Shown here: piece by piece, positions 1-4,252 of the stretch | How the letters are laid out: every line of letters starts with the position of its first letter | Position numbering within the stretch: position 1 is the stretch's first letter | Origin: a virus | Lineage: Duplodnaviria > Heunggongvirae > Uroviricota > Caudoviricetes | Virus record (IMG/VR): IMGVR_UViG_2671180430_000008 | Reading direction: 5' to 3' (one strand) | Length of the DNA: 4,252 bases | Notes under the pieces: generated by a model | What the model saw: the letters and a program-made list of their open reading frames with translations, nothing else | The model's database searches: none | Told to the model about the DNA's origin: nothing | Made by a program: the position numbers and the translations under genes

Positions 1-2
1 AT

Positions 3-50
3 ATTGAAGAAGCATGGGCTGAGCGGCAGTTAAAAAAGGTAACTAGGTAA
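3..50 (+). CDS. 3' end of an upstream CDS running off the left edge; by position possibly the C-terminus of a Q-like late antiterminator
   Basis: Open frame from the window edge (...IEEAWAERQLKKVTR*) stopping at 48-50, just upstream of a pR'-like promoter. Frame is ambiguous: another frame stops at 31-33. Too short to identify. Confidence 0.25.
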   Translation: MEEAWAERQLKKVTR

Positions 51-55
51 CAAGG

Positions 56-83
56 TTGATTTTTCCGGAATCTGTGGTAAATT
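56..83 (+). promoter_or_regulatory. pR'-like late promoter (-35 TTGATT 56-61, 16-nt spacer, extended -10 TGgTAAATT 75-83)
   Basis: Good sigma70 match. The segment 76-98 (ggtaaattcgtcataacgatggg) closely resembles the lambda pR'/qut region as I recall it (GGTAAATTTGACTCAACGATGGG). A terminator follows about 50 nt downstream, as with lambda 6S RNA. Confidence 0.55.
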
Positions 84-130
84 CGTCATAACGATGGGCG
101 TTTTATGCCTGACGTTAGAAGAGTTTCTAC

Positions 131-154
131 AACCCGCCGCCGAGCGGGTTTTTT
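131..154 (+). terminator. tR'-like rho-independent terminator
   Basis: Stem aacccgc (131-137) / gcgggtt (144-150), 6-nt loop, T-run 149-154. Lies downstream of the pR'-like promoter. Confidence 0.7.
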
Positions 155-274
155 ATGACTGAAATCGCGTCAGTACAGTAAACGCGCTGGTGGCGGTGAA
201 TACCTGTCTTTCAGCTTGCTGGCTTTTTCGACAAGAGTTATTGGTGTGTCACGTTAACCGGAAAAGGAAAAGAC

Positions 275-472
275 ATGCTAAAACAGCAGGATATGACAGA
301 AACCGCCAGAGTGGTGTTTAATGAATTAAGCGTTACCGAACCGGCGACAGTCGGGGAGATAGCGCAGAATACTTACCTTTCACGCGAACGCTGCCAGTTA
401 ATACTGACCCAGCTGGTTATGGCGGGTCTGGCAGACTATCAGTTCGGTTGTTACAGACGCCTTCCGCAGTGA
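275..472 (+). CDS. Small (65 aa) winged-helix/HTH-like DNA-binding protein, function unknown (PapI/FaeA-like pattern is a guess)
   Basis: Shine-Dalgarno AAGGA at 264-268, 6 nt before ATG 275. Segment TVGEIAQNTYLSRERCQLILTQLVMAGL looks like a helix-turn-helix. Uses rare AGA and ATA codons matching the downstream tRNAs. Stop codon lies inside the terminator hairpin. Confidence 0.55.
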   Translation: MLKQQDMTETARVVFNELSVTEPATVGEIAQNTYLSRERCQLILTQLVMAGLADYQFGCYRRLPQ

Positions 473-482
473 AGGCTTTTTT
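459..482 (+). terminator. Rho-independent terminator overlapping the stop of the 65-aa ORF
   Basis: Stem gccttc (459-464) / gaaggc (471-476), loop cgcagt, T-run 477-482. Confidence 0.6.
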
Positions 483-500
483 ATTTGTGGTAAATGGGCG

Positions 501-529
501 GCTGGTGGGTGTTAGGGGCACCCACCAGC
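501..529 (+). promoter_or_regulatory. Perfect 11-bp inverted repeat (stem-loop or operator-like site) in the leader of the methyltransferase gene
   Basis: gctggtgggtg (501-511) and cacccaccagc (519-529) are exact reverse complements, 7-nt spacer, no T-run after. Further hairpins at 572-590 and 595-613 precede ATG 623. Confidence 0.4.
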
Positions 530-622
530 CATCTGCTCATGCGTTGGGTTCACAAGCAAACCTCAGGCCCACTGCTTTGCGCAAAAGCAGAATGAGCCTA
601 TCAGAGACAGGCTTAATGATCC

Positions 623-1681
623 ATGCTTAATACTGTAAAAATATCCAGTTGTGAGTTAATCAACGCCGACTGCCTGGAATTTATCCGGTCGTTACCCGAA
701 AATTCTGTTGACCTGATAGTCACGGACCCGCCGTACTTTAAAGTGAAGCCTGAGGGCTGGGATAACCAGTGGAAGGGCGACGATGATTACCTGAAGTGGC
801 TGGACCAGTGTCTGGCGCAGTTCTGGCGGGTGCTGAAACCTGCCGGAAGTCTTTACCTGTTCTGTGGTCATCGCCTGGCATCTGATATCGAAATCATGAT
901 GCGTGAACGCTTCAGTGTGCTGAACCATATTATCTGGGCGAAGCCGTCCGGACGCTGGAACGGATGCAACAAGGAAAGCCTGCGGGCGTATTTCCCCGCC
1001 ACAGAGCGCATTCTGTTCGCGGAACATTATCAGGGGCCGTATCGTCCGAAAGATGCCGGGTATGCGGCGAAGGGCAGTGCACTGAAACAGCATGTGATGG
1101 CCCCGCTGATTTCTTACTTTCGTGATGCGCGAGCTGCCCTGGGGATAACGGCAAAACAGATTGCAGATGCCACAGGAAAGAAAAACATGGTGTCGCACTG
1201 GTTCAGTGCCGGTCAGTGGCAGTTGCCGAATGAAAGCGATTATCTGAAATTACAGGCGCTGTTTGCCCGGGTGGCAGAAGAGAAGCATCGGCGTGGTGAA
1301 CTGGAAAAGCTCCACCACCAGCTGGTGGATACGTATACCTCACTGAACCGGCAGTATGCGGAGCTGCTGAGTGAATATAAACATCTGCGGCGGTATTTTG
1401 GCGTGACGGTGCAGGTGCCGTATACCGATGTGTGGACGCATAAACCGGTGCAGTTCTATCCCGGGAAACATCCGTGCGAAAAACCGGCAGAAATGCTGCA
1501 GCAGATAATCAGCGCTAGCAGTCGTCCGGGTGACCTGATTGCAGATTTTTTCATGGGGTTGGGTTCGACAGTGAAAGCGGCACTGGCGCTCGGGCGTCGT
1601 GCAATTGGCGTTGAGCTGGAGACTGAACGTTTTGAGCAGACGGTTCGGGAAGTACAGGATTTAGTCAGCCAGAACGGATGA
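623..1681 (+). CDS. Beta-class DNA methyltransferase (N6-adenine type by DPPY motif; N4/N6 MTase family), apparently orphan
   Basis: 352-aa ORF. Catalytic motif IV DPPY at aa 35-38 (nt 725-736) after LPENSVDLIVT; AdoMet motif I DFFMGLGST at aa 308-316 (nt 1544-1570). Order IV...TRD...I is the beta-class arrangement, unlike Dam. No endonuclease gene nearby. Weak SD. Confidence 0.88.
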   Translation: MLNTVKISSCELINADCLEFIRSLPENSVDLIVTDPPYFKVKPEGWDNQWKGDDDYLKWLDQCLAQFWRVLKPAGSLYLFCGHRLASDIEIMMRERFSVLNHIIWAKPSGRWNGCNKESLRAYFPATERILFAEHYQGPYRPKDAGYAAKGSALKQHVMAPLISYFRDARAALGITAKQIADATGKKNMVSHWFSAGQWQLPNESDYLKLQALFARVAEEKHRRGELEKLHHQLVDTYTSLNRQYAELLSEYKHLRRYFGVTVQVPYTDVWTHKPVQFYPGKHPCEKPAEMLQQIISASSRPGDLIADFFMGLGSTVKAALALGRRAIGVELETERFEQTVREVQDLVSQNG

Positions 1682-1721
1682 TATTGAAGAATTAATTACG
1701 CGTCGTTATTATGCGGCTCCC

Positions 1722-1797
1722 GGCCCTTTAGCTCAGTGGTGAGAGCGAGCGACTCATAATCGCCAGGTCGCTGGTTCAAATCCAGCAAGGGCCACCA
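1722..1797 (+). tRNA. ileZ: tRNA-Ile2 (anticodon CAU, read as lysidine-CAU decoding AUA); formally could be elongator tRNA-Met
   Basis: Manual cloverleaf: acceptor ggccctt/aagggcc, D-arm gctc...gagc, anticodon loop ctCATaa, T-arm gctgg-ttcaaat-ccagc, discriminator A, encoded CCA. G1-C72 so not initiator. Near-identical in outline to E. coli ileX as recalled. ileZ symbol by analogy to Stx phages. Confidence 0.85.
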
Positions 1798-1804
1798 TCA
1801 CATA

Positions 1805-1881
1805 CCGCCATTAGCTCATCAGGAAAGAGCGCCAGCCTTCGAAGCTGGCTGCGCGGGGTTCAAGTCCCCGATGGCGGTCCA
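1805..1881 (+). tRNA. tRNA-Arg (anticodon UCG)
   Basis: Manual cloverleaf: acceptor ccgccat/atggcgg, D-arm gctc...gagc with A20, anticodon stem ccagc/gctgg, loop ctTCGaa (C35 present), T-arm cgggg-ttcaagt-ccccg, discriminator U, encoded CCA. This Arg isoacceptor is not in the E. coli K-12 chromosomal set as far as I recall. Confidence 0.75.
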
Positions 1882-1894
1882 TTATCTGCATCAT

Positions 1895-1971
1895 GCGTTG
1901 TTAGCTCAGCCGGACAGAGCAATTGCCTTCTAAGCAATCGGTCACTGGTTCGAATCCAGTACAACGCGCCA
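1895..1971 (+). tRNA. tRNA-Arg (anticodon UCU, decodes AGA)
   Basis: Manual cloverleaf: acceptor gcgttgt/acaacgc, D-arm gctc...gagc with A20, anticodon stem attgc/gcaat, loop ctTCTaa, T-arm actgg-ttcgaat-ccagt, discriminator G, encoded CCA. Confidence 0.88.
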
Positions 1972-1985
1972 CACTTATTTTCCCT

Positions 1986-2011
1986 GGCTCGCTTTTGCGG
2001 GCCTTTTTTTT
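1986..2011 (+). terminator. Rho-independent terminator after the tRNA cluster
   Basis: Stem ggctcgc (1986-1992) / gcgggcc (1997-2003) with one G-U pair, loop tttt, then 8 T (2004-2011). Confidence 0.75.
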
Positions 2012-2458
2012 AAATGTCTCACAATTCAGACGGTTGACAGTTGTCTGTTTTGCGGGGAGTTTGTTAAAAGAAACTGGCATGGTGAATCCCCCTGTGCGGA
2101 GGGGCAATCAGCGAGTAGGTATATGGGATAATCGCGGATTCAGGTGCTGGTACTGAATTCACCGGGAGGCACCCGGCATCATGCAATGGCACATAGCGCC
2201 ACTCTCCAGCCCTCTCCGGAGGGGCTTTTCTGTGCCGGATACATCACAGTTTCTGGAACCTTAGGTACTACAGTATCAGTCAGGGTGCTATATTTTCAGA
2301 TGTGATGAAAGCCTGTCAGCAGGCAGGGCGTATCGGAAATGACCCAGTAGAGAAAACGTTGACTCAGATACCGGTGCTGAGTTACCGGGAAACCGGCATC
2401 ACATGACCGCTATCCTGAGGTGTACTGGCAATAGCGGACACTACCATTTGTTCTTTTT

Positions 2459-3277
2459 TTAAGCAGCCATCTGATGATATTTTTCCCTGAAGGCTGCCGG
2501 GGAGATATTCCCCAGACGAGAGTGACGACGCTGACGATTGTAGAAAATCTCAATGTATTCCCGTATTACTGAGATGGCTTCATCCCGGTTATTAAAACGA
2601 TAGTGGCTCAGGCTCTCATTTTTCAGCGTTCCCCAGAAGCTTTCCATCGGAGCGTTGTCGTAACAGTTACCTTTACGCGACATTGATGTTTTCAGACCAG
2701 ACTGCTCCTGTATGACCCGGTAATCGTATGCGCAGTACTGTGAACCTCGATCAGAGTGGTGGATTAGCCCGGCAGGTGGGCGCTGGCTCCTGAGCGCCAT
2801 AAACAGGGCTTTACCTGTCAGCTCTTTTGTCATGCGCTCTCCCATGGCGTAGCCGACAATTTCGCACGTATAAACATCTTTGATGCCAGCGAGGTACAAC
2901 CATCCCTCCTGTGTGGCAACATACGTCAGGTCCGCCACCCAGACCTGATTTGGTGCTGTAGGAGCGAACGTCTGGTTCAGCAGATTTGGCGCAACTGGCA
3001 GATTGTGGTTCGAGTTCGTAGTCGCTCTGAACTTGCGTTTCTGCTTACAGCGTAGCCTTAGCTCCTTACGAAGACGTGCCAGTCGGTCACGACCAACGAT
3101 GATGCCATTCTCTGCCAGCTCCGTCTGGAGCCGCCGGGTTCCATATGTTTCGCGAGTGCGGATATGTGCCACCTTAATCTCCAGTTTTAGCCGCTCATCA
3201 CTTTGTTTTCTGTCTGAGGGTTCATGCTGTACCCAGTTGTAATAACCGCTCCTGGATACACCAAATACCTGACACAT
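2459..3277 (-). CDS. IS3-family transposase OrfB (DDE integrase/catalytic core)
   Basis: 272 aa from first Met. DDE-type segments WVADLTYV, HHSDRGSQY, CYDNAPMESF. N-terminal region EAMCQVFGVSRSGYYNW matches the IS3-family OrfB pattern. Normally expressed as an OrfAB fusion by -1 frameshift. Confidence 0.9.
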   Translation of the reverse strand: MCQVFGVSRSGYYNWVQHEPSDRKQSDERLKLEIKVAHIRTRETYGTRRLQTELAENGIIVGRDRLARLRKELRLRCKQKRKFRATTNSNHNLPVAPNLLNQTFAPTAPNQVWVADLTYVATQEGWLYLAGIKDVYTCEIVGYAMGERMTKELTGKALFMALRSQRPPAGLIHHSDRGSQYCAYDYRVIQEQSGLKTSMSRKGNCYDNAPMESFWGTLKNESLSHYRFNNRDEAISVIREYIEIFYNRQRRHSRLGNISPAAFREKYHQMAA

Positions 3278-3312
3278 CGCTTCAATGGGAAATTGTTGTC
3301 GCCATTGTTCGA

Positions 3313-3438
3313 TTAACGCGTATTTTTCAGCGACTCCTGTGCAAAATACGCTGTTGCTTTTTTTAATATATCTCGCTCAAGGCGAGCTTCATTTAACGCC
3401 TTACGAAAACTCCGGAGGGGCTGTTTATATTGATTTTG
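3313..3438 (-). pseudogene. Remnant of IS3-family orfA (C-terminal ~41 codons only)
   Basis: Minus-strand frame reads QNQYKQPLRSFRKALNEARLERDILKKATAYFAQESLKNTR*, stop at 3313-3315. An in-frame TGA lies at 3439-3441; no HTH-encoding N-terminal part follows. Confidence 0.6.
3358..3366 (-). other. Programmed -1 frameshift slippery site (A-run followed by G) at the orfA/orfB overlap of the IS
   Basis: Minus strand reads TTA AAA AAA GCA in the orfA frame (T7 at 3358-3364 on plus). OrfB lies in the -1 frame relative to orfA. Confidence 0.55.
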
Positions 3439-3454
3439 TCAGATGTGAGTAAAC

Positions 3455-3488
3455 TCCTTATGGACTTTGTTGTTTTAGTCCATAAGGA
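3455..3488. repeat. Perfect 11-bp inverted repeat with 12-nt spacer
   Basis: tccttatggac (3455-3465) and gtccataagga (3478-3488) are exact reverse complements. Overlaps the stop codon of the 111-aa ORF and lies about 15-50 bp from the IS truncation point. Confidence 0.45.
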
Positions 3489-3793
3489 CATATTTGCAGA
3501 GTGCAACGGTTATTAAAGCATTCATTCAATACGTTATCTGTATTTGTAGGGCATTCCTGGCTATTTTTGATTGAATTCCAGAATGTTTTATTGAATGGTA
3601 CTACGTTGTAAATGGTTACAGGTAGCACTTTGTTATTGAGCATGATGCCTGTGTGAGTCAGTGTAAATATACTTTCAGGAGGTAAGAAAGCATCCGATTG
3701 ATACCAGATTATTAATTTTATTTTACTCCATATGACTGAAAAAGATATTCCGCATGATGGCTGGATAACTGTATCAATCACAATCCACTTCAT
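3458..3793 (-). CDS. Hypothetical protein, 111 aa, in the AT-rich island; unknown function, possibly the N-terminal fragment of a larger gene cut by the IS-associated deletion
   Basis: ATG at 3793 with Shine-Dalgarno AGGAAA (plus 3798-3803) and a sigma70-like promoter upstream. Trp-rich N-terminal half; four Cys at C89/C100/C105/C110. Its 3' end abuts the IS deletion junction. No family recognised. Confidence 0.45.
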
Positions 3794-3833
3794 TTAGTTT
3801 CCTTGTTTATGCCTTGCTGGTGATGTTCTGAAA

Positions 3834-3860
3834 AGTATAAATGATATTTTTGAATGTAAA
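3834..3860 (-). promoter_or_regulatory. Candidate sigma70 promoter for the 111-aa ORF (-35 TTTACA, -10 TATACT on minus strand)
   Basis: Minus strand -35 is plus 3855-3860 (tgtaaa), -10 is plus 3834-3839 (agtata). Spacer is 15 nt (short). The -10 lies about 40 nt upstream of the ATG. Confidence 0.3.
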
Positions 3861-4053
3861 CCATAGAGCAGAATTATTTTTCTGATGTTGTTTATTGTTT
3901 ATTTAAATGCAGGGTGGTTTATATCTCGTCTTGTAGTTTATCCATGCATATCTGCTTGATAATCAGGTTTTTATTTAAGGTATGGTTTTGTGTTTTTTCT
4001 GTATTACATGTCAGGTATTTTAAAGAATTATTTTTCAGATGGTGGAAAGAACC

Positions 4054-4180
4054 ATGGCATTTAAACACTATGATGTTGTCAGGGCGGCGCCGCCGTCAGA
4101 TCTTGCGGAAAAGCTGACACATAAACTGAAAGAGGGCTGGCAGCCGTTTGGTAGTCCGGTGGCCATAACCCCTTATACCC
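4054..4180 (+). pseudogene. 5' portion of a small phage gene (DUF1737-like, recalled from memory) interrupted by IS insertion
   Basis: Start ATG 4054 with GGAAAG-type SD (alternative ATG 4039 has none). Encodes MAFKHYDVVRAAPPSDLAEKLTHKLKEGWQPFGSPVAITPYT, then the frame runs directly into the IS terminus at 4181. Confidence 0.55.
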
Positions 4181-4252
4181 TGAGGTGTACTGGCAATAGC
4201 GGACACTACCATTTGTTCTTTTTTTAAGCAGCCATCTGATGATATTTTTCCC
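4181..4252 (-). mobile_element. Right end of a second IS3-family (IS600-like) copy, same orientation as the first, continuing past the window
   Basis: 4181-4252 is 72/72 identical to 2416-2487. Flanking 3 bp are ccc here and tcc at copy 1, so these are independent insertions. Confidence 0.85.

What the first reader, a model, noticed from the sequence alone, without database searches (positions are those of the whole stretch)
275..1681. Small winged-helix ORF plus orphan beta-class methyltransferase placed just after pR'/tR'
The two genes sit between the tR'-like terminator and the tRNAs, so they would be transcribed only when Q antiterminates, that is, late in lytic growth. That timing fits methylation of progeny DNA to escape host restriction. 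No endonuclease gene is present, so this is not a restriction-modification system. The 65-aa protein has an HTH-like segment of the kind seen in small methylation-linked regulators such as PapI/FaeA. Whether it controls, targets or is unrelated to the methyltransferase is unknown.
Basis: partly seen in the sequence, partly recalled or inferred. Interest (0 to 1): 0.5.

Follow-up and report, generated by a model that had tools for sequence, protein, structure and literature searches.

The report
Late phage promiscuous adenine-methylase module
The two genes are a decaying Shigella prophage copy of the known phage enzyme M.EcoGII, which methylates every adenine, and across enterobacterial phages this toxic enzyme almost always travels with a small winged-helix protein and a conserved folded RNA leader that nobody has described and that probably keep it in check.

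Summary
A 65-aa ORF (275-472) and a beta-class N6_N4 methyltransferase (623-1681) lie directly after a lambda-type pR' and tR' and before three tRNAs. No endonuclease is nearby.

The methyltransferase is not new. [quoted passage not shown] A methylome would therefore show no motif.

What appears undescribed:
- **Partner protein.** The small ORF is a real, purifying-selected winged-helix protein. It sits directly upstream of this methyltransferase family in 23/24 genomes, 76/77 close and 76/79 distant viral contigs.
- **Position.** In 9 of 10 diverse loci tested the module follows a Q gene, from three different Q families.
- **Leader.** The roughly 140-nt spacer (485-625) is the most conserved part of the module. 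It has covariation-supported structure, and its most stable fold sequesters the methyltransferase start codon. It matches no Rfam family.

PapI/FaeA kinship is not supported; the fold is a generic winged helix. The partner's mechanism is unresolved.

This copy is probably defunct. It carries a unique S313L change in the AdoMet motif, and IS600 disrupts the late region.

The parts
1..50 (+). 3' end of the Q antiterminator gene (context)
   Evidence: Window 3-50 aligns with the end of the annotated 'antitermination protein' of an E. coli prophage (L002 5227-6048). That protein is Pfam PF03589 Antiterm.
56..98 (+). lambda-type late promoter pR': -35 TTGATT (56-61), extended -10 TGgTAAATT (75-83), and promoter-proximal pause element AACGATGGG (90-98). 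Inferred start near 90.
   Evidence: The alignment with lambda 44494-44639 shows the same TAAATT-N6-AACGATGGG arrangement. The meaning of these elements in lambda comes from established knowledge. The generic scan missed the site because it matches only 8 of 12 hexamer positions.
131..156 (+). tR' intrinsic terminator (7-bp GC-rich stem plus T-run)
   Evidence: Terminator scan and fold of 89-160. A terminator with a different but self-complementary stem occupies this position in nearly all 21 aligned loci. Most Stx phages match the window only from position 131 onward, so this is a mosaic junction.
215..258 (+). conserved non-coding block upstream of the small ORF (CTTGCTG ... CAAGAGTTA ... 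TGTGTCA); function unknown
   Evidence: Invariant columns across 21 loci from Escherichia to Providencia. It does not fit a sigma-70 promoter. It can pair with codons 4-6 and 7-9 of the small ORF (88% of cells paired against 24-58% in slid controls), but no pair shows a compensatory change.
275..472 (+). 65-aa winged-helix protein, the dedicated partner of the methyltransferase
   Evidence: ORF; coding-type substitution pattern; phrog_331; AF2 model H4-16, H26-33, H37-49, strands 53-56 and 59-62, pLDDT 89.4; linkage to the methyltransferase in 23/24, 76/77 and 76/79 loci; helix 3 motif RCQL[IL]LTQ[LF]..AGL, with eight of its positions conserved in at least 95% of 90 distinct sequences.
459..486 (+). 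hairpin overlapping the small ORF stop codon; in this allele it is followed by TTTTTTATTT, making a second intrinsic terminator
   Evidence: Terminator scan. The hairpin is kept with different stem sequences in other loci, but the T-run is weak there.
485..625 (+). conserved structured 5' leader of the methyltransferase mRNA. It has two mutually exclusive folds; the more stable one pairs the UGAUC/AUG start region with an upstream segment.
   Evidence: Most conserved stretch of the module. Covariance model R1 gives one hit per locus, always ending at the methyltransferase ATG. Local-hairpin fold: 85.5% paired against 34-45% slid, 15 compensatory pairs. Alternative fold: 93.4% paired against 32-52% slid, 5 compensatory pairs. 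The start-sequestering fold is the MFE or near it. Window MFE -63.4 kcal/mol, z -3.96. No Rfam family matches.
623..1681 (+). beta-class N6-adenine DNA methyltransferase, ortholog of non-specific M.EcoGI/M.EcoGII; this allele carries S313L in motif I
   Evidence: Pfam N6_N4_Mtase. 324/349 identical to M.EcoGII as printed in the supplement of PMC11551740. 95% identical to the phage 1720a-02 enzyme, which PMC5778455 names as very similar. S313L is unique among 138 distinct homologs.
1722..1971 (+). tRNA cluster: Met(CAT) = ileZ, Arg(TCG) = argN, Arg(TCT) = argO (context; downstream limit of the module)
   Evidence: ARAGORN and Rfam tRNA hits. The same genes are annotated ileZ/argN/argO in Stx phages.

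Best explanation
**What it is.** This is the first module of a lambdoid late operon. It contains a small winged-helix protein, a structured leader, and a non-specific N6-adenine methyltransferase of the M.EcoGI/GII family.

**How it probably works.**
- In a lysogen, transcription from the constitutive pR' stops at tR'. In this allele a second terminator follows the small ORF. The toxic enzyme therefore stays silent.
- After induction, Q-modified RNA polymerase reads through. The enzyme then methylates adenines in replicating phage DNA regardless of sequence. Progeny are thereby protected against the many restriction systems that m6A blocks.
- Expression is restrained a second time at translation. 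The methyltransferase has no canonical Shine-Dalgarno sequence, and the most stable fold of its conserved 140-nt leader pairs the UGAUC/AUG region with an upstream segment.
- The winged-helix protein is a dedicated accessory of this enzyme family. My preferred reading is that it is a controller that recognises a conserved nucleic-acid target inside the module, either the leader RNA or its palindromic P4 element as DNA. In that role it would tune how much enzyme is made.

**Shown and inferred.**
- Shown here: gene identities, the winged-helix fold, the position after pR'/tR', the linkage, and the leader's conservation, covariation and energetics.
- Taken from the literature for a 93%-identical enzyme: non-specificity, silence in lysogens and toxicity.
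- Inferred: the anti-restriction role, translational occlusion, and the partner's mode of action.

**This copy.** The Shigella copy in the window is probably a relic, because of S313L in the AdoMet loop and IS600 insertions in the late region.
For: **Enzyme identity.**
- Pfam N6_N4_Mtase, E 7.9e-42.
- 93% identical to M.EcoGII and 95% to the phage 1720a-02 enzyme cited in PMC5778455.
- The M.EcoGII paper and a 2025 review state that the enzyme is non-specific, silent in lysogens, toxic, and presumed anti-restriction.

**Late-operon position.**
- lambda-like pR' and tR'.
- No sigma-70-like site between 156 and 622.
- The upstream neighbour is a Q antiterminator in 9 of 10 diverse loci, from three Pfam Q families. 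Downstream genes are holin, lysozyme or morons, never an endonuclease.

**Partner protein.**
- Coding-type selection and a confident winged-helix model.
- Family confined to this context: 334 homologs, and 61 representatives among 1.84 billion proteins.
- Linkage 23/24, 76/77 and 76/79, maintained down to about 41% protein identity.
- Polar residues R39, Q41, T45 and Q46, of which Q41, T45 and Q46 are 96-100% conserved (R39 81%), fall on one face of helix 3 by helical-wheel geometry.

**Leader.**
- Spacer length is held at 131-154 nt in the two full-leader clades, and it is the most conserved segment of the module.
- One covariance-model hit per locus.
- Both folds are far better paired than slid controls and carry compensatory changes.
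- The start-sequestering fold is a median 8.4 kcal/mol more stable.
- z-score -3.96 for the window's leader.
- P4 keeps full dyad symmetry through its centre in at least seven sequence variants.
Against: - No expression or methylation data exist for this locus.
- M.EcoGII is fully active without the small protein when cloned (PMC5778455), so the partner is not needed for catalysis.
- Seven loci carry the methyltransferase without the small ORF or the reverse.
- One clade (L170-L186) has a spacer shortened to 76-102 nt. Of the 14 such loci searched, none was found by the covariance model.
- Most compensatory changes trace to a few clade splits, so the number of independent events is small. Alignment A5 was fitted to the first fold.
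- The small proteins are mostly acidic: median pI 5.1, and 70 of 90 have net charge of -1 or lower. This is unusual for a stand-alone 65-aa nucleic-acid binder and leaves a protein-protein role open.
- The structure searches found only generic winged helices.
- The window's allele has S313L where 137 of 138 homologs have Ser, and the prophage is broken by IS600. The mechanism may not operate in this genome.
Confidence: 0.7

Rival explanations
1. The small winged-helix protein acts by protein-protein contact. It binds the methyltransferase (which, per PMC7544214, is thought to work as a dimer) and inhibits, activates or redirects it, for example away from RNA or host DNA. The leader regulates translation independently.
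For: - The proteins are mostly acidic (median pI 5.1).
- Helix 3 is rich in hydrophobic residues.
- The best structural and profile matches are the N-terminal winged-helix dimerisation domains of SAM-dependent O-methyltransferases such as RedM, PigF, SibL and DsyB, though with weak statistics.
- The synteny is near-obligate.
- The enzyme is toxic, so an inhibitor would be useful.
Against: - By helical-wheel geometry the conserved hydrophobic residues of helix 3 fall on the core face and the conserved exposed ones are polar, which is a typical recognition-helix pattern.
- Very different small-protein alleles (about 50% identity) occur with methyltransferases that are 72-86% identical to the window's. 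Co-adaptation of an interface is therefore not evident.
- M.EcoGII needs no partner in vitro.
- No complex model could be computed.
Confidence: 0.25
2. The small protein has its own job and is merely co-selected with the enzyme. One example would be neutralising host restriction enzymes that attack m6A-containing DNA (Mrr-like or winged-helix-nuclease Type IV systems), to which a hyper-methylated phage would be exposed.
For: - Hyper-adenine-methylated DNA is a substrate of m6A-dependent restriction (PMC11037411 uses M.EcoGII-methylated DNA for exactly this).
- The small protein is acidic.
- Linkage without a catalytic requirement.
Against: - There is no homology or structural similarity to any known anti-restriction protein.
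- The idea does not explain the conserved leader or the conserved polar face of helix 3.
- It is purely inferential.
Confidence: 0.1
3. The spacer's conservation reflects a DNA-level element, such as an operator, roadblock site or recombination junction, rather than an RNA structure. The apparent RNA folds are a by-product of inverted repeats.
For: - P4 is a perfect DNA palindrome through its centre in at least seven variants (AGCGCT, AACGTT, ACGCGT, TGCGCA, GTGCAC, GTCGAC, GTACAC). These include symmetric double changes inside what would be an RNA loop.
- The outer half-sites GCTT/AAGC lie about one helical turn apart.
Against: - Long-range pairs 60-75 nt apart covary (P1, and P6 with its three compensatory pairs). 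A local DNA palindrome would not produce this.
- The element always ends precisely at the start codon.
- The fold z-score is -3.96.
- The two readings are compatible: P4 could be an operator inside a structured leader.
Confidence: 0.2
4. In this genome the pair is non-functional debris of a dead prophage and has no present role.
For: - S313L in motif I is unique among 138 distinct homologs.
- A truncated IS600 lies downstream, and a second IS600 end cuts the DUF1737/esterase gene.
- The exact allele is fixed in Shigella on about 1000 contigs.
- Sakai Sp5 shows that this module does get deleted, leaving a 3' remnant.
Against: - Both ORFs, the leader, pR' and tR' are intact.
- The effect of S313L is untested.
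- This rival concerns only this copy, not the module as a type.
Confidence: 0.5

Closest known systems
M.EcoGII / M.EcoGI of E. coli O104:H4 (non-specific beta-class adenine methyltransferase; Murray et al. 2018, PMC5778455)
   Same: About 93% protein identity, the same length class, the same DPPY...FxGxG order and a prophage location. The closest relative of M.EcoGII among the fetched loci (L091, 96.9% identical) has the same small ORF and leader upstream.
   Different: The window's allele has S313L in motif I. The published work treats the enzyme alone. The papers I could search describe neither the upstream winged-helix gene nor the leader.
Phage Mu com-mom (a small activator protein plus a start-sequestering hairpin controlling a toxic late DNA-modification gene)
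   Same: A toxic adenine-modifying enzyme that is silent in lysogens; review PMC12707154 groups Mom and M.EcoGII together. A gene for a protein of about 62-65 aa lies immediately upstream, and the modification gene's translation start is buried in RNA structure. The Com mechanism itself is from established knowledge.
   Different: Com is a zinc-finger RNA binder whose gene overlaps mom. Here the protein is a winged helix with no CxxC pairs, and the leader is 140 nt long with several helices. Transcription depends on Q antitermination rather than on the C activator and Dam. RNA binding by the small protein is not shown.
Controller (C) proteins of Type II restriction-modification systems
   Same: A small DNA-binding-type protein encoded just upstream in the same operon as a methylation-related gene, with a palindrome nearby.
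   Different: C proteins have Xre-type helix-turn-helix folds and bind C-boxes upstream of their own gene to time endonuclease expression. Here there is no endonuclease, the fold is a winged helix, and the palindrome lies downstream of the small gene.
PapI / FaeA
   Same: A small single-domain winged-helix protein with some connection to adenine methylation.
   Different: No FaeA Pfam match at E<=1. No PapI in a PDB profile search at E<=10 or in the Foldseek top 50. The genomic context is different: a phage late operon rather than a fimbrial switch with Lrp and Dam sites.
pR'-tR' short transcripts of lambdoid phages (lambda 6S RNA; StxS of Stx phages, PMC7547250)
   Same: A constitutive late promoter followed by an intrinsic terminator, read through only with Q. 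The module begins at that terminator.
   Different: Here the pR'-to-tR' distance is only about 65 nt, against 258 nt in Sp5 and Sp15. Sp5 itself has lost the methylase module and keeps only its last ~110 nt.
Delayed-folding translational control (phage MS2 maturation gene; hok mRNA)
   Same: A leader whose equilibrium fold hides the start site, while local hairpins that can form first during transcription leave it open. The known systems are cited from established knowledge.
   Different: No kinetic data exist here. This is only a mechanistic analogy.

Membership tests
Beta-class amino-methyltransferases (Pfam N6_N4_Mtase, PF01555) | Profile match above the curated gathering score | tested here: met
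   144.1 bits against a cut-off of 26.7, E 7.9e-42, covering residues 29-340.
Beta-class amino-methyltransferases (Pfam N6_N4_Mtase, PF01555) | Catalytic DPPY motif N-terminal to the AdoMet-binding FxGxG motif, with a recognition domain between them | tested here: met
   DPPY at residues 35-38 and FMGLG at 310-314. This order is defined as beta class in PMC5778455.
M.EcoGI/M.EcoGII family (non-specific adenine methyltransferases of lambdoid prophages) | Close sequence identity to the characterised enzymes (GI and GII are 95% identical to each other; homologs at 92-94% similarity are predicted non-specific) | tested here: met
   324/349 = 93% against the M.EcoGII sequence printed in PMC11551740. 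That machine-read copy has a few errors. The 92-94% precedent is in PMC6602927.
M.EcoGI/M.EcoGII family (non-specific adenine methyltransferases of lambdoid prophages) | Methylates adenine in any sequence context | not testable with these tools
   Requires a methylome or an enzyme assay.
M.EcoGI/M.EcoGII family (non-specific adenine methyltransferases of lambdoid prophages) | Intact AdoMet-binding motif I (F-M-G-S-G) | tested here: inconclusive
   The window has F-M-G-L-G, while 137 of 138 distinct homologs have Ser. FxGxG is formally kept, but the effect of Leu is unknown.
Restriction-modification system | A cognate restriction endonuclease gene adjacent to the methyltransferase | tested here: not met
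   No such ORF is in the window. Neighbours in 10 diverse loci are Q, holin, lysozyme or morons.
PapI/FaeA family (Pfam FaeA) | Sequence-profile match to the family | tested here: not met
   No FaeA hit at E<=1 in Pfam. No PapI among PDB sequences at E<=10 with a 22-sequence profile.
PapI/FaeA family (Pfam FaeA) | Acts with Lrp at Dam (GATC) sites of a fimbrial phase switch | not tested
   The context here is a phage late operon. No pap-like regulatory region is present in the window.
TrmB family transcriptional regulators (the name NCBI gives the small ORF) | Pfam TrmB match above the gathering score | tested here: not met
   18 bits against a cut-off of 25.6, E 0.0026. No NCBIfam model matches. 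The name reflects only the generic winged-helix fold.
Winged-helix (wHTH) fold | H1-strand-H2-H3-hairpin wing topology | tested here: met
   AF2 model with pLDDT 89.4 and pTM 0.75: H4-16, E24-25, H26-33, H37-49, E53-56, E59-62. TM-scores normalised to the query are 0.6-0.84 against IclR, MarR, Z-alpha and SelB winged-helix domains.
Mu Com-type translational activators | Zinc-finger protein (paired CxxC) that binds the leader of the modification gene | tested here: not met
   There are only two Cys residues (C40, C59) and no CxxC pairs, and the fold is a winged helix. RNA binding is not testable here.
Any described RNA family (Rfam 15) for the 485-625 leader | Covariance-model match | tested here: not met
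   No + strand hit at E<=1 over 485-625. There is only a sub-threshold P26 hit on the minus strand (24 bits against a gathering score of 36). AgvB and AsxR models exist in Rfam and did not match.

The most novel reading that the evidence does not exclude
The 65-aa winged-helix protein and the 140-nt two-state leader together form a previously undescribed control device dedicated to M.EcoGII-type promiscuous methyltransferases. The leader holds the start codon shut by default. The small protein, the first product of the late transcript, binds a conserved element of the module (the leader RNA or its P4 palindrome) to open or cap translation. This would be a functional analogue of Mu com-mom, built from unrelated parts and conserved across lambdoid phages of Enterobacterales.
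Probability: 0.35. Interest if true: 0.65.

Novelty: new variant of a known kind. Interest (0 to 1): 0.45.

Why it matters
M.EcoGII is the textbook truly non-specific adenine methyltransferase and a widely used reagent, for example in the chromatin and RNA labelling and engineering work of PMC11551740. Its natural biology is known only as "silent in lysogens, toxic, probably anti-restriction".

This analysis shows that the enzyme family almost never occurs alone. It comes with a dedicated winged-helix partner and a conserved structured leader, always as the first cargo after the Q-controlled late promoter.

That turns an open question into testable constructs: how does a phage safely deploy an enzyme that would methylate every adenine in DNA and RNA? 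It also points to a possible natural modulator of M.EcoGII and to a candidate new cis-regulatory RNA.

For this particular window the practical message is more modest. It is a decaying Shigella copy of a known gene.

Tried and rejected
- **lambda orf-64.** It occupies the equivalent position after Q but shows no similarity to the small ORF.
- **PapI/FaeA, TrmB, NCBIfam and PADLOC membership of the small protein.** No significant match in any of them.
- **Known prophage sRNAs as an explanation for the spacer.** AgvB and AsxR have Rfam models and did not hit. The Pas sRNAs and STnc100 lie elsewhere. StxS is the pR'-tR' transcript. Tree et al. 2014 describe sRNAs at the downstream moron site.
- **A leader peptide in the spacer.** This is rejected. 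One-nucleotide indels break the frame, and the ATG is lost in L169.
- **A sigma-70 or sigma-54 promoter in the conserved block at 215-258.** The hexamers do not fit (and direct reading).
- **A pseudoknot between that block and the 5' end of the small ORF.** Pairing potential is high, but no pair shows a compensatory change, so it remains a lead only.
- **Structural neighbours that could assign a function to the small protein.** Foldseek against the PDB and BFVD gave only generic winged helices. The afdb50 library was unavailable.
- **Sakai Sp5 as a reference for the module.** It lacks the module and keeps only a 3' remnant.
Full report
**1. What is in the window**

The window is the Q-to-lysis junction of a lambdoid prophage. 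In order it contains:
- the 3' end of a Q antiterminator gene (1-50);
- a late promoter (56-98) and a terminator (131-156);
- a 65-aa ORF (275-472), then a hairpin with a T-run (459-486), then a 150-nt spacer;
- a 352-aa methyltransferase ORF (623-1681);
- three tRNAs (1722-1971) and a terminator (1986-2003);
- an STnc100-type sRNA (2048-2237);
- a truncated IS600 on the minus strand;
- an IraM-like ORF on the minus strand;
- a DUF1737 ORF cut by a second IS600 end.

The same Q / small ORF / methylase / tRNA arrangement is annotated in many Stx2-converting phages and in non-Stx E. coli prophages. The window's exact methyltransferase protein is a "MULTISPECIES Shigella" sequence seen on about 1000 contigs. 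No complete E. coli genome matches at 95% identity or more over the full length. The source is therefore a Shigella prophage remnant.

**2. Check of the observation**

Both ORFs are real.
- *Methyltransferase.* The large ORF is a Pfam N6_N4_Mtase (E 7.9e-42). DPPY lies at residues 35-38 and FxGxG at 310-314, which is the beta-class order.
- *Small ORF.* It evolves as a protein. Across 15 alleles, pairwise differences fall 913:818:2928 on codon positions 1, 2 and 3, and 58 of 65 third positions vary. AlphaFold2 with a 22-sequence alignment gives a confident canonical winged helix (pLDDT 89.4; H4-16, H26-33, H37-49, wing strands 53-56 and 59-62).
Window 75-98 (TGgTAAATT-cgtcat-AACGATGGG) aligns with lambda pR', sharing the -10 TAAATT and, six bases later, AACGATGGG. 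From established knowledge, that second element is the sigma-70-dependent pause element where Q loads. tR' is a 7-bp GC-rich hairpin followed by a T-run. The short pR' transcript would be about 65 nt.
- *No internal promoter.* The scan found no sigma-70-like promoter between tR' and the methyltransferase. That scan also missed pR' itself, so weak promoters cannot be excluded.

**3. Identity of the methyltransferase**
- The protein is 324/349 (93%) identical to M.EcoGII as printed in the supplement of PMC11551740. That machine-read copy contains a few obvious errors.
- It is 95% identical to the enzyme of phage 1720a-02. Murray et al. name that enzyme as very similar to M.EcoGII.
- M.EcoGI and M.EcoGII are 95% identical to each other, and both methylate adenine in any context. 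They are not expressed in the lysogen, and constitutive expression is deleterious. The authors propose that they are switched on at induction to overcome restriction.
- The enzyme and the proposed role are therefore already known.

**4. The small protein is a dedicated partner**

*Family size.* The family is tiny and confined to Enterobacterales prophages. There are 334 homologs in 5.8 billion clusters and 61 representatives in 1.84 billion proteins.

*Linkage to the methyltransferase.*

| Starting point | Set searched | Pair intact |
|---|---|---|
| Small protein | Species-level genome loci, Escherichia to Providencia, Mixta and Mangrovibacter | 23 of 24 (methyltransferase 142-154 nt downstream) |
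| Window's methyltransferase | Close viral contigs with enough upstream flank | 76 of 77 |
| Providencia-type methyltransferase (62% identical) | Distant viral contigs | 76 of 79 |

- The one genomic exception (L020) keeps the small ORF and the spacer but has lost the enzyme.
- In the distant set the small protein has drifted to about 41-46% identity.
- The Stx2c phages, which seemed to match only from position 492, carry a divergent allele (50% identity) at the same place.

*Flanking genes.* In 9 of 10 diverse loci the gene just upstream is a Q antiterminator, drawn from three different Pfam Q families. Downstream are holin, lysozyme or moron genes, and never an endonuclease. The module is thus a cassette that sits as first cargo after the Q-controlled promoter, whatever the Q type.

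**5. What kind of protein it is**
- It has no specific family. TrmB, MarR and DprA_WH hits are all below their cut-offs and there is no FaeA hit. There is no NCBIfam model and nothing meaningful in PADLOC.
- A profile search of PDB sequences finds no PapI. Foldseek against the PDB and viral models returns only generic winged helices with E above 0.001. The best hits are the N-terminal winged-helix domains of SAM-dependent O-methyltransferases, IclR and MarR regulators, Z-alpha, SelB and MotA.
- Across 90 distinct sequences the positions conserved in at least 95% are M1, T8, A11 and, in and just after helix 3, C40, Q41, L42, L44, T45, Q46, A50 and G51.
- On a helical wheel, I43, L47, C40, L44 and V48 form one hydrophobic face, presumably the core. 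R39, Q41, T45 and Q46 form the opposite, polar face. That is the pattern of a recognition helix with a conserved target. This step is inference from geometry.
- Against nucleic-acid binding, most alleles are acidic: median pI 5.1, and net charge of -1 or lower in 70 of 90.
- I therefore keep three mechanisms open: a controller that binds a nucleic-acid target in the module (preferred, about 0.45), a binding partner of the enzyme (about 0.25), and an independent counter-defence function (about 0.1).

**6. The spacer is a conserved structured leader**

*Conservation.* The 150-nt gap is the best-conserved stretch of the whole module. Its length is nearly fixed. One-nucleotide indels and a lost ATG rule out coding.

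*Covariance model.* A model built on a five-helix local fold finds exactly one hit per locus in 86 of 100 sources, always ending at the methyltransferase ATG. This includes L020, where the enzyme is gone.

*Support for the two folds, scored on the 56 distinct aligned sequences.*

| Fold | Cells paired | Slid controls | Pairs with change on both sides | Cells with such a change | Shuffles reaching it (paired %) |
|---|---|---|---|---|---|
| Local hairpins (P1-P5) | 85.5% | 34-45% | 15 | 117 (10-48 in slid controls) | 0 of 500 |
| Alternative (P1' and P6) | 93.4% | 32-52% | 5 | 55 (1-18 in slid controls) | 0 of 500 |

*The alternative fold.* It reuses the CACAAGC/CACGGAC segment. AUGGG pairs with CUCAU. 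GGUCAC..AAGC pairs with GCUU..UGAUC, immediately 5' of the AUG. Three of its compensatory pairs lie in the helix that covers the translation start. The alignment was fitted to the first fold, not to this one.

*Energetics.* The start-sequestering fold is the minimum-energy or near-minimum fold in most sequences, a median 8.4 kcal/mol below the local fold. For the window's leader the MFE is -63.4 kcal/mol with z = -3.96, and 0 of 200 shuffles fold as well. The AUG itself is paired.

*Start region.* The methyltransferase has no canonical Shine-Dalgarno sequence. The near-invariant CUGAUCUAUG offers only UGAUC, which from established knowledge is complementary to GAUCA near the 3' end of 16S rRNA.

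*Databases and literature.* No Rfam family matches. The published prophage sRNAs lie elsewhere.

*Caveats.*
- Much of the covariation comes from a few clade splits.
- One clade (L170-L186) has a truncated spacer that the model does not find.
- Hairpin P4 is a perfect DNA palindrome through its centre in at least seven variants. It may also, or instead, be a protein operator.

**7. How it most likely works**
- *Shown.* The anatomy and its conservation.
- *From the literature for a 93%-identical enzyme.* Non-specific m6A activity, silence in lysogens and toxicity.
- *Inferred: transcription.* In the lysogen, pR' transcripts end at tR' (and at the second terminator in this allele). After induction, Q-modified polymerase reads through.
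- *Inferred: order of synthesis.* The small protein is made first. Methyltransferase translation is limited by a leader that hides the start at equilibrium.
- *Inferred: escape from repression.* Either nascent transcripts are briefly open, because the local hairpins can form before the 3' strand of P6 is made, or the small protein shifts the balance.
- *Inferred: outcome.* The enzyme then blankets replicating phage DNA with m6A, protecting progeny from m6A-sensitive restriction.
- *Nearest functional analogue.* Mu com-mom. Its mechanism is cited from established knowledge, and the grouping of Mom with M.EcoGII is in PMC12707154.

**8. This particular copy**

The window's enzyme has Leu at position 313 inside motif I (F-M-G-S-G), where 137 of 138 distinct homologs have Ser. 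The late region downstream is interrupted by a truncated IS600, and a second IS600 end cuts the esterase gene. Sakai Sp5 shows the end point of such decay: only the last ~110 nt of the methylase gene remain in front of ileZ. I put the chance that the Shigella copy is non-functional at about 0.5.

**9. Verdict**
It is wrong on PapI/FaeA, and it did not recognise that the enzyme is a known non-specific one.
- As a methyltransferase the finding is ordinary.
- The near-obligate winged-helix partner and the two-state leader are, as far as my searches reach, undescribed and directly testable. I rate the whole as a new variant of a known kind, with interest 0.45.

Noticed in passing
window 2048-2237 (+); weak partial second copy 2276-2464: A full-length match to the Rfam sRNA STnc100 (123.6 bits against a gathering score of 47), just after the tRNAs and a terminator. 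A 2026 preprint relates STnc100 to the prophage sRNA PasD, which lies upstream of the esterase gene.
   Followed up: partly
window 2400-3405 (-) and about 4179-4252: A truncated IS600 (99.4% identical to annotated IS600; orfB at 2459-3277 is intact and the orfA end is missing). A second copy of the same IS end (about 74 nt repeated at 2414-2487 and 4179-4252) cuts the DUF1737 ORF at 4039-4227, which is the N-terminus of the NanS-p-type esterase in intact prophages.
   Followed up: partly
window 3458-3793 (-): An IraM-like anti-adapter protein gene (NCBIfam NF007393, E 6.5e-47; phrog_4407) in an AT-rich stretch on the opposite strand. It is a moron within the late region.
   Followed up: no
window 1684-1712 (+): The only sigma-70-like promoter that the scan found in 1-2100 (TTGAAG-17-TATTAT). 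It lies directly upstream of tRNA-Met(CAT)/ileZ, so the tRNAs may be expressed independently of Q.
   Followed up: no
window 215-258 (+): An invariant non-coding block (CTTGCTG, CAGAGTTA, TGT.TGTCA) about 45 nt upstream of the small ORF in all clades. It is not a sigma-70 promoter. CTTGCTG is complementary to codons 4-6 of the small ORF, which may explain why the low-confidence N-terminus MLKQQDMT is so conserved. No compensatory changes were seen.
   Followed up: partly
window 569-587 (+); alignment A5 columns 92-113: Hairpin P4 of the leader is a perfect DNA palindrome through its centre in at least seven sequence variants. These include symmetric double changes inside the would-be RNA loop (AGCGCT/AACGTT, GTGCAC/GTCGAC). 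This suggests a dimeric protein operator or template-switch mutation.
   Followed up: partly
window 1559-1561 (codon 313 of the methyltransferase): Ser-to-Leu substitution in AdoMet motif I, unique among 138 distinct homologs but fixed in Shigella on about 1000 contigs.
   Followed up: partly
window about 131; phage hits H2-H20: Most Stx phages match the window only from position 131 (the tR' hairpin) onward, while the Q/pR' part differs. This is a mosaic junction exactly at the terminator.
   Followed up: no
L188 (Sakai Sp5) 910-1026: The archetypal Stx2a prophage Sp5 lacks the module. It retains the last ~110 nt of the methylase gene (…VKAAMALGRRAIGVELESGRFEQTVREVQNVVSQNG*) directly upstream of ileZ, which is a deletion scar.
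   Followed up: partly
L021 (Providencia) 6523-8021: Directly downstream of the methyltransferase this prophage carries a eukaryotic-type Ser/Thr protein kinase and a PP2C phosphatase as late-operon morons.
   Followed up: no
L160, L165, L168 (three prophages of one IMG genome, 2846902752): Two of the three prophages have the leader plus methyltransferase without the small ORF, and the third has the full pair. The small protein could therefore be supplied in trans.
   Followed up: no

Follow-up and report, generated by a model that had tools for sequence, protein, structure and literature searches.

Shigella genomes routinely show IS600 insertions, truncated remnants of IS elements and rearrangements driven by them; this is ordinary IS biology. 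IS600 reportedly brackets the stx locus of Shigella dysenteriae 1, in work attributed to McDonough & Butterton in 1999. In strain Sd1617 an IS600 with a truncated orfA lies upstream of stx, in a source that also treats the types of Stx prophage (PMC7819885), and high IS-driven structural variation is documented for S. sonnei (PMC12795559). The window analyzed here, a stretch of 4,252 nucleotides of viral DNA, is like the S. dysenteriae 1 stx locus in being the late region of a defective lambdoid prophage whose cargo follows the phage tRNAs and has IS600 next to it, and in carrying direct IS repeats through which homologous recombination could amplify or delete sequence. It differs in that its cargo is iraM, not stxAB, and in that no amplification or deletion variant was observed. 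An earlier sequence-only reading of this DNA had drawn the parallel with IS600 systems, and it is apt, as the element is IS600.

Compared with IS600 in S. sonnei prophage remnants, the window is alike in its 99.8–100% identity, in the orfA/orfB layout, in the A7G site and in the TCC duplication of the full allele, and both of its insertion sites occur in many sequenced genomes; its first copy differs in having lost the left 274 bp and in being joined to the DNA of another prophage. As lambdoid cargo, iraM is placed as it is in E. coli (1446 genomes), between the phage tRNA/A segment and nanS-p, with the same 3' flank and divergent intergenic region, while the window differs by having IS600 sequence on both sides. 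The join also bears comparison with homology-facilitated illegitimate recombination or a template-switch patch, since ~1 kb of IS600 homology could serve as the anchor of one end and the other end is non-homologous and lies by a hairpin; the AAAA filler in the window is not typical of homology-facilitated illegitimate recombination, and the side of the homologous crossover lies beyond the window. This type of recombination is best documented in naturally transformable bacteria, not in Shigella. The reading that we favor, with a probability of roughly 55%, is that the window represents the late region of an S. sonnei lambdoid prophage that received two independent IS600 transpositions, followed by a join between two prophages, made without transposase, inside orfA of the first copy.

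Features of the window and sequences used in the comparison (prophage X, ompW side; prophage Y, yecE side; both of S. sonnei)
Feature	Position	Strand	Remark
Phage tRNA trio Met/Ile-CAT, Arg-TCG, Arg-TCT	1722..1971	+	ARAGORN
Non-coding 'A' segment of prophage X	2007..2415	+	ends in TCC triplet 2413-2415, the copy 1 target
IS600 copy 1, truncated	2416..3405	-	IS600 identity stops at 3405
orfB of copy 1	2459..3277	-	DDE transposase part, 272 aa from first ATG; ORF list
orfA remnant	3313..3405	-	RKALNEARLERDILKKATAYFAQESLKNTR, then stop; translation against the 100-aa OrfA of L014
AAAA filler, non-homologous junction	3406..3409	.	matches neither IS600 (continues CAGTTGC) nor prophage Y (CCCT upstream)
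Prophage Y fragment	3410..4180	+	loop and right arm of a terminator-like hairpin (3410-3424), iraM, divergent intergenic region, esterase 5' end
iraM, anti-adapter stabilizing RpoS	3458..3793	-	111 aa, full length; low-GC cargo segment, 31-37% GC
NanS-p-like SASA carbohydrate esterase, 5' end	4054..4180	+	42 codons, DUF1737 domain; cut by copy 2; target triplet CCC 4178-4180
IS600 copy 2, right terminal 72 bp	4181..4252	-	identical to 2416-2487; window ends there
Junction k-mer			CCTTACGAAAACTCCGGAGG
Prophage X right flank of IS600			TCCTTCCAGGCC; also given as TCCTTCCAGG
Prophage Y right flank of copy 2			CTAATCAGCTTAGCC; also given as CTAATCAGC

The two IS600 copies and their insertion sites

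The first copy is IS600 (IS3 family, IS3 group): across 997 nt it is 99.8% identical to a full, annotated element in the locus L002, which carries the RefSeq annotation 'IS3-like element IS600 family transposase', and it is 100% identical to several S. sonnei IS600 copies. Comparison with annotated IS600 also fixed the truncation point at 3405; the extent of 2416-3438 first given for this copy is too long, as IS600 identity is followed by four adenines and, from 3410, by phage DNA. Of the 1264 bp of a full element, copy 1 retains 990: its right terminal inverted repeat is in place at 2416, along with orfB, the frameshift site and the 30 codons at the end of orfA. Absent are 274 bp on the left, which would hold the other inverted repeat and orfA codons 1-70. 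Translation against the full 100-aa OrfA of L014 puts the loss at 70 of 100 codons, in agreement with the earlier view that the copy had kept its right terminus and OrfB and had lost its left terminus and most of orfA. The orfB frame is intact and matches the NF033516 IS3-family transposase profile at 334 bits (cutoff 160), and an A7G programmed -1 frameshift motif can be read within the orfA remnant at 3357-3364. Only the right member of the pair of terminal inverted repeats (TGAGG...; ...CCTCA) is present, and with the left terminus and 274 bp gone copy 1 is an IS600 remnant and no functional member of its group. An orfA of 30 codons out of 100 would yield neither OrfA nor OrfAB, and copy 1, with no left end and without orfA codons 1-70, is by this evidence dead.

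Together the copies form a direct repeat of 77 nt (2411-2487 and 4176-4252) with one mismatch, of which 72 nt, from 2416 and 4181, are IS. Both copies are IS600 and face the same way, and the identical 72-bp terminus that had been read for copy 2 from 4181 is confirmed. So is the view that they inserted separately: judged by their different flanks, TCC and CCC, and by the IS-free alleles of copy 1 (L017, L021, L022) and of copy 2 (L001), the two are separate insertions of one IS type. A target preference behind the similar 5-nt flanks, TA(T/C)CC, was considered and rejected, the motif being absent at the other IS600 flanks in the loci. The remaining ~990 bp of direct homology could in principle let RecA recombination delete the interval.

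The phage tRNAs that precede copy 1 are part of the prophage late region, downstream of Q and of a DNA methylase gene (623-1681), and the same tRNA cluster is present in Stx-type phages and E. coli prophages. Positions 1-3405 of the window match prophage X, with one base differing from L014, L015, L016, L019 and L020, and positions 1-2416 are 100% identical to L017 and L022, where the copy 1 site is empty. This site holds a full IS600 in seven S. sonnei loci (L013-L016, L018-L020) and is empty in three (L017, L021, L022), where it reads GCTATCCTTCCAGG. The full-length allele at the site measures 1264 bp and has TCC on either side, a 3-bp target site duplication, which is invisible in the window because the left end of copy 1 is deleted.

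Copy 2 in prophage Y also measures 1264 bp, and has CCC as its left and CTA as its right flank; with no target duplication there, this copy is itself a recombinant. All 843 bp of positions 3410-4252 agree 100% with L003-L012 and L023-L031, and the DUF1737/IS600 junction created by copy 2 is present in 30 loci. The gene interrupted at this point, earlier called a small phage gene, is a DUF1737-SASA esterase gene of 617/618 aa. Of the complete frame (~617 aa, with DUF1737, SASA and DUF6645), 42 native codons are left before copy 2; the IS-free allele (L001, 5924-7780) shares this N-terminus and codes for 618 aa, and complete 617/618-aa esterase genes are found in both L001 and prophage X. Pfam DUF1737 is recorded for the truncated esterase product. 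When the DUF1737 products left by the truncation (62 and 57 aa), iraM and the methylase were looked up by exact match, canonical X or Y architectures were all that came back.

iraM and its flanks

IraM (PRK09919, with a PmrD-like fold) protects RpoS from RssB. The product encoded in the window matches the NCBIfam profile NF007393 for IraM at 162 bits (cutoff 121), its residues 1-110 covering profile positions 1-113 of 114; the identical protein has a Pfam PF11183 record and the RefSeq annotation IraM. The sequence-only reading had supposed that the 3' part of this gene was lost in a deletion and that an IS-free allele would restore the missing sequence. The gene is complete, and the IS-free E. 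coli allele likewise encodes 111 aa, with one substitution, so nothing has been lost from it; the sequence on the left of the scar comes from a different prophage. Downstream of the iraM stop codon 48 bp are intact up to the junction, and the 260 bp between the iraM start codon and the divergent esterase gene, which presumably contain the iraM promoter, are unchanged.

The low-GC segment had also been taken for an island defined by its flanking IS copies, a view that does not hold, since 1446 of 5426 complete E. coli genomes carry iraM with no IS beside it. Judged by this distribution and by its sequence, iraM is a standard and common cargo gene of lambdoid prophages, whose coding sequence is unaltered by the IS600 on either side. 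The lesson is that a truncated IS beside a low-GC gene needs to be checked against IS-free alleles before it is taken as the mark of an IS-mediated deletion or of an island delimited by IS copies.

The junction at 3405/3410

By alignment of its two sides, the junction joins different S. sonnei prophages, X and Y, and not the remaining parts of a single prophage with an internal loss of DNA, as had been proposed. In three complete genomes the two prophages share their relative orientation and are separated by 662,556, 667,959 and 780,922 bp. IS600 is broken 274 bp in from its left end, and the junction has four filler bases but neither microhomology nor an IS terminus. An adjacent deletion made by transposase begins exactly at the IS end and leaves the IS whole. 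The position of the break inside the element, the AAAA filler and the lack of microhomology therefore indicate that the truncation is not an IS-mediated deletion, contrary to the first interpretation.

No nearby template of 10 nt or more was found for the AAAA. A template in a variant allele upstream of iraM was rejected, as among the matches listed (1446 E. coli genomes with a match) the alignments of the iraM locus all begin at 3410, where phage DNA starts; homologous recombination between IS600 copies or between A and A' segments was also rejected, the breakpoints falling outside the shared sequence. On the Y side the break falls inside a hairpin that, intact in prophage Y, folds at -13.1 kcal/mol (z -3.65), a fold that is lost in the window. 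The order and orientation from the A segment to IS600 are identical in both parents, and the join gives the near-syntenic order methylase, tRNAs, A segment, iraM, nanS, as in E. coli L001.

The junction k-mers were absent from all 42 loci compared, including ~30 complete S. sonnei chromosomes. A junction-spanning megablast against 5426 complete E. coli genomes and phage records gave no place covering at least 80% of the query, the exact 41-mer and 20-mer junction patterns were not found in GTDB representative genomes, JGI metagenomes or IMG/VR, and exact-protein look-ups of the two ORFs that span the junction returned no record. The junction is either a strain-specific secondary rearrangement or a chimeric sequence.

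Routes to the observed arrangement

In the history that we favor, copy 2 would be the older insertion, common to every S. sonnei prophage Y locus seen and disrupting the nanS-p-like esterase gene, and copy 1 the younger, placed in the non-coding segment of prophage X downstream of the phage tRNAs. A later break inside orfA of copy 1 would then have been joined to Y DNA without homology or transposase and with the AAAA filler, the Y-side end lying 48 bp beyond the iraM stop, where a GC-rich hairpin of 9 bp has its base. A simple X-Y deletion is an unlikely source, because the collinear prophages are ~0.67 Mb apart across the terminus region and the loss should be lethal. The most economical real route would be a non-reciprocal patch that copied the Y segment (iraM, the nanS 5' end and IS600) into X, with one crossover by IS600 homology and, at the other end, an illegitimate join at a hairpin-induced stall or break; such a patch would resemble homology-facilitated illegitimate recombination or template switching. 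We infer both the presence of the junction in a living strain and the patch mechanism. The restored near-syntenic order, which a random chimera would rarely produce, speaks for a real join. The more specific proposal, that a hairpin-induced break or stall by iraM together with IS600 homology copied iraM from the yecE-site prophage into the ompW-site prophage, so that the junction is real and the transfer non-reciprocal, is a tentative one that we would not expect to be correct in all its parts. If it is, IS copies would act as portable homology that shuffles cargo genes between co-resident prophages without transposition. The window ends 72 bp into copy 2, and the right flank that would reveal the type of event lies beyond it.

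A non-biological origin of the junction, by misassembly, a chimeric long read or template switching during library preparation that joined two genuine S. sonnei loci, is possible, though we hold it to be rather unlikely. In that case IS600 would be full length in prophage X of the actual genome, and prophage Y would be ordinary, which accords with the uniqueness of the junction among everything searched and with the intact parental arrangements in every complete S. sonnei genome inspected. The expected inviability of a simple X-to-Y join, a deletion of ~0.67 Mb across the terminus region (judged partly from the E. coli map), points the same way, as do the AAAA filler without microhomology and the fact that polymerase template switching in vitro also favors hairpins. 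Untemplated filler without microhomology is unusual for end joining in E. coli and Shigella, which counts against a real junction. However, a De Bruijn-graph misjoin needs a shared k-mer at the join and there is none here, and random joining of two collinear homologous late regions would not be expected to preserve syntenic order and orientation. Moreover, there is no adapter or low-quality sequence at the join, and each side carries 0-1 mismatch.

A corrected form of the earlier idea, a local deletion beside IS600 within one prophage, we consider improbable. The first step would be an IS600 insertion in prophage Y with Q on one side and DUF3927 on the other, the arrangement found in strain CP046286.1; the element would then have lost its left 274 bp along with ~550 bp of adjacent phage sequence, made up of DUF3927 and the greater part of the A' segment; and IS600-to-IS600 recombination would have exchanged the left flank for that of prophage X. 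Such a starting element does exist: in L032, ~550 bp left of the Y breakpoint, there is a correctly oriented full IS600 that is flanked by a GAG duplication and is 100% identical to window 2416-3405. Exchange of X and Y flanks via IS600 also occurs (L020), and a loss of ~825 bp is mechanistically easy. Against this, three steps are needed, one of them a rare insertion seen in 1 of ~30 Y loci, and the direct orientation of X and Y means that flank exchange removes 0.67 Mb, so that a prior inversion is needed as well; iraM is untouched, and the deletion would still not be transposase-mediated, given the break inside the IS. Less probable still is movement of a composite transposon (IS600 remnant, iraM, 5' nanS, IS600) as a unit to the TCC site of prophage X, with copy 1 supplying its right terminus and copy 2 its left terminus as the outer ends. 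The window does contain two direct copies and the outer right terminus of copy 1, and the left flank is the exact TCC site where other strains have a simple IS600; copy 2's outer left terminus is present in the Y relatives and, like the right flank and any duplication around the unit, lies beyond the window. Yet the unit was not found elsewhere in the loci or in scans of the collections, and two independent insertions at one TCC site are improbable, modification in place of a resident IS600 being simpler.

Since the window joins prophages that are 0.66-0.78 Mb apart in three genomes, it should be flagged before downstream use as a possible chimera or strain-specific rearrangement, and it has little importance beyond such bookkeeping. 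Should the junction be real, as in the history that we favor, it would be a small example of resident prophages exchanging a cargo gene through IS homology. Besides the IS600-to-IS600 exchange between X and Y in L020, further damaged IS600 copies are present in L021 and L026.

Origin of the window in two Shigella sonnei prophages

The window occupies the cargo site in the late region of a lambdoid, Stx-phage-like prophage, and its positions 1-2105 are matched by Stx2 phages that carry stxAB at the corresponding cargo position. In most strains the S. sonnei prophage beside ompW (prophage X) matches positions 1-3405 with 0-1 mismatch, and positions 3410-4252 (843 bp) are 100% identical to the prophage beside yecE/cmoA (prophage Y), whose gene order is Q, DUF3927, iraM, 5' DUF1737 and IS600. 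iraM was absent from every prophage X locus seen, and the 5' end of the X esterase gene is only 92% identical to that of the window. Where both loci were placed, in three complete genomes, X and Y have the relative orientation of the window, with their breakpoints 662,556 bp (CBDDMI010000001.1), 667,959 bp (CP104423.1) and 780,922 bp (HE616528.1, strain 53G) apart. A plain deletion between these breakpoints should not be viable, since the interval from ompW to yecE covers the terminus and carries essential genes on the E. coli map.

Features of the window and of one comparison locus
Feature	Position	Remarks
Antiterminator Q gene, 3' end	left end of window	
65-aa ORF	between Q and methyltransferase gene	
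DNA methyltransferase gene	623-1681	352 aa
Phage tRNAs	1722-1971	n = 3
Non-coding segment (A segment)	2007-2415	
IS-related sequence (IS600 copy 1)	2416-3405	
111-aa ORF (iraM)	3458-3793	minus strand; inside low-GC stretch
Gene start (esterase)	4054 onward	plus strand
Second IS terminus (IS600 copy 2)	4181-4252	
Extra IS600 of prophage Y in L032 (CP046286.1)	4940-6200 (locus coordinates); 2138-3401 (reverse-complement coordinates)	

The 111-aa ORF, in a stretch of 31-37% GC in the GC profile, is the anti-adapter IraM, with an end-to-end alignment to NCBIfam NF007393 at 162 bits (cutoff 121) and the same name in RefSeq. It had been proposed that a deletion scar removed the 3' part of this island gene. 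IraM has 111 aa in the window and in the IS-free allele alike, with one substitution, and the 48 bp from its stop codon to the junction do not differ from IS-free alleles. Because the gene is full length and its segment is common without an adjacent IS600 (1446 of 5426 complete E. coli genomes), the 'island' is an ordinary prophage cargo gene, untouched by the scar.

The tRNA at 1722-1797 is called tRNA-Met (CAT) by ARAGORN, whereas the homologous gene is a tRNA-Ile in RefSeq; it is probably a lysidine-modified, ileZ-type tRNA of Stx-like phages. The 65-aa ORF and methylase module of X are missing from Y (window 157-1681 versus position 8218 of the Y locus L003), with X/Y homology of 94% and 88% identity on either side; this difference is a clean module swap.

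Two independent IS600 insertions

A direct repeat of 77 nt with one mismatch (2411-2487 and 4176-4252) includes 72 nt of IS sequence. Positions 2409-3405 align at 99.8% identity with a locus that RefSeq labels 'IS3-like element IS600 family transposase', and orfB of copy 1 hits an IS3 transposase model in a profile search; the repeated element is identified by alignment as IS600. Copy 1 is truncated, as had been read from the sequence, but its end, formerly placed at 3438, was set 33 bp too far: identity to IS600 ends at 3405, beyond which the complete element goes on with CAGTTGCAG, so that 990 of 1264 bp remain. These include the A7G frameshift motif (3357-3364) and the last 30 codons of orfA; codons 1-70 and the left inverted repeat are gone. 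Bases 3406-3409 (AAAA) have no match, and phage DNA begins at 3410.

The copy 1 site is empty (GCTATCC-TTCCAGG) in three genomes, one of them S. sonnei 53G (L017, L021 and L022), and a full 1264-bp IS600 occupies exactly this site in seven other S. sonnei loci, with the TCC duplication on both sides. At the copy 2 site, the IS-free E. coli allele L001 encodes an uninterrupted 618-aa DUF1737-SASA (NanS-p-like) esterase, which copy 2 enters after codon 42; the gene that it cuts is therefore large, not the small phage gene first supposed. All 30 retrieved S. sonnei prophage-Y loci, 53G among them, have the resulting DUF1737/IS600 junction, and copy 2 is the older insertion. Each site thus has its own IS-free allele, which bears out the view that the copies were inserted separately, and the flanking triplets do differ (TCC at copy 1, CCC at copy 2). 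The 5 nt preceding the two termini are near-identical (TATCC, 2411-2415; TACCC, 4176-4180), and both are native target sequence in IS-free alleles; since no such motif was found at other IS600 flanks in the retrieved loci, the likeness is probably due to chance.

The join between the prophages

An adjacent deletion made by transposase begins at an IS terminus and leaves the IS whole. Here the break lies inside IS600 (CCTTACG/CAGTTG; on the prophage Y side, CAGCCCCT/CTCCGG), with no IS terminus at the junction, no microhomology and four untemplated A's between the two sides. Of the sequence-only reading there remain the separate IS600 insertions, one of them truncated; the IS-mediated deletion falls, together with the truncated island gene and the small cut gene. 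In prophage Y a 9-bp GC hairpin precedes a T-rich tail, and the break on this side falls at the hairpin base; when intact, the hairpin has a predicted folding energy of -13.1 kcal/mol (z -3.65), and its remnant in the window consists of the loop and right arm only. The hairpin core CTCCGGAGGGGC occurs three times in the window (2090-2105, 2210-2225 and 3410-3425; repeat families D8 and D9) as part of repeated, terminator-like 'A' modules 3' of phage tRNAs, two of which stand in tandem in L001 (4604-5019 and 5118-5296).

The junction k-mer was not found in the 42 retrieved loci, among which are about 30 complete S. sonnei chromosomes, or in IMG/VR, GTDB representatives or JGI metagenomes; the junction was likewise not found in complete E. 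coli genomes or phage records, and protein look-ups of ORFs across it returned no match on record. The IS600 biology of the window is already known; its sole unusual element is this unique junction between two prophages, which may be an artefact. That the window is a chimeric sequence is a possibility of some weight, though the lesser one: the A segment and IS600 share their order and orientation in both parents, and the join re-creates the gene order of L001, a collinearity that points to a homology-guided process and not to a random chimera.

We favor, with a probability of roughly 0.55, a secondary rearrangement specific to one strain, in its simplest viable form a non-reciprocal patch. In this model, iraM, 5' nanS and IS600 (the Y segment) would have been copied into the resident IS600 of prophage X, with a crossover within IS600 homology at one end and an illegitimate join, at a stall or break induced by the hairpin, at the other. 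Such a patch would place TCC and then prophage-X DNA to the right of copy 2, and RecA recombination between copies 1 and 2 would restore the canonical X allele. A route of several steps, through an IS600 5' of iraM, a local 825-bp deletion and an exchange of IS600 flanks, is unlikely, even though L032 does carry an IS600 upstream of iraM with a GAG duplication. That the structure, with copy 1 truncated, moved as a composite transposon is highly improbable.

IS600 in other Shigella loci

IS600-to-IS600 exchange between X and Y is visible in S. sonnei loci. The IS600 cutting the Y esterase gene (10143-11406 in L003 and L006) lacks a target duplication, with CCC on its left and CTA on its right, and its right flank CTAATCAGC is found in L020 beside a different IS600 (4165-5428), to the left of prophage X; for these reasons the L020 arrangement, as judged from the flanks, indicates an inversion between the IS600 copies of X and Y. 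The stx locus of S. dysenteriae 1 is reportedly flanked by IS600; a 1999 paper deals with amplification and deletion. In one S. dysenteriae 1 strain, an IS600 with truncated orfA lies 5' of stx (PMC7819885), and S. sonnei has very high IS-linked structural variation (PMC12795559).

In prophage Y of one S. sonnei strain (L032), the extra IS600 is a full element located between Q and DUF3927; as it has the direction of the copy that cuts the esterase gene, DUF3927, iraM and 5' nanS are naturally flanked by two complete direct copies. L021 (CP029794.1) has a 449-bp IS600 (4730-5178) with both termini and an internal deletion, which may be genuine or a collapse in assembly, as this genome is only 4.54 Mb. 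In the 53G-type loci L026, L030 and L036, an IS1 is nested within the Y IS600, about 153 bp in.

Follow-up and report, generated by a model that had tools for sequence, protein, structure and literature searches.

Gene content of the late region

The window (the whole stretch of 4,252 nucleotides that was analysed) is the late-regulatory region of a lambdoid prophage, and its features are collected in Table 1. Positions 1-156 cover the 3' end of the gene for the antiterminator Q together with its downstream leader and share 99.4% identity with the corresponding DNA of Escherichia coli CFT073. Inspection of positions 60-156 (+ strand) by eye additionally showed a promoter-like TTGATT...TAAATT and, behind it at about 131-156, a GC-rich stem with a T-run, an arrangement that fits the pR'/tR' late leader annotated in 933W. 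Between Q and the methyltransferase gene lies a conserved open reading frame (ORF) of 65 aa (275-472, + strand), which is annotated in EC0026B as a 'hypothetical protein' (WP_000917761.1) and gave only a sub-threshold match to a TrmB-type winged helix (18 bits, cutoff 25.6).

The methyltransferase gene is followed by a cluster of tRNA genes, the ileZ-argN-argO set that Stx-type late regions typically carry. The ileZ tRNA reads AUA after lysidine modification. The first tRNA of the window (1722-1797) was called Met (CAT) by ARAGORN, while RefSeq and the homologue in the 933W record give tRNA-Ile (ileZ type). Downstream of the cluster, an STnc100-like sRNA with a GC-rich terminator at 2207-2229 was identified, and in intact relatives an element of this kind is the left neighbour of the AT-rich segment described below. 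A degenerate second STnc100-like unit (2276-2464, 21.8 bits) is cut by IS600 at 2416. STnc100-like sequence is found as well just downstream of stxB in 933W, and a 2026 preprint ties STnc100 to the PasD sRNAs of Stx-type prophages.

The first IS600 copy is truncated: it retains an intact orfB transposase (2459-3277) and lacks the left inverted repeat along with the 5' part of orfA, and its alignment with a full IS600 copy diverges past 3405. Four filler bases (AAAA, 3406-3409) come next, and likeness to other prophages picks up again at 3410 with the right half of a GC-rich terminator stem; the left half was lost at the IS600 junction, and an intact copy of the same stem is the one at 2207-2229. 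On the far side of the AT-rich segment the late operon resumes with a start codon that opens a full-length SASA esterase of 617-618 aa in EC0026B and S. sonnei, and L0105 in 933W. The small gene preceding the lysis cassette, which the sequence-only reading had named as the right neighbour, is indeed the neighbour; it is in fact the N-terminal DUF1737 domain of this 617-618-aa esterase, cut short by the second IS600.

Table 1. Features of the window, with coordinates, strand and the basis of each assignment.
Feature	Position	Strand	Remarks
N6/N4 DNA methyltransferase	623..1681	+	Pfam PF01555, E = 8e-42; late region
tRNA cluster	1722..1971	+	CAT-anticodon tRNA, then Arg-TCG and Arg-TCT
STnc100-like prophage sRNA and terminator	2048..2237	+	Rfam RF02076, 123.6 bits (gathering score 47)
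IS600, truncated	2416..3405	-	990 of 1264 bp; 100% identity to Shigella plasmid IS600 copies over 990 bp
Terminator stem, right half	3410..3420		GC-rich stem of the STnc100-like unit; by comparison with EC0026B and CFT073
iraL cassette	3421..4052		AT-rich accessory segment of about 630 bp; from GC and the divergence points of relatives
Perfect hairpin, 12 bp	3455..3488	-	overlaps the last iraL codons and the stop; MFE -22.3 kcal/mol, z = -2.5
iraL CDS	3458..3793	-	111 aa and stop; RssB anti-adaptor, IraM/IraL family
Shine-Dalgarno region AAGGAAAC	3797..3804	-	ends 3 nt ahead of the ATG; read from sequence
iraL transcription start site (TSS)	3826	-	32-nt 5'-RACE string of PMC4045071 matches 3826-3795 in 31 of 32 bases
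-10 hexamer TATACT	3834..3839	-	7 nt upstream of the TSS; same in CFT073
-35 hexamer TTTACA	3855..3860	-	15-nt spacer; same in CFT073; hexamer assignment inferred
DUF1737 / nanS-p esterase gene start	4054..4180	+	first 42 codons; Pfam DUF1737, E = 1e-15; cut by IS600 at 4181
Second IS600, end	4181..4252	-	oriented as the first copy; runs off the window; self-match of 4176-4252 to 2411-2487

Composition and limits of the AT-rich segment

The GC content of positions 3439-4053 was computed as 32.7% against 50.9% in 1-3409, which bears out a depression that had earlier been estimated by eye (about 30% against about 50%). The long ORF of this island has a GC content of 34.5% and the 260-bp intergenic stretch 3794-4053 one of 29.6%, compared with 53.2% in the methyltransferase gene, 56.0% in the tRNAs and 49.5% in the IS DNA. 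All 615-bp segments within 1-3409 have a mean GC of 51.8% (sd 1.8%, minimum 47.3%), and the island thus lies about 10 sd below the rest. Codon usage deviates likewise, with a GC3 of 0.33 in the ORF versus 0.60 in the methyltransferase gene, and the sliding GC profile agrees with the figures for the island as a whole.

Comparison with relatives allowed both ends of the cassette to be placed. At the left end, beyond the common terminator stem, the window, CFT073 and EC0026B no longer follow S. sonnei 53G and 933W. The right end is the base preceding the DUF1737 ATG, and likeness to Stx phages and to prophages lacking the cassette begins at 4053, one base before that ATG. The limits 3439-4053 drawn by the sequence-only reading are well chosen. 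Its statement that the island holds a single credible ORF also agrees with the ORF list, which gives one long ORF there, on the - strand. Three further ORFs (3501-3611, 3914-4117 and 3919-4068) were set aside as chance ORFs, being unannotated in all relatives examined. The Rfam search returned no RNA family within the island.

Identification of the ORF as iraL

The protein encoded by the long ORF shares 110 of 111 residues with IraL of CFT073, the sole change being L74S, and the DNA of the cassette (3410-4183) is 99.2% identical to that of CFT073 over 774 bp. IraL, known from E. coli CFT073 and Shigella, is an anti-adaptor of RssB, the name having been given to a CFT073 paralogue of IraM with 58.9% identity (Hryckowian et al., mBio 2014, PMC4045071). 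The iraL gene of CFT073 sits in the potB-side prophage, matching the description in that paper. Furthermore, the NCBIfam IraM model NF007393 matched residues 1-110 of the window protein with 162 bits (cutoff 121), and K-12 IraM aligned to it without gaps at 61% identity. A phmmer comparison with the crystallised IraM core (PDB 8twd_A, residues 1-78) gave E = 6e-31 with 50 of 78 residues identical; judged by sequence alone, the protein belongs to the IraM core fold, which consists of a beta-barrel, a beta-hairpin and a helix (residues 1-78). Among the 15 residues by which IraM contacts RssB (clusters I-III and Pro66; list from PMC10844676), 11 are identical in the window protein and four are substituted (T13S, L75I, H63N and I64V). 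In RefSeq, the gene under the match is named 'anti-adapter protein IraM' and is followed by the DUF1737 gene. None of these sequence comparisons yielded anything that would speak against the identification as IraL.

The ORF had earlier been left without assignment to any known toxin, effector or defense family. That statement no longer holds, as the gene is iraL and has been characterised; the toxin, effector and defence readings were dropped once the identity with IraL was established. Pfam offered no family for the ORF at E <= 0.01 nor at E up to 10, and its lone line, Nairovirus NSm at E = 0.056, was dismissed as meaningless.

Promoter and transcript signals of iraL

The promoter of iraL can be regarded as experimentally mapped, because the published sequence from 5' RACE in CFT073 (PMC4045071) maps to position 3826 on the - strand of the window. 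The promoter is of the sigma-70 type and stands on the strand opposite to the late operon, in accordance with the earlier suggestion that the ORF has a promoter of its own. The -10 hexamer was invariant across the 80 iraL loci found in IMG/VR, and position 3856, the C of the -35 hexamer on the - strand, was altered in 17 of the 80 (seven substitutions and ten 1-bp deletions). The window carries the CFT073-type base at this position. A '-35 point mutation' has been reported for iraL2 of JJ1886 (PMC4045071), and the variant or deletion at 3856 probably corresponds to it.

A generic promoter scan missed the mapped iraL promoter, since the 15-nt spacer lies outside the range of 16-18 used by the scan. 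The two 'promoters' that the scan placed on the - strand (3901-3873 and 3742-3715) were rejected, as such hits were no more numerous than in shuffled sequences.

At the 3' end of the gene, the 12-bp hairpin is possibly a transcript-end or stabilising structure. It has no U-run, and the terminator scan found no terminator on the - strand. The GC-rich stem located further downstream of iraL belongs to the sRNA of the + strand and is half deleted here.

Distribution of the cassette and its slot in the late operon

A megablast search of positions 3400-4100 against 5426 complete E. coli genomes, a set without Shigella, detected the segment in 2009 of them, with at least 80% coverage in 1428. At 95% identity or more, the cassette is present in about 26% of complete E. 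coli genomes, and nearly all matches show 95-99.6% identity. The gene order in CFT073, 042, EC0026B and vB_EcoS-640R1, the last of which is an induced phage carrying the iraL cassette, reads Q, (methyltransferase), tRNAs, DUF3927, STnc100-like element(s), iraL (antisense), DUF1737/nanS-p and holin. In the IMG/VR IraL loci (n = 80), the AT-rich intergenic region and the DUF1737 start were attached in every case, the STnc100-like element was found in 77 and the methyltransferase gene in 41.

Neither 933W nor the S. sonnei methyltransferase prophage, both of which share the two flanks, contains the cassette, and relatives without iraL carry about 230 bp of 46-51% GC in its place, ahead of the same nanS-p start codon. 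This presence in CFT073, 042, EC0026B and vB_EcoS-640R1 and absence from 933W and the S. sonnei methyltransferase prophage corroborates the sequence-only reading, in which the segment was variable cargo of the Q-to-holin interval running against late transcription: iraL is encoded on the - strand, and Q, the methyltransferase, the tRNAs and nanS-p on the + strand. Conservation and annotation as part of the phage backbone had been named as the outcome that would count against cargo; the segment is indeed conserved and carries annotation, yet it does not form part of the backbone. The iraL gene displays three of the features by which morons are recognised, namely its own promoter, a deviant composition (GC and GC3) and presence or absence in collinear relatives. 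These comparisons support the view that the iraL cassette is horizontally acquired accessory cargo in a lambdoid prophage.

The place of the cassette had to be corrected in one respect. The earlier proposal put it at the toxin position occupied by stxAB, whereas it lies one slot further, between the STnc100-like terminator and the start codon of nanS-p/DUF1737. In 933W, stxAB (3275-4515 of the locus) is situated between the tRNA terminator and the STnc100-like element, and the STnc100-like similarity is found at 4557-4738. Because stxAB of 933W precedes this similarity, the slot of iraL adjoins that of stx. Like stxAB and other morons, iraL is accessory cargo of atypical GC content in the Q-to-holin interval and patchy among related phages. 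Whereas stxAB precedes the STnc100-like element and is read in the direction of late transcription, iraL follows that element in antisense orientation and is driven by a constitutive promoter of its own.

The closest counterpart is the CFT073 locus, with the same gene, TSS and promoter hexamers in the same slot, from the STnc100-like element with the tRNAs to DUF1737 and holin. The two differ in the L74S change of the window protein, which is typical of S. sonnei, and in their surroundings: the cassette of the window is attached to a methyltransferase-bearing prophage arm and bracketed by IS600, and CFT073 has IS200C upstream of the tRNAs.

Proposed action of IraL on RpoS

According to the proposed mechanism, iraL has a sigma-70 promoter of its own, would be transcribed against the phage late operon and therefore could be expressed in the lysogen. 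The 111-aa product would bind the response-regulator-like adaptor RssB. In this bound state RssB would fail to bring RpoS, the sigma factor of the general stress response, to the ClpXP protease, and RpoS would therefore be stabilised, already in exponential growth.

These steps are taken from published work. [quoted passage not shown] In the crystal structure of IraM, the anti-adaptor bridges both domains of RssB and occludes the 4-5-5 face to which RpoS binds, which keeps RssB from passing RpoS on to ClpXP (PMC10844676). The structure may not transfer in detail to IraL, since IraL, unlike IraM, bound only the N-domain of RssB in the two-hybrid assays (PMC4045071). For the protein encoded in the window, RssB binding and RpoS stabilisation are predicted by analogy with the CFT073 allele and the S. 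sonnei deletion mutant.

In sum, the AT-rich island is the iraL cassette of a lambdoid prophage, with iraL a moron that has its own promoter and its product expected to bind RssB so that RpoS is stabilised, a reading to which we assign a probability of about 0.93.

State of the iraL copy in the window

The IS elements around the cassette raise the possibility that iraL of the window, intact in sequence, belongs to an IS-riddled, defective Shigella-type prophage and is decaying, its activity weakened or abolished by L74S or by the loss of downstream sequence. The truncated IS600 reaches to within 53 bp of the iraL stop codon, half of the adjoining terminator stem having been lost to it, and the next late gene, DUF1737, is cut by the second IS600. 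The L74S change, moreover, replaces a leucine conserved in IraM and CFT073 IraL and adjoins the RssB-contact residue L75. The expression signals tell against such decay: the reading frame is complete, no change is seen in the promoter hexamers, the TSS or the Shine-Dalgarno region, and the 12-bp hairpin that overlaps the 3' end of the ORF has been retained. The L74S allele is moreover fixed on many complete S. sonnei chromosomes; the exact protein was found on all eight complete or near-complete chromosomes returned for it, including S. sonnei 53G, and in 4016 collection blocks. Deletion of iraL in S. sonnei lowers log-phase RpoS (PMC4045071). Impairment of the present copy is considered improbable. 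We infer continued expression and activity of this copy, chiefly from the deletion phenotype published for S. sonnei, where the strain and allele of the mutant may differ from those of this copy.

The junction at 3405/3410 deserves separate mention. Positions 1-3405 match an S. sonnei methyltransferase prophage on the ompW side at 99.9-100%, where IS600 is full length and no iraL follows. Positions 3410-4252 match another S. sonnei locus at 100%, including the IS600 within DUF1737, and an identical IS600 insertion in the DUF1737 gene is found on S. sonnei chromosomes. The two loci, which agree with the two sides of the junction at 99.97% and 100%, lie about 0.67 Mb apart in CP104423.1. Exact-protein matches of IraL and of the methyltransferase likewise fell on S. 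sonnei chromosomes, at two separate loci. The IS600/iraL junction had no exact match in public genome, viral or metagenome contig collections, and one IMG/VR contig carries the methyltransferase arm and the L74S iraL cassette in the same prophage without the 3405/3410 junction. The junction may have arisen through an IS-associated rearrangement particular to one strain, or as a chimera of the assembly; the identification of iraL is unaffected by its nature.

Relation to IraM, RssC and PmrD

The name given to the gene by RefSeq and NCBIfam, together with the 61% identity to IraM, suggests that it could instead be the orthologue of K-12 iraM, induced through PhoP by Mg2+ starvation and acting on both domains of RssB. 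A PhoP-box-like direct repeat with one mismatch is present at 3889-3905, 63-79 bp upstream of the iraL TSS. Such a match is at the level of chance, with 1.39 expected and at least one found in 151 of 200 shuffled sequences, and on this ground IraM-like regulation was rejected. The protein shares 110 of 111 residues with IraL against 61% with IraM, and likeness of the DNA to the K-12 locus stops at the ends of the coding region, from which it follows that the promoters of iraL and iraM are unrelated. The matches of iraL and iraM do not overlap and their binding to RssB domains differs, IraM binding both and IraL the N-domain only (PMC4045071). Mg2+ starvation and other stress that hinders growth induce IraM, whereas IraL acts in unstressed log phase (PMC10844676, PMC4045071); the unrelated upstream DNA and the chance PhoP box fit this reported difference in regulation. 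Orthology with iraM is therefore very improbable.

The paralogue IraM (YcgW) of K-12 is likewise a small AT-rich gene (34% GC) adjoining prophage DNA, its locus lying next to e14, unlike that of iraL. The K-12 iraM gene and its upstream DNA were both found to be AT-rich (34% and 27% GC; locus coordinates 7681-8260) and located just outside the annotated end of e14, beside the icdC remnant; the IraL paper places iraM on e14 (PMC4045071). RssC of Salmonella belongs to the same anti-adaptor family, with about 49% identity to iraL according to PMC4045071.

The least credible reading, in which the gene encodes a PmrD-like connector acting on another two-component response regulator, for instance by protecting phospho-PmrA, draws on the superposition of the IraM fold on PmrD at about 1 A r.m.s.d. 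(PMC10844676) and on a precomputed contig-index annotation that labels the window protein PF11183 PmrD, but current Pfam gives no PmrD match even at E = 10 and IraL binds RssB and stabilises RpoS (PMC4045071).

Significance and a possible wider role of the cassette

With the identification as IraL, an apparent 'unknown cargo gene' is struck from the list of candidates. The gene, its promoter, the target of its product and its patchy distribution are all already known, having been published in 2014 and annotated in RefSeq, and the finding itself is therefore of little weight. The slot of the cassette can now be given exactly, from the terminator of the STnc100-like sRNA to the nanS-p start codon, adjoining the stxAB slot and distinct from it. 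Roughly one in four complete E. coli genomes has this phage-borne means of raising RpoS in growing cells.

A wider reading combines three proposals, and we consider it rather doubtful that all three hold together. First, the iraL cassette might be an interchangeable version of the short leader that precedes nanS-p, moving among lambdoid prophages, including relatives of Stx phages, with the flanking STnc100-like repeats and the start of nanS-p serving as sites of homologous recombination. Second, with iraL antisense within the late operon, Q-dependent late transcription might shut it off by collision upon induction, and RpoS stabilisation would then be a lysogen-only trait. Third, the L74S change of S. 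sonnei, beside an RssB contact residue, might tune the strength of the RpoS effect. If true, this would be an extension of a known gene and no new system. The L74S change (window position 3573, codon 74) and a linked synonymous change at 3563, which set the allele apart from those of CFT073, 042, EC0026B and 640R1, were found together in 5 of the 80 IMG/VR loci.

Follow-up and report, generated by a model that had tools for sequence, protein, structure and literature searches.

A complete iraL anti-adaptor gene as lambdoid prophage cargo beside a truncated IS600

The closest described relative of the gene examined here is iraL, which was named in E. coli CFT073 by Hryckowian et al. (mBio 2014; PMC4045071) and has been described in this uropathogenic strain and in Shigella sonnei (PMC4045071). 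Two-hybrid and co-purification experiments with the CFT073 protein showed that IraL binds RssB; it does so only at RssB's N-terminal domain. Deletion of iraL shortened sigma-S half-life roughly two-fold in CFT073 and lowered log-phase sigma-S in S. sonnei (PMC4045071). The same study mapped the mRNA start of iraL by 5'-RACE, found IraL to be active in unstressed log phase, reported that matches to iraL and iraM do not overlap, and gave an identity of 58.9% between IraL and IraM (PMC4045071). For IraM, a structure in complex with RssB is available (PDB 8TWD, IraM residues 1-78), in which IraM contacts RssB via three residue clusters; the C-terminal tail was removed from this construct and was called less conserved and flexible (PMC10844676). 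The iraL gene has been found more frequently among Shigella, prostatitis and uropathogenic isolates than among commensal ones.

We examined a stretch of viral DNA of 4,252 nucleotides (IMG/VR record IMGVR_UViG_2671180430_000008, Caudoviricetes), hereafter the window. The original prediction had singled out a minus-strand open reading frame (ORF) of 111 codons as an orphan, probably truncated at its C-terminus, and as a candidate for an uncharacterised cargo function. We are highly confident that this ORF is instead a complete iraL gene equipped with its own promoter, which lambdoid prophages in E. coli and Shigella carry as cargo.

Identity and promoter of the gene

The features of the gene and its immediate flanks are as follows.

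3458..3793, minus strand: iraL coding sequence, 111 aa plus TAA stop, S74 allele, assigned by the NF007393 match and the CFT073 alignment
3455..3488, minus strand: 12-bp perfect stem with a 10-nt loop, over the last five iraL codons and the stop, from a repeat search and folding
3794..3826, minus strand: iraL 5'UTR, starting at 3826, with the Shine-Dalgarno sequence AAGGAA at 3804-3799
3827..3862, minus strand: iraL sigma-70 promoter region, its position inferred from the mapped transcription start

The ORF listing returned an ATG-initiated minus-strand frame of 111 aa (3458-3793), whose translation is identical to the protein sequence quoted earlier. This protein was matched by the curated NCBIfam family model NF007393, 'anti-adapter protein IraM', with 162 bits against a cutoff of 121 (E = 4.7e-48), and residues 1-110 of 111 were aligned with profile positions 1-113 of 114. 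Comparison with the IraL protein of CFT073 (WP_000871291.1, which is also annotated in E. coli 042; the CFT073 gene lies at 1343465-1343800) revealed 110 identical residues out of 111, with L74S as the sole amino acid difference. The two coding sequences shared 334 of 336 nucleotides (99.4%), the mismatches being located at 3563, which is synonymous, and at 3573, which gives L74S. For assignment to the iraL subtype, Hryckowian et al. require a nucleotide identity of 95% or more with CFT073 iraL along the full coding region, and the ORF lies well within this range. It falls far short of the corresponding 95% identity to K-12 iraM, as the flanks have diverged and the proteins are 61% identical, a value that agrees with the published 58.9% between IraL and IraM. 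The ORF is thus no orphan, being 99% identical to the experimentally studied IraL of CFT073. Judged by its sequence, the name that fits the gene is iraL, coding for an IraM-family RssB anti-adaptor in the S. sonnei S74 allele.

Megablast of positions 3300-4100 against complete E. coli genomes gave matches covering 80% or more of the query in 1380 genomes, where the products are annotated as 'anti-adapter protein IraM' and, after it, 'DUF1737 domain-containing protein'. The NCBI label is therefore 'IraM', whereas sequence and promoter place the gene in the IraL subtype, which gives the assignment its value for annotation. As iraL is an already known and characterised gene and ordinary prophage cargo, the earlier view of an uncharacterised cargo function was right about cargo, the gene being a moron of a lambdoid prophage, and wrong about uncharacterised.

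Searches with the protein also returned PDB 8TWD (E = 6e-31). The current Pfam release gave no significant family for the ORF, the best match being Nairovirus NSm at E = 0.056, and it was NCBIfam that proved informative. The PmrD family PF11183 did not match the ORF protein at E<=1, and it matched one of 48 family members, with E = 0.0032. Unlike current Pfam-A, a precomputed table assigns PF11183 (PmrD) to the exact ORF protein; we took this entry to derive from an older model.

The published 5'-RACE sequence of iraL, ACATCACCAGCAAGGCATAAACAAGGAAAC, matched the window at 30 of 30 nucleotides and at a single site, 3826 to 3797 on the minus strand (chance expectation, 0 matches), which puts the transcription start at 3826. 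Upstream of it are a TATACT -10 element at 3839-3834 and a -35-like element, TTTACA/GTTTAC, at about 3861-3855. Ahead of the coding sequence, the window differs from CFT073 only at 3796 (-3 of the ATG) and at 3827 (-1 of the transcription start). The consensus promoter and terminator scan missed the mapped iraL promoter and called no terminator. The original prediction of a promoter of its own was nonetheless borne out, since the exact match to the published start identifies a sigma-70 promoter, and so was that of a good ribosome binding site, AAGGAA standing 5 nt ahead of the ATG. Upstream of the coding sequences, iraL and iraM give a poor alignment.

Prophage context, the IS600 junction and the S74 allele

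Around iraL, the following features were recognised.

2414..3405, minus strand: IS600 fragment, from the IS3-like element IS600 annotation, with rve and HTH_21 domains
3406..3422, no strand: junction between IS600 and the native iraL 3' flank; the junction lies at 3406-3409 and 3410-3422 is an STnc100 remnant
4054..4180, plus strand: 5' end of a nanS-p-like SASA esterase gene (DUF1737, E = 1.5e-15), divergent from iraL
4181..4252, minus strand: right end of another IS600 copy, oriented like the first; the repeat starts at about 4179-4181

In CFT073, 042 and EC0026B, the gene order is Q - tRNAs - DUF3927 - iraL (minus strand) - DUF1737/SASA esterase - holin - lysozyme. With its optional parts, the cargo slot reads Q - (DNA methyltransferase) - tRNAs - DUF3927/STnc100 - iraL (minus strand) - nanS-p-type esterase - holin - lysozyme, so that iraL, encoded on the strand opposite to the phage late genes, has the Q/tRNA module on one side and the nanS-p/lysis module on the other. 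The window carries the end of a Q-type antiterminator gene (1-156), the tRNA cluster and the 5' end of nanS-p. The DUF1737 ORF represents the first 40-odd codons of a nanS-p-like SASA 9-O-acetylesterase gene, which when intact encodes 617-618 aa; here the gene is cut by the second IS600, at the site that is also interrupted in S. sonnei chromosomes.

Several other elements were observed in this region. A 65-aa ORF with weak winged-helix matches (275-472, plus strand) stands ahead of a gene for a 352-aa N6/N4 DNA methyltransferase (623-1681, plus strand; PF01555, E = 8e-42), both in the interval from Q to the tRNAs. Some iraL prophages, such as that of EC0026B, carry the methyltransferase, and those of CFT073 and 042 do not. 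The tRNA at 1722-1797 (plus strand) was called tRNA-Met (CAT) by ARAGORN, as against tRNA-Ile for the homologous gene in RefSeq; we take it to be of the ileZ type, reading Ile after lysidine modification. It is followed by tRNA-Arg(TCG) and tRNA-Arg(TCT), and such a trio of rare-codon tRNAs is typical of the Q-to-lysis region in lambdoid and Stx phages. A full-length STnc100 sRNA (Rfam RF02076, 123.6 bits against a gathering score of 47) is located at 2048-2237 on the plus strand. IS-free genomes have a second, similar STnc100 copy in convergent orientation to iraL, the end of which is about 50 bp beyond the iraL stop. Regarding the K-12 locus, iraM was placed on the e14 prophage in the IraL paper (PMC4045071); in the RefSeq table, iraM (1211680-1212003) is found past the icdC pseudogene and just outside e14, whose end is given as 1211412. 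DUF1737 was considered for ycgX, near K-12 iraM, and rejected; because ycgX is DUF1398, we claim no shared synteny with K-12.

The insertion sequence was identified as IS600 by annotation, and IS629 was rejected. The fragment at 2414-3405 retains the right end and an intact orfB and is without about 272 bp of the left end, so that both the left inverted repeat and some 70 orfA codons are missing; its 992 bp are identical to a full IS600 in an iraL-carrying S. sonnei prophage. The second copy repeats the first exactly, 4179-4252 being identical to 2414-2487. The IS600 match ends at 3405 and identity to E. coli 042 begins at 3410, which puts the junction 49-52 bp beyond the iraL stop and not at the roughly 20 bp first estimated. 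What survives of the deleted, convergent STnc100-like copy is the 3' arm of its terminator hairpin, at positions 3410-3422.

Positions 1-3405 were found to be 99.97% identical to an S. sonnei prophage that has the methylase and a full IS600 and is without iraL, and positions 3410-4252 were 100% identical to another S. sonnei prophage, which carries iraL; in CP104423.1 these two loci are about 0.67 Mb apart. By these alignments, the window is a composite of the two S. sonnei prophage loci, joined inside IS600 at 3405/3410. With the join, about 272 bp of the left end of the IS were lost, as was the STnc100-like copy normally found downstream of iraL in convergent orientation, and because of this IS600-internal junction the downstream flank of iraL differs from all reference genomes. 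A 41-mer across the exact IS600/iraL junction was absent from the GTDB species representatives, IMG/VR and the JGI metagenomes; no complete E. coli genome spanned the junction, and the 55-aa ORF running across it was not on record. The junction could reflect either a rearrangement specific to the strain or an artefact of assembly.

The changed flank and the one substitution allow for a reading in which the coding sequence is intact and this particular copy is nevertheless functionally altered or silent. L74S, at window position 3573 (codon 74), is the only amino acid change relative to CFT073 IraL. L74 is kept in CFT073 IraL and in K-12 IraM, sits on the C-terminal helix and adjoins residue 75, an RssB-contact position in IraM, so its replacement might weaken folding or RssB binding. 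With the STnc100 copy gone together with its terminator, there might also be an effect on the 3' end of iraL, on its stability or on transcription in antisense, given that the left arm of the downstream hairpin has been replaced by IS600 sequence and that read-through from iraL would enter IS600 orfA'/orfB on the same strand. Against both forms of this reading, 4016 blocks of the contig collection list the S74 allele, and all chromosomes examined that carried it were from S. sonnei; the exact S74 protein is encoded in S. sonnei chromosomes including 53G (HE616528.1). The S. sonnei strain in which deletion of iraL lowers sigma-S (PMC4045071) is likely to have carried the S74 allele. As promoter, ribosome binding site and 3' stem-loop are also intact, we consider an altered or silent copy unlikely.

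Fold, RssB contacts and the 3' end

AlphaFold2 run on a 48-sequence alignment gave a model of IraL with a pLDDT of 88 (89-96 over residues 1-80) and a pTM of 0.80; the single-sequence prediction was unusable (pLDDT 46.5). The model comprises a predicted PmrD-like beta-barrel-plus-helix domain (residues 1-78), which is followed by a conserved tail with four cysteines. The best Foldseek match was IraM in 8TWD chain A (TM 0.92, rmsd 1.1 Å over 78 columns, 64% identity), and the PmrD structures 4HN7, 2JSO and 2RQX came next. The Trp-rich, beta-strand-like N-terminal half that had been foreseen from the letters was recovered, with Trp at 3, 22, 30 and 72 and a beta-rich N-terminal half in the model.

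Given that family and fold are shared with IraM and that NCBI annotates the gene as 'IraM', an IraM-type rather than an IraL-type anti-adaptor, induced in a PhoP-dependent manner on Mg2+ starvation and binding both RssB domains, has to be weighed. The RssB contacts of IraM provide one means of doing so. In 8TWD, the receiver domain of RssB is contacted by I4, I6, W22, K26 and I42 of IraM, and its C-terminal domain and linker by T13, C14, F18, W30 and L75 together with I61, Y62, H63 and I64 (PMC10844676). All five receiver-domain contacts are identical in the IraL protein described here, while five of the nine C-terminal-domain/linker contacts are, the changes being T13S, L75I, H63N and I64V. 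This partial divergence, which speaks to some degree against an IraM-type protein, fits the published binding of IraL to the RssB N-terminal domain only. An IraM-type anti-adaptor is further opposed by 61% identity to K-12 IraM against 99% to IraL, by a promoter and 5'UTR that are those of iraL, with upstream regions of iraL and iraM that align poorly, and by the published separation of the two, whose matches do not overlap and of which IraL acts in unstressed log phase on the RssB N-terminal domain only (PMC4045071). We therefore regard this alternative as very unlikely and retain the IraL assignment.

The tail is the sole part of the finding with residual novelty. The original prediction had correctly noticed four C-terminal cysteines, but had placed them at 89, 100, 105 and 110; the true positions are C81, C92, C97 and C102, and a further cysteine, C14, is found near the N-terminus. 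Across 28 full-length relatives at 24-61% identity, the invariant columns were M1, P12, W72, C81, C97, C102 and P103, with C92 nearly so. All four cysteines were kept in 38 of 48 representatives, and the ten others include eight that match the N-terminal domain only. The usual spacing is C-x10-C-x5-C-x4-C within CPGN...CPYG; the ORF itself has C81, C92, C97, C102 and P103 and ends soon after CP(Y/F)G. These cysteines are thus among the most conserved positions of the family in our alignments, in contrast to the 'less conserved' tail of the structure paper. The tail was modelled with pLDDT values of 75-82. Comparison of a tail profile with the PDB gave nothing significant (the best match was a defensin at E = 0.37, with a faint resemblance to a CCCH zinc finger at E>1), and the literature searched contained no mention of zinc or cysteines for IraM/IraL. 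Because the cysteines are conserved family-wide, the suggestion of a metal or disulfide motif is a reasonable one. That the tail, CP-x9-C-x4/5-C-x4-CPYG, might be an ordered metal-binding or redox-sensitive module controlling the stability or activity of the anti-adaptor is a tentative proposal, to which we give clearly less than even weight; if true, such a tail would add an extra input to the control of RpoS proteolysis.

At the 3' end, the stop codon was confirmed to lie inside a perfect inverted repeat: the two 12-nt arms are at 3455-3466 and 3477-3488, and the TAA is at 3458-3460. The stem was present in both the MFE and the centroid fold of 3400-3500 (101 nt; -19.4 and -18.5 kcal/mol, respectively, z = -2.5). 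No U-tract follows this stem-loop and the scan called no terminator, for which reason we claim no terminator role for it. Its loop and 3' arm encode QQSP, the four residues by which the C-terminus is longer than that of IraM. The stem-loop is specific to iraL, being identical in the IS-free E. coli 042 and absent from K-12 iraM; the repeat, taken earlier as a hint of truncation, belongs to the native 3' end of the gene and was not created by the IS junction.

These observations bear on the earlier suggestion that a longer gene lost its 3' part in an IS-associated deletion and that the ORF is what remains of its N-terminal region. Such a reading draws on the stop codon lying within an inverted repeat and about 50 bp from the IS600-internal junction. 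Yet the stop codon, the stem-loop and 48 bp past the stop are base-for-base identical in the IS-free 042, and CFT073 has zero differences in the same 48-bp downstream flank. In IS-free genomes the encoded and annotated protein likewise comprises these 111 aa, the 107-aa IraM of K-12 ends in ...CPYGLK, and a Citrobacter homologue has 109 aa. An exhaustive HMMER search of 1.84 billion representatives revealed a small family, with 71 matches at E<=1e-3 and 33 at E<=1e-10. The 48 family representatives are 107-166 aa in length and end 2-36 residues after CPYG, compared with six in the ORF, and the NF007393 model is matched end to end. As homologues end at the same place, which was the outcome named beforehand as speaking against truncation, we judge the remnant reading highly improbable and already refuted, and the gene to be complete.

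A chance ORF without a product in AT-rich intergenic DNA is the least probable reading of all, as the AT-rich surroundings, the lack of a significant Pfam match and the promoter missed by the consensus scan are outweighed by the curated NF007393 match (E = 4.7e-48), a homologue with a crystal structure (8TWD), the retention of W3, P12, W30, Y31, W72 and the four cysteines in homologues of 24-61% identity, and published genetics and biochemistry for a 99%-identical protein (PMC4045071), and it is already refuted by this conservation pattern and these experiments.

Proposed function and comparison with known systems

By analogy with the 99%-identical CFT073 protein, we propose that IraL would be made during exponential growth from its own sigma-70 promoter and would bind the N-terminal receiver domain of the ClpXP adaptor RssB. 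With RssB blocked by IraL, sigma-S (RpoS) would no longer be handed to ClpXP; the stabilised RpoS would then turn the general stress regulon partly on even without stress. IraL raises RpoS in growing cells that are not under stress. Identity, completeness, fold, promoter sequence and context were established on the window itself, whereas RssB binding and RpoS stabilisation are taken from the literature, and it is from the latter that we infer expression and activity of this copy.

CFT073 IraL is the nearest of the known systems. It shares with the window 110 of 111 residues and 334 of 336 nucleotides, the length, the 5'UTR, the mapped start and the -10 element, and it occupies the same prophage slot, between Q/tRNA and nanS-p/holin on the opposite strand. 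The window differs from it by L74S, the S. sonnei allele, and by single-base changes at 3827 and 3796; furthermore, the convergent STnc100-like copy has been replaced by a truncated IS600 and nanS-p is cut by a second IS600.

K-12 IraM (b1160, 107 aa; 8TWD) shares the family HMM and the PmrD-like fold (TM 0.92, rmsd 1.1 Å), an identical cluster of RssB receiver-domain contacts, the four C-terminal cysteines and CPYGLK. Identity is 61% overall, with 50 of 78 positions in the core and 15 of 29 in the tail, and the protein encoded in the window has the additional C-terminal QQSP and a promoter region of its own. Induction of IraM depends on PhoP/Mg2+ starvation, and its binding extends to both domains of RssB; IraL, in contrast, is active in log phase without stress and targets the N-terminal domain.

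PmrD (4HN7, 2JSO, 2RQX) has the same unusual beta-barrel-plus-helix fold (Foldseek TM 0.67-0.73) and is likewise a small protein that binds the receiver domain of a response regulator. It is, however, only 16-20% identical to the IraL protein described here, is without the four-cysteine tail and targets PmrA rather than RssB.
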